Assembly: GCA_964369435.1 (NCBI GenBank)
Contig: CAYJGP010000001.1
Location: forward strand, 1-44,555
Source: an uncultured Oscillospiraceae bacterium
GTDB lineage: Bacteria > Bacillota > Clostridia > Oscillospirales > Ruminococcaceae
Reading direction: 5' to 3'
DNA length: 44,555 bases
Shown here: positions 1-44,555 of the stretch, piece by piece
Position numbering within the stretch: position 1 is the first letter of the stretch
How the letters are laid out: each line of letters starts with the position of its first letter
Translations under genes and position numbers: made by a program
The notes under the pieces: model-generated
Seen by the model: only the letters and a program-made list of their open reading frames with translations
What the model was told of the DNA's origin: nothing
Databases searched by the model: none

Positions 1-125
1 CCTTGAATTTTGTCTCAGAACTTCCGTGTTCCGATTCTTAATGTTTACCACCGCTTTTTTAACATCGGGCCCTGATGGTAAATTACGGCAGATACCTATT
101 GCGGTGCAAATTTAAGACACCGTTA
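1..125 (-). promoter_or_regulatory. 5' leader of a leftward gene beyond the window edge, probably a second flagellin gene
   Basis: The minus strand reads ...ACACGGAAGT...AAAATTCAAGG at the window edge. This parallels the fliC leader in this window (ACAAGGAAGT...AAAATTCAGGGAGG). It lies downstream of a sigma-28-like promoter at 132-157. Confidence 0.45.
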
Positions 126-131
126 TCATTT

Positions 132-157
132 ATATCGGCCATAATTTCGTAAACTTA
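132..157 (-). promoter_or_regulatory. Sigma-28 (SigD/FliA)-type promoter firing leftward
   Basis: The minus strand reads TAAG-N14-GCCGATAT (plus strand ATATCGGC at 132-139). The -10 box matches the Bacillus SigD consensus GCCGATAT exactly. Confidence 0.5.
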
Positions 158-531
158 AGAGAAAAAAATAATTTTTTTTAAAATTTTTATATTTTTTAAA
201 AAGATGTGTATTTTAAGAGTTTTTTTCTGATTTATGCCAAGAAAATTTGACTTATTATATCGATGTTTACAGCTTTTGGTTGTTTAATTTAGAAATATTT
301 AGCTATCGTTATCTGGTGCCTGTAAGCGGTTTTCACTTCTGTGCAATTTTGATTGTTAAATGTTACCAAGGAGTGAAAGTTTGGATTATGACGGTGGTTA
401 TAAGCTTTAGATTAAGGGTATTGGGTTTGAGGATTTATTTCTAACGTCTGAAGCTTGCATAGTGAATTTTAATTTTTTTAAGGTTTGTTTTAAAGATTTG
501 TTTTTGATTTTTAGATATCTGGGTTTTGGTG

Positions 532-620
532 CGCCGCATCCCCAGAGTCGATTTTGAAAAAATCGACAAAGCGGCATTTATGCCGATAGCCGCACAGAAG
601 TGCGGCCGCTGGGGACGGCG
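532..620. other. GC-rich four-way-junction (cloverleaf-like) inverted-repeat element A
   Basis: Outer stem CGCCG(CA)TCCCCAG at 532-545 pairs with CTGGGGACGGCG at 609-620. It encloses three hairpins: GTCGATTTT/AAAATCGAC (547-567), CGGCAT/ATGCCG (572-585) and GCCGCAC/GTGCGGC (589-606). All pairs are Watson-Crick. GC is about 60% by hand count, in AT-rich flanks. Confidence 0.6.
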
Positions 621-689
621 GGCTTTAAAAAAACTTATAATTGCAGTTGTTGCAACAGTTTAGAATTATTAAATAGTGGACAAGATATC

Positions 690-830
690 GAACTAAATAC
701 CCACCCCAACCAAGCCCCATCCCAAACTAAGCACCAACCTAAGCCAAGCACCAACCCTAACCGAGCCCCCAATCTAACCAAGCCCAAATCTAGCCAAATG
801 CCAAACTCAACAAATCACCAAACTCTGCAG
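690..830. repeat. Strand-asymmetric C/A-rich low-complexity tract with repeated C-runs
   Basis: By hand count about 106 of 130 nt in 701-830 are C or A. Degenerate CCAAC/CTAAGC/GCCCC units recur. Confidence 0.7.
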
Positions 831-852
831 AGCATTAAAATCAAAGCAAGCA

Positions 853-886
853 AGAAAAAATCCCCACCCAATTGAGTGAGGATTTT
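853..886. terminator. Bidirectional intrinsic terminator downstream of flagellin
   Basis: The stem ATCCCCAC/GTGAGGAT has one mismatch. It is flanked by an A6 run (853-858) and a T5 run (882-886), 19 nt beyond the fliC stop. Confidence 0.6.
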
Positions 887-904
887 TGAATATACTTTGT
901 ATAA

Positions 905-2071
905 TTATCCAAGTAGCTGTAGAACGCCTTGAGGAATCATGTTTGCCTGTGAAAGCATCGACTGTGAAGCCTGAACTAGGATGTTGTTCTTTGTGAATGC
1001 CATCATCTCAGCGGCCATGTCAACATCGCGGATACGAGATTCAGCAGCTGTCATGTTCTCAGATGTAACTCCGAGGTTATTTATTGTGTGCTCAAGTCTA
1101 TTTTGAATAGCACCGAGGTCACCACGAGTTGAAGAAACAGATGTTATTGCTATTTTGATATTGCCTATAGCTTTGTCAGCGCCTTCTTCTGTTGTGATAT
1201 CAACATCAGCAATTCCAAGTGATTGAGCGTCCATGTTGCGAATACCAACAGAAACTTTCTGTGAAGGATCTGCAGTGTCGCCAACCTGTAGATTTAATGC
1301 GTCGCCTTCAACTTCTGTTATTGTTGCTGAAACATCAGCTGTAGGTGTTACATAAGCACCAGTCATACGAACACTACCAACTGCGCCAGATATAGCATCT
1401 TTAAATGCAGCTTCTGATAGAGCATCTCCTGCGGCTCCGCCACCTGCTGCTGTTGAAGCAATGCCAGCTCCTGTAACTGTGATAGTTAGAATTCCACCTG
1501 ATACAGCGGCTGTAACTTCAGCGTCTGAACCATCAGTAGTATCTGTTGCAGCTGTGCCGTCAGCGTATACTAGCTCTACAGATGTGATTGAAGCGTCAAG
1601 TCCTTCGAGTGCAAATCCGCCGACTGCAGTAGAAGTAACTGTATCTGGTTCCATGCTTCCATCAAGTAGGTTTATGCCATTGAAGTTTGTGTTTTCAGCG
1701 ATTCTGTCAATCTCATCAAGTAGTGAGTCAACTTCTGCTTGCAAGCTTGCTCTGTCTGATGTATCGTATGTACCGTTAGCTGACTGAGTTGCAAGTTCTA
1801 CCATTCTGTTTAGCATTGAGTGAACTTCTGTTAGAGCACCTTCAGCTGTTTGAACAAGTGATATACCATCTTGAGCATTTTTCTGAGCTGTTTCGAGTCC
1901 CTGGATTTGAGCTCTCATTTTTTCAGAAATCGCAAGACCTGCAGCGTCGTCGCCTGCTCTGTTGATTCTGTAACCTGAAGATAGTTTCTCAAGGTTTTTG
2001 CCTATCATAGAGTTGTTGTTTGTAAGTTGTCTGTGTGCATTTAATGCAGCGATATTGTGTTGTATACGCAT
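905..2071 (-). CDS. fliC: Flagellin (388 aa)
   Basis: The conserved N-terminus is MRIQHNIAALNAHRQL...GYRINRAGDDAAGLAISEKMRAQIQGL. The conserved C-terminus is LGAIQNRLEHTINNL...QANMIPQGVLQLLG. The central region is T/S/A/G-rich and variable. ATG at 2069-2071 follows GGGAGGA; the longer ORF start at 2287 is rejected. Confidence 0.95.
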   Translation of the reverse strand: MRIQHNIAALNAHRQLTNNNSMIGKNLEKLSSGYRINRAGDDAAGLAISEKMRAQIQGLETAQKNAQDGISLVQTAEGALTEVHSMLNRMVELATQSANGTYDTSDRASLQAEVDSLLDEIDRIAENTNFNGINLLDGSMEPDTVTSTAVGGFALEGLDASITSVELVYADGTAATDTTDGSDAEVTAAVSGGILTITVTGAGIASTAAGGGAAGDALSEAAFKDAISGAVGSVRMTGAYVTPTADVSATITEVEGDALNLQVGDTADPSQKVSVGIRNMDAQSLGIADVDITTEEGADKAIGNIKIAITSVSSTRGDLGAIQNRLEHTINNLGVTSENMTAAESRIRDVDMAAEMMAFTKNNILVQASQSMLSQANMIPQGVLQLLG

Positions 2072-2079
2072 AATTTTTT

Positions 2080-2114
2080 CCTCCCTGAATTTTAAATCTT
2101 TATTACTTCCTTGT
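2080..2114 (-). promoter_or_regulatory. fliC leader with Shine-Dalgarno sequence and two CsrA-type GGA sites
   Basis: The minus strand has ACAAGGAAG (2106-2114) and TTCAGGGAGGAA overlapping the SD (2080-2087). These closely resemble the two CsrA sites of the B. subtilis hag leader. Confidence 0.5.
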
Positions 2115-2175
2115 ATTCGAAAACTTTTTTCGAAAACCTCTTTGCGATTGTTTTCTTCAACCGCCGTTGATTTAT

Positions 2176-2202
2176 ATATCGTCGGACTTTTTAAAAAGTT
2201 TA
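2176..2202 (-). promoter_or_regulatory. Sigma-28 (SigD/FliA)-type promoter of fliC
   Basis: The minus strand reads TAAA-N15-GACGATAT, a 7/8 match to GCCGATAT with canonical spacing, about 105 nt upstream of the ATG. Confidence 0.6.
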
Positions 2203-2333
2203 GTGTTTTTTCTAAAAAAAATTTAAAAAAATTAATTCTGGAAGAATAAATATGCGGTTTTTGCGGATAAACACTTGATTTAATCAAAATATAATTATTA
2301 ATATATTTTATCGTTTTAAAGGTTTATAAAATA

Positions 2334-2360
2334 AAAAAACGCCCCAATTGGAGCGTTTTT
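2334..2360. terminator. Bidirectional intrinsic terminator after the lipoprotein gene
   Basis: AAAAACGCCCC-AATT-GGAGCGTTTTT has an A-run and a T-run flanking a GC stem with one mismatch. Confidence 0.6.
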
Positions 2361-2373
2361 AGATGTTTAATTA

Positions 2374-3066
2374 TTACATATCAAAGTCGTAGTCGATAGT
2401 ATACTGATGGAAACCTTCCAAGATATCATTTTGTATAACTTCATAAGCTGTATCGCTTATATCAATACCAATTTCAACCGAGATAGGCTCGAGGTAATCA
2501 AGCTCTGGCATAACTTCTTCTAATATGTCAAGCATATCATTAACAACTTTGCTTGAGAAAGCAACATCGTCCATAGCGAGCATTTCTTCATCATTTAGAG
2601 CTGCTTCAGCGTATTCGTTGAAAAAATCCTCTGTAAATGTTTTTGTGATGATATCGATAGGTGATACTAAAACAGTAACTACATAGTCATCTGCTTCCTT
2701 CTCAGAACTAACAACTTCAAATTTGATTTTCTGATAAAGTGCATCTGCAGCGTCGAAAAGTCTTGAGTAGGTATCATCGTCAAGATAGGTATGGTCAACG
2801 CCGAAATATGTTGCAAGCCATTTAGCTTCGTTATCAACATTGTATAGGTAGAACTCTTCAAGTTCCTCTTCAGTTACAGGATCTGCAAAAGAATCGATAT
2901 AAGTCTGGCTGTGTTGATTTAGGTAAGATGAGTTTAACTCCTCTAGAACGATAAATTCAGGATCGAGTCCGTCACCTCCGAGAAGACCGCTAATAATGCT
3001 GCAACCCGAAAGCATTAGAGATACTGCAAGTGTGACTAATGCGATTTTTAGTGTTGTTTTTTTCAT
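2374..3066 (-). CDS. Acidic lipoprotein of unknown function (230 aa)
   Basis: MKKTTLKIALVTLAVSLMLSGCS is a signal peptide with an LSGC lipobox. ATG at 3064-3066 is preceded by GGAGGA. Confidence 0.75.
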   Translation of the reverse strand: MKKTTLKIALVTLAVSLMLSGCSIISGLLGGDGLDPEFIVLEELNSSYLNQHSQTYIDSFADPVTEEELEEFYLYNVDNEAKWLATYFGVDHTYLDDDTYSRLFDAADALYQKIKFEVVSSEKEADDYVVTVLVSPIDIITKTFTEDFFNEYAEAALNDEEMLAMDDVAFSSKVVNDMLDILEEVMPELDYLEPISVEIGIDISDTAYEVIQNDILEGFHQYTIDYDFDM

Positions 3067-3150
3067 AATTTCCTCCATATTATTTAATCCAAAGCTATTT
3101 ATACCATAAAAACAATAAAAAAACAAGTGAAATACAGGATTTACCGTCGA

Positions 3151-3903
3151 TTAGTAGAAGATATCCAAATATTCGTGCAAAAGCAGCTCATTTTCATACA
3201 TATAAACAGCGACATCTACCCCAACATATCGATAATGCCAAGGCTCATATGAGACTCCCGTATCTTCGACGCGGTCTGCAGGGAAGCTTTCGGTAAATCC
3301 AAAGTTATGGGCATTATCTGCAAGCCAGATATAAACTTCCCAGTCTGTAGTTGTTATCTCATCAGCGGTTATATCAACTGCGATACCGAGTGCGTGCTCA
3401 CTTGTACCAGGTGTGGCAACCCATCTATTCGTCTGTGAAATAGCATCTTCTTCGCTATATCCTTGCGCTATGTAAGAGTCTATTCTGTTTTGATATAGCT
3501 CGGCTTGGTGCGATACAGAGCGGTAGCCTGAATTAACATACATAACAAGTCCCGCATCTAAACCGGCGTTAAACATATCGAGTAGCGGCTCAAGTATCCT
3601 TGCGTCAACATATTCGTCTCCAGGGGCTAGGGCAAGTTCTATGCTGATATCTGTATCCATCGGGTAGTCGGGATGGATTACATTAAGTGGCCATCCGTTA
3701 ATATTTTCGAGCTCAAGCTGTGGGGTTATATCTTTTTGATGGTTTGATGATGTCGATAAAGGAGAGTAGACAGCAACAGCTTCTTCGCTCTTTGTGAAAA
3801 TAAGAAGTAGAGCAATAGAAACCGTTGCTATAGCTAAAACTAAAGCAACGGTTATCAATATGGTCTTTTTTCTTTGGTTTCTTATCTTTGTGCGGCTTTG
3901 CAT
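3151..3903 (-). CDS. VanY-like D-alanyl-D-alanine carboxypeptidase (peptidase M15B) with an N-terminal membrane anchor
   Basis: Recognised motifs are SGYRS, ATPGTSEHALGIAVDI and EPWHYRYVG. Confidence 0.85.
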   Translation of the reverse strand: MQSRTKIRNQRKKTILITVALVLAIATVSIALLLIFTKSEEAVAVYSPLSTSSNHQKDITPQLELENINGWPLNVIHPDYPMDTDISIELALAPGDEYVDARILEPLLDMFNAGLDAGLVMYVNSGYRSVSHQAELYQNRIDSYIAQGYSEEDAISQTNRWVATPGTSEHALGIAVDITADEITTTDWEVYIWLADNAHNFGFTESFPADRVEDTGVSYEPWHYRYVGVDVAVYMYENELLLHEYLDIFY

Positions 3904-3913
3904 AAATTTTTCC

Positions 3914-6100
3914 TTATCCTATAAAGTATCTTGCGAAAAGCTCAATATATGTTACACCAGACAGTGCTGTAAACGATAGGAGGGTGAAGTTATCGCGCAT
4001 TTTTGGTGTTGGCTCAACTTTTAATAGTTTACCTGATAAAAGTGCTATAAATATCATCGGCGCTATCATAACAGGTATAAAATATCGACCTTGAACGCCC
4101 TCAATGCTGTTTGCTCCAAGACCTGAAAATGCGCCATATAGTCCTGTGCACACTGCTAAAAATGTAGCTCCAAATAGCACAGCTGTGTAGAAGAGATCGT
4201 TGAACAGCCGCTTGCCACGTACGGTATCCTTGCCATCCATAACCGCCGCCATAAATAGACAAAACGGAGTGAATACAGATGCCAAAACAAGATAGATATT
4301 AAGCCAACCAAAGCTTGAAAGATAATCGAGGTAGACATCGAGTATTCGTGAATAGAAGGTTTTTAAAATCATCCTTGCATAGAATATGAAGTTATGATAA
4401 TACCATGAAATAGATGAAACAGGATTTGAGGTAGACATATTTTCTTCGGTTACCATATGCGAGAAATTAGCGATATAGATATCCCAAAGCATGATAGCTG
4501 CGATAGCAACTATTCCAGCACCTGCTATCATAAATGTCCTTGGTATTTTAATCTTCCAGTTCTCTTTTGGAATGAGATAGATAAGAAGTATGAGCGGAAG
4601 ATAGGCATACTTAATTGTATTAAGACTTGCGTATAGAGCAAGCATTATTACAAAATCACGCAGTCGGACTTCATTCTTAAAGCAGAAGGATGCAAATAGG
4701 ATAGATAGAGCTGTCAGCATCATATCATAGGAGGTTGAAGCCGCAAGCGAGAGTGACATTGGCAAAAACATAATAGCTAGGAATATATTTTTAAATCTTG
4801 TTATATTGCGCAGTGCAAGATAGCAACAAGCAAGGTAGAAGAAGAGTGAGAACATTCGAGCAACATAGAAAGCAACAAGAGCATCTGTTGTGACAAGCCT
4901 TGTCAGTGCAACACCGATAGCCCCTGGTATATAGGGGAGAATATGCGGGATATCACTCTTTGTGTATGTTGAGTAGCGGGTGTACGTATCGCCTGTTTCC
5001 CAGTCGTCATTAACTTCGTTGTGGTAGTAGCTAAACGCCTCAAAAACAGAGCCGTTGAAGTTTTGATAGTTTACATCATAGAAGAAAGCAGGGAAGGCAT
5101 TTTGTGCATAGTCCATGCTTTTTGGCATATCAGGCTCTTCGCTCTTAAGATCAAAGTTTCCCATACCTATTGCATAGGTGCGATAGAAATGCCTATTTTC
5201 ATCTGGAACTTGGAACGGAGGATTTACAAAACAGACGATAGTTCCAAATAAAAGCATAAGAAGTACTGCTCGCAGATTAAAGTTGTGAACATACTTATAG
5301 ATGCAAACAGCGGCAATATAGCTTGCGACCGTTGCAGGTAGAAGAATTGCAAGAGATGGGACGATATTGTTTGCAGCCATAACATTGCCTGCGAAATAGA
5401 CAATATAAACTATACCCACAAAGGCAAATATTCCGCCGAGAGATAAAAGATAAACTCCTTTTTTAGAAAACTTAATCTCGATTTTTCGCTTTTTTATCAT
5501 TGGGATTAAAAACTCATCTGTGAGTATAAGCAGCACGATAAAAATAATTGCCAAGACAAATGAGAGAGCTATAAACAAGCATATATCAAACTGCACTGTA
5601 GGTGTTAGAAAGTTAATTGTAAATGAATCAAAGACGATAAGTCCTGTTTCGTGGGTCGTAAGGTCAAGGCGGAGGCCAACAACCTCACCTATAGGATTTT
5701 GATCTAAGATATATCCGTCGCGGTAGGGGATTTCAACTGCGTCATTTTCAGAATACCCTGTAGTCGGTGTCCTTTTCATATAGAGCTTATTCGAGTTTCT
5801 ACCATCGTGTAAAATCATCATATCATAAGAGATACTATCAATATATACCGGTTCATCGAATAGAATTTCAAAATATGGATCTTCGCTATCTGAATGAACG
5901 GTGTTACCGTAAACGGTGAAATCTTTGTTGCCGGTCATATCTGATAGGGTATAGGTCTGCAGGGTAGCTCCGCTATTTATAAAATTATCATATCTGTCAT
6001 CCATTGTTATTAAACAGTACCCTAAAGAAATTACGACAGCAAGTGCTACCGCAATAACTTCACGCAGATATTTTTTGAAAAAATTCATCACAACAGTCAA
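3914..6100 (-). CDS. Polytopic GT-C-like membrane protein (DUF2142-type) with an extracytoplasmic domain of about 150 aa after TM1
   Basis: There are many TM segments and a PDENRHFYR motif typical of DUF2142 glycosyltransferase-like proteins. The TTG start overlaps the upstream stop and follows GAGGGG. Confidence 0.7.
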   Translation of the reverse strand: MTVVMNFFKKYLREVIAVALAVVISLGYCLITMDDRYDNFINSGATLQTYTLSDMTGNKDFTVYGNTVHSDSEDPYFEILFDEPVYIDSISYDMMILHDGRNSNKLYMKRTPTTGYSENDAVEIPYRDGYILDQNPIGEVVGLRLDLTTHETGLIVFDSFTINFLTPTVQFDICLFIALSFVLAIIFIVLLILTDEFLIPMIKKRKIEIKFSKKGVYLLSLGGIFAFVGIVYIVYFAGNVMAANNIVPSLAILLPATVASYIAAVCIYKYVHNFNLRAVLLMLLFGTIVCFVNPPFQVPDENRHFYRTYAIGMGNFDLKSEEPDMPKSMDYAQNAFPAFFYDVNYQNFNGSVFEAFSYYHNEVNDDWETGDTYTRYSTYTKSDIPHILPYIPGAIGVALTRLVTTDALVAFYVARMFSLFFYLACCYLALRNITRFKNIFLAIMFLPMSLSLAASTSYDMMLTALSILFASFCFKNEVRLRDFVIMLALYASLNTIKYAYLPLILLIYLIPKENWKIKIPRTFMIAGAGIVAIAAIMLWDIYIANFSHMVTEENMSTSNPVSSISWYYHNFIFYARMILKTFYSRILDVYLDYLSSFGWLNIYLVLASVFTPFCLFMAAVMDGKDTVRGKRLFNDLFYTAVLFGATFLAVCTGLYGAFSGLGANSIEGVQGRYFIPVMIAPMIFIALLSGKLLKVEPTPKMRDNFTLLSFTALSGVTYIELFARYFIG

Positions 6101-7533
6101 ATTATCCCCTCTTTTACTATTATATCGTAGTTTTTAATCGCTAGATTACGATTAAGGCTGCTACTAACTTCGTTTTGCTCGATACTATCAAGCTCTATAT
6201 CACAATAGGCTTTCGCATATGGGTTAAATACTGCATAGCCTTCCATCGCAGTCTCTTTAAAGCTATCGGCAACATTCTCAATAATCTTATCTTCCGCCCT
6301 CATCATATAGCAGAGGGTGGAGAATCCATCGATGTTATTAATTGTTAAATTTCTATTTGCATAGCCGTTGTGCTGCTCTGGATACCCTCGAAAAAGCGGA
6401 TGTAACCACCGCTCATCTGCACAGTATCCACTACAAACGATTTTTCCACTGCTATTCAAAATTTTAGGTACAACATACCTTGTAGTATCAAAGTTTAGGA
6501 GCATGGCAAGCTCTAAAACTGATTGCTTATCTATAATAACCCCTTTTTGTAAAACAAGCAATAGCTCTTTAGCGTTTTCACTGCCACTCTTATAATAATC
6601 TTCATAAATTCCATCTGTTAAAACAGTAATATTAAAGTCTGTCGGCAGAGAAAATTTATAGCTCCCTGCCACAAGAGGCGAAGAAAGCTTTGCCTTTACC
6701 GATTGTCGCTCTATATGAGCTAAAATCGAGTTTTCAGCAGCAGTAACAGCATATGGTTTTGCTGAAATATCCGAAGCTACTGAATTTTCATGTACACGCC
6801 AGCAATAGAGTATTCTATCTATCTTATATGGTTTTTTGCATTTTTCAGAGCATCGCAAAATATAATCATAATCCTGACTGCCATCAAAAGCGGGGTTTAG
6901 CTCGCCCACTTTTTCATATAGCTCTCTCGATATGGCAAAAAGATGACAGATATAGTTGCTTGAACGCAGTGTATCTGGGCCAAAGCTCCCTTTAAAATAG
7001 GGATCAAAACGAGTTTTGTAGTCACCGTCAATCCTATCCATATCAGAATATATAAAGTCAGCGCCGCTCTCATATCCTCTCGCAACTTCAAAAAAAGCAT
7101 CTGGCATAAGTATATCGTCGTGGTCGCAGAAGATAATAACATCGCCACTTATAGTTTCAAGTGCTCTGTTTGTATTACCGCTTATCCCTGTATTCGCTTC
7201 AAGTTTTTTATAAACTATCCGCTTATCAGAAAAACTTGCAACGGTATCTTTTAGCCTATCGTCAGCAGATGCATCTGCTAAGATAAGCTCAAAGTTTTGG
7301 TAGCTGTTTTTTATACATGAGTTTATAAGCTCACAAAGATAAGCAGGTGGTGTGTTAAAGCAGGGGACAACCACTGAGATTTTTGCCTTCATTTTGCTTT
7401 TTCTCTGGCTTGCAAGCTGGGAGTCGGTTAAGTTTCCAAAATAGAGATATCTTTTCTTTGCCTTGCCTGAAAAGAGCTTTTTAATAACACCTAGAGGGCC
7501 GAGCTTTATTGCAGTTTTAATTTTACCTATCAT
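6097..7533 (-). CDS. Family 2 glycosyltransferase (478 aa; possible alternative start at Met48)
   Basis: ISVVVPCFN...ADASADD...CDHDD (a DxD motif) fits the GT-A fold. The C-terminal ~200 aa are unassigned. Confidence 0.85.
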   Translation of the reverse strand: MIGKIKTAIKLGPLGVIKKLFSGKAKKRYLYFGNLTDSQLASQRKSKMKAKISVVVPCFNTPPAYLCELINSCIKNSYQNFELILADASADDRLKDTVASFSDKRIVYKKLEANTGISGNTNRALETISGDVIIFCDHDDILMPDAFFEVARGYESGADFIYSDMDRIDGDYKTRFDPYFKGSFGPDTLRSSNYICHLFAISRELYEKVGELNPAFDGSQDYDYILRCSEKCKKPYKIDRILYCWRVHENSVASDISAKPYAVTAAENSILAHIERQSVKAKLSSPLVAGSYKFSLPTDFNITVLTDGIYEDYYKSGSENAKELLLVLQKGVIIDKQSVLELAMLLNFDTTRYVVPKILNSSGKIVCSGYCADERWLHPLFRGYPEQHNGYANRNLTINNIDGFSTLCYMMRAEDKIIENVADSFKETAMEGYAVFNPYAKAYCDIELDSIEQNEVSSSLNRNLAIKNYDIIVKEGII

Positions 7534-7535
7534 AG

Positions 7536-9782
7536 CTAAATCTTTTTAAAGACCTTTCTTATCGTTTTGCCTATTACAGGTGGAAACTGCAGCTTGCTGA
7601 TTATCTTGTACTTAATGCTTCCTTTAATATAAGCAAGCTCATCTTCAGCGGCAAGCAGAAGTGAGCGGTATACGGTATCGTCGGTCGATAGAACACCAGA
7701 AAAGATGCTTTCGATAAACTTTCTATCTTTTATAAACCGCTTTTTCTCGCCTGTCAGGCGATTATAGAGTGCTTTATATTCACTAGCCATATCTGGCAGG
7801 GTTTTGTGTTTATAGTCTTTTAGGGCAGCCTGTTTTTCATTGTACCCTTCGGTATCTTCTATTATAGAGATAAGTTTTTGGTAAATTTCAGAAGCGGAGC
7901 TCTCGATATCCATTAAAAATCCAGCGTTGTTTGCAGTTATCCGCTCGGCAACAGCGCCGATATCAAAAGCAAGCGTTGGGATATTTGCCATCATAGCCTC
8001 AGATAGGGTATAGCTAAATGTTTCCGGCCATATAGAGAAGATGCCAACAAGATCGATATCGTAACTTTGAAGAAGTGAGATAATATCGACACGCATATAG
8101 TTTTCAATCAGACGAACTTTCTTACCCTCGCCTGCGAGCGCTCGTATCTCCTCGTCGTAAACAGCGCCGAATATATAGAAATTTATATCTTTATCTTTGC
8201 ATTTTTTTATAAGAGAAGCTATTTTACCACTGCCCTTGTGGATTGCAACACCACCGATAAATGCGACATTAAATCCGCTTTTATCAGCTCGTTTCGCTGT
8301 TTTATACTCCTCTTGCATTAGACCGTGGTATCTTGCATCTATTTTGATAGAAGGGAAAATCCCATTTATTATATCTGCGGTGTTTTGTGAAGGGGTTATA
8401 ACACTATCAAATCCCTCAAGAAACTTTTTATGCTCATCACGAAATGCTTCAATAATATCGCTCTGTATCCCTTTTTGACGTGAGAGACATAGACTGCATT
8501 TTTCATGGTCGGTAGACGGCCCGCAGAATTTCTTTTCGTCATCAACGCAGTTTATAAGAGGGCAGATAAAAGCAAGATCGTGGATAGTGCAAACTGAGCG
8601 GACACCAAATTCCTTAGCAATATATGGGATATCGAGGGTGTGTCCTGCTGTATGTTGTAGGTGGACAAGGTCGATATCGAAGTTTTTAATAATATCTGAA
8701 ATCATTTTAGAGTAGCTCTGGTTATGGTATTTTAAATCGTAATAGATAAGGAGAGGGAATAAAAACTCTTCGCTACCTCCCTTATGGTATACAGATAGAC
8801 GGTAACCGTCCTTTTGGTGGGAGAGAACAAAGAAGTTATACTCATCTTTCATACTTCTTATCATATCCCAAAGATGCAATGTAACTCCGCCAACGCATCG
8901 CAAATCATCTTCACTATCAATCCATGAGTGAACAATAGCAAGGATATTTTTGCGATCCCCCAAATTCAGCTGCCAACCAACATTTTTGCCGATAACACTA
9001 TTGTGCTTAAATACAACATACTGGCTTGTGTACTGGCGAAGTCTTGGGTAACGTCTGTCGAGAATAAGGCCTGCATCTGCTATGCGCTGGTCTTTATCGG
9101 CACCAAAAGACTGGGTCCCTTTGTGGTAGATAAATGTATCATCAGCGCAGATATTGACAAAACCGTTCTCAATAGCACGGAATGAGAAATCGTTCTCCTC
9201 GCCGTATCCTTTGCCAAAGGTTTTCTCATCAAAATATCCGCAAACATCGAGTGCACGTCGTTTGATAAACATGCAGTATCCGTTTGCAGTTGGTATTTCA
9301 GGGTAGATTTTAAGGGAAGTTTCTTCAATCATCTTCGCATAATCAGAAAGGGATATATCGGCTGGAAGTTCGTTATCCTCGCAAAAATTCGGCACCGAAA
9401 CAAGGGTGCCGTTATTTGTGAGCGGTGTTACAGTTGCTATTTCAAAACGACTGTAAGCAGCGCTTTGTATCTTCGAGACAAAATTTTGTGTTACCTCAGT
9501 ATCGGAGTTTAGAAGGATAACATCATTTTTATCGCTCTCTTTCATACCGCGATTAACGCTTGCTACAAACCCCATATTTTTATCATTTTGAAGCAGTAGA
9601 ATGTTTAAGTCTTTATATGCCAAAACTATCTCTTTTAAATGCGGAAAAACCCTACCTTCAGGGCTTTTATCGTCAATTATAATCAGGCGATTTTTAGTTA
9701 AATCGCCATGTTGTGCAACGCTATCGATACAGGGTTTTAAATAGTCGTACCCGTTATAAACAGGGACTATAATATCAACCAT
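7536..9782 (-). CDS. Bifunctional glycosyltransferase: N-terminal GT2, C-terminal GT-B (GT4-like), and a coiled-coil tail
   Basis: The GT2 part shows IIVPVYNGYDYL...IIIDDKSP...LNSD. The GT4-like part shows PETFSYTLSEAMMANIPTLAFDIGAVAERI. The RBS is AAGGAGA. Confidence 0.85.
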   Translation of the reverse strand: MVDIIVPVYNGYDYLKPCIDSVAQHGDLTKNRLIIIDDKSPEGRVFPHLKEIVLAYKDLNILLLQNDKNMGFVASVNRGMKESDKNDVILLNSDTEVTQNFVSKIQSAAYSRFEIATVTPLTNNGTLVSVPNFCEDNELPADISLSDYAKMIEETSLKIYPEIPTANGYCMFIKRRALDVCGYFDEKTFGKGYGEENDFSFRAIENGFVNICADDTFIYHKGTQSFGADKDQRIADAGLILDRRYPRLRQYTSQYVVFKHNSVIGKNVGWQLNLGDRKNILAIVHSWIDSEDDLRCVGGVTLHLWDMIRSMKDEYNFFVLSHQKDGYRLSVYHKGGSEEFLFPLLIYYDLKYHNQSYSKMISDIIKNFDIDLVHLQHTAGHTLDIPYIAKEFGVRSVCTIHDLAFICPLINCVDDEKKFCGPSTDHEKCSLCLSRQKGIQSDIIEAFRDEHKKFLEGFDSVITPSQNTADIINGIFPSIKIDARYHGLMQEEYKTAKRADKSGFNVAFIGGVAIHKGSGKIASLIKKCKDKDINFYIFGAVYDEEIRALAGEGKKVRLIENYMRVDIISLLQSYDIDLVGIFSIWPETFSYTLSEAMMANIPTLAFDIGAVAERITANNAGFLMDIESSASEIYQKLISIIEDTEGYNEKQAALKDYKHKTLPDMASEYKALYNRLTGEKKRFIKDRKFIESIFSGVLSTDDTVYRSLLLAAEDELAYIKGSIKYKIISKLQFPPVIGKTIRKVFKKI

Positions 9783-11184
9783 TGTTATCTCCTTTTTTTA
9801 ATATATTCTTTATCCCACGAGCTGTTTTATAAGGGAAGCTATTTTCGAATTTTAGAACACGCTCTTTATATAAATTCCGCTGACGTTCCATCTCAGCATA
9901 GTGGCGCTCAAGCTCTGCGTGCATCTCTTCAAGCTCTAATAGATGAGCGAAACTTTGCTCGTGCGTATAGTGGAGGGCAAATAATGCCTCATTTAGCTCT
10001 TTGTTTACGATATCGCTATTTATCTGCGCCTCTAGGGTATCAAACTCATGCCTGTCCTCTATTCCGAATGTCATCAGCAGCTTTTGCAGCGGTATAAACT
10101 GCTCGAGCGCTGTGTTGCCTGAGTGGATATAGAGCCTTGTGATACTGCGATATAGGACAAATAGCGCCGAGACTTCAAAGTTCCATTCTTGATCAATTAT
10201 CTCAAACTCATTATCGACGATAAAAACATTGTCAAAGGTTAAATCATAGAGGGTTGGAAGTTTTTTAATAAGCGAGTAAAACCTCTTAATCTCAGTGATA
10301 AAGCTCTCTTTGCTATCTGATAGAACGAGGTTATAGAGATGCTCGGTAAATGAAATACCATCACTTCTCTTTTGGGTGTACACCCCGTCTAGAATCTCGC
10401 TATCAAGCGTTTTAAGGCCTTTATCTTTTATTATCTTTTCATTTTTTGAAATTGTTTCTATCTGTTGACAGCTGGTAGATGAGTAACAATTTTTAATTAC
10501 CTTATCATTATATAAAGTTGTGGTCACTTTATATTCGTCTTTGCGAAGCGGGGTAAAAGCGCAGAGCAGAGGCTCGTTGCTTATATTAACAGCAAAAAGA
10601 TACCCTGGTAGGAAAGAAAAAGGATTATCACACTTGTTATAGAGGTTATCTTCCCTCGCTGTAAGAACAGAGCCTGCGATATAAACCTGCGGTGCAGTTC
10701 CTATTTCAAGTGGAGTTGGCGGATACTTTTCATTGTATAGCTTAGTTATGAAAATATGGTGAGGGAGAAGTCCGTAGACGGAAATATCGGTGAAGTAGCG
10801 TTGAAGTTCACTGCAAATTTCTTTTTTCGATGGGATATTATCAGAAATAGCTGCAAACGGCGGACGTGAAAACCCACTAGCACCGAGCAGGTTTCTAGCT
10901 GAAACAGGATTTTCTGCTGTTATAAGCAGTTTTCCATCAGCTGGCTGCACTTTTCTTATTTCCTGTATGAAAGCAGATAGTGAGATATTATTTTCGGCTA
11001 AAATCGCCGCGATATCTACAATAGCTATCGAGCTATAACTCTTGCTCTTGTCTAAATCGGAGAATAGGTTACCGAAACTCGAAAAGGTATTTGGAACAAT
11101 ATAAAATACCTCTTCGCCCTCGTTTATAAAAGGGGAAAAGGGGTATTTTATAGTTTCTTTGCAGAGTTTTAGCAGATTTTCCAT
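9775..11184 (-). CDS. Hypothetical protein with a degenerate methyltransferase-like N-terminus, a kinase-like motif and a C-terminal coiled coil (WbdD-like architecture)
   Basis: VQPADGKLLITAENP resembles the late motifs of class I methyltransferases. YDLTFDN...IIDQEW resembles the D-x4-N and IDxE motifs of kinase-like folds. The tail HAELERHYAEMERQRNLYKER looks coiled-coil. ATG at 11184 follows GGAGGTG. Confidence 0.55.
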   Translation of the reverse strand: MENLLKLCKETIKYPFSPFINEGEEVFYIVPNTFSSFGNLFSDLDKSKSYSSIAIVDIAAILAENNISLSAFIQEIRKVQPADGKLLITAENPVSARNLLGASGFSRPPFAAISDNIPSKKEICSELQRYFTDISVYGLLPHHIFITKLYNEKYPPTPLEIGTAPQVYIAGSVLTAREDNLYNKCDNPFSFLPGYLFAVNISNEPLLCAFTPLRKDEYKVTTTLYNDKVIKNCYSSTSCQQIETISKNEKIIKDKGLKTLDSEILDGVYTQKRSDGISFTEHLYNLVLSDSKESFITEIKRFYSLIKKLPTLYDLTFDNVFIVDNEFEIIDQEWNFEVSALFVLYRSITRLYIHSGNTALEQFIPLQKLLMTFGIEDRHEFDTLEAQINSDIVNKELNEALFALHYTHEQSFAHLLELEEMHAELERHYAEMERQRNLYKERVLKFENSFPYKTARGIKNILKKGDNNG

Positions 11185-11203
11185 CCGCTCCACCTCCAAA
11201 AAA

Positions 11204-12970
11204 TTAATCAGATATTTTAAGGTTTAACTCCTCAAGTTGTTTTTTATCAACAGCTGAGGGGCTCATAACCATAAGCTCGCGTGCATTTTGAACTTTTGGG
11301 AAAGCCATAACTTCTTTTATATTCTCTTTGCCAAGCAAAAGCATACAAAGTCTGTCAAGCCCATAAGCCATGCCAGCATGCGGAGGTGCGCCAAATGAAA
11401 ATGCCTCCATTAAAAATCCGAACTGTTCTGCCGCTTCTTCTTTTGTAAAGCCAAGGGCATCAAACATCTGCGACTGGAGCTCTGGATTGTTTATACGAAC
11501 AGAGCCACCGCCGACTTCTGTTCCGTTCATAACAAGGTCATAAGCTTTTGCATAGCAGTTTGCCTTATCATTTGTTAATTTATCGATATCACAGTCTCTT
11601 GGAGCTGTGAAAGGATGGTGTTTTGCATAGTATCTGTTATCATCTGCTGAGTACTCAAATAGAGGGAAATCAACAACCCATAAGAAATTCAGCTCATTTT
11701 TATCATATAAATCGAGCTTGTCGCCAAGGTGCAGTCTAAGTGCTGCTAGTGCGTCGAAAACGATATTGTTATCAGCATCGGCAACGATCATCAAAAGATC
11801 ACCTAGGCAGAAATCAGCTTTCTCTCCGATAGCTTGAATTTCGTCCTCGGTGAGGAATTTTTCAAACGAACTGCTTCTACCATCAGCTGTGTATCTTGTG
11901 AAAGCAAGACCTTTCGCCTTGTAGGTTTTCACAACATCCACAAGCTTATCTATCTCTTTACGGCTAAGAAGCGAAGCGCCGCCTTTAAGGTTTAGCGCAC
12001 GAACAGATCCACCGTTTTCTATTGCTCCTTTAAATACTGCAAATTCGCAGCTTGCAACTGCCTCGGTAAGGTTTATAAGTTTTAAATCAAAGCGAAGATC
12101 AGGCTTGTCACAACCATAATTTTCCATCGCCTCATCATAGGTTATACGTGGTAGAGGTAGCGATACCTCTTTGCCGAGAAAATTTTTGCAGAGTGTTTTT
12201 ACAAACCCTTCATTTATCTCGATAACATCATCGACATCAGCAAAGCTCATCTCAAGGTCAATCTGTGTAAACTCTGGCTGTCTATCAGCTCGTAGATCCT
12301 CATCTCTAAAGCATTTTGCAATCTGCATGTACCTATCAAGTCCCGATAGCATACAAAGCTGCTTATAGAGCTGTAGAGCATAAAACTCGCCCTTGTGTAC
12401 CCTTGATGGAACAAGGTAGTCACGAGCACCTTCAGGGGTTGATTTAATAAGTATAGGAGTTTCTATCTCGATAAAACCGTTATTATCGAAATAGTCACGT
12501 GCGATTTTAACAACTCTATGTCTATCCACAAGCACTTTTGTCATCGAAGGACGACGAAGGTCGAGGTAGCGGTATTTTAATCGAAGCTCTTCATTTACCG
12601 AAATATTGTCGTTAATCTCAAAAGGTGGCACCTCTGCTTGTGAGAGAATCTTAAACTCAGTTACACAAAGTTCAACATCACCTGTTGGCAGCTCTGGGTT
12701 TTTGCTCTCGCGCTCACGCAATGTTCCCTTTACCATAACGACAAATTCAGCTCTTGCACCCGATGCTTTCTCTAAAATTTCAGCACCTGATATCTCCTCG
12801 CTTATTACAAGCTGGAGAAGACCGCTTCTATCTCTTAAATCAAGAAATATTAAGTTTCCAAGGTCACGTCGTTTATTTATAAATCCAGCAACTGTGCTCT
12901 CACAGCCTACATCTGAAATTCTAAAATCTCCGCAGTATCTATCTCTTCTGCTATTGCCCATGCTCTCCAT
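11204..12970 (-). CDS. aspS: Aspartyl-tRNA synthetase
   Basis: Recognised motifs are FRDEDLRADRQPEFTQIDLEMSF, GGGSVRIN and GLDRLCMLL. The length fits a bacterial-type AspRS. The RBS is AAGGAG. Confidence 0.95.
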   Translation of the reverse strand: MESMGNSRRDRYCGDFRISDVGCESTVAGFINKRRDLGNLIFLDLRDRSGLLQLVISEEISGAEILEKASGARAEFVVMVKGTLRERESKNPELPTGDVELCVTEFKILSQAEVPPFEINDNISVNEELRLKYRYLDLRRPSMTKVLVDRHRVVKIARDYFDNNGFIEIETPILIKSTPEGARDYLVPSRVHKGEFYALQLYKQLCMLSGLDRYMQIAKCFRDEDLRADRQPEFTQIDLEMSFADVDDVIEINEGFVKTLCKNFLGKEVSLPLPRITYDEAMENYGCDKPDLRFDLKLINLTEAVASCEFAVFKGAIENGGSVRALNLKGGASLLSRKEIDKLVDVVKTYKAKGLAFTRYTADGRSSSFEKFLTEDEIQAIGEKADFCLGDLLMIVADADNNIVFDALAALRLHLGDKLDLYDKNELNFLWVVDFPLFEYSADDNRYYAKHHPFTAPRDCDIDKLTNDKANCYAKAYDLVMNGTEVGGGSVRINNPELQSQMFDALGFTKEEAAEQFGFLMEAFSFGAPPHAGMAYGLDRLCMLLLGKENIKEVMAFPKVQNARELMVMSPSAVDKKQLEELNLKISD

Positions 12971-13086
12971 ATATATCTCCTTATCTGCCAGTTAAATCGG
13001 CAAAAAATTATTCAGTTTAGGTAAAACGTGTATCCTATTAATGATTTAAAAATCCCACCATAGGAGAGATTTTTAAAAGGTTATTA

Positions 13087-14346
13087 TTATTTTGTAAAAT
13101 GATTTACAATATCATCAAATGGCATAATCAGCTGCTCTTTAGTTTCCATATTTCGAATGGTGTAGCTATCGTTTTCGATCTCATCACTTCCGATAAATAT
13201 GCTGTATGCAAACTTCTTTTTATCGGCATATTTCATAGCCGCTTTCGGACTTCTGCCCATAAGCTCTACTTCTGCTCGAACGCCAAACTCTCGAAGCTTA
13301 CAGCCGAGCAAAAATGCTTTTTTAGCACTCTCGCTATCAAATGCCTTTATGTAAACTCCCACAGTAGTATCATCGCTTGATAAGAGATTTGCAGCTTCCA
13401 TTGCAAGGAGAATTCTCTCGATGCCCATACCGAAACCGATACCATCACAGCTATTTCCGCCAAGGCTCTCAACTAGACCTGAATATCTGCCGCCGCCGAG
13501 CACTGTTCCTTGTGCGCCGATATCATTTGAAACAAACTCAAAAACTGTTTTGGTATAGTAGTCAAGTCCGCGGACGATATCTGGGTTTATCTGATAGGTA
13601 GTTTTGCTCTCATCGAGGTAGCTTTTAGTCGCTTCAAAATGGTCTTTACACTCATCGCAGAGGTTATCTATCATTTTCGGTGCATCTTTAGCTATATCTT
13701 TACAAACAGGACTTTTACAATCAATTATACGAAGTGGGTTTTTCAAAAGACGCTCGTTACAGGTGCCGCAAAGATTTTCTTTTTTGCCCTCGAAATAGCT
13801 TTTGAGCTTTTCGTGGTACTGCGGTCTGCATTGCGGACATCCTATTGAGTTTATCTGCAAACTCACATTTGAAAGGCCAAGACCTTTTATAATGCTATCG
13901 CCTAAAAAGATGATTTCAGCATCGGTCAAAGGGTCTGCCGCTCCAAGTACTTCAACACCAAACTGGTGAAACTCACGCAGTCTTCCGGCTTGTGGTTTTT
14001 CATATCTAAAACAGTTTGCAAAGTAATAAACTTTTGCAGGTAGCGGCTCGTTTAAAATCGAATGTTCGAGCGCTGCACGTACAACACCTGCTGTGCCCTC
14101 AGGACGCAGTGTTATACTTCTGCCGCCTTTGTCTTCAAAGGTGTACATCTCTTTGCCAACAACATCTGTCGTTTCGCCAACACCTTTAATAAATAGCTCG
14201 GTATGTTCAAAGGTGGGCGTGCGAATTTCGCCGTACCCAAAAGGGGCCAGCGTTTTTAAAATTTTATCCTCTATAAACCGCAGTTTTTTGGCTGTATCCG
14301 GCATTGCGTCGGCACAGCCTCTGGGTGCATTTATTCTCTCTGCCAA
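13087..14346 (-). CDS. hisS: Histidyl-tRNA synthetase
   Basis: Recognised motifs are LRPEGTAGVVRA, FRYEKPQAGRLREFHQFGVE and GGGRYSGL. The start is TTG. Confidence 0.95.
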   Translation of the reverse strand: MAERINAPRGCADAMPDTAKKLRFIEDKILKTLAPFGYGEIRTPTFEHTELFIKGVGETTDVVGKEMYTFEDKGGRSITLRPEGTAGVVRAALEHSILNEPLPAKVYYFANCFRYEKPQAGRLREFHQFGVEVLGAADPLTDAEIIFLGDSIIKGLGLSNVSLQINSIGCPQCRPQYHEKLKSYFEGKKENLCGTCNERLLKNPLRIIDCKSPVCKDIAKDAPKMIDNLCDECKDHFEATKSYLDESKTTYQINPDIVRGLDYYTKTVFEFVSNDIGAQGTVLGGGRYSGLVESLGGNSCDGIGFGMGIERILLAMEAANLLSSDDTTVGVYIKAFDSESAKKAFLLGCKLREFGVRAEVELMGRSPKAAMKYADKKKFAYSIFIGSDEIENDSYTIRNMETKEQLIMPFDDIVNHFTK

Positions 14347-14352
14347 AATAAC

Positions 14353-14754
14353 TTACCTTTCGTTTAATATTTCTCTCCACTCAAAGTCGCCGCGCTCAAG
14401 ACCGTGTATTAAAACCTCGGCAGTTGCTATATTTGTGGCAACGGGAATATTGTGAACATCACATAGTCTAATAAGCGCCATATCAGAAGTTTCAAAAGCA
14501 TTTGACGATATAGGGTCGCGGAAATATAAAAGAAGATCGATTTCTCCACACGCAACAAGTGAAGCTATCTGCTGATCACCGCCTTGAGTGCCCGATAGAT
14601 ATTTATCTATTTTAAGGCCGGTTGCCTCTGAGACAACCTTTGCTGTAATAGCAGTGCCGCACATCTTATGTCTGCTTAGTATCCCATTGTATGCGATACA
14701 AAACTGTACCATAAGCTCTTTTCTACTGTCGTGGGCAATAATTGCGATATTCAT
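14353..14754 (-). CDS. Methylglyoxal synthase-like (MGS domain) protein, possibly non-catalytic
   Basis: IAHDSRKE and GGDQQ match MgsA. TGTTG, His98 and Asp101 equivalents are replaced. Confidence 0.8.
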   Translation of the reverse strand: MNIAIIAHDSRKELMVQFCIAYNGILSRHKMCGTAITAKVVSEATGLKIDKYLSGTQGGDQQIASLVACGEIDLLLYFRDPISSNAFETSDMALIRLCDVHNIPVATNIATAEVLIHGLERGDFEWREILNER

Positions 14755-14762
14755 ATTTCCTC

Positions 14763-15449
14763 CTATTTTACCAAAAGCGGCATATTTTTCCCGAGCAGTC
14801 GGTCTGCCAAATTTCTATATACTTGCTGTTGCTCGTTTGATGTTTGAAAAGATGGGACAACTCCGAGGAGTTGTACTCCTATTGTATCAATAATATAATC
14901 GAAATTTCCGATAATATTTTTTCGTTTGACATCTGCCTTATTTATAATAATACGATGATTAGCAGCATCTAAAATGTCGTTATAATGGAGGTAGTCGCTT
15001 AGAACAGCGCCGTCACGCAGTGATATTTCATCAGGGGTGACAATTATAGCTGCTAGATTGGATAAAGAAGCTACATCGCATATAAATCCATCGAATCCTG
15101 CGCTACAATCGAGCAAACAAAAGTCGTAAATATCATCTACTTCGATTAAGATATTTTGAAGCTTGTCTTTATCAATCGTTGCTTTAGGGTTGATTGATGA
15201 GGGGATGTAGTCGAGATTTTCATTTATAGCGAGAGCAACTTCGCTTATTCTCTTACCATCTATTATATCTGATAGGTCATAAACCACTCTGTCAACTACC
15301 GAAAAGAGGTGATCAAGACTTCTCAGCGGAATATCAAGCTCTAGCACGAGGGTCTTACTGCCGCTTTTTGCAAGTTGTTGTGCAACTGCAGCTGTAAGTG
15401 TTGATTTTCCAACACCGCCTTTTCCGCTCATAAAACTGATTGTTTTCAA
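14763..15449 (-). CDS. MinD/ParA-family P-loop ATPase (228 aa, short form)
   Basis: It has the deviant Walker A motif SGKGGVGKST and MinD-like LELDIPLRSLD, VYDLSDII and LLDCSAGF. The TTG start follows GGTGGTG. Confidence 0.8.
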   Translation of the reverse strand: MKTISFMSGKGGVGKSTLTAAVAQQLAKSGSKTLVLELDIPLRSLDHLFSVVDRVVYDLSDIIDGKRISEVALAINENLDYIPSSINPKATIDKDKLQNILIEVDDIYDFCLLDCSAGFDGFICDVASLSNLAAIIVTPDEISLRDGAVLSDYLHYNDILDAANHRIIINKADVKRKNIIGNFDYIIDTIGVQLLGVVPSFQTSNEQQQVYRNLADRLLGKNMPLLVK

Positions 15450-15650
15450 CTTTCACCACCTACTATATACAAAATTATATCACAAACTTCCCATTTTGTT
15501 AAGGGAATTGTTTTGCTAAAGTGTAAATTATACAAGAAACTAGGAGGGTAAAATGATTAAATTGAGTTATATTAACCAAATATTTTGATTATTTTTGTCA
15601 TAATCAATATAAAGAAAAATATCATCGGTTTGATTTTTTTAAGCTAAAAC

Positions 15651-17711
15651 TTACTCGGATAAATCATCTAAAACGTCACCGATATCCTCTTCTGTTGTTG
15701 GGTAGAGTTCGGGGTAGAGGTATTCGGCGGTGGTACCAAAGAAATAGTAATCAAAAATTTCACGTGCAGTTCTTGTATAGTAGTATCCGTGTCCTCCGTT
15801 TTCAATAACAATAGCAATAGCTATTTGCGGATCATCTGCTGGCGCGTATGCTATAAAGACGCCGTGTGGTGAATTCGGTGGGTTTTGGGGTGTTCCTGTT
15901 TTAGTTGCAACTTCTATAGGGTAGTTTAAAAATGAGTTTGCAGCAGTACCACCAAGCCCTGATGCATCTACCATTCCATCTTGAACTACCTGCAAAACCT
16001 CAGCACTTAATGTTGCTTCGCTTGCAACTGTCGGGGTGTGGGAGTAGACGATTTCGCCGCTAAATGTTGTTATTTTACTTACAAGAGTAGTCGTGAGTGC
16101 CACACCATCGTTTGCGAGTGCCGCTGTATATACACCAAGTTGAAGTGGGGTTACAAGAGTATCGCCTTGTCCTATTGATGCCTGAATAACATCTGCTGGA
16201 TACCAAGGATCTTTAACTTCAGGCGAGGATATTTTTCCTATTGCCTCTGGGATTTCTATTCCTGTTTCGGTTGCGAGTCCAAGCTCATTCGAGGTGGTTA
16301 CAATTTCCGATATACCAAGTCTTCTGCCCGCTTCATAAAAATAGACATTACAGGATACTTTTAGCGCATCATAAACGTTTATATTTCCATGCGTATGCAT
16401 ACAGCTCATCGTGAACGGTTGAAAATAGGTATAGACACCACTACAATTGATAGTTTCATAAGGGGTTATAACGCCTGCATCAAGCGCTGCTGCTGCGACT
16501 ATCGGCTTAAAAACACTTCCGGGTGAATATAGACCGCTGGTTGCTCTGTTTGATAGTGGAGTCAACGGATCGGTAGCATAGCTGCTGTAGTCGGAGTAGT
16601 AGTTTTGTAGGTCAAAGGTAGGGTAGCTTGCAATAGCGAGCGTTTCACCTGTTTTAACATCCAAAACAACAGCGCTTCCACCTTTGACATCGGCGCCCTC
16701 GTATTCAAGGCCCAGTGCTTTTGTATCTTCTATCCAGTATGGGAGACTTCGCTCTAAAATATCCTGTAGTTTTATATCTATGCTTAGATAAACATCATTT
16801 CCGGCAACCGCCTCTTTGGAAACGCCGGAATCTATTATAGCGCCACTGCTATTTCGCTCAAGTAACATAGTTCCATCTTCGCCACGCAGTTGAGACTCAA
16901 AAGCGCTCTCGATACCAAATTTTCCAACCGAATCATCAAGGCTATAATCTCCACTTCCGATATTTAAGGTTGTAAGCTCTTCTTTGTCATAGATAGGGCC
17001 GATAACTCCTAGAGTATGGGCGAGTAGCGAACCGTTTGGATAGCTTCGGATCGCTTCTTCAAGCACCTCAACTCCTAAGAAGTGCTCGCTTCGCTCTAAA
17101 ACTTTTACAACACAGTCCATAGAAACATCGGTTGCAACAGTATATGGAACAGCAGAGGAAAATGAAGCGTTGCTCATGCCATAGCGTACCGAGGCGAGTG
17201 ATAAGGCTTCGGTAATTGTGTAATCTTCAAGTTTATAGTATTCAACAAGAGCATCAAAGACATTTTCAGCGGTAGCATACTCTTGAAGGCCAAGAAAACT
17301 GCGAAGTGATGAAATATAGCTATCACTCTCATCGGTGAATGAGAAAACACCGCCATAATAGGTTATAAAAGGAGGATCATCTAAAGTGTCGCCACTTTCG
17401 GTTATGACCGATATAAGCTCAATTAGTATTTCATTTCGAGTTGCAGAGTTTGTTGGGAAGAAATTGTAATTGAGAGAGATGTTTATCCCCATTCGGTTAT
17501 CAACTAGAATTTCGCCATTTCTATCGAGGATATCGCCCCTTGCTGCTGGCAGGTCGGTTTCATAGACGAAACTGCGGTTTGCGGTAGCGAGATACTCCTC
17601 ACCTAAAACCACCTGAAGATAGAATAGACGCAGAGCAAAAAAGCAAAATATTATCCCAAAAAAACCGATAAATAGAAATATTCTTTTTTCTGAATTTTTA
17701 TTGTTGTTCAT
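15651..17711 (-). CDS. mrdA: Penicillin-binding protein 2 (elongation-specific transpeptidase)
   Basis: It has an N-terminal TM segment and the SVFK (SxxK), SCN (SxN) and KTGT motifs. It sits directly after mreD. Confidence 0.9.
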   Translation of the reverse strand: MNNNKNSEKRIFLFIGFFGIIFCFFALRLFYLQVVLGEEYLATANRSFVYETDLPAARGDILDRNGEILVDNRMGINISLNYNFFPTNSATRNEILIELISVITESGDTLDDPPFITYYGGVFSFTDESDSYISSLRSFLGLQEYATAENVFDALVEYYKLEDYTITEALSLASVRYGMSNASFSSAVPYTVATDVSMDCVVKVLERSEHFLGVEVLEEAIRSYPNGSLLAHTLGVIGPIYDKEELTTLNIGSGDYSLDDSVGKFGIESAFESQLRGEDGTMLLERNSSGAIIDSGVSKEAVAGNDVYLSIDIKLQDILERSLPYWIEDTKALGLEYEGADVKGGSAVVLDVKTGETLAIASYPTFDLQNYYSDYSSYATDPLTPLSNRATSGLYSPGSVFKPIVAAAALDAGVITPYETINCSGVYTYFQPFTMSCMHTHGNINVYDALKVSCNVYFYEAGRRLGISEIVTTSNELGLATETGIEIPEAIGKISSPEVKDPWYPADVIQASIGQGDTLVTPLQLGVYTAALANDGVALTTTLVSKITTFSGEIVYSHTPTVASEATLSAEVLQVVQDGMVDASGLGGTAANSFLNYPIEVATKTGTPQNPPNSPHGVFIAYAPADDPQIAIAIVIENGGHGYYYTRTAREIFDYYFFGTTAEYLYPELYPTTEEDIGDVLDDLSE

Positions 17712-17714
17712 AAC

Positions 17715-18224
17715 TTAAATCTCTTTAAATAGTCGGTTTATGTTTACGATAAGTGGGTAAAAAAGTGCGCCTATCGCAACTGTGTATATAGCGGTTGGAA
17801 GGGTATAGCGCAAAAAATAGGGGAATAATCCTTGGTGTCCCCAAAGAAGGAGTTCAAACAAAAAGCCGCCGAAACAAAAAAGCGATACAACTCCAATAAG
17901 GGTTAGAAAATAGTTTACAGCGCTGTTTCTAATGAAGAAGATATATAGATAAGATATCGCAACTCCTACAAAAAAGAGGAATATGGCAGCGGTACTAAAG
18001 GTACTAGAGAGGGAGAGTGAGTCCCAAACAAAACCTGAAAAAACAGCGAAAAAGGCATTCTTTACAGGGGTTTCAAATGTGAATACTGCAACGATAAGCG
18101 GAAGTTGGATAATCGGTTTCACATCGAAAATGCTTAAAAACTGCGGTAGGTTACCTATAATAATAGTGAAAACTGTAACTGTGCAGATAACGGTCCAGCG
18201 AAGTAGCTCTTTTTTGTTGTTCAT
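17715..18224 (-). CDS. mreD: Rod shape-determining protein MreD
   Basis: It is a 169-aa polytopic membrane protein whose start overlaps the mreC stop by 4 nt. Confidence 0.8.
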   Translation of the reverse strand: MNNKKELLRWTVICTVTVFTIIIGNLPQFLSIFDVKPIIQLPLIVAVFTFETPVKNAFFAVFSGFVWDSLSLSSTFSTAAIFLFFVGVAISYLYIFFIRNSAVNYFLTLIGVVSLFCFGGFLFELLLWGHQGLFPYFLRYTLPTAIYTVAIGALFYPLIVNINRLFKEI

Positions 18225-19060
18225 AGTGTATCAGTCCCGTGTGAGGTTATTATGAAAACCTCTTTTACAACCCTTGGGTCTACCGCTGGTTCGACGACAG
18301 CAGTGTTTGATATGCCATCAACCTCGCTTGTCACTGAAACGACAGTTCCAATAACAAGGTCACTTGGAAAAACTCCGCCGACTTGTGTTGATAAAAGAAG
18401 ATCTCCCTCTTTTATCTCGCTTTGTGGAGTTATATATGAAAGCTTGGTCTGTCCGTTTAGATAAAGAGCCGCATCGCCGCTTATTATCCCTGTTTCGCTA
18501 GTCTCCATGCAGACAGCGCCCATATTAAAGGATATATCAAGGATTGTCATAACCTTTGCAGTATGACTTGAAACTTCGGTAATTATACCTACAACCCCCT
18601 CGCTCGTTATAACAGGATCGCCCTTTTCAATATCATTTACCGCTCCTTTATCTATAGAAAAGGCACCAAAGCTATCAGCGGGATCACGCCCTATAACAAA
18701 GGCAGGGGTGAGGGCTAAATCTGGATTTGTCTCGACAATGCCCAGCATCTCTTCATACATCTCATTCTGTCGTCTTGTGTTTTCAAGCTCAATAAGCTCA
18801 TTTTCAAGACGGTTATTCTCTTCAATTAAGTAATCGTTCTCTTCCGCTATCTGCCCTGCGTTTATAAAACTATCGAAAAAGGATGAAACAGAGTTTGAAA
18901 TACCACTAAAAAAACTCTGAACAGGAGATAGTACTGAATTGATTCCCTGTGAGAGTATAGGGGTGTAATTTTCATTGGAGCTTGCAAAAATAACCACTCC
19001 TAAAAGAAGAGTAGCTGTAATAGTGAGTATTACAATTGTAGGTTTTAAAAAACCTTTCAT
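18221..19060 (-). CDS. mreC: Rod shape-determining protein MreC
   Basis: It has an N-terminal TM segment, a coiled coil (ENDYLIEENNRLENELIELEN), then a beta-rich domain with GDPVITSEGVVG. Confidence 0.9.
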   Translation of the reverse strand: MKGFLKPTIVILTITATLLLGVVIFASSNENYTPILSQGINSVLSPVQSFFSGISNSVSSFFDSFINAGQIAEENDYLIEENNRLENELIELENTRRQNEMYEEMLGIVETNPDLALTPAFVIGRDPADSFGAFSIDKGAVNDIEKGDPVITSEGVVGIITEVSSHTAKVMTILDISFNMGAVCMETSETGIISGDAALYLNGQTKLSYITPQSEIKEGDLLLSTQVGGVFPSDLVIGTVVSVTSEVDGISNTAVVEPAVDPRVVKEVFIITSHGTDTL

Positions 19061-19087
19061 AAAGTCACCAAACCTTTAAAAAAATAA

Positions 19088-19150
19088 AAGGGTCAAAAAC
19101 TACATCGAACTAAAAAATCAGTCGATGTAGGCATCGACCCCTACATTTTC
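19088..19150 (-). promoter_or_regulatory. mreB-mreC intercistronic element with mutually exclusive terminator-like hairpins
   Basis: On the minus strand GTCGATG-CCTA-CATCGAC is followed by TGATTTTTT. This competes with CTACATCGA-N13-TCGATGTAG followed by TTTTTG. An outer GGGTC/GACCC pairing is also possible. Confidence 0.45.
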
Positions 19151-19183
19151 TACTTATATTGTTATTGCGTAAAAATCTGCTTG

Positions 19184-20200
19184 CTATTTATTTTCTGAAA
19201 TGATATCGCTTAGCATATGAATGTTTTCAACTATATTACCAGCGCCCTCTGCTACACAATCGAGTGGATTCCCAGCTATTTTAACAGGTATACCTGTTTC
19301 TGAGGTTATGCGAAGGTCTATTCCTCGAAGAAGTGCGCCGCCGCCTGTAAGCATTATGCCGTGATCAATTATATCGGCTGCAAGCTCTGGAGGGGTGCTC
19401 TCAAGGGTTGACTTAATAGCGTTCATAATCTCTTCTAGTGGATCTGCAAGCGCTGCTCTTATCTCTTCCTCAGTAACTGTTATGTTTTTTGGAAGTCCGT
19501 CAACTAAGTTTCTCCCTTTAACGTCTACCTCTAAATTCTCACCGATATCATAAGCGCTACCGATCTTCATCTTTATCATCTCAGCGGTTCTCTCACCGAT
19601 TAGAAGATTATATTTTTTCTTTATATACGAGATAATCGATTCATCGAATTTATCGCCGCCTGTTCTCTGTGACATATGAGTTACGATACCGCCAAGTGAA
19701 ATAACCGCAACTTCAGCAGTACCACCGCCGATATCAACAACCATACTTCCAGTAGCTTCGCTTATAGGAAGGCCTGCACCTATAGCTGCCGCCATCGGCT
19801 CGTCCACTATATAAACCTGTCTTGCACCAGCATTGTGTGCAGCTTCTTTAACAGCGTTTCTCTCAACAGCTGTAACTCCACTTGGAACACAGATTACAAC
19901 ACGAGGTCTTACAAAAAAGCTCTGTGAAAACACCTTTTTAAAGAAGATTCGAAGCATTGATGCTGTTACATCGAAGTCTGCGATAACGCCGTCCTTAAGT
20001 GGTCTTATAGCGACTATTGATCCGGGTGTACGTCCGATAACATCTTTAGCTTCCTGACCTACGAATTTCACCTCATCTGTTCTGGTATCAACAGCAACAA
20101 CAGAAGGCTCTCTCATTATAATACCTTTGCCTTTCGCAAAAACAAGGGTATTTGCAGTGCCGAGATCGACACCGATATCTTTTGTAAACAATGATGACAT
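19184..20200 (-). CDS. mreB: Actin-like rod shape protein MreB
   Basis: Recognised motifs are DIGVDLGTANTLV, DEPMAAAIGAG and VVDIGGGT. ATG at 20200 lies 9 nt after GGGAGAG. The TTG start at 20218 is less likely. Confidence 0.93.
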   Translation of the reverse strand: MSSLFTKDIGVDLGTANTLVFAKGKGIIMREPSVVAVDTRTDEVKFVGQEAKDVIGRTPGSIVAIRPLKDGVIADFDVTASMLRIFFKKVFSQSFFVRPRVVICVPSGVTAVERNAVKEAAHNAGARQVYIVDEPMAAAIGAGLPISEATGSMVVDIGGGTAEVAVISLGGIVTHMSQRTGGDKFDESIISYIKKKYNLLIGERTAEMIKMKIGSAYDIGENLEVDVKGRNLVDGLPKNITVTEEEIRAALADPLEEIMNAIKSTLESTPPELAADIIDHGIMLTGGGALLRGIDLRITSETGIPVKIAGNPLDCVAEGAGNIVENIHMLSDIISENK

Positions 20201-20305
20201 AGTTTTGTTCTCTCCCAAAAATTACATATTTAGTTTATTATAACCTATTTTTTATCTATCTACAACCTATTTATCAAATATTAATAAATATAATCGACCT
20301 TCTAG

Positions 20306-20632
20306 CTATTCATCAATCTTTATAACAATGCTCATCACAGCAACGCCTAGAATAAAAGTGATGATACCACCGAGAAGAAGAGAAGATAGTAAAAGGATAA
20401 TGTTGTATATAGCAATGAAAATTATCAGATGAAAAGAGAGCTTTTTTTGCCCTCGTTTAATATTCATATTATAGATGAGTAAAGCGGCGGCAACAAGCGA
20501 GCCGAGCAGAAAAACTATTTTTAAAAGGTCTATTAGACCGCTTTCAAATGTGTAGAAAAAGAGTGCTGCAACACAGATATAAATAAGGTTTACAGCATCT
20601 TTGCGCCGTAGCTTTAAAGTTAATTTATTCAT
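20306..20632 (-). CDS. Small hypothetical membrane protein (108 aa, about 3 TM segments)
   Basis: This is a hydrophobic ORF in the position where radC sits in Bacillus. I recognised no motif. Confidence 0.5.
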   Translation of the reverse strand: MNKLTLKLRRKDAVNLIYICVAALFFYTFESGLIDLLKIVFLLGSLVAAALLIYNMNIKRGQKKLSFHLIIFIAIYNIILLLSSLLLGGIITFILGVAVMSIVIKIDE

Positions 20633-20655
20633 AATAAAATCCTTCTTCGAGAAAC

Positions 20656-21252
20656 TTATAACACTTTAGTGAAAAGCTCGTTGTTGCCGTCTTTGCGGCT
20701 TAATGTTAAAAGCTCTTTAATGAGTCGGCTGATAGGCAGCCCTTTAACTGTTGCGAAACTACCCTCAATCTTCTTTACAAAAAGCGATGCTTCTTCATCT
20801 ATAGCATAAGCGCCCGCCTTATCGAGATAGTTTGCATTTTCAATATATCTATCAATCGTCGGCTTTGACAGTTTATAGAAGGTAACCGATGAAGAGTCAC
20901 AAAAGCTGCGCCGAATACCTTTATAGATAATGCAAACACCGGTATAAACCTTATGAGTTTTACCATTTAAAGAGGATATCATATTATAGGCATCTGATTT
21001 ATCGCGCGGTTTTTCGAGGATTTTGTCATCGTGGACAACGATAGTATCTGCCGCTATAACAAAATCATTGGGATACTGTTTTGCAACCTCTTTTGCCTTT
21101 CTCATCGAAAGTGAAGAGACGACGATTTTTGGTGGGGTGTTCTCCTCATAATGCTCGGAGGCATTGGAAGGGCAGACGATTATATCAAATCCACAAGCGC
21201 GCAATAGCTCTTCTCTTCGCGGGGAGGCGGAGGCTAGAACGACTCTGTTCAT
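20656..21252 (-). CDS. maf: Maf-like nucleoside triphosphate pyrophosphatase
   Basis: The N-terminus VVLASASPRREELL and DKAGAYAI match Maf. Confidence 0.9.
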   Translation of the reverse strand: MNRVVLASASPRREELLRACGFDIIVCPSNASEHYEENTPPKIVVSSLSMRKAKEVAKQYPNDFVIAADTIVVHDDKILEKPRDKSDAYNMISSLNGKTHKVYTGVCIIYKGIRRSFCDSSSVTFYKLSKPTIDRYIENANYLDKAGAYAIDEEASLFVKKIEGSFATVKGLPISRLIKELLTLSRKDGNNELFTKVL

Positions 21253-21518
21253 ATACGGCTCCTCGAGAGATACTTAATATAGATAAAGAGTGCTATTGAG
21301 ATAGTTATAACCTGCGCTACATTTATTCCTATTGAAACTCCAAAAGTAAGAACTAATACCGACAAATCAAGAACTAATGGTGCGCCAGGGGATATGCCGA
21401 CAGCTGTGCCGAAAGATAGCCAAGCAAGCTGCGGAATGCCATCTGTCAAATCGGCGATAAGAGCCCCTAAAATAACTGCGGACAGTATACAAAATAATAA
21501 AAGTATAGATTTTTTCAT
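21249..21518 (-). CDS. DUF4321-like small membrane protein (89 aa)
   Basis: MKKSILLLF...GISPGAPLVLDLSVLVLTFGVSIGINVAQ fits the DUF4321 pattern, and it occupies the usual position upstream of maf. The start is chosen at Met17 to avoid overlap with dut. Confidence 0.6.
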   Translation of the reverse strand: MKKSILLLFCILSAVILGALIADLTDGIPQLAWLSFGTAVGISPGAPLVLDLSVLVLTFGVSIGINVAQVITISIALFIYIKYLSRSRI

Positions 21519-21519
21519 A

Positions 21520-21951
21520 CTACTTGCCGGTGGAACCAAAGCCACCTTCTCCTCTCTTTGTATCATCTATTTCGCTAAAAACAGGGTTTGTTTTTATATA
21601 TGGCGTGACAACAAGTTGTGCTACCCTATCCCCTTGTTTTACTGTGTAATCGTCAGGGGAGCTGTTATAAATACCAACGACTATCTCGCCTCGAAAATCG
21701 CTATCAATAACACCGACGCTATTAACAAGGCAAAGACCATATTTAAAAGCCATACCACTGCGAATATAGATAAGTCCTGCAGTGTGCTCAGGCAAGCTGA
21801 TGGCTATACCTATAGGTATTGTAGCGGTTGATTTTGACTTTATCGTGATATCTTGCGCTATCGCCGCATAAAGGTCAAGCCCTGCGCTATCCTCCGTTCC
21901 TCTTGTTGGGAGGGTTGCAAGGTTGGATAGTTTTTTTATCTGCAAATCCAT
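21520..21951 (-). CDS. dut: dUTP diphosphatase
   Basis: Recognised motifs are SAGLDLYA, GVIDSDFRGEI and GEGGFGSTG. ATG follows AAGAGGTGA. Confidence 0.93.
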   Translation of the reverse strand: MDLQIKKLSNLATLPTRGTEDSAGLDLYAAIAQDITIKSKSTATIPIGIAISLPEHTAGLIYIRSGMAFKYGLCLVNSVGVIDSDFRGEIVVGIYNSSPDDYTVKQGDRVAQLVVTPYIKTNPVFSEIDDTKRGEGGFGSTGK

Positions 21952-21956
21952 ATTTA

Positions 21957-23891
21957 TCACCTCTTAAAATGAAATGCACGGGTAAATGGTTTTTTATACT
22001 CACCACCCAAGTCGAAAAGATGCAAAACCTCTTCTATAGAAGAGATATCCTCATCGGTAAATCGCAAGGTATAGAAATCGACAAACCCAAGTGAATCTTT
22101 TTTATCAAAAAGATATATGGGTCGCGAATTATATATAGTTGATATATCGTTATTTTGAGATACCAAAAACCTCTCGCCGGTACCGTCGATAAGATAGTCT
22201 TTGTCTTGCTTTGTTTTCGGTGGAATTCGACTCTTCATAACCGGTATTTTTCCGTATGCACAGATACCAAGCGTAATCTCTTCGGGGAAAAGCGCTGCTT
22301 CATTTGCGCTACATTCAGGTGAGATAACGACCGAGGGTACTTTGAGTTGCAAGAGGGTTTTTGCAGCTTCTGCATTTGTTATGTTTACCGAAAAGTCGGC
22401 TATTGGGTTTCTCTCGCTAGAAACAGCCGCCGCAATACCATCAAACCCTTCGCAGAGCGGTGTGTCGCCTATTATTTCACGATGCTTACCAAAGTTCATT
22501 CGAAGTATGCTGTTTGACTTTTCAAGGTAGCGACTGTGCAGTTTTTTAATCTCATCTGTCGGTAAAAATATCTTGTCAAACCAAGAATATATTTTATCGT
22601 TAATCTGGCTTGCGGTTAGAAAGACGCCATATAAAGATTGGGGTCGAACTGTGCGCTTTGTATAATTAAAAGTCGGCATACTACAGTCGATTGCTTTGGG
22701 TAGTAGCTGCAAAGCTATCTTTTCAACCCCTTCGCGCCTGATAGCGTTTATCGCAGACTTTCTGAGAAAAAGATTCTCCTCGATTTTTGCCTCAAATGAA
22801 CATAGGGAAAAAGGACTATCGCCAAGCTTTGAAAAAGAAGAGCGAAGCGACGTTTCATCGAGAGGGACACTTTTAGCAATAGAAGGTCTCTCGCCTTCTA
22901 GTGAGACCTCTATTTCACCGCAGCTGAAAATAGCGGAAAATCGCTCTTTGCTAATTTCCGCTTTTATACCGAGAGGTATCCTTTTCATTTCGGGCATTTT
23001 GAAGCTTTCAACTGCTTTGTTTGACAGCAAAACATCTTCTTTGCTTCGTATTCCATACATAGCGCTGTCTCGTTTCCCCATTAGAAAACCGTCGGTATGG
23101 TTGCCTCGTCTGAAAATATCAGAGAGGGCAGAGGTCATGTTGCCAATCTTAACAGCTTCAACCGCCGCCGCAACATACTCTGCACGTTTTAGTCGGCCTT
23201 CTATTTTGAAACTTCGAACAGAAGCGTTTACAAGCTTGTCTTTATGGTCGATAAACGATAAATCCGATAGAGATAGAGGGTAGTCGCCTGAAAATGGCTG
23301 TCTGCACGGTTGTGCACAGGCGCCTCTATTTGCCGAACGACCACCGCAGAATGCTGAGAGAAAGCACTGCCCAGAGATACAGTAACAATGGGCTCCATGG
23401 ATAAAACCCTCGGTCTCTGCATAAACTTCATCTGTGTAGTTTACAACTTCATCAATTGTAAGCTCGCGCGGCAGAACATACCTTGAAAATCCAAGTGGTT
23501 TTAGAAAGTTTGCAGCAGTGGCTGTTGTGAGTGAAGTTTGAGTTGAGGCGTGCAGAGAAACTTCTGCTGAGAGCTCTCTTAAAATCCGAGCAAGACCAAT
23601 ATCTTGCACAATAAAATTGCAAACGCCGCATGATAGTGCGAATTTTGCAATTTCAACTGCTTTTATTAGTTCTTTTTTGGAAACAATTACCGTGTTTAAC
23701 GCGATGTAGATGAGGGTGCCTCGAGTGTATGCATAAGCTACCGCTTCTTTAAAATTCGAAAAGTCGAAATTTTTGGCGGATTTGCGAGCAGAAAACTCGG
23801 TAAATCCGAGATAAACTGCATCGGCACCTGCATCAACTGCGGCACGAAGACTCTCAAAACTACCTGCTGGAGCTAGAATTTCGCCGCTCAT
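21957..23891 (-). CDS. Peptidase U32 family protein (collagenase-like / RlhA-TrhP-type)
   Basis: The N-terminus ILAPAGSFESLRAAVDAGADAVYLG is U32-like and conserved Cys-rich segments follow. The ATG overlaps the zapA stop (TGATG). Confidence 0.85.
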   Translation of the reverse strand: MSGEILAPAGSFESLRAAVDAGADAVYLGFTEFSARKSAKNFDFSNFKEAVAYAYTRGTLIYIALNTVIVSKKELIKAVEIAKFALSCGVCNFIVQDIGLARILRELSAEVSLHASTQTSLTTATAANFLKPLGFSRYVLPRELTIDEVVNYTDEVYAETEGFIHGAHCYCISGQCFLSAFCGGRSANRGACAQPCRQPFSGDYPLSLSDLSFIDHKDKLVNASVRSFKIEGRLKRAEYVAAAVEAVKIGNMTSALSDIFRRGNHTDGFLMGKRDSAMYGIRSKEDVLLSNKAVESFKMPEMKRIPLGIKAEISKERFSAIFSCGEIEVSLEGERPSIAKSVPLDETSLRSSFSKLGDSPFSLCSFEAKIEENLFLRKSAINAIRREGVEKIALQLLPKAIDCSMPTFNYTKRTVRPQSLYGVFLTASQINDKIYSWFDKIFLPTDEIKKLHSRYLEKSNSILRMNFGKHREIIGDTPLCEGFDGIAAAVSSERNPIADFSVNITNAEAAKTLLQLKVPSVVISPECSANEAALFPEEITLGICAYGKIPVMKSRIPPKTKQDKDYLIDGTGERFLVSQNNDISTIYNSRPIYLFDKKDSLGFVDFYTLRFTDEDISSIEEVLHLFDLGGEYKKPFTRAFHFKR

Positions 23892-24262
23892 CAACCGTTT
23901 ATAACAGCTTCTTTTTCAGCTATAATCGTGCGTAAATCTTTTATATCGCGGCGAAGCTTGTCTATCTCGCGCTTTGCTTCCTCAACTTCAATACGTGCTT
24001 TAGCGCTATCTTCAAGATAGTCTTTTATCTGGCTACGTAGATTATCCGATGCTCTGTTTGATTTATAAGCATCGTTTGCATAATCAAGTGCTGAGAGAAT
24101 AGCAGCACCGGATAGATTTATTCTGGGGTTTTTCTCAAGAAGCTTTGAAATTTTATCGTCTAGTTTTGCGGCAAGTTCGGTTATATGCTCCTCTCGCTCG
24201 TCTCCAACGATATTATAATCGCTGCCTTGTATTTTTATTTTTACTCTTGTTAAACTGTCCAT
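23891..24262 (-). CDS. zapA: Cell division protein ZapA
   Basis: VKIKIQGSDYNIVGDEREEHITELAAKLD is followed by a coiled-coil tail. ATG follows AAGGAGAG. Confidence 0.85.
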   Translation of the reverse strand: MDSLTRVKIKIQGSDYNIVGDEREEHITELAAKLDDKISKLLEKNPRINLSGAAILSALDYANDAYKSNRASDNLRSQIKDYLEDSAKARIEVEEAKREIDKLRRDIKDLRTIIAEKEAVING

Positions 24263-24427
24263 TTTACTCTCCTTGTAAAAATTATATTTATATTTTATCA
24301 CACAAAACAGTCTAAATAAAGTTTTTTTTGCTTAAATCCTACTAATTTTACTTTATTTTTCAAAAGTTATAGATTATAATTAGATCATTAGGTAAACAAC
24401 AGAGATTAGATATAGCGGAGGTGGACT

Positions 24428-26830
24428 ATGGAACTTAATCTTGATAGAGCAACCCTTAAAAATCTTTTTGAGTATAAGCTGCAGGTAACATACGATAAAA
24501 GATTGACAGACGCAACGAACGAAGAAATCTACAATGTGATGGCGATTACTGTAAATGAGATACTAAACTCAAAAGCAATTCGCTACCGCAATAAAGTGCG
24601 CGACCATAAATCAAAGAGGATATATTATATTTGTCTTGAGTTTTTGGTTGGACGTAGCTTTAAAAACAATCTTTTAAATCTAGGTCTTTATGAAACTTGT
24701 GAGGCTGTTTTAGCCGAGAGCGGGATAAATCTCGAGAAGGTTTTGGACATAGAGCCTGATGCGGGACTTGGAAACGGTGGCCTTGGACGACTTGCCTCTT
24801 GTTTTCTCGATGGAATGGCAACGCAAGGGTACCCAGCTATTGGATATTCTATTCTCTATGAATACGGAATATTTAAGCAAAAACTTGTCGATGGATGGCA
24901 ACATGAACAACCAGACGACTGGCTTGAAAACGGAAGTGTTTGGTTAAATAAAGCAACTGAGGATACTGTTGAAGTGCGCTTTGGCGGTAGAATTGAGGAG
25001 CATTGGAGCGAGAAGCACAATGGCGTTACCCATCTTGATTACCAGAATGTTCACGCAGTGCCGTATGATATGATTATAAGCGGACATAAAACCGATAGCG
25101 TTGCTACCTTAAGGCTATTTAAGGCAAATAGCCCGTCGATTGATATGAATCTTTTCAACTCAGGCGACTATCTAGGTGCGGCGGCGCAAAGCTCTCTCTC
25201 GGAGGCGATTAGTAAGGTTTTATATCCGAATGATAACCACCGCGAGGGCAAAAGCCTAAGACTTCGTCAGCAGTATTTTCTATGTGCCGCATCTATTACC
25301 GATATTATAAAAAGGCATATTGCGGTTTATGGAAAGCTTGAGAATTTCAGCGATATGGTTGCAATTCATATAAACGATACACATCCAGCGCTTGCGATAG
25401 CTGAGCTTATGAGAATTTTAATAGATGAGTGCGGATACAGCTGGGATAATGCGTGGGATACGACTACAAAAACTTTTGCCTATACAAATCACACAGTTAT
25501 GAAAGAAGCTCTCGAGCAGTGGGATATAGGACTTATAAAAGAGCTTCTACCTCGTATTTTCACGATAATTTGTGAGATAAACCGCAGATTTGTTGAAGAG
25601 TGTAGAGATGATGAAGTACCAGAAAGCGCTATTCGCAATATGGAGATTGTCAGTGGAAACAAAATTAAGATGGGTAATCTATCGGTAATTGGTTCTCACT
25701 CGGTAAACGGTGTTTCAAAGCTTCACTCAGAGATTATTAAGCAGTCGGTGTTCCGTGATTTCTATAATCTAAGTCCGTATAAATTTACAAATGTTACAAA
25801 CGGAATTGCATATAGAAGATGGCTTTATCAGAGTAATCGTCCGCTATATGATTTGGCGTGCAAACTCTCAGGTGAAGATGTTAATAAAAATCCACTTGCA
25901 CTTAAAAAGATGGAAAAATTTGCCGACGATAAAAAGGTGCTTGAAGAGATAATCAAGATAAAAAGAGGGGCAAAAGAGCGGTTTGCAGATTTTATGCTTC
26001 GTGAAACGGGTGAAGTGCTAAATCCTGATTCAATTTTTGATGTCCAGGTAAAGAGGCTTCATGAGTATAAGAGACAGCATCTAAATGCTCTGCATATTTT
26101 AGCTCTCTACAATGCTATTAAGCAAAACCCAAATGGTAACTATACCCCAAGAACCTATATTTTCGGAGCAAAGTCGGCGCCAGGGTACTACCTTGCAAAG
26201 CAGATTATCAGATTTATCTGCTCTATTGCAAAGCTTGTAAATAACGATCCACAGACTAAAGATCTGCTAAAAGTTATCTACCTTGAAGACTATTCGGTAA
26301 CAAAGAGCGAGATTTTGATGCCTGCCGCTGATATTTCAGAACAAATTTCACTTGCAGGAACAGAAGCTTCAGGTACAGGTAATATGAAGTTTATGATAAA
26401 TGGTGCTATTACCTTAGGTACATTAGACGGCGCAAATGTCGAGATATACGATGCTGTTGGCGAGGATAATATGATCCTGTTTGGACTGCGCACTGAAGAG
26501 GTAAACGCCCTAAAACAGAGCTACAATCCAATCGATTACTACCGCCAAAATGAAGTTATAAGAAATGCACTCGACTACTGTGAAAACGGAAGTCTTGGAT
26601 ATAACTTCTCAGATATCGTCATAAACCTTAAAAACACAGATCCTTATATGGTTTTTGCAGATTTCGACAGCTATATTGCGGCACAGCGAAAAGTTGCAGA
26701 GATATATTCAGACAAGATGGGATTTGCAAAGAAGAGTCTTATAAACACAGCAAATGCAGGTATATTTGCAGCAGATAGAAGTGTTTCTGAGTATGCTATG
26801 AATATATGGGATGTTGCAGCGCTACATTAG
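24428..26830 (+). CDS. glgP: Glycogen/maltodextrin phosphorylase
   Basis: It has the PLP-site signature EASGTGNMKFMINGA and is 800 aa long. The RBS is GGAGGTGG. Confidence 0.95.
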   Translation: MELNLDRATLKNLFEYKLQVTYDKRLTDATNEEIYNVMAITVNEILNSKAIRYRNKVRDHKSKRIYYICLEFLVGRSFKNNLLNLGLYETCEAVLAESGINLEKVLDIEPDAGLGNGGLGRLASCFLDGMATQGYPAIGYSILYEYGIFKQKLVDGWQHEQPDDWLENGSVWLNKATEDTVEVRFGGRIEEHWSEKHNGVTHLDYQNVHAVPYDMIISGHKTDSVATLRLFKANSPSIDMNLFNSGDYLGAAAQSSLSEAISKVLYPNDNHREGKSLRLRQQYFLCAASITDIIKRHIAVYGKLENFSDMVAIHINDTHPALAIAELMRILIDECGYSWDNAWDTTTKTFAYTNHTVMKEALEQWDIGLIKELLPRIFTIICEINRRFVEECRDDEVPESAIRNMEIVSGNKIKMGNLSVIGSHSVNGVSKLHSEIIKQSVFRDFYNLSPYKFTNVTNGIAYRRWLYQSNRPLYDLACKLSGEDVNKNPLALKKMEKFADDKKVLEEIIKIKRGAKERFADFMLRETGEVLNPDSIFDVQVKRLHEYKRQHLNALHILALYNAIKQNPNGNYTPRTYIFGAKSAPGYYLAKQIIRFICSIAKLVNNDPQTKDLLKVIYLEDYSVTKSEILMPAADISEQISLAGTEASGTGNMKFMINGAITLGTLDGANVEIYDAVGEDNMILFGLRTEEVNALKQSYNPIDYYRQNEVIRNALDYCENGSLGYNFSDIVINLKNTDPYMVFADFDSYIAAQRKVAEIYSDKMGFAKKSLINTANAGIFAADRSVSEYAMNIWDVAALH

Positions 26831-26890
26831 TGGTAGAAAAGCAGCTTAAAAGTGAATGGTTTAGATTTTCATAAATATTAATAGTCAGAT

Positions 26891-26933
26891 AAGCACCTCT
26901 TTTGGGTTTGTAGCCCAGAAGAGGTGCTTTTAT
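26891..26933 (+). terminator. Intrinsic terminator of glgP
   Basis: AAGCACCTCTT pairs with AAGAGGTGCTT, and an inner TGGG/CCCA extends the stem. TTTTA follows. Confidence 0.8.
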
Positions 26934-27006
26934 GGGTTTTGGATGGGTTATCGGTTACAAAAAGGAAAGAAGGTAAAAAGTTTTTACCTAATGAAGAGAG
27001 GATGAG

Positions 27007-27114
27007 GAAGCTTTGCCGGCGCAGCGGATAAACCCACCGCGGTGGGTTTATTCGCGCTATATGCGACTTTGGCGAGTGTTAAGTCTCGCCAAAACGCTGC
27101 GCCGGCAAAGCTTC
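27007..27114. other. GC-rich cloverleaf inverted-repeat element B (MITE-like: 20-bp perfect terminal inverted repeats, flanking GATGAG direct repeat)
   Basis: GAAGCTTTGCCGGCGCAGCG (27007-27026) is the exact reverse complement of 27095-27114. Inside are hairpins at 27029-27050 (a 22-nt perfect palindrome), 27052-27066 and 27068-27093. GATGAG occurs at both 27001-27006 and 27115-27120. Confidence 0.65.
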
Positions 27115-27275
27115 GATGAGCTGTACTTATAGATGAATTTGTTAAAAGATACAAATCGGTTAAACGTTGCGTTTTAACTAAAATTACAACAGCTTATTTG
27201 TGCAGTTTAATTATCCTAAATAATTTCAAAATATGGTATTATTATAGTTAAAGATTTCAAGGAGGGATGTTTGGT

Positions 27276-28211
27276 ATGATAGAATATTTAGCTTGTGGAA
27301 ACGTTATGAGCGATGAAACAATAGAGCCTGGAAGAGAAAAAAGCGATAGACATATGGGAGGCCCTGCTTTTTTTGCGCTTGCTGGAATGAGGCTTTTCAC
27401 AAAGAATGTTAAGCTTGTTTCAAGAGTAGGCCGCGACTTTTACGATAAAGATAGCTATGGCGATTGGATGAAGAAAAACGGCATATCCGATGAGTCGGTA
27501 AGAGTTGAGCTTGAAAACTGCTCATGTTTTCTTCTAGATTATAACGCAGACGGAAGTGGCAGAAATGTTGTATCGGTATATGGGCAAGAACATCTCGGAT
27601 ATATAAAAACAAACCCTGAGGATATAGCGGCAGCTATGAGCAAAGATGTTAAGGGCATGTATATGGCTATGGGGGTAGACAAGGTATTCTGGGAAAAACT
27701 CGCCGCAATTAAAAAGCAATATGGCTTTAAGATAATGTGGGAGCTTGAACACTTCAACTGCAAAAACGATGTTAATCTAATTCGCGATGTCATAGGAGAT
27801 GCCGACGGTTTTTCGCTAAACTACAACGAGGCATCAAAGCTATTTGGAATAGATAGAGAAGACGACCTAGCGATAATAAAAGAGCTGCAAAAACTACCTG
27901 TAGGGTATACGCTTTATAGAGTTGGAAAACGAGGCGCATTCTCGGTAACACCTGATGCTGCTTGGTTCTGCCCATCAATTGATATATATCCGTATGTTGA
28001 TCAAACAGGATGCGGAAACAACTCAACAGGTGCTGCAGGTTATGCGCTAACTGAAGGTTGGAGTCCTGAGATGATAGTTGCAGCGGCAAACGTTTCTGCT
28101 GGATACAACTGTGCTCAATTCGGACCGTTCCCGCACTTTAGCGATGATATAATGAAAGATGGTATCGAGATAATTAAAAAGCAAGCGGAAAAATGCGTTA
28201 AAGTTATATAA
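27276..28211 (+). CDS. PfkB/ribokinase-fold protein, divergent paralog 1 (311 aa)
   Basis: The C-terminal DQTGCGNNSTGAAGYAL corresponds to the PfkB DxTGAGD motif. ATG at 27276 lies 9 nt after GGAGGG and makes the protein colinear with paralog 2. Confidence 0.7.
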   Translation: MIEYLACGNVMSDETIEPGREKSDRHMGGPAFFALAGMRLFTKNVKLVSRVGRDFYDKDSYGDWMKKNGISDESVRVELENCSCFLLDYNADGSGRNVVSVYGQEHLGYIKTNPEDIAAAMSKDVKGMYMAMGVDKVFWEKLAAIKKQYGFKIMWELEHFNCKNDVNLIRDVIGDADGFSLNYNEASKLFGIDREDDLAIIKELQKLPVGYTLYRVGKRGAFSVTPDAAWFCPSIDIYPYVDQTGCGNNSTGAAGYALTEGWSPEMIVAAANVSAGYNCAQFGPFPHFSDDIMKDGIEIIKKQAEKCVKVI

Positions 28212-28214
28212 ATT

Positions 28215-29150
28215 ATGAGTGAATATCTTGCTTGCGGACATATAGTCATTGATGAGATTATCTCTTCGAATGGTGAAAAAAGTCAGTATAATATTGGTGG
28301 CCCTGCATTTTTCGGGCTTGCGGGAATTCGTCTGTTCACGAAATCTGTAAAACTCGTATCAAGAGTTGGACGTGATTTTTACGATAGCGGTGGACATGCT
28401 GATTGGCTTGTGAAGAACGAGCTTTCCGATGAGTCTGTTTTAGTGCGAAGTGAGCATTGCAACCGATTTACATTAACCTATGAAGAGGATGGTTACCGTG
28501 AGATATCAAAATCAGTCTATGGAGATGCAAATCAGGGATATCTTCGGACAAAGCCAGAAGATATAAGCGCAGCGGCTTTCAACAAAACAAAAGGCGTATA
28601 TCTAACTGCCGGTGTTGATAAAATTGTTTGGCAGAAACTCTATGATATAAAGCAAAAATTTGGTTTCAAAATAGGTTATGAACTCGAGCACTGGAACTGT
28701 AAAAACGATATCGGTAGAATTTGTGATATTATCCCTCTATCCGATCTGTTCTCGGTAAACAAACACGAAGCATCACTGCTTTTTGATATACCTGCAAATG
28801 ATGATAAGCGAATAATTGAGAGACTTATCCGTCTGCCCTCAAAATGTATTTTGTACAGGGTAGGAAGCAGAGGTAGTTATATTTTGAGCGATGGACGGGT
28901 TTATTTCTCGCCATCTGTAAATGTTTTACCGTTTGTAGATGAAACGGGATGCGGCAATACGGCGGTAGCGGCAGCTACCTATGCGCTGTGTGAGGGTGAG
29001 CATTCACGCTCTATTGTTACAACTGCAAACATTGCGGCATCTATCTGCGCAGCAGCGGAGGGGCCATACCCTTATATCTCCGATGAGATAATGAGGTTTG
29101 CAAAAGAAGAAGTTAATAACCACATTTCAAAATGTGTGGAAATAAAATAA
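28215..29150 (+). CDS. PfkB/ribokinase-fold protein, divergent paralog 2 (311 aa)
   Basis: It aligns without gaps to the upstream gene, with roughly half of positions identical by eye. Shared blocks are EYLACG, GGPAFF.LAG.RLFTK.VKLVSRVGRDFYD and DETGCGN. Confidence 0.7.
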   Translation: MSEYLACGHIVIDEIISSNGEKSQYNIGGPAFFGLAGIRLFTKSVKLVSRVGRDFYDSGGHADWLVKNELSDESVLVRSEHCNRFTLTYEEDGYREISKSVYGDANQGYLRTKPEDISAAAFNKTKGVYLTAGVDKIVWQKLYDIKQKFGFKIGYELEHWNCKNDIGRICDIIPLSDLFSVNKHEASLLFDIPANDDKRIIERLIRLPSKCILYRVGSRGSYILSDGRVYFSPSVNVLPFVDETGCGNTAVAAATYALCEGEHSRSIVTTANIAASICAAAEGPYPYISDEIMRFAKEEVNNHISKCVEIK

Positions 29151-29164
29151 GAAAGAGGTAGTTT

Positions 29165-30328
29165 ATGAGCAGAGATATGAATATGAAAGCGGGTTTTTCA
29201 GAGTTTCCAAATGTTGTATCTGATATTCTTGCATATATGAGTGATGAGCATATCAAGGAGGTAATTACACCGGAAATTATAAAGAATACAAAAAGAGTTA
29301 TTATAACAGGCTGTGGAGATTCTTATGCGGCAACACTTGCGACAAAAGCTTTTTGCAGCAGAATGTTTAAGGGGAAAGATTACCACCCACTTCGTACAAT
29401 AGATGTAAGCCGTGACTACTACTTCGATGATGATGAAGATTTAAAACAAACTCTTGTTATAGTCATCAGCGTTTCAGGAAGCGGTGCGCGTGTAACAGAA
29501 GCTATGCAGAGAGCGACTAAAAAAGGTTGTACAACAGTTGCACTAACTGCAAACCCAGAGGCACGTATGTCAGTAGCTGCAAACCACATCCTCGCTGTTG
29601 CAAAACCATCAATTTCGATAAAAGCTATTTCAGCTCAGGCTATAAGCTATGTCAATTCTGTTTTAACAACTATTTTGCTCGGTCTTTATGCAGGACAGGT
29701 ACTTGGCGTTATAACAAAAGAAGAGGCAGATAAGCAAAGAGCGGAAATTCAAGCACATGTTAATAAAGTTTGCAATGAAGAGAGTTTAACATCACTAGAT
29801 GAGCAAACTTTCACACTTGCTGATAAATATAAAGACAAAAAAGGCTACGATTTTGTTGGAGCTGGCTCAGACTTTGCAACTGCATACTTTGGTGCTGCTA
29901 AATTCTTTGAGTACTACGGTTCGCTCTGCTGTTTAAACGATTCAGAGGACTGGTGTCATATAAACTTCTTTATGAGAGAGCGTCCACTTATCGGAAACAT
30001 TGCGGTTGCATTTACAAACAACAATGCATTCTCACGTTCAGTTGAGACGATAAACTCGATGATACTATCAGATAGAAATGCATTTGTAGTAACTGATGCT
30101 GATAAAGATGCATTTATCGATGGAGTTGATGTTGTCAAACTACCAAAGACAAACTATGAGTATCTAAACCCGCTTATGAACTTTATTCCAATAGCTATGC
30201 TTGCAAACTATATTGCAATAAAGAATGACTATGAGCATTTTGGCGGAATGTCTGCTTCAAATCCGCTATTTAGCCAAGATGGCAAAATAAACACTATAAA
30301 ATCAAGCGAAATTGTTTTCGTTGATTAA
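29165..30328 (+). CDS. Double SIS-domain sugar-phosphate isomerase/deaminase-like protein (AgaS/FrlB/GlmS-C-like)
   Basis: VIITGCGDSYAA and VISVSGSGARVTEAMQRATKKG are SIS-type phosphosugar-binding motifs. At 387 aa it is AgaS-sized. Confidence 0.75.
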   Translation: MSRDMNMKAGFSEFPNVVSDILAYMSDEHIKEVITPEIIKNTKRVIITGCGDSYAATLATKAFCSRMFKGKDYHPLRTIDVSRDYYFDDDEDLKQTLVIVISVSGSGARVTEAMQRATKKGCTTVALTANPEARMSVAANHILAVAKPSISIKAISAQAISYVNSVLTTILLGLYAGQVLGVITKEEADKQRAEIQAHVNKVCNEESLTSLDEQTFTLADKYKDKKGYDFVGAGSDFATAYFGAAKFFEYYGSLCCLNDSEDWCHINFFMRERPLIGNIAVAFTNNNAFSRSVETINSMILSDRNAFVVTDADKDAFIDGVDVVKLPKTNYEYLNPLMNFIPIAMLANYIAIKNDYEHFGGMSASNPLFSQDGKINTIKSSEIVFVD

Positions 30329-30345
30329 TAAAGGGAGGAAAAAAT

Positions 30346-31152
30346 ATGTTTAAAAATTTAGGGAACAAAAAACTAGTTCTTGGTCTTGTACACCTACTAC
30401 CAATGCCAAGTACCCCACTTTACGAAGAGGGAAATGTTGAGAAGATGCTCGACAAAGCGCTAAAAGACGTAACTGCTCTTAAAAATGGTGGTGCTGACGG
30501 TTGTCTACTACAGGCAGTTGATGGCATTTATGATGACAAAGATGATACAGATTATGCAAGAGTTGCAACTCTTTCGATGATCGGTGCACGTGTTCGTGAT
30601 CTTATGGGTCCAGACTTTAAAATTGGCGTTCAGCTAATGTGGAACTGTATAACTCCATCGCTTGCTGTTGCTAAAGCTTGTGGAGCTGATTTTACAAGGT
30701 GTAGCGTTCTAGTTGGCGAGAGCCAGGGAATGATTGGAACTGTTAAAGCTGAAACTGCTAAAGTTATGCATTATAGAAACCTTATAGGCGCTAAAGGCGT
30801 TTCAATGATAAGTGAAATCGCAGGATACCACTTTAAAGGTACTGGTGATCTCGGTCAGATTAAAGATCTTACAATGCGTTCAATGAGAGCTGGCGCTAAC
30901 GCTATTGAGATATACAACAAAGACGAAGAGCTCAATGAAACACTTGTTAAAACAGTTAAAGAGCTTGGCGATGTTCCTGTAATCCTCGGTGGTGGAACAG
31001 ATGTTGAGAACTGCAAAAGAAGACTTAAAACTGCAAATGCTGCACTTGTTGGAACCTGCTTTGAGGGCGGCAACTGGGGCGGACCTGTTATCGAGAGCAT
31101 CGTTGCTGAGTACTGCAAAAATGTTCGCGAGCTAGAGCGTGAGCTCGGCTAA
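30346..31152 (+). CDS. BtpA/SgcQ-family TIM-barrel protein
   Basis: The N-terminal LGLVHLLPMPSTP motif is typical of the BtpA family, and a C-terminal GGG...VGTCFE follows. The RBS is GGGAGG. Confidence 0.7.
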   Translation: MFKNLGNKKLVLGLVHLLPMPSTPLYEEGNVEKMLDKALKDVTALKNGGADGCLLQAVDGIYDDKDDTDYARVATLSMIGARVRDLMGPDFKIGVQLMWNCITPSLAVAKACGADFTRCSVLVGESQGMIGTVKAETAKVMHYRNLIGAKGVSMISEIAGYHFKGTGDLGQIKDLTMRSMRAGANAIEIYNKDEELNETLVKTVKELGDVPVILGGGTDVENCKRRLKTANAALVGTCFEGGNWGGPVIESIVAEYCKNVRELERELG

Positions 31153-31248
31153 GAATAGCGACTGTTTTAGGTGAAAACCAAAAACAAGATAGATAAATTT
31201 ATCAAAAAGTTGTCTTATAACGACTACTGATAAATAAATATTTCAATA

Positions 31249-31287
31249 AACAGATATGAGTTATTTAATTCATATCTGTTTTCTTAT
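31249..31287 (+). terminator. Intrinsic terminator of the PfkB/SIS/BtpA operon
   Basis: AAACAGATATGA pairs with TCATATCTGTTT, followed by TC-TTAT. Confidence 0.7.
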
Positions 31288-31353
31288 ATAAATAAATCAA
31301 ATATTAAATCTTTAATATTCTCTTAATGTTTACAGTGAAAAATGTTAGCACTC

Positions 31354-31382
31354 TTGAAAATTCATGTAAACAGTGTTATGAT
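31354..31382 (+). promoter_or_regulatory. Sigma-70-type promoter of the ABC operon
   Basis: TTGAAA-N17-TATGAT. A copy of ATGTAAACAGTG lies in the spacer. Confidence 0.5.
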
Positions 31383-31470
31383 AATTTAGTGATAAAATTC
31401 GGAAAATTTAGTAAATAAGAGTGAAACATAATTTAGCTTTTTACACACTAGATATAAAAGGGGTGAATAG

Positions 31471-32175
31471 ATGGAGGAGAAAAATGTTATCGAAGTTCAA
31501 GGCCTTAAAAAGATATACAGGATAGGCAATGAGAAGGTTCGAGCGCTCGATGGTGTTGATTTAACTGTCAAAAAGGGCGAAATATGCTGTCTTCTCGGCG
31601 TTTCAGGTTCCGGTAAAAGTACGCTTCTCAACATGCTTGCAGGGCTTGAGAAACCGAGTAAAGGCGAGATAAAAATACTTGGCAAGAATATACGGAAATT
31701 CTCAGAAGCAATGTTATCGAAGTTTAGAATGGAGCATTTTGGGTTTGTTTTTCAATCATATAACCTACTAGCGCCGCTAACTGCGATAGAGAATGTAACG
31801 CTTCCGCTTATCTTTAAAGGAATACCGAATAAAGCACGGCAGAAGAAGGCAAACAGTATTTTAAAAGCGGTCGGACTCGGAGATAGAATGAAACATAAGC
31901 CGACACAGATGAGTGGTGGACAGCAACAGAGGGTTGGAATTGCCCGTGCATTTATCGACTATCCAGATATAGTTTTTGCAGATGAGCCGACAGGTAACCT
32001 CGATACAAAAACTACAAACGAGGTTATGGATATGATGGTTCGAATGACTAAAGAGCGAAACAATACGCTGATTATAGTTACACATAATAATGAAATAGCC
32101 GAGTATGCAGACCATGTTATACATCTGCGTGACGGAGTAGTGATAAATGAATATTATAAAGAAGAGGTGCAGTGA
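31471..32175 (+). CDS. ABC transporter ATP-binding protein (MacB/LolD/FtsE-type)
   Basis: It has Walker A GVSGSGKST, the signature MSGGQQQRV and Walker B IVFADEPT. Confidence 0.93.
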   Translation: MEEKNVIEVQGLKKIYRIGNEKVRALDGVDLTVKKGEICCLLGVSGSGKSTLLNMLAGLEKPSKGEIKILGKNIRKFSEAMLSKFRMEHFGFVFQSYNLLAPLTAIENVTLPLIFKGIPNKARQKKANSILKAVGLGDRMKHKPTQMSGGQQQRVGIARAFIDYPDIVFADEPTGNLDTKTTNEVMDMMVRMTKERNNTLIIVTHNNEIAEYADHVIHLRDGVVINEYYKEEVQ

Positions 32176-32176
32176 T

Positions 32177-33610
32177 ATGAAAAAAGGAAGAATTTTTGCT
32201 TTGGTTTTGGCGGTTATTATGCTGCTTTCGTTTTTGGTGCCAATGTTTAGCGCTTTTGCAACATCAGATCCGACAGTGCCATCAGGCGGCAGTGGGATAC
32301 CAGATATTATCATAGAAAGACATGAGATTTTTGAGGGCGGATCAACTATTTTCGCAAGCGAGATAAAAGAGGATCAGCCATATTATATTGTTACATACAT
32401 AAAAAACATGACAAATACAGATATAACCGATGCTGTTGTAATTCTAAATAGTTGTGACTTTTTTATGGAAGATAACAACCCAAACAACAAAGTTATCGGA
32501 ACAATACCTGCAAATAGCACTGTAACAACTGGTTTTTATGTTGGATATAAAGGGTCTGGTTCAAACTACTCGATAACTGTTGATGGAAAACAGACAACAC
32601 AAGTTGAAGATGCAGATAATCCAGGCACAATGATAGATGTTGTTTCACAGGTGACAGAGTCTATGTCTATATATGTTGAAAATACAGTTACAGGTGCAGT
32701 TGATGAGCCTGTAAGCGCATCTGTTCCAAAGGTTATAATCTCGCAGTATTCAACTGGTGAAGATTCAATTCAAGCTGGTAAAGATTTCAATTTCAGCTTC
32801 ACGCTAAAAAATACAAGTAAAGATGTAACTGTTTCAAATATGGTTGTGACAGTATCTTCGCTTGATGGAGTTATAGTGCCTGCAGAAGGTTCAAACAGTT
32901 TTTACATCGAGAGCATCACACCAGGTGCTTCACGCGCATTAAATCTTCCGCTATCAGTTAAACCAGATGCAGAGACAAAAAGCTATGAGTTAACACTAAC
33001 AATAAGCTATGAAGATCAGAGCGCTTCTCCTCATTCATCAACTGAGAAACTCAGCATAAAAGTTATCCAGCCACAAAAGCTTGAGGTACAAAACATCTAT
33101 GGCACAGACTATGGTGATGTTGGAATGCAGACTTCTATCGGAATGCAGTTTGTAAACACAGGTAAAGCACCACTTCTAAACCTAACACTTGAGATTAAAG
33201 GTGACTTTACAGTACCAGATGGTGTTTACTATATAGGTAATTTCCAGAGTGGTTCGTTTAACTCAGCAGATATGGCGGTTATTCCTAATTCAAGCGGACT
33301 GCTTGAGGGAGAAATTCTCTTTACATTTGAAAATGATGCAGGTGAAGTTAGCGAAGTTTCACATCCATTCACGATGGACGTTATGGAAGGTTACACAGGC
33401 GGAGATGACATGGGCGGCCCTGACATAGGTATAGGTCCTGATGGTGAAATATGGGGTCCTGATGGAGTTTATCCTCCTGTTGAAGAAGGCGGCGGAATAC
33501 CAATCTATTTTATAATCGGTGGAGCTGTTGTCATCCTTATAATTGGATTTATCATATTTAAGAAAATCAAAGCGAAAAAAGAGATGGAGCTTTTAGATGA
33601 AGAAGATTGA
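32177..33610 (+). CDS. Exported, C-terminally membrane-anchored repeat protein (CARDB/COG1361-like beta-sandwich domains)
   Basis: It has the signal peptide MKKGRIFALVLAVIMLLSFLVPMFSAFA, T/S/V-rich repeats, a G/P/D-rich linker and a terminal TM segment followed by KKIKAKKE. ATG at 32177 lies 1 nt after the ATPase stop. Confidence 0.6.
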   Translation: MKKGRIFALVLAVIMLLSFLVPMFSAFATSDPTVPSGGSGIPDIIIERHEIFEGGSTIFASEIKEDQPYYIVTYIKNMTNTDITDAVVILNSCDFFMEDNNPNNKVIGTIPANSTVTTGFYVGYKGSGSNYSITVDGKQTTQVEDADNPGTMIDVVSQVTESMSIYVENTVTGAVDEPVSASVPKVIISQYSTGEDSIQAGKDFNFSFTLKNTSKDVTVSNMVVTVSSLDGVIVPAEGSNSFYIESITPGASRALNLPLSVKPDAETKSYELTLTISYEDQSASPHSSTEKLSIKVIQPQKLEVQNIYGTDYGDVGMQTSIGMQFVNTGKAPLLNLTLEIKGDFTVPDGVYYIGNFQSGSFNSADMAVIPNSSGLLEGEILFTFENDAGEVSEVSHPFTMDVMEGYTGGDDMGGPDIGIGPDGEIWGPDGVYPPVEEGGGIPIYFIIGGAVVILIIGFIIFKKIKAKKEMELLDEED

Positions 33611-34982
33611 TGTATTAAAGCTCGCCTTTAAAAACTTCGGCAGAAGAAAAGCTCGAAGTGTCCTGACGATACTCGGTGTTGTTATAGGTACTATGGCGGT
33701 TGTGATAATGATATCAATAGGTCAGGGTCTTTCGCATTCGATGATGGAACAGTTTGAAAGTTTTGGCAGTCTTAATGAGGTCACTGTCCGCAAAGGGTGG
33801 GACGAAGCATCACAAGATGTTTATCTTGATGATGACCTCCTAGAGGCTATCCGTATGATGCCACAGGTGGATAATGTGCTCGGTAAAAAGAGCTACTCAG
33901 CGCTTATTATAAACGGCAAAGAGCAGGCTTGGGCTCAACTTTACGGTGTTGACCCTGAGAGTTACGACGCTCTCGGTAAAGATTTTTATCAGGGTGACGG
34001 TATTCTCACAGGCAGTGGTAACAGGATAGTTCTAAGCTATACCTCACTGTTCGAGTTCCAAAATCCAAACAAAGACTATGAATGGAAACAACCGCAAGAC
34101 GAAGAGGGCAACTGGTTGCCACCACCGTTCGATCCATTTGATACAACACTAAAACTAACATTTGATACAAATTATGGTTATGGCGCAATCTCATCAAGAC
34201 CTAAGATGTATACACTTGAAGTAGTCGGAATTTCAGAGCCCGGTTGGACTAATGACAGCTGGAACAGCTATATGTCTATCGAAACGCTTGAAAAGTTATA
34301 TAAAGACTATGAGAGAACTCTACCACCAGACCAACAAGGTCAAGGTAGCGGTGGGGATACAGTATATTATAGCGATTATGGTGTAATGAGTTATTCGAGC
34401 AGTGGTAGTAGTTCTTCAGGACAGAATAAAGATAAGTACGATGAGATTGTTGTAAACGTCCCTGATACCGAAGATGTTTTAGATGTTCAGAATACACTAA
34501 CCGAGATGGGTTATCAGGCGAATAGTAACATGGAATATATCGAACAGACACAAGAACAGATGGCGCTTATCCAGCTAATACTTGGTGGTATAGGAGCTAT
34601 TGCGTTCCTTGTTGCAGCACTTGGTATTGCGAATACCATGATAATGTCTATCTATGAGCGAACAAAAGAGATAGGTATTATGAAAGTTATCGGCTGTAAA
34701 CTTGGAAACCTACGCTCACTGTTCCTTACAGAGGCGGCTATTATAGGTTTTCTCGGCGGTATTGTCGGTGTTGGACTAAGCTATGCTATTTCAAACGTTA
34801 TAAATTCGGTTGCGAGCGGCGGAATGTCTGGAATGGGAACAGGCTCAACCGTTTCAATAATTCCACTTTGGCTTGCTCTTGCAGGAATAGCGATTTCAAC
34901 ATTTGTCGGCATTGTTTCGGGAACATATCCCGCTATTCGTGCTACAAGGCTATCGGCTATTGAAGCTATCAGAAATGAGTAA
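33597..34982 (+). CDS. ABC transporter permease, MacB/FtsX family with a large extracytoplasmic domain
   Basis: It has an N-terminal TM segment, an extracytoplasmic domain of about 290 aa, and a C-terminal FtsX-type 3-TM bundle (IGIMKVIGCKLGNLRSLFLTEA). Confidence 0.9.
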   Translation: MKKIDVLKLAFKNFGRRKARSVLTILGVVIGTMAVVIMISIGQGLSHSMMEQFESFGSLNEVTVRKGWDEASQDVYLDDDLLEAIRMMPQVDNVLGKKSYSALIINGKEQAWAQLYGVDPESYDALGKDFYQGDGILTGSGNRIVLSYTSLFEFQNPNKDYEWKQPQDEEGNWLPPPFDPFDTTLKLTFDTNYGYGAISSRPKMYTLEVVGISEPGWTNDSWNSYMSIETLEKLYKDYERTLPPDQQGQGSGGDTVYYSDYGVMSYSSSGSSSSGQNKDKYDEIVVNVPDTEDVLDVQNTLTEMGYQANSNMEYIEQTQEQMALIQLILGGIGAIAFLVAALGIANTMIMSIYERTKEIGIMKVIGCKLGNLRSLFLTEAAIIGFLGGIVGVGLSYAISNVINSVASGGMSGMGTGSTVSIIPLWLALAGIAISTFVGIVSGTYPAIRATRLSAIEAIRNE

Positions 34983-34996
34983 AAGTTAGTTTATAT

Positions 34997-35026
34997 AAAA
35001 AGCGATGTGATTACACATCGCTTTTT
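34997..35026 (+). terminator. Intrinsic terminator of the ABC operon
   Basis: AAAAAGCGATGTG-ATTA-CACATCGCTTTTT. Confidence 0.85.
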
Positions 35027-35138
35027 ACTTTTGTTTAAGGTTAAATTTATTTTGTTTTCTCTACACTATCGAGTAACAACTTTAAGTTTTGCATCTTTTG
35101 AGTATAAGAGTTTTTTGATAAAGGTATAGAGGCTAGGG

Positions 35139-35233
35139 CACTGCCCGCCCGCTATGGCGAACTTTCAGTTCGCCGTTGTCGAGCGAGACTCGACCAAACG
35201 CACTTTTAGTGCGTTTATTGCGGGCGGGCAGTG
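35139..35233. other. GC-rich four-way-junction (cloverleaf-like) inverted-repeat element C
   Basis: The outer 14-bp perfect stem CACTGCCCGCCCGC/GCGGGCGGGCAGTG encloses three perfect hairpins with 5-nt loops: GGCGAAC/GTTCGCC (35156-35174), GTCGAG/CTCGAC (35178-35194) and AAACGCAC/GTGCGTTT (35196-35216). GC is about 59% by hand count. Confidence 0.65.
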
Positions 35234-35269
35234 ACAAGAGCGCAGAATTTAAAACAAAATTGAACTTTA

Positions 35270-35298
35270 TTGACAGTAACTTAAAACTGTGATATCAT
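35270..35298 (+). promoter_or_regulatory. Sigma-70-type promoter of padR-MFS
   Basis: TTGACA-N17-TATCAT. Confidence 0.7.
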
Positions 35299-35329
35299 TA
35301 TATCGAAAATCGATATCGCATTTCGATAT
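35291..35329 (+). promoter_or_regulatory. Array of ATATCG/CGATAT half-sites (putative PadR operator) overlapping the -10 box and transcription start
   Basis: GATATC sits at 35291-35296. ATATCGA-AAA-TCGATAT spans 35300-35316 and ATATCG-CATTT-CGATAT spans 35313-35329. Confidence 0.55.
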
Positions 35330-35359
35330 TAAATAAAATTAATAAATATAAGGAGAATT

Positions 35360-35662
35360 ATGGATAATCAAGTACTTAGAAAATTGTTTTTAGGGTTTAT
35401 ACAAATTCATATTTTGCACCATGCAAAAGAGAAACCTATTTTTGGCTCATTTATGATTGAGGAGTTGCGCTCGCATGGTTACGATATAAGCCCTGGAACG
35501 CTCTATCCGATTTTTCATAATTTAGAGAAATCAGGACAGTTGTTATCAGAGCGTAAGAAATATCAAGGTAAAATCCGTAAATACTACACAATTACAAAAA
35601 AAGGCGAAGAGACACTGATTGAAGCGCGCAAAAAGATTAAGGAGTTGACAGGTGAGCTATGA
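35360..35662 (+). CDS. PadR-family transcriptional regulator
   Basis: ILHHAKEKPIFGSFMIEELRSHGYDISPGTLYPIFHNLEKSG...RKYYTITKKGE is a winged-helix PadR signature. Confidence 0.9.
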   Translation: MDNQVLRKLFLGFIQIHILHHAKEKPIFGSFMIEELRSHGYDISPGTLYPIFHNLEKSGQLLSERKKYQGKIRKYYTITKKGEETLIEARKKIKELTGEL

Positions 35663-36900
35663 GTTCGAAGATACAAAAAGATATTTTAAGAGACTTTCAA
35701 GTAAAGAAATTTTGTCTTTATGGATTTCTAAAAAACTTGAAGTTTTTTGAGCCGTATTTGATAATCTATCTGATGAGCAAAGGTATTAACCTTTTTCAGT
35801 TGGGTATATTGATTGCAGCTCGAGAGGTAATTGTGAATATTTTCGAGATTCCCTCAGGGTTTATCGCAGACTATTTCGGAAGAAAAAAAGAGTTATATTT
35901 TTGTTTTGGATTTTATATAGCTTCGTTTGTTTTTTTCTTTTTAACAAACGGTTTTTTTCTCGCAACGTGCGGTATGGTATTCTTCGGGCTTGGAGAGGCA
36001 TTTCGCTCGGGAACGCATAAGGCGATGATATATTCATACTTAGATGAAAAAGGTTGGCAAGATGAAAAGACATTTGTATATGGTAGAACGAGGTCGTTTT
36101 CGCTTATTGGAAGTGCGCTCAGCAGCTTAGTAGGAATTTTTTTAATCCTTGCAGTTCCTTCAGATAGCTATATATTTCTCTTTTCGGTAGTGCCATACAT
36201 ATTAGATTTATTTCTTATAATGAGTTACCCTGCCTTTTTAGATATTGCCGATAAAAAGCACGAAATGACTATCAAAGAGATGGCAACGGCACTTTTTCAA
36301 AGTTTCAGATTAAATATAAATCTCAGAAACCTGTTAGTTGAAGAGGGGATGTCGGAGGCTGCCTTTTCATACGTAAAGGATTTAATTCAACCGATTATCG
36401 AGGCAATAATCGTCACAAGTGGGTTTGTGGTGATAACATCGGTAACGGTTGAGGATAATCTAAAAATCGTACTGGGTCTTACCTATGCAATTCTAAATAT
36501 TGTCGGCTCCTATTTTTCAAAAAAAGCATACATTATTAAAGGGTCAAGAACAAGTGCTAACTGCTTGTTTATCGCACATATTGGATACAGCGCACTCTTT
36601 TTATTACTAGCGCTTTTCACGAAGATGTATATAATTGTTTTTGTATTATATCTGTTTATCTTTATATTAAACAACGTTCGCAAACCAATATTCGTTGATG
36701 AAATAGATAACAACATAGAAAAATCAAGTAGAGCGACGATTATAAGCGCCTCGGCACAGCTAAAGTCGTTATTCCTTATGGTATTTGCACCAGTTCTGGG
36801 TTTTGTAGCAGATAAAACCGGATTTAGTTTGGTTATGGTTATACTGGCAATTATTTTTGCAATAACAATACCACTGCTTTTGCGAAAATCAAATGGTTAA
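35659..36900 (+). CDS. MFS-type transporter
   Basis: It has about 12 TM segments, a loop GRKK motif after TM2, and an ATGA overlap with padR. Confidence 0.8.
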   Translation: MSSKIQKDILRDFQVKKFCLYGFLKNLKFFEPYLIIYLMSKGINLFQLGILIAAREVIVNIFEIPSGFIADYFGRKKELYFCFGFYIASFVFFFLTNGFFLATCGMVFFGLGEAFRSGTHKAMIYSYLDEKGWQDEKTFVYGRTRSFSLIGSALSSLVGIFLILAVPSDSYIFLFSVVPYILDLFLIMSYPAFLDIADKKHEMTIKEMATALFQSFRLNINLRNLLVEEGMSEAAFSYVKDLIQPIIEAIIVTSGFVVITSVTVEDNLKIVLGLTYAILNIVGSYFSKKAYIIKGSRTSANCLFIAHIGYSALFLLLALFTKMYIIVFVLYLFIFILNNVRKPIFVDEIDNNIEKSSRATIISASAQLKSLFLMVFAPVLGFVADKTGFSLVMVILAIIFAITIPLLLRKSNG

Positions 36901-36904
36901 AAAC

Positions 36905-36934
36905 AAAAAACGATGTGTTAACACATCGTTTTTT
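36905..36934. terminator. Bidirectional intrinsic terminator shared by the MFS gene and the convergent yfhO-family gene
   Basis: AAAAAACGATGTG-TTAA-CACATCGTTTTTT. Confidence 0.85.
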
Positions 36935-36954
36935 GTTTTGTGCATGAGTATTAA

Positions 36955-39261
36955 TTAAGATTTTCCTCTTTTTCTCTTGCTACGTTTTAAAATAAACATA
37001 ATTATAATATAAACTATAAAAATTACAAGAGAGACAGCTGAAACAATCATTCCAACCTGAAGTCCCGGCGCTAAATATTCAAACACTATAGTGCTCTCTC
37101 CAGCAGGGCAGAATACAGCGCTCATGCCGCTTGAAACCTTAAGGACTTCTGTTTCAACACCATTTATATAAGCTGTAAATCCTTCATCGTATGGCACCGA
37201 GAAGAAGATAAGATTATCGCGTGTCGCTACAATATCATAGGTAAATCCTTTTTGAGTCTCGGTGAAAGTACCTGTTGCAGTTTCTTGTAGTGCTAAGGTA
37301 TCGGTATAATAGTCGCTTTCACTCGTCATATAAAAAGCATCCTCTGGGAGTGGTGAGAGGTATTCTGAGTATCGTTCTACCTGCTCATCATCAAGAACAA
37401 TTGCCTTTAGCAGAATATGAGGTCTTGCACTTTCAGCGAGGTCCTCATACTGCTGTGTGGTTATATAGTAGTCGTAGCTAAATCCCATTGGAAGGTAGTA
37501 TTCATTTTCATAGATGGTGTAAACCCCTTGTTCATCTATCTTTGTAAAGCCTGGAACATCGTAGTTTTCATCCTCGCCCACAACAGCATATCTTACCGAG
37601 AGTAGGGCCCTGAGAGGATAGATTGATGGGTCGGGTTTTGATGAGACATCTCGTTTAACGCCAACAGATGGGTAAAACTCCATTATCGACGGTGGAACAA
37701 CAGTGTTAAACGAGCGAATAGAGGGTTTGCGAAGTATTAGTCCTAAATTGTCTTCGGTGTCGATTGTATCAATTCGGTAAAATTCATCTTCAACAGGAAA
37801 GGTTATCTCTGCATTTAGGGTGTGTTCGATATAGTAATTATCGCCATCTAAATCCATCTTAGAGCCGCCCATATGAATAGTGGCGAAAACAACTGAAACA
37901 ATCATGACAAGAGCTATAGAGCGCTTATAAGCCCGTTTGCCGTTTATCCGAAGTTCAATTAAAATAGCCATAAAGATAAGGCATAGGAATGAAACTGAAA
38001 TAGATGCCCAAAGCTTTGCTGGATCATCTGCAAGCTCGAAGAAGACAAGTTCACCGTCGACATATTTCGGGGCTATGCCTATGAGCGAGAAGAAGATAAC
38101 AAACAGCGCTGTTTTAGTGAAAGCTCGCTTAAATGATGCCGCCTCGAAATTCTCAAACGCTATAACGGTTACAAGTGCCATAATTAATATAGCCATATAA
38201 TACCATCGTGCGTACCAGCTGTGGTTTAATGCGAAGAAGAAGGAATTTAAGAATGGGACAAGCGCCATAACAGCGAGGACTTTGAGCAAAGTGGATAGGA
38301 AGCTTTTGCGGAATCTATCGAGAAATGCAAAGAGACCTACAGTTGTGAAAACAGGTAAAAATGCCGAGAGTGAGCTCCATTTGACGTTTGAGTCAGGGAA
38401 GAAGTTTAGCGAATATGCGGTATCTGGCATAAAGAAGAGAGAGTGGAGAATAGCACCATACTTCTGGGCATTTCCGTAGAAGAACATATTATAACCGTTC
38501 ATTATAGTTTCGGTTCTAGGGTTTCCTGTGACAGCAAGAACTGCCGGCAGAAACAGGATAAGTGCCATTCCAAAACCAATCATAGCCTCAAATGCAATGG
38601 TGAGAAATTTTTTAAAGGTAATCCCTCTTTTAACTGCAAGGCGAACAAAGAAATAAATTGCTACGAAAACAACCTGTCCGATAAAGAAGAAGTAGTTGTT
38701 AAAGGCATTTAGCATAACAGCAAATGCAAAAATTCCTCGTCTATCCTCTTCAATTAGCATTTCAATACCTAGCAGTAGTAGTGGGAATAGTGCGATAACA
38801 TCAAGGAAGTTGTTGAAGAAAACGTTGTATATCGAGAAACCAGAAAATGTATAGAGCATAGCTCCAAGCACTGCGGTGCGTGAGTCTTTAACAAATCTTG
38901 TGATATAGGCATAGCTTGTGAGTGCTGCAACGCCAAATTTTAATATGAGCAGCGGCGCCATAATATAGGGTATTATATGGGTTGGGAATAAAAGCGCTGG
39001 CAAAAAAAAGATGCTACCAACAAAATAGAAAGAATAGGTGCCGATAAAGTTCGAGCCAAGGTCGGTTAGAAAATCGAAATAAATTTTCCCCTCTCTTATC
39101 TGTTCTGCTCCATGCATATAGAAGGGGATCTGCTGAGCATTAAAGTCTCCAGCATAGATAAAATAACCACCGTTATAGATTATAAACGGCACAAATATAC
39201 AAGACGCCGTTAAAATAGCAAGAAAAAATACCTGCAAATATCTCTCTTTTTTATTAAGCAA
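36955..39261 (-). CDS. YfhO-family GT-C membrane glycosyltransferase-like protein
   Basis: The N-terminus FIYAGDFNAQQIPFYMH matches YfhO. It has many TM segments, a large C-terminal extracytoplasmic domain and a terminal TM segment. The TTG start follows AAGGAG. Confidence 0.85.
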   Translation of the reverse strand: MLNKKERYLQVFFLAILTASCIFVPFIIYNGGYFIYAGDFNAQQIPFYMHGAEQIREGKIYFDFLTDLGSNFIGTYSFYFVGSIFFLPALLFPTHIIPYIMAPLLILKFGVAALTSYAYITRFVKDSRTAVLGAMLYTFSGFSIYNVFFNNFLDVIALFPLLLLGIEMLIEEDRRGIFAFAVMLNAFNNYFFFIGQVVFVAIYFFVRLAVKRGITFKKFLTIAFEAMIGFGMALILFLPAVLAVTGNPRTETIMNGYNMFFYGNAQKYGAILHSLFFMPDTAYSLNFFPDSNVKWSSLSAFLPVFTTVGLFAFLDRFRKSFLSTLLKVLAVMALVPFLNSFFFALNHSWYARWYYMAILIMALVTVIAFENFEAASFKRAFTKTALFVIFFSLIGIAPKYVDGELVFFELADDPAKLWASISVSFLCLIFMAILIELRINGKRAYKRSIALVMIVSVVFATIHMGGSKMDLDGDNYYIEHTLNAEITFPVEDEFYRIDTIDTEDNLGLILRKPSIRSFNTVVPPSIMEFYPSVGVKRDVSSKPDPSIYPLRALLSVRYAVVGEDENYDVPGFTKIDEQGVYTIYENEYYLPMGFSYDYYITTQQYEDLAESARPHILLKAIVLDDEQVERYSEYLSPLPEDAFYMTSESDYYTDTLALQETATGTFTETQKGFTYDIVATRDNLIFFSVPYDEGFTAYINGVETEVLKVSSGMSAVFCPAGESTIVFEYLAPGLQVGMIVSAVSLVIFIVYIIIMFILKRSKRKRGKS

Positions 39262-39533
39262 ATCAGCTCACTCCTTTATAATTAAACAGAAAAATAAAAC
39301 ACAAAGTCTGTGTAAATTTAAATTTAGTTTAGCTGCTGTGAAAAACAGCCTTTTGAAAAAACACCTATAATTATGAGGTTTATTTTCACCTATCTATTGT
39401 ACCAAAAATTGCAAAATTTCACAATTAAAATACAAAAGAAATTTTATTTATCAGAGCGGTGTGGACAACAAGTTGATTTTATTGTAAAATCATTGTAGAC
39501 AATTTAGATATTTTAAAGTTTTGCGAGGTAGAA

Positions 39534-40106
39534 GTGGTGAAAAGTAACTTTTTTGCGATGATAATGAGGATGAAATATATAAACAGGTGGGGTCTTATGA
39601 AAAACACCACCCCAGAGTCACTCTCGCTGCATACCCTAGATACGACGATTATAGCAGATATGCTATGGGCGTTGTGTAAAAAAAACGGGAAAATATTCGA
39701 TAGAGGAGAGTTTTTATCAGCGGCACTCTACCATGATGCCCCTGAAATTTTAACAGGTGATCTTCCAACCCCTGTGAAATACCTAAACCCTGAGATAAAG
39801 AAAGCCTATAAAGCGGTTGAGAAGACAGCGGAAGAGCGCCTTATAGATATGTTGCCGCCTGAAATAAAAGGAGATTTGCAAACTTCGTTTAAACCGTCAG
39901 CAGAGGTGAAGAGGTATATAAAGGTTGCAGACAAGCTCTCTGCGCTGATAAAATGCATAGAAGAGGAAAAGGCGGGGAACAGCGAGTTTAAAATAGCGAA
40001 AGATATGCAGATAAAAGCGATTACCGAGTCAGATATTCCAGAGGCTATAGAATTTATGGAACTTTTCATCGACGGTTTGTATAAAACACTCGATGAACTA
40101 AAATAG
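39534..40106 (+). CDS. HD-domain 5'-deoxynucleotidase (YfbR-like)
   Basis: NFFAMIMRMKYINRWGLMKN...SLSLHTL...YHDAPEILTGDLPTPVKY parallels E. coli YfbR. The start is GTG. Confidence 0.85.
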   Translation: MVKSNFFAMIMRMKYINRWGLMKNTTPESLSLHTLDTTIIADMLWALCKKNGKIFDRGEFLSAALYHDAPEILTGDLPTPVKYLNPEIKKAYKAVEKTAEERLIDMLPPEIKGDLQTSFKPSAEVKRYIKVADKLSALIKCIEEEKAGNSEFKIAKDMQIKAITESDIPEAIEFMELFIDGLYKTLDELK

Positions 40107-40114
40107 GAGAGAGA

Positions 40115-40696
40115 ATGAGTTATTTAGAGGAGCTTTGTGGCTATATCCCAAAAGATGAGGGAGAGGCAAAGGACAAAGAGGTTTTACAAAAATACATAAA
40201 AGATTTCGATAATCTACTAACCCGTGAAAACGAGTATGGACATATAACAGCAAGTGGTTTTATAATAAATAAAGATGCCACAAAGGTGCTTATGATTTAT
40301 CATAATATCTACGATAGTTGGGGATGGACAGGTGGCCATGCCGATGGTGATACCGATATGCTTTATGTAGCGATGAAAGAAGCTATGGAAGAGACGGGTA
40401 TTGAAAAGGTTACACCGCTAACAGGAGTGGTGGATTCGATAGATATCCTGCCTGTTTTTGGTCATTTTAAGAGAGGGAAATATATTTCTGCTCATCAACA
40501 TTTAAATTTCACATATATATTGATAGGTGATGAAAATCTACCTATAAGCCACAAGGTGGATGAGAATAGCGATGTTGCTTGGATTAAAAAAGAGGATATT
40601 GTGAAAACTGTCAGAGAGAAGGATATGATTCCTGTTTATTTAAAGCTTTTAGAGAGAGGAGAGAAATATATAGATGCTACAAGAAAGAAAAGTTAA
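40115..40696 (+). CDS. NUDIX hydrolase
   Basis: The Nudix box is GGHADGDTDMLYVAMKEAMEETGI. Confidence 0.85.
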   Translation: MSYLEELCGYIPKDEGEAKDKEVLQKYIKDFDNLLTRENEYGHITASGFIINKDATKVLMIYHNIYDSWGWTGGHADGDTDMLYVAMKEAMEETGIEKVTPLTGVVDSIDILPVFGHFKRGKYISAHQHLNFTYILIGDENLPISHKVDENSDVAWIKKEDIVKTVREKDMIPVYLKLLERGEKYIDATRKKS

Positions 40697-41573
40697 ACAA
40701 AGGGTAGCGGCAGTTTCCTGCGCATCACTAATAGTTGGAATTATTGTAACTATAATTATGGTTTTGGTTTTAGGTTTTCTAAACACAAGTCTTCCAACTG
40801 TTTTTCGTCCACTTGATAATAGCAATCTGCTTTTATATAATTTCTTTATTTCGCAAATTTTTTCAGGTGCTGTAATGATTGCTATGCATCTACCGTTTAA
40901 GCGATATAATTTTTCAATGGATAAAATGACGGTTAAAAGTTTTTTGAAATACACATGTATAGTTCTTGGAATAAGCCATCTTTTAAACTTCTTCACAACT
41001 TTTATAGTCATTCCTGTTCTTGATACCTTCTCAACAACATCAAGTGACCCGATTGACAGTTTAGTTACAAGCCAACCAGTGGGAATGCTAATTGCATTTG
41101 TAGTTATCCTAGGTCCTATTGCAGAAGAGCTTATCTTTCGCCAGGTGATACTATCAAGGCTTATGGTTATAGGGCAGAGAAATGCTATTATTTTGCAAGG
41201 TGTGCTTTTTGGGCTATACCATGCAAACTTGCACCAGTTTTTATATACAACAGGTATGGGTATAGTTCTCGGATATGTAACTGTTCGATTTGGCAGCTTT
41301 AAGTATGCAGTTTACATGCATATAATTATGAATTTTGCAGGCTCGATTGTTCCGCTGTTTATGTTAACCTCCGAAGCTTTAATTGCGATCTATGGACTAT
41401 TGATACTTGCAAATATCATTGCAGTTACAATTTATGTGGTGAAGAAACGAAATGCCGTTGCATTCTCTGATGATAATAAACCAAACAACAGCCTAACAGA
41501 TGCTTTAGCTTCACCGCTTGTTATAATTCCGCTTGTTCTATTAGTCGCCTATACTTTATTAAACAGTCTATAA
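40674..41573 (+). CDS. CPBP-family intramembrane metalloprotease (CAAX/Abi)
   Basis: Recognised motifs are AEELIFRQV, FGLYHAN and HIIMNF, within a polytopic protein. Confidence 0.85.
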   Translation: MLQERKVKQRVAAVSCASLIVGIIVTIIMVLVLGFLNTSLPTVFRPLDNSNLLLYNFFISQIFSGAVMIAMHLPFKRYNFSMDKMTVKSFLKYTCIVLGISHLLNFFTTFIVIPVLDTFSTTSSDPIDSLVTSQPVGMLIAFVVILGPIAEELIFRQVILSRLMVIGQRNAIILQGVLFGLYHANLHQFLYTTGMGIVLGYVTVRFGSFKYAVYMHIIMNFAGSIVPLFMLTSEALIAIYGLLILANIIAVTIYVVKKRNAVAFSDDNKPNNSLTDALASPLVIIPLVLLVAYTLLNSL

Positions 41574-41596
41574 AATATTTTTAAAGGAGCTTTATA

Positions 41597-42100
41597 ATGA
41601 TAAAAGAGATAAAAATAAATGAACTAACTGATAATTTTGTGAAACTAATCGAGAAAAACTGGTTTCTATTAGGCGTTTGCGATAAAGAAGGTCGCAAAAA
41701 TGCTATGACTGTATCTTGGGGAACCGTCGGCAGACTTTGGAATAAAGATGTTATTTCAGTTTTTGTGCGCCCTACGAGATATAGCTACGACCTCTGTGAA
41801 AACTCTGATATCTTCACCCTCTCGATGTGGGAGGCGGGCGATAAGCGCGATATGCTAGCTTTTATGGGAAAAGAGAGCGGCAGAAACTATGACAAATTTG
41901 AAAAATGCAACCTAAAAACATCAGTTAAAGATGGAGCGCTTTTAATTGCAGGGGCGAAGATGACGATAGTGATTAAAAAGTTATACCACCACGACTTTGA
42001 TCCGTCAAAATTCTTAGATGAAGCGATAGATAAAAACTATGATAATGATTATCACCGTGAATATGTCTGCGAAATTTTGGGGGTCTATATAGATGACTGA
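41597..42100 (+). CDS. Flavin reductase-like FMN-binding split-barrel protein
   Basis: NAMTVSWGTVGRLWNKDVISVFVRPTRYSYDL is typical of the flavin reductase-like domain. Confidence 0.7.
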   Translation: MIKEIKINELTDNFVKLIEKNWFLLGVCDKEGRKNAMTVSWGTVGRLWNKDVISVFVRPTRYSYDLCENSDIFTLSMWEAGDKRDMLAFMGKESGRNYDKFEKCNLKTSVKDGALLIAGAKMTIVIKKLYHHDFDPSKFLDEAIDKNYDNDYHREYVCEILGVYIDD

Positions 42101-43241
42101 TTTTCTGCGCAGAACTTGGGCGCTTATCTCGCTTGACAATCTAAAAAACAATGTCGAGATTATAAAAAAGATGTCTGGGAGCGAGATTTGTGCGGTCATA
42201 AAAGCGGACGGTTACGGTCACGGTGCTACAACTATAGCAAAAGAGCTAATGAGTTGCGGTGTTACTTTTTTTGCGGTATCAAACCTATCAGAGGCTCTTG
42301 AACTTCGAGTGAACGGAATAGAGGGTGAAATTCTAATTTTAGGATACACCCCACCAAAGCACTGGAAGAGCCTTTGCGACAACAAACTAACTCAGACGGT
42401 ATTCTCCCCAGAGTATGCGGATGAACTAAATGAGATGGCGAGTGAGCCTATCGACTGTCATATAAAGATTGACACTGGTATGTCGAGGCTTGGGTTTGCA
42501 CCAAAGTTAAAACAGCTACTTTGCACATACAAGCTTAATAATCTAAACTTCAAAGGGATTTTTACCCATTTTGCAGCTTCAGATGAAAATGGCGATTTTG
42601 CGCGAGATTTTACAAAAAAGCAGTATACAAAATTTATTGATATTGTGGATAAATTAATAGAATCCGGTATTGATGTTGGAATACGCCATTGTACGAATAG
42701 CGGAGCAGTCGCAAACTATAAAGAGTATGCACTCGATATGGTGCGATGTGGGATTATTTTGTTTGGCGTTTCGGCAAGTGATGAAGCACAGATAGATGGA
42801 CTTCTCCCATTAATGGAACTTAAAAGCACTGTCTCTATGGTAAAGGAGATAAAAAAAGGGAGCTTTGTCTCATACGGATGTACCTTCAAAGCGCCTTGTG
42901 ATATGAAGGTAGCGACCCTTCCCATAGGCTATGCCGATGGGTATTCAAGAAGTCTTTCAGGCAGGGGTAAGGTGCTTATAAATGGCGAGAGCTGTTTTGT
43001 TGTCGGAAGGGTGTGTATGGATCAACTTGTTATAGATGTAAGCCACATTGATGTGCATGAGGGAGATGTTGCAACACTTTTTGGTGTTGATAAAAATGCA
43101 TACCTTCCAGTATCGGAAATAGCGGAAATAGCGGGTACTATAAGCTATGAAATCCTCTGCCTTATCGGCAGAAGGGTGCCTCGTGTATATAAAAAAAATG
43201 GAAAAATAATATCGGTAAAGGATTATTTAGGGTGTATTTAG
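42093..43241 (+). CDS. alr: Alanine racemase
   Basis: It has the PLP-lysine motif AVIKADGYGHG and the C-terminal VCMDQLVIDV. Confidence 0.93.
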   Translation: MTDFLRRTWALISLDNLKNNVEIIKKMSGSEICAVIKADGYGHGATTIAKELMSCGVTFFAVSNLSEALELRVNGIEGEILILGYTPPKHWKSLCDNKLTQTVFSPEYADELNEMASEPIDCHIKIDTGMSRLGFAPKLKQLLCTYKLNNLNFKGIFTHFAASDENGDFARDFTKKQYTKFIDIVDKLIESGIDVGIRHCTNSGAVANYKEYALDMVRCGIILFGVSASDEAQIDGLLPLMELKSTVSMVKEIKKGSFVSYGCTFKAPCDMKVATLPIGYADGYSRSLSGRGKVLINGESCFVVGRVCMDQLVIDVSHIDVHEGDVATLFGVDKNAYLPVSEIAEIAGTISYEILCLIGRRVPRVYKKNGKIISVKDYLGCI

Positions 43242-44467
43242 AAGAAGAAAGAAAAAAAGCGCTTTTAATGGGGCTCGACACAGGAGAGTATAATACTGAT
43301 CTCTCGATGGATGAGCTATATAAGCTCTGCGAAACTGCAGGGCTTTTTGTCGTTTACGATATTGTTCAAAAGAGGGACAAACCTGATAAAAAGACATATA
43401 TCGGAACAGGAAAACTCGAAGAAGCGAAGCGGATTATAGAAGATGAAGGGATAGACTATGTCGTTTTTGATGATGAGCTATCTGCTTCACAGCTAAATAA
43501 CCTTGAGGAGATTTTAAATGTTGCTATACTCGATAGAACAACAGTTATCCTCGATATTTTTGCAGGGCGCGCTACAAGTAAAGAGGGGACTATCGAGGTT
43601 TTATTAGCGCAGCTAAAATACAGGTATGCAAGGCTTGCGGGAGCTGGTAAAGCTCTATCTCGTCTCGGTGGTGGAATAGGTACAAGAGGACCTGGTGAGA
43701 CAAAGCTTGAGAGTGACAGACGACATATAAGAGAGCGGATAAAGTCACTTTCAAACAAGCTAAAAGAGGCAGAAGAGCACAGGGCGCTGCTTGAGCGTGG
43801 ACGTGCAAAAAAAGGAATGCTCACCATTGCACTTGCAGGGTATACAAACGTTGGTAAGAGCAGCATTTTAAACTACTATACCGATGCAGGTGTGCTCTCA
43901 AAAGATATGCTTTTTGCAACCCTTGACCCAACAGCGAGAGGGCTTCGGCTTCCAAGTGGCCAGACGGCTATGTTAATAGATACTGTTGGATTTATAGGAA
44001 GATTGCCGCACCATCTTGTTCGAGCGTTTCGCTCAACACTCTCACATCTATATACAGCCGACCTTATCTTAAATGTCGTTGATATAAGCAGCGGTTTTTC
44101 ACTTCACCAACAGCATGAGACCGAAGATGTTTTAAAATTTCTAAAGATTGAAACACCGGTACTCACTGTGTTTAATAAAAGTGACCTTGCAGCTATACAA
44201 CCAACTATTCTAGCAAAAGATCAGATAGCGGTTTCTGCAAAAACAGGCTATCAGATGGAAGAACTGCTCATTAAAATTGAGGAATTGAGCGGAGTTTTTG
44301 CGGTTAAAACAGAACTTCTAATACCTTATAGCGAAGGAAGATTTTTAGAGAAGGTTTATAAAGAGTGCGAGGTTTTAAGCGAGGAGTATACCGAAGAGGG
44401 GACGCTTTTATCGGTTATTATAGAGAAAAAGATGCTTTATTTATTTCGTGATTTCTTGAAAAGCTAG
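43232..44467 (+). CDS. hflX: GTPase HflX
   Basis: It has GTRGPGETKLESDRR, G1 GYTNVGKSS, G3 DTVGF and G4 NKSD. The GTG start overlaps the end of alr. Confidence 0.93.
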   Translation: MYLEEERKKALLMGLDTGEYNTDLSMDELYKLCETAGLFVVYDIVQKRDKPDKKTYIGTGKLEEAKRIIEDEGIDYVVFDDELSASQLNNLEEILNVAILDRTTVILDIFAGRATSKEGTIEVLLAQLKYRYARLAGAGKALSRLGGGIGTRGPGETKLESDRRHIRERIKSLSNKLKEAEEHRALLERGRAKKGMLTIALAGYTNVGKSSILNYYTDAGVLSKDMLFATLDPTARGLRLPSGQTAMLIDTVGFIGRLPHHLVRAFRSTLSHLYTADLILNVVDISSGFSLHQQHETEDVLKFLKIETPVLTVFNKSDLAAIQPTILAKDQIAVSAKTGYQMEELLIKIEELSGVFAVKTELLIPYSEGRFLEKVYKECEVLSEEYTEEGTLLSVIIEKKMLYLFRDFLKS

Positions 44468-44497
44468 TTATTGCTACTTTTAATGAGGGTGAGTTTT

Positions 44498-44506
44498 TGG
44501 TATAAT
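44498..44506 (+). promoter_or_regulatory. Extended -10 promoter element (TGGTATAAT) at the right edge
   Basis: TGnTATAAT lies 31 nt after the hflX stop. A GC-containing segment with the hairpin CAAAATC-AAA-GATTTTG follows and runs off the window. Confidence 0.3.
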
Positions 44507-44555
44507 AACCTCGAGCGGATCCCAAAATCAAAGATTTTGACCACTCTGAGAACAT

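Follow-up and report, generated by a model that had tools for sequence, protein, structure and literature searches.

Intergenic palindromic elements with a closing stem and three hairpins form a small dispersed family in an uncultured Oscillospiraceae lineage

Bacterial MITEs—among them the Correia elements (CREE, NEMIS) of Neisseria, ERIC/IRU, RUP, and BOX—are intergenic sequences of ~100-150 bp with terminal inverted repeats, whose copies within one genome share sequence and match the ends of autonomous insertion sequences (IS). The attC sites of integrons are folded single strands of 57-141 bp that are recognised by their structure, imperfect palindromes differing between copies, and are accompanied by R/L boxes (GTTRRRY), extrahelical bases, a fixed orientation, a cassette array, and an integron integrase. 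GC-rich palindromic hairpins in the spacers of AT-rich genomes are furthermore exemplified by the mobile GC clusters of yeast mitochondria and by the Rickettsia palindromic elements. The system closest to the elements described here is that of the REP sequences and their compound forms (REPIN, BIME), which are proposed to be mobilised by the RAYT (TnpA-REP) transposases of the HUH type (PMC3116915; PMC8266576). A REPIN consists of two inverted copies of a sequence-conserved 20-40-nt REP that carries a GTAG or CGTC tag (PMC3116915; PMC8266576); such doublets are extragenic, fold as ssDNA, undergo compensatory changes (PMC3116915), and persist vertically over long periods, an alternative "clover" fold having also been discussed (PMC3116915; PMC8266576).

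The locus considered here is the spacer between glgP and a pfkB operon in the window, by which we mean the whole stretch of 44,555 nucleotides that was analysed. The palindrome in that spacer, element B, belongs to a small dispersed family whose members consist of a closing stem plus three hairpins and which is defined by the fold rather than by the sequence.

Element B in the glgP-pfkB spacer

The left arm of element B, GAAGCTTTGCCGGCGCAGCG, is the exact reverse complement of a right arm located 68 nt farther on, as an earlier examination of the letters alone (hereafter the sequence-only reading) had claimed; and a repeat finder returned the same 20-nt arms as 100% complementary, besides confirming the inner inverted repeats. 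The three hairpins that the same reading had placed between the arms—the 22-nt palindrome, TCGC/GCGA, and TTTGGCGAG/CTCGCCAAA—are all present, the stretch 27001-27120 being composed, in order, of GATGAG, GAAGCTTTGCCGGCGCAGCG, GA, TAAACCCACCGCGGTGGGTTTA, T, TCGC-GCTATAT-GCGA, C, TTTGGCGAG-TGTTAAGT-CTCGCCAAA, A, CGCTGCGCCGGCAAAGCTTC, and GATGAG (Table 1). The hand count of ~57% GC agrees with the computed value of 0.57, as opposed to 0.394 for the window. With respect to the assertion that every pair is Watson-Crick, the four helices conform to it in full, whereas 1-2 G-T pairs do occur in some of the MFE folds, as opportunistic pairs at the junction.

Table 1. Positions of element B, of its parts and surroundings, and of the other elements (numbering of the window unless a locus is named)
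Feature	Position	Strand	Description
Terminator-like hairpin	26886-26934	+	Inverted repeat with 21-nt arms, 86% complementary, then TTTTAT
GATGAG, left direct repeat	27001-27006	.	Abuts element B
Element B	27007-27114	.	108 bp; four helices, P1-P4; by inspection, repeat finder, and folding
B, closing stem P1	27007-27026 with 27095-27114		20 bp, perfect
B, hairpin P2	27029-27050		Perfect 22-nt palindrome
B, hairpin P3	27052-27066		TCGC/GCGA, 4-bp stem
B, hairpin P4	27068-27093		TTTGGCGAG/CTCGCCAAA, 9-bp stem
GATGAG, right direct repeat	27115-27120	.	Abuts element B
Promoter-proximal block upstream of pfkB	27193-27260	+	Conserved with the sister species (alignment)
Element A	532-623	.	Imperfect outer closing stem; perfect core at 539-615
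Element C	35139-35233	.	95 bp; 14-bp perfect closing stem and three hairpins
Element C'	L014 (GCA_964369635.1), 1640-1725		Ortholog of C
Element D	L012 (GCA_964370465.1), 150-238		Homolog of C; 14-bp perfect closing stem
Element E	L017, 2169-2260		Neighbouring-genus outgroup; 10-bp closing stem and three hairpins; z -6.8 / -7.2

Folded as RNA, element B reached an MFE of -77.0 kcal/mol on the plus strand and -74.5 kcal/mol on the minus strand (z-scores of -11.4 and -12.7, respectively), with 0 of 200 shuffles as good; when folded as ssDNA with DNA parameters, the corresponding energies were -51 and -50 kcal/mol (z of -13.0 and -12.6). In shuffles of the window, moreover, 0 matches to the 20-mer arm are expected. 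The structure of B is far beyond chance.

The hexamer GATGAG indeed abuts the element on both sides, as the sequence-only reading had noted, and the empirical chance of such a flanking match is ~6.5e-4 per site, or ~0.003 for at least one among five elements. A flanking direct repeat was nevertheless found at only one of those five (A, B, C, C', and D), namely B itself; the GATGAG pair may mark a genuine insertion of B, yet is not a trait of the family, and the proposed layout of terminal inverted repeats plus a target-site duplication does not hold in general. A hammerhead-like interpretation of the flanks, as GAUGAG, was considered and rejected, having no support from Rfam.

Upstream of B lies glgP (PF00343), with its stop at 26830, followed by a terminator-like hairpin that was not called by the consensus terminator scan and whose end is separated from B by 72 nt. 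Downstream lies the PfkB-PfkB-SIS-BtpA operon, most likely starting at 27276, a start codon 161 nt from B, which distances bear out the original placement of the element after the glgP terminator and about 160 nt ahead of the operon. When the glgP-pfkB spacer of the window was compared with that of a sister species, the conserved part amounted to only the ~100 bp next to pfkB. There, the promoter-proximal block includes a 28-bp stretch at 27193-27220, identical between the two, and also TGGTATTAT (27234-27242), which reads as a putative extended -10, the promoter being assigned here from its sequence. Since that conserved block is situated downstream of B, the element would fall outside the pfkB transcript. 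The idea that B could be a leader consequently did not survive the comparison: we rejected a leader or riboswitch of the pfkB operon on the grounds that the conserved promoter block is 3' of B and that B as such is not kept in the sister species. An insulator role, suggested along with the leader, is possible. The remaining genes of the window are housekeeping genes, and neither the scanned window proteins nor the syntenic annotated loci contained transposase, recombinase, or reverse-transcriptase domains, in agreement with the earlier statement that the window holds no such gene; the candidate of a retron non-coding RNA was dismissed, as no reverse transcriptase is nearby.

A family recognised by its fold

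Two further elements of like architecture but different sequence had also been reported in the window, and the stretches at ~532-623 (A) and 35139-35233 (C) do fold alike; among A, B, and C there is no significant sequence similarity and no shared 16-mer. We formulated a strict descriptor that required a perfect closing stem of 7 bp or more and, within it, three hairpins in succession, each with a perfect stem of no fewer than 4 bp, and that allowed loops of 3-9 nt as well as junctions of 0-5 nt; with it we searched 123.6 kb of DNA from this genus (~118 kb non-redundant). Exactly five matches resulted, corresponding to A, B, and C in the window, D, and C', against a mean of 0.2 matches per replicate on 20 shuffles that preserved the local composition, so that the view of B as one of several elements having the same architecture and different sequences is sustained. 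The descriptor had no match in 106 kb taken from GC-rich relatives and from loci that are unrelated; the relatives with 59-62% GC (L007-L011, L016) were likewise devoid of descriptor matches, and energy scans are uninformative in their DNA. Elsewhere, the energy scans and an MFE multiloop detector showed the elements as isolated outliers of -58 to -77 kcal/mol per 120 nt, whereas the next-best 120-nt stretches were at -47 kcal/mol or weaker and, in the window, L012, and L013, lay inside called genes or long ORFs.

The individual elements differ in the dimensions of their helices. The core of A consists of a 7-bp stem with hairpins of 9, 5, and 7 bp; the hairpins of C are GGCGAAC/GTTCGCC, GTCGAG/CTCGAC, and AAACGCACT/AGTGCGTTT; and the closing stem of C' comprises 11 perfect base pairs. 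In every element of this genus the shortest hairpin is the middle one. Both A and C adopt the layout of a closing stem plus three hairpins on either strand (z of -5.8 to -9.5), C' folds at -65 and -70 kcal/mol (z of -8.6 and -9.2), and as ssDNA the elements A-D reach z-scores of -7 to -13. A sixth element of the same architecture, E, was encountered in a neighbouring genus, in an outgroup species from JGI metagenomes (AspRS 64% identical; ~51% GC). Its sequence is not similar to that of any of A-D, and three strains carry it in identical form except for a difference in homopolymer length.

All the elements are intergenic. Some 230 nt separate element A from the flagellin terminator that precedes it (minus strand, 887-856); C is situated 111 nt past the terminator of FtsX, ahead of the PadR promoter TTGACA-17-TATCAT; and D, ~80 nt past a canonical terminator and ~255 nt upstream of an ABC-transporter operon. 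Each of A, B, C, and D thus follows a terminator or terminator-like hairpin and precedes the upstream region of the next operon, whose promoter was called for C and assigned by inference for B, and these four elements are outside the inferred transcription units. A shared insertion-site motif (ACTTA ~10 nt to the right of A, B, and D; GGGTTTT/AAAAC around A and D) was noticed post hoc and judged not significant. Element E occupies a 142-nt spacer between the ZapA and dUTPase genes, 18 nt past the stop codon and 32 nt ahead of the next start; because it is located between two closely spaced co-directional genes, E is probably transcribed, which circumstance keeps alive a role at the RNA level like that of REP/BIME sequences in operons.

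Such a role is the main rival to the mobile-DNA explanation proposed below, and one that could possibly coexist with an origin at the DNA level, though as the explanation of the elements we deem it somewhat unlikely. The cloverleaf would act in cis within read-through or intercistronic mRNA as a hyper-stable 3' structure, be it as a backup or bidirectional terminator, an operon insulator, an obstacle to exonucleases, or a site for RNase III, as with REP/BIME in the operons of E. coli. Besides the probable transcription of E in its 142-nt spacer, the location of every element directly downstream of the 3' end of a gene speaks for that possibility, as does the symmetry of the fold, which would let it function whichever way it is oriented; furthermore, one inner hairpin each of B, C, C', D, and E resembles a bidirectional terminator with its A-tract, GC stem, and T-tract (e.g., AAAACGCACC...GGTGCGTTTTTT in D), and single inner hairpins of D and E carry T5-T7 runs, a partial likeness to terminators. 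Within A, B, or C, however, no intrinsic terminator was called by the consensus scan; the four elements A-D are 72-230 nt beyond a terminator or terminator-like hairpin that is separate from them, with B and C upstream of an inferred and a called promoter, respectively; and termination at an inner hairpin would leave the 3' arm of the closing stem untranscribed, yet the closing stem is the best-kept helix.

Searches by sequence revealed no larger group of copies. The notion of a mobile element had drawn attention to further copies of the terminal repeat, but among 185,579 species-representative genomes the 20-mer arm of B gave five single-arm matches and no second copy of B. One of these, in the GC-rich DNA of a Eubacteriales MAG, falls within a coding region and was discarded as due to chance; the other four, likewise with one arm each, belong to MAGs that are unrelated and from other phyla (alpha-, beta-, or unclassified proteobacteria in three cases). 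No match to B was obtained by blastn against plasmids and phages; the B/B' pattern had 0 matches in viral contigs, the C/D two-hairpin pattern 0 in the JGI metagenome and viral contigs, and a conserved 22-mer of the pfkB flank—used in the search for filled and empty sites—0 in the JGI metagenomes.

Nor was any element assigned to a known RNA. Rfam at the gathering score gave 0 matches over the whole window, and permissive Rfam scans around A, B, C, D, and E reached no family at threshold. The best sub-threshold match to any element was that of the LOOT RNA (RF03000) to E, at 20.7 bits versus a gathering score of 46.4. LOOT is a GC-rich multi-hairpin motif, and two hairpins of E align to it; its consensus, however, has four serial hairpins and no enclosing stem, on which structural grounds the identity was rejected, LOOT being also absent from the matches of B at E <= 10 and of A, C, and D at E <= 1. 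ARAGORN detected 0 tRNA or tmRNA genes in the window, and the stems of the elements, with 14-20, 8-10, 4-7, and 7-9 bp, do not fit the dimensions of a tRNA. We accordingly regard as most improbable that the elements are independently transcribed genes for small non-coding RNAs with a tRNA-like or Y-RNA-like four-way junction. A stable and conserved four-helix fold with compensatory changes is what such genes would display, and GC-rich islands in an AT-rich genome are the classic signature of structured RNAs; to be set against this are the lack of an Rfam family at threshold and of any ARAGORN prediction, of a conserved promoter accompanying C and C', of conservation in the unpaired nucleotides, and of G-U pairs, along with the apparent inversion of the relative of B with respect to its flanking genes (see below).

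Dispersal, retention, and pair-preserving change

Apart from the source genome, the searched databases contained only two genomes of this genus (GCA_964369635.1 and GCA_964370465.1), the next-nearest homologs beyond the genus being 65% identical for AspRS and 58% for PfkB. In the sister species, GCA_964369635.1 (loci L006, L014, and L015), the genes flanking the glgP-pfkB spacer have 80-85% DNA identity to those of the window. B as such is absent from that spacer, whose only strong GC island (L006, 9583-9840) is interrupted by a 10-N gap and homopolymer runs. The minus strand of B aligned with this island at a score of 39, versus 15.7 +/- 2.4 in shuffles, and a 19/23 inverted repeat of its own delimits the island (score of 26 versus 10.9 +/- 2.2); from these alignments we read the island as a relative of B that has decayed or been mis-assembled and that appears to have its interior inverted. 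The FtsX-PadR spacer of the same species contains, in turn, a clear ortholog of C, namely C', with locus and orientation unchanged; the rest of the spacer is unalignable save for the terminator, the PadR promoter, and, immediately after that promoter, a palindromic block. Next to C' there are partial tandem duplications as well as tracts of arm-like repeats. At the locus corresponding to that of A, the contig of the sister species breaks off within the flagellin gene, before the spacer.

The minus strand of D proved to be homologous to C over its full length (local score of 37 versus 13.5 +/- 2.2, a value reached by 0 of 500 shuffles). Inasmuch as C and D are at non-orthologous loci of different genomes, copying to a new site must have taken place at some time, and the family is dispersed to different loci, as had been supposed. 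The spacer of the window orthologous to the locus of D (31153-31470) has no element, and neither do the 21 kb of L013. The proposal of a young MITE, on the contrary, had to be abandoned: C is kept at the same locus in a sister species having 80-85% identity at glgP-pfkB, and the spacer of B there holds a diverged relative of B, from which observations it follows that the perfect pairing reflects maintenance and not youth. The family is dispersed and long-lived within a poorly sampled clostridial lineage, is uncatalogued, and is old rather than young.

Covariation was evaluated on an alignment of three sequences, C, C', and D. All 37 pairs of the four helices were standard Watson-Crick pairs in 100% of the cells (101 pair cells); seven pairs had been altered on both sides, with at least one such pair in each helix, and there were 0 one-sided changes and 0 G-U pairs. 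On four of five measures none of the shuffles reached the observed value, whereas for the count of further pair types 70 of 500 did so; register-shifted controls of the same alignment were only 32-45% paired. The loops and junctions of C, C', and D, by contrast, vary freely. With three sequences, the evidence for pair-preserving evolution of the C family is modest, but fully consistent. In all the elements, moreover, G-U (G-T) pairs are essentially absent.

These features bear on the level at which the constraint operates. Because G-U pairs are lacking, because one strand folds as well as the other, and because the seven variable pairs of the C family all change two-sidedly, a constraint on the DNA or on both strands is favoured over one on the RNA of a single strand, in line with the preference expressed in the sequence-only reading for a DNA-level or both-strand function over a purely RNA one. 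The pattern is the opposite of that of riboswitch-like RNAs, and would be expected if both DNA strands have to fold or if a templated process homogenises the arms; and 0 G-U pairs and 0 one-sided changes in 101 pair cells would be unusual for helices selected as RNA, a further point against the RNA-level rival. As to the templated process, template switching homogenises the arms of inverted repeats, inverts the spacer between them, and can create and maintain perfect hairpins (PMC8604942; PMC8794818), so that such events would account for both the perfect pairing and the apparent inversion inside the relative of B in the sister species.

The elements might be no more than a neutral by-product formed in situ, with terminator-like hairpins in the spacers having been elaborated into nested perfect palindromes by template switching during replication and having neither mobility nor function. 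That origin would agree with reports that template switching generates hairpins, makes them perfect, and flips the spacer between inverted arms (PMC8794818; PMC8604942), and likewise with the terminator-like character of the inner hairpins and the duplications and arm-like tracts next to C'. We hold it to be very unlikely, since C and D share sequence over four helices at different loci, which relationship requires copying to a new site; since three hairpins in the same layout recur in six independent elements; and since a 6-bp direct repeat is present at B.

Strand symmetry, exclusively Watson-Crick pairs, a conserved fold with free loops, the retention of elements at orthologous loci across species amid unalignable spacer, and their occurrence in two genera could also be reconciled with a non-selfish host site at the DNA level, a cloverleaf or cruciform bound by a structure-specific protein for the organisation or replication of the chromosome. 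Candidates for that partner would be a nucleoid protein or one that binds junctions, gyrase in the manner of REP/BIME sequences, or the priming machinery, as at the single-strand initiation signals of the G4 type with their three hairpins. Closing stems with interiors of 60-70 nt, however, extrude poorly from duplex DNA; the presence of elements differs among close relatives, the locus of D being empty in the window and L013 containing none over 21 kb; and no candidate binding protein was identified. We thus consider a host site decidedly unlikely.

Interpretation and comparison with described repeat systems

The explanation that we tentatively prefer, while according it somewhat less than an even chance, is that the elements are REPIN- or MITE-like DNA that spreads rarely as folded ssDNA and is kept up at the DNA level. 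Element B would, under this proposal, be one member of a dispersed family of GC-rich palindromes of ~86-108 bp, marked by a closing stem of 10-20 bp around exactly three hairpins—and hence by a four-way junction on either strand—and occupying gene-free spacers, usually from a terminator to the next promoter. Its members would spread rarely, as non-autonomous elements, through the recognition of the folded ssDNA by an enzyme encoded elsewhere in the genome, as is proposed for the REPIN and the RAYT, and would then persist for a long time at a locus, where their Watson-Crick perfection may be owed to selection on the fold, to template switching between the arms, or to the two together. In its favour we count, besides the recurrence of the architecture, the dispersal of C and D, and the pair-preserving change, the ortholog C', the equal folding of the two strands, the direct repeat at B, the apparently inverted relative of B, the partial tandem duplications and the assembly gap at the copies of the sister species, the placement of A-D after terminators or terminator-like hairpins, and the occurrence of E in a neighbouring genus. 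Several observations weigh against this proposal. No transposase, RAYT, or recombinase gene was seen in the ~118 kb of DNA from this genus, and no clean empty site was found in the spacers of the relatives, which are too diverged; only B among five elements has a flanking direct repeat, its arm has no second copy in the species-representative genomes, and the searches of plasmids and phages (B), viral contigs (B and C/D), and JGI metagenome contigs (C/D) gave nothing; no two elements in the window share sequence, near-identical copies in number being the usual mark of active MITEs and REPINs; and the retention at orthologous loci across species is also compatible with a host function.

A more far-reaching hypothesis would be that the elements represent an undescribed class of cloverleaf DNA, specified by structure and independent of sequence, in several genera of Oscillospiraceae-like Clostridia, with a dedicated enzyme that reads the folded junction in order to recognise, copy, or maintain it, the class being either mobile DNA or part of a host ssDNA system. 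This we consider unlikely.

Should the preferred explanation of rarely spreading REPIN- or MITE-like DNA be true, structured repeat DNA of the REP/REPIN kind would not be confined to the well-studied Proteobacteria but would exist in uncultured Clostridia as well, and a family held together by only its fold would escape repeat finders based on sequence. The elements offer natural material for studying how nested palindromes stay perfect over speciation, whether by selection or by template-switch correction, and for asking which enzyme reads a four-way junction of DNA. They could in addition be a hidden cause of the fragmentation and mis-assembly of MAGs, a risk suggested by the assembly gap of 10 N at the relative of B in the sister genome and by the partial tandem duplication at that of C.

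When the elements are confronted with the catalogued families, the GC clusters of yeast mitochondria and the Rickettsia elements differ, by their description, in their hosts, in being conserved in sequence, and in forming single or double hairpins with no four-way junction. Of the features of attC sites, the size and the differences in sequence between copies are comparable with those of the elements, and the recognition of structure over sequence would be as well; but no R/L boxes occur in the arms, the stem of B is without bulges, there is no sign of a fixed orientation, a cassette array, or an integrase, and the neighbours are ordinary housekeeping operons (glgP, pfkB, ABC-transporter, and PadR). 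MITEs, as commonly described, resemble the elements in size, in lying between genes, in ending in inverted repeats, and in folding stably as a single strand or a transcript, as well as in the direct repeat at B, which is like a target-site duplication. The terminal inverted repeats are indeed present, whereas a fixed-length target-site duplication does not accompany every copy; the copies within the 44-kb window are unrelated in sequence, and no IS with matching ends was seen. With regard to the many similar copies expected of a MITE, A, B, and C share no sequence, and C and D, though homologous, are in different genomes.

With REPINs the resemblance extends further, in that the elements are extragenic and palindromic, are ~100 bp long as are the doublets, and are predicted to fold as ssDNA from either strand, and in that two-sided compensatory changes in the hairpins and a long vertical persistence are common to both. 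The REP/REPIN hosts treated in PMC3116915 and PMC8266576 are Proteobacteria and cyanobacteria, while those of the present elements are Clostridia. There is, furthermore, no common tag, and no 16-mer is common to A, B, and C: by direct reading, neither GTAG nor CTAC occurs at or in B, C, C', or D, and GACG occurs in A only, within the 3' arm. Whereas REPINs are present in high copy number and have an associated single-copy RAYT gene flanked by the repeats, no such gene appeared in the loci read. Each element, finally, is a closing stem with three distinct hairpins and not a doublet forming one long hairpin. No catalogued family has that architecture, and, although the elements are without the tag, the core, and the doublet that define REPs and REPINs, these sequences are their closest described analogue in behaviour.

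Element B and the adjoining PfkB-PfkB-SIS-BtpA operon

The spacer between glgP and pfkB, in which the cloverleaf DNA element B is located (window 27007-27114), cannot be aligned with its sister-species counterpart except for one block of 28 bp, CTTATTTGTGCAGTTTAATTATCCTAAA, that is identical in the two. We consider this block a candidate for an operator or a promoter element that serves the uncharacterised PfkB-PfkB-SIS-BtpA operon. The tandem kinase paralogs with which this operon begins share a mutual identity of about 51%; in the more distant GC-rich relatives (L007-L011) only one PfkB gene precedes the SIS and BtpA genes. At the B locus of the sister species we observed a GC island (L006 9583-9840) that includes a 10-N scaffold gap along with poly-C and poly-G runs; within it, positions 9656-9687 are repeated directly at 9772-9803 with 81% identity. 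The L006 assembly is unreliable at precisely the place where the element sits, which circumstance suggests that cloverleaf elements of this kind break or confuse short-read MAG assemblies.

Features detected around the elements and in related genomes
Feature	Location	Remarks
28-bp block CTTATTTGTGCAGTTTAATTATCCTAAA	window 27193-27220	100% match to sister species
Probable extended -10, TGGTATTAT	window 27234-27242	28-bp block a short way upstream
Two tandem PfkB-family kinase paralogs	window 27276-28211 and 28215-29150	first genes of operon
FtsX terminator	window 34996-35027	hairpin core CGATGTG-N4-CACATCG
Perfect 40-bp palindrome	window 36900-36939	MFS-YfhO intergenic; hairpin core CGATGTG-N4-CACATCG
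Palindrome ATATCGAAAATCGAT/ATCGCATTTCGATAT	window 35300-35329; L014 about 1851-1880	a short way downstream of PadR promoter
C-rich tract (TTCCGCCCCG) x 3.7	L014, region 1583-1644	directly upstream of C ortholog
Tandem duplication of a 44-bp unit (two copies, 97% identity)	L014, region 1704-1791	downstream of C ortholog
Three strong, clustered hairpins	L017 861-980 (L018 431-550)	outgroup spacer between PFOR gene and oppositely oriented 98-aa gene

Repeats and hairpins around element C

In the sister species, the ortholog of the cloverleaf element C (L014 1640-1725) is bordered by repeats on both sides: the C-rich tract is similar to its 5' arm, while the duplicated 44-bp unit corresponds to the 3' hairpin half plus the closing arm. 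Taken together, the upstream tract and the downstream duplication suggest slippage or template switching at this site. In the window, the FtsX terminator and the MFS-YfhO palindrome have the same hairpin core, for which coincidence the chance expectation was 0, so that the segment comprising element C, PadR, and MFS is flanked by two copies of one terminator hairpin; in L014 and in L012, the locus from the third genome of the genus, that hairpin occurs once each, at the FtsX terminator. The palindrome next to the PadR promoter is kept in the sister species and is likely a PadR autoregulatory operator.

Flanks of the elements and hairpins in the outgroup

We compared the flanks of element A (window 520-640), element B (window 27115-27135), and element D, the homolog of C in L012 (flanks within L012 135-260), and found ACTTA 10-11 nt to the right of all three. 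Elements A and D have in common GGGTTTT on the left flank and AAAACTTA on the right, which motifs are able to pair as an additional outer helix. We judged these flanking motifs to be a post hoc observation of borderline significance. Between element A and the flagellin terminator (887-856, minus strand) is a tract of about 140 nt with strong strand asymmetry (window 690-830), whose plus strand is rich in C and A, nearly devoid of G and T, and contains cccaccccaaccaagccccatcccaaac; this tract has no obvious coding role, the sole ORF spanning it being a low-complexity 91-aa frame (600-875).

In the hairpin cluster of the outgroup species from the neighbouring genus, the first hairpin is free-standing and the second and third are within a closing stem of just 4 bp. 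One possible reading of this arrangement is a cluster of bidirectional terminators, another is a related multi-hairpin element.

Follow-up and report, generated by a model that had tools for sequence, protein, structure and literature searches.

What kind of element is the GC-rich nested palindrome of 95 nt that lies at positions 35139–35233, assigned to neither strand, between an ABC-transporter operon and a padR gene of an uncultured Oscillospiraceae bacterium, and does it work as RNA or as DNA? The window in which it was found, that is, the whole stretch of DNA analysed, is core chromosome and makes up a complete contig of 44.5 kb. Among the genes that it carries are those for flagellin, cell-wall glycosyltransferases, aspS, hisS, mreBCD, a PBP2-type penicillin-binding protein and zapA, together with glycogen phosphorylase, sugar kinases, an ABC exporter, padR and an MFS transporter, yfhO, alanine racemase and hflX; no transposase, HUH or integrase gene and no cassette array is present among them.

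The initial annotation had described this element, hereafter element C, as a 14-bp outer stem enclosing three perfect hairpins, and the sequence is exactly so. The 5′ arm of the outer stem, CACTGCCCGCCCGC (35139–35152), forms a perfect inverted repeat with the 3′ arm, GCGGGCGGGCAGTG (35220–35233), which is its exact reverse complement over 14 bp. Enclosed by these arms are hairpin 1 (GGCGAAC-TTTCA-GTTCGCC, 35156–35174), hairpin 2 (GTCGAG-CGAGA-CTCGAC, 35178–35194) and hairpin 3 (AAACGCAC-TTTTA-GTGCGTTT, 35196–35216), each with a loop of 5 nt and joined by the linkers TAT, GTT, C and ATT, in that order (3, 3, 1 and 3 nt). The GC fraction of the element is 0.59, as first reported, against 39% across the window. 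The compact four-way junction proposed earlier is the minimum-energy fold of the plus and minus strands alike. Folded as RNA the two strands reach −64.1 and −65.7 kcal/mol (z = −9.2 and −10.8), and folded as DNA they reach −43.6 and −43.0 kcal/mol (z = −11.1 and −10.8), with none of 200 dinucleotide-preserving shuffles being equally stable. When the whole window was scanned in 110-nt segments, the most stable were those of two further elements and of C itself, in the order B, C and A, the runner-up being weaker by approximately 15 kcal/mol.

The immediate surroundings of element C are as the initial annotation had placed them. Upstream, and outside the element, is the intrinsic terminator of the ABC-transporter operon (34996–35027, plus strand), and 37 nt downstream is the padR promoter (35270–35298, plus strand), a sigma-70-type sequence (TTGACA-17-TATCAT preceded by TG) that was graded strong. 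The protein encoded downstream of C contains a PadR domain; an exact look-up of this PadR protein of the window matched no record. The element itself is followed by no terminator-like T-run on either strand (3′ of 35233 on the plus strand, 3′ of 35139 on the minus strand), which rejects an intrinsic terminator, and a terminator consensus scan of positions 34900–35400 had the 34996–35027 hairpin as its sole match. A scan of the locus likewise found no promoter-like site for C on either strand. The cloverleaf of a tRNA is marked by a 7-bp acceptor stem and by consensus loops in its D and T arms. A search of the window with ARAGORN detected neither tRNA nor tmRNA, the outer stem of C is 14 bp long (10–20 bp across its family) and the loops are not conserved, so that a tRNA was rejected too; the initial annotation had likewise excluded both a terminator and a tRNA. 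Membership of an Rfam 15 family was also considered and rejected, as nothing reached the gathering threshold in the window or in the related contigs L001, L002 and L005, and matches around elements A, B and C at E ≤ 10 or E ≤ 1 were at chance level (13–20 bits, compared with thresholds of 34–114 bits).

It is close to certain that element C belongs to a repeated, structured family. The only close relatives found in the collections are two metagenome-assembled genomes of uncultured Oscillospiraceae from one study (GCA_964370465.1 and GCA_964369635.1), obtained by scanning a genome collection with the ABC permease, and their coding DNA is 77–83% identical to that of the window. Approximately 126 kb of DNA sampled from this lineage contains seven clean copies, about 1 per 16 kb, all of them extragenic. 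Three are in the window (A at 531–622, B at 27007–27114, and C) and four are in the sister genomes. Among the latter, L002e (positions 1641–1725 of contig L002, plus strand) occupies the same position as C, in the spacer between the ABC permease gene and padR; L001e (150–239 of L001, minus strand) lies upstream of the ABC operon; and contig L005 carries both e1 (5360–5448, plus strand), 3′ of the phosphorylase gene, and e2 (9153–9238, plus strand), 3′ of a dCMP deaminase gene. To these are added a degenerate copy interrupted by an N gap (L008, 12684–12787) and a truncated or partial copy at a contig start (L132, 3–97). Two other loci, P0363, which is the same locus as L002, and P0367, a eukaryote-like contig, were not informative.

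A covariance model (R1) trained on the seven clean copies retrieved from 72.8 kb of lineage DNA exactly those seven, at 62–94 bits, and scored their reverse strands at about 19–50 bits; element C itself scores 92.6 bits on the plus strand and 45.3 bits on the minus strand. The same model found no match at E ≤ 0.01 in 657 kb of unrelated metagenome DNA, gave chance-level scores only (≤12 bits, E ≥ 0.18) in two more distant relatives and found nothing in two densely packed syntenic contigs. No element was present in L004, L006 and L007, which are homologous loci at 56–62% identity from other organisms, two of them with approximately 60% GC. Pattern scans of metagenomes returned 0 matches for the C type and 120 for the A type, all of the latter in GC-rich unrelated genomes and mostly representing one conserved leader sequence of human-gut contigs; the covariance model matched none of the first 100 of these 120 loci (E ≤ 0.01). 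Viral contigs scanned with the patterns yielded one chance match within a coding region and otherwise none, and blastn of C against plasmid records found no match. The cloverleaf family is confined, as far as sampled, to one rare and poorly sampled gut-type lineage of uncultured Oscillospiraceae. It is not previously described, a literature search having returned general background and no account of it.

The copies enabled the junction to be examined through its pattern of change. In the alignment of the seven copies based on the covariance model, 91.5% of paired cells hold standard pairs, as opposed to 34–45% when the partners are slid by 1–3 columns. Both sides have changed in 21 of the 32 pairs, spread over all four helices, and a covariation score as high was reached by 0 of 500 shuffles. 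Double-sided changes outnumber single-sided ones by 33 to 2. This alignment was fitted to the structure, and an independent MAFFT alignment led to the same four helices and the same 21 pairs. Among the 262 predicted pairs only 2 are G·T, and both strands fold equally well because wobble pairs are nearly absent. The four-helix architecture is thus conserved with compensatory changes, and its stems are Watson–Crick on both strands. The initial annotation had suspected a diverged family rather than coincidence, had proposed structural alignment and covariation as the check, and had named the lack of related elements, a junction without covariation and a chimeric or artefactual assembly as grounds for giving the idea up. 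A, B, C and the four copies from the sister genomes have a common architecture, and their hairpin sequences are conserved in part; all four helices are supported by covariation, and the element recurs in three independently assembled genomes.

Sequence conservation is concentrated in the stems. Among the C-type copies, paired columns are 83% identical and loops and linkers 33%, which is chance level, and every invariant column lies within a stem. Hairpin 3 is the best conserved module, with 4 of its 8 pairs invariant in the seven copies; its stem is AAACGCAC...GTGCGTTT in the C type and GCCGCAC...GTGCGGC in the A type. Hairpin 2 usually begins with GTCG and hairpin 1 begins with GG(C/T/A)GA. 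The outer arms (10–20 bp) vary by copy in both sequence and length, as in CACTGCCCGCCCGC, GAAGCTTTGCCGGCGCAGCG, CCCGCCGCCGGCAG and GCGCCGCATCCCCAG, and only a loose (C)CGCC(C/G)GCAG core is common to four copies, the 5′ outer arm frequently ending in GCAG. The comparison of C with the copy at the same position in L002 illustrates this mode of divergence. The stems of hairpins 2 and 3 are identical, hairpin 1 shows two C-G to T-A double changes that are fully compensated, the three loops and every linker differ, and the flanking spacer is unalignable.

The other two elements of the window have the same plan as C, an outer stem enclosing three hairpins. Element A is 92 nt long, has a 2-nt bulge in its outer stem and scores 89.7 bits in plus orientation; it lies downstream of the minus-strand flagellin gene. 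Element B is 108 nt long, with a perfect 20-bp outer stem and three hairpins of which the middle one is weak, and is set between the terminator of the glycogen phosphorylase gene on one side and the pfkB operon on the other. The earlier impression of a likeness between C and the opposite strand of B is borne out by the score of B, 62.4 bits on the minus strand, compared with a 14-bit partial match on the plus strand. B is also flanked by a 6-bp direct repeat (GATGAG, plus strand), a possible target-site duplication, and the other six clean copies have no direct repeat at the stem boundary. Pairwise identity among the copies ranges from 42 to 80%, and the copies fall into at least two subfamilies: a C type comprising C, L002e, L001e and L005 e2 (69–80% mutual identity) and an A type comprising A and L005 e1 (69% identical), with B as an outlier at 42–51% identity to the remaining copies. 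In the orientation of the model, C, A, L002e, L005 e1 and L005 e2 are on the plus strand and B and L001e on the minus strand.

Placement within the genome follows a common rule. All clean copies lie in long spacers, in the order intrinsic terminator, element, promoter of the next gene on the same strand, and their orientation relative to the flanking genes is mixed. Both orientations occur, and one junction can carry different copies in related genomes. Downstream of the phosphorylase gene the window has B, L005 an A-type copy of opposite orientation and L008 a degenerate third form, and the gene order changes there as well, B being followed by pfkB genes in the window and e1 by a 4HBT thioesterase gene in L005. 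The spacer upstream of the ABC operon contains a copy in both sister genomes (L001, and the partial copy of L132) and none in the window, and what lies upstream of this operon differs among the window, L001 and L008/L132. Synteny between the window and L002 extends across the junction of the ABC operon with padR, where C is found. By sequence C is closer to L005 e2 (80%), which belongs to a different locus and a different genome, than to the L002 copy at its own position (71%). No clean case of an empty against a filled site with alignable flanks was seen among the three genomes, because the upstream gene differs, or synteny also breaks, at the place in question. The short-read assemblies tend to end or carry N gaps at element sites, which is the effect expected of a multi-copy repeat on such assemblies, and in L002 a 44-nt tandem duplication begins inside the copy.

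Symmetric pairing, free loops, the lack of transcription signals, mixed orientation, turnover and breaks in assembly together point to palindromic DNA repeats, of the broad type to which REP/REPIN, BOX and MITE elements belong. Element C is most likely a REP/MITE-like DNA repeat and not an RNA gene, a tRNA or a terminator, and the fuller reading that we favour, with somewhat better than even confidence, is that it is a copy of a lineage-specific family of nested palindromes that works as folded DNA and spreads as a non-autonomous repeat. Bacterial intergenic DNA commonly contains families of stem-loop repeats (PMC2267715), and REPINs are hairpin-forming repeats mobilised by RAYT transposases (PMC3116915). 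In the model that we propose, either strand would fold into the same four-way junction whenever the DNA becomes transiently single-stranded, in replication, repair or transfer, and the form that is read may be this folded single-stranded DNA or extruded hairpins. A trans-acting protein would recognise the conserved stems rather than the loops; a candidate reader is an HUH/Y1-type transposase, as with REP/REPIN sequences or the ends of IS200/IS605. In this way the family may persist and spread as a non-autonomous repeat, and its arms could have stayed perfect through selection for hairpin formation, through arm-to-arm correction (template switching, or repair inside the palindrome) or through a combination of the two. 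Effects on the host, if any, such as a block to read-through between operons or protection of mRNA 3′ ends, would be secondary.

Several observations count against the DNA-repeat model. No mobilising enzyme is seen in the 44.5-kb window, the outer arms are not conserved between copies, unlike the usual terminal repeats of MITEs, a target-site duplication is inconsistent, being possible at B alone, and there is no clean empty site among the genomes compared. The range of identity among copies points to a greater age or diversity than that of a MITE with recent activity. Stems that stay near-perfect at such divergence argue for continuing constraint, and such constraint could equally well act at the level of RNA.

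Were C a structured RNA, whether a small non-coding one or a cis-acting element, the junction would be the functional form of the transcript. In favour of this stand the strong covariation in all four helices and the very stable fold of C. The element is moreover a GC-rich island in a genome of 39% GC, and GC-rich islands in AT-rich genomes are a signature used for finding structured RNAs (PMC11109978). The tests proposed in the initial annotation presumed an RNA of this kind, whereas the evidence leans to a DNA-level palindromic repeat. Covariation is no proof of RNA here, because arm-to-arm correction alone would yield double changes without wobble intermediates, and the pattern observed, with almost no G·T pairs and hardly any single-sided changes, speaks against constraint on a transcript. 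The identity of loops and junctions is at chance, unlike that of RNAs that bind ligands or proteins, and C has neither a promoter on either strand nor a terminator after it. The mixed orientation relative to neighbouring transcription and the lack of any Rfam match, even at E ≤ 10, are further points against this explanation, which we consider unlikely.

The position and flanks of the elements bear on a second explanation, in which the host has selected a bidirectional insulator whose stable structure, together with a C/A-rich, G-poor tract for Rho loading, stops read-through, or which protects mRNA 3′ ends. REP elements are reported to protect the 3′ ends of upstream mRNAs. Every clean copy has a terminator on one side and, on the other, the promoter of the next gene on the same strand, and symmetric folding would suit a device that acts in two directions. 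In addition, G+T content is higher in the 100 nt on the 5′ side of the element than in the 100 nt on its 3′ side, which are C+A-rich, in 7 of 7 copies and on either strand; orientation calls do not affect this switch, because the reverse complement leaves the pattern unchanged. It is extreme at L005 e1, where the left flank consists of a 15-nt repeat, TTGGTGGGGCGGTTT, in 5.6 copies and the right flank of approximately 250 nt of C/A-rich sequence (47% C, 6% G), and A, with a 17-nt C/A-rich tandem repeat to its right (701–797), shows it clearly too. Pairing of the GT-rich with the CA-rich flank into a long-range hairpin was considered and rejected: it is plausible at L005 e1, but the z of −5.1 there is mostly due to the cloverleaf itself, and at A the z of −1.3 is not significant. 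As flank pairing is unconvincing at both, extended arms were left out of the structure.

An insulator is nonetheless doubtful as the primary explanation. A good intrinsic terminator already lies upstream at each site, and the downstream excess of C over G is absent at C, L002e and L005 e2. This explanation also leaves the conservation of hairpin sequence beyond pairing, and the differences between copies at one junction, unexplained. Insulation could instead be a possible secondary role on top of the DNA-repeat explanation.

A third and less probable idea is that the cloverleaf serves an undescribed structure-specific DNA-processing system, for transposition, recombination or hairpin replication, that reads the single-stranded four-way junction. 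Such a system would make the GT-rich and CA-rich tandem-repeat arms beside the element and drive the reshuffling of operons between these Oscillospiraceae genomes, with the stems as protein-binding modules and the two orientations as flip and flop.

Still more doubtful is an attC-like, structure-specific recombination site that is used as folded single-stranded DNA and shuffles modules the size of operons. Conserved structure with variable sequence is the defining property of attC sites, and this is what the family presents; the shifts in gene order beside the elements, after the phosphorylase gene and upstream of the ABC operon, would also be accounted for. However, the co-location of elements and breakpoints is weak evidence, because breakpoints and repeats must both fall in the spacers between operons, and the junction of the ABC operon with padR that bears C is syntenic in the window and L002. 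The ends of the elements lack the RYYYAAC...GTTRRRY core motifs, the stems are perfect, with no extrahelical bases, and the window contains no integrase and no cassette array, the neighbours being housekeeping operons with their own promoters. Lastly, a chance palindrome or an assembly artefact has a negligible probability: although these are metagenome-assembled genomes and some copies lie at contig ends or N gaps, it is excluded by the shuffles (0 of 200 fold as well) and by recurrence of the architecture, with compensatory differences, in four contigs from two further assemblies as well as in the window.

Returning to the DNA-repeat reading, comparison with known systems suggests that the cloverleaf is most like REP/REPIN or BOX elements in its manner of working. 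It shares with REP, BIME and REPIN sequences a GC-rich, palindromic and extragenic nature, a frequent position downstream of genes and occurrence in more than one copy and in either orientation. REP and REPIN sequences are thought to fold as hairpins in single-stranded DNA, and their families persist and diversify within a lineage (PMC3116915, PMC2817692). A REP is, however, a single imperfect hairpin of 20–40 nt, and a REPIN consists of two inverted REPs forming one long hairpin, whereas the cloverleaf closes into a four-way junction whose three perfect hairpins all differ. The REP tags GTAG/CTAC or CGTC/GACG had no consistent position in the seven copies with 12 nt of flank on each side. REP/REPIN sequences typically number tens to hundreds per genome, alongside a single-copy RAYT (Y1/HUH transposase) gene, and RAYT elements are known mainly from Proteobacteria. 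The BOX elements of Streptococcus pneumoniae, which are among the modular structured repeats of Firmicutes, are approximately 100–200 nt long and consist of the modules boxA, boxB and boxC, the number of boxB modules being variable. Compared by architecture only, they resemble the cloverleaf in being intergenic and modular, with end modules that pair and internal hairpins, in a low-GC Gram-positive organism. Unlike the parts of the cloverleaf, the BOX modules keep their sequence and do not form perfect palindromes.

MITEs are likewise short, non-coding and intergenic, with terminal inverted repeats and stable folds, and their presence varies between related genomes. The terminal repeats of MITEs, to which the transposase binds, are conserved between copies, whereas the terminal arms of the cloverleaf vary between copies in sequence and length. 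A consistent target-site duplication, such as flanks MITE copies, is lacking, and the copies of the cloverleaf, at 42–80% identity, are far more divergent than those of typical MITE families, yet their stems are perfect. With integron attC sites the family shares the primacy of structure over sequence, a similar range of lengths and a proposed action as folded single-stranded DNA; the R″/R′ cores and extrahelical bases are missing from it, as are an integrase and cassette array from the window. The GC clusters and hairpin elements of yeast and sponge mitochondria are also GC-rich palindromes in the intergenic DNA of AT-rich genomes, and such mitochondrial elements behave as mobile DNA (PMC4478555, PMC2800124). 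These, however, belong to organelle genomes, are mostly single or double hairpins and have no sequence in common with the cloverleaf. A likeness in shape is offered by the T-shaped terminal hairpins of parvoviruses (the inverted terminal repeat of AAV) and by the multi-palindrome telomeres of Streptomyces, in which an outer stem likewise stands over small internal palindromes in GC-rich, folding single-stranded DNA. The internal palindromes can occur in either order, known as flip or flop. Both form the ends of linear replicons and prime replication, whereas the cloverleaf is internal to a core region of the chromosome and present in multiple copies. None of the families compared shares its nested four-way plan of three distinct perfect hairpins.

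Most of what is known of structured intergenic repeats such as REP, REPIN, BOX and MITEs comes from cultured Proteobacteria and a small number of pathogens. The cloverleaf family provides an example from uncultured Clostridia, and one of unusual design, being a closed junction of perfect palindromes with wobble-free covariation and free loops. Two practical consequences follow from its properties: comparative pipelines would flag a GC-rich, covarying intergenic motif of this kind as a candidate structured RNA, and the elements break short-read metagenome assemblies. The family is also a clean system in which to ask how palindromes in DNA remain perfect across species-level divergence, whether by selection for folding or by arm-to-arm correction. 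If it is true that a dedicated enzyme reads the junction, this would represent a new mode of structure-specific DNA recognition.

Base composition flips across the cloverleaf, the GC-rich nested-palindrome repeat of an outer stem and three hairpins, from a G+T-rich 5′ side to a C+A-rich 3′ side, whichever strand is read. This switch was seen in all seven clean copies, three of them in the window and four on contigs of two sister Oscillospiraceae metagenome-assembled genomes, and is visible in the flanks at window 300-530 and 680-830, at 5200-5357 and 5449-5700 of sister contig L005, and at 240-290 of sister contig L001. Short tandem repeats are frequent in the G+T-rich stretch 5′ of the cloverleaves, and examples of the switch include a 17-nt tandem repeat at window 701-797 and a 15-nt repeat, TTGGTGGGGCGGTTT, present in 5.6 copies at L005 5273-5355.

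On sister contig L002, a 44-nt unit is tandemly duplicated at 1704-1791 with a 97% match between units. The unit starts within hairpin 3 of the cloverleaf on that contig and takes in the 3′ outer arm, and the duplication looks like replication slippage at the structure. Directly downstream of the peptidase U32 gene, the start of contig L005 (1-240) carries two tandem copies of a hairpin-rich unit, each about 120 nt long.

In the sister-genome assemblies, sites at which a cloverleaf is present or expected coincide with contig ends or poly-N gaps. L001 ends within a GT-rich repeat, 190 nt past the permease stop codon (3790-3978), contig L132 starts within a partial element (1-100), and Ns fall within the element 3′ of the phosphorylase gene on contig L008 (12780-12792). 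Gene order at junctions with the cloverleaf is not the same across the window genome and the two sister genomes. When the post-phosphorylase junction was compared (window 26830-27267, L005 5137-5797, L008 12403-13082), the window and L008 had the pfkB-SIS-BtpA module after the phosphorylase gene, a position it does not occupy in L005, and comparison of the junction upstream of the ABC operon (window 31152-31471, L001 1-494, L132 1-350) revealed upstream neighbors that were unlike in each of the three genomes.

The conserved flagellin N-terminus, MRIQHN..., lies about 72 codons downstream of the TTG at which the longest flagellin open reading frame (window 905-2287, minus strand) begins, and the true start is therefore probably the internal ATG. 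Pfam gave no match for the plus-strand open reading frame at window 600-875, which spans the C/A-rich repeat and is unlikely to be a gene.

A highly conserved GC-rich leader ending in ...TGCCGACAGCCGCACGGCTGTGCGGCTGCCCGACGATTTGAGGATAGAAAGGAAAAGCAATTCATG is common to more than 60 metagenome contigs, including L014, L016 and L017. Many of these contigs are labeled human gut and are unrelated to the cloverleaf family; the leader may serve some gut bacterium as a conserved 5′ regulatory element.

Two further palindromes lie in the window. The perfect 20+20-nt palindrome AAAACAAAAAACGATGTGTT/AACACATCGTTTTTTGTTTT (36900-36939), located where the MFS transporter and yfhO genes converge, is a bidirectional terminator, with a GATGTG...CACATC core similar to the ABC operon terminator (34996-35027). 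The imperfect palindrome ATATCGAAAATCGAT/ATCGCATTTCGATAT (35300-35329), directly 3′ of the padR promoter -10 element, is likely a PadR operator serving autoregulation.
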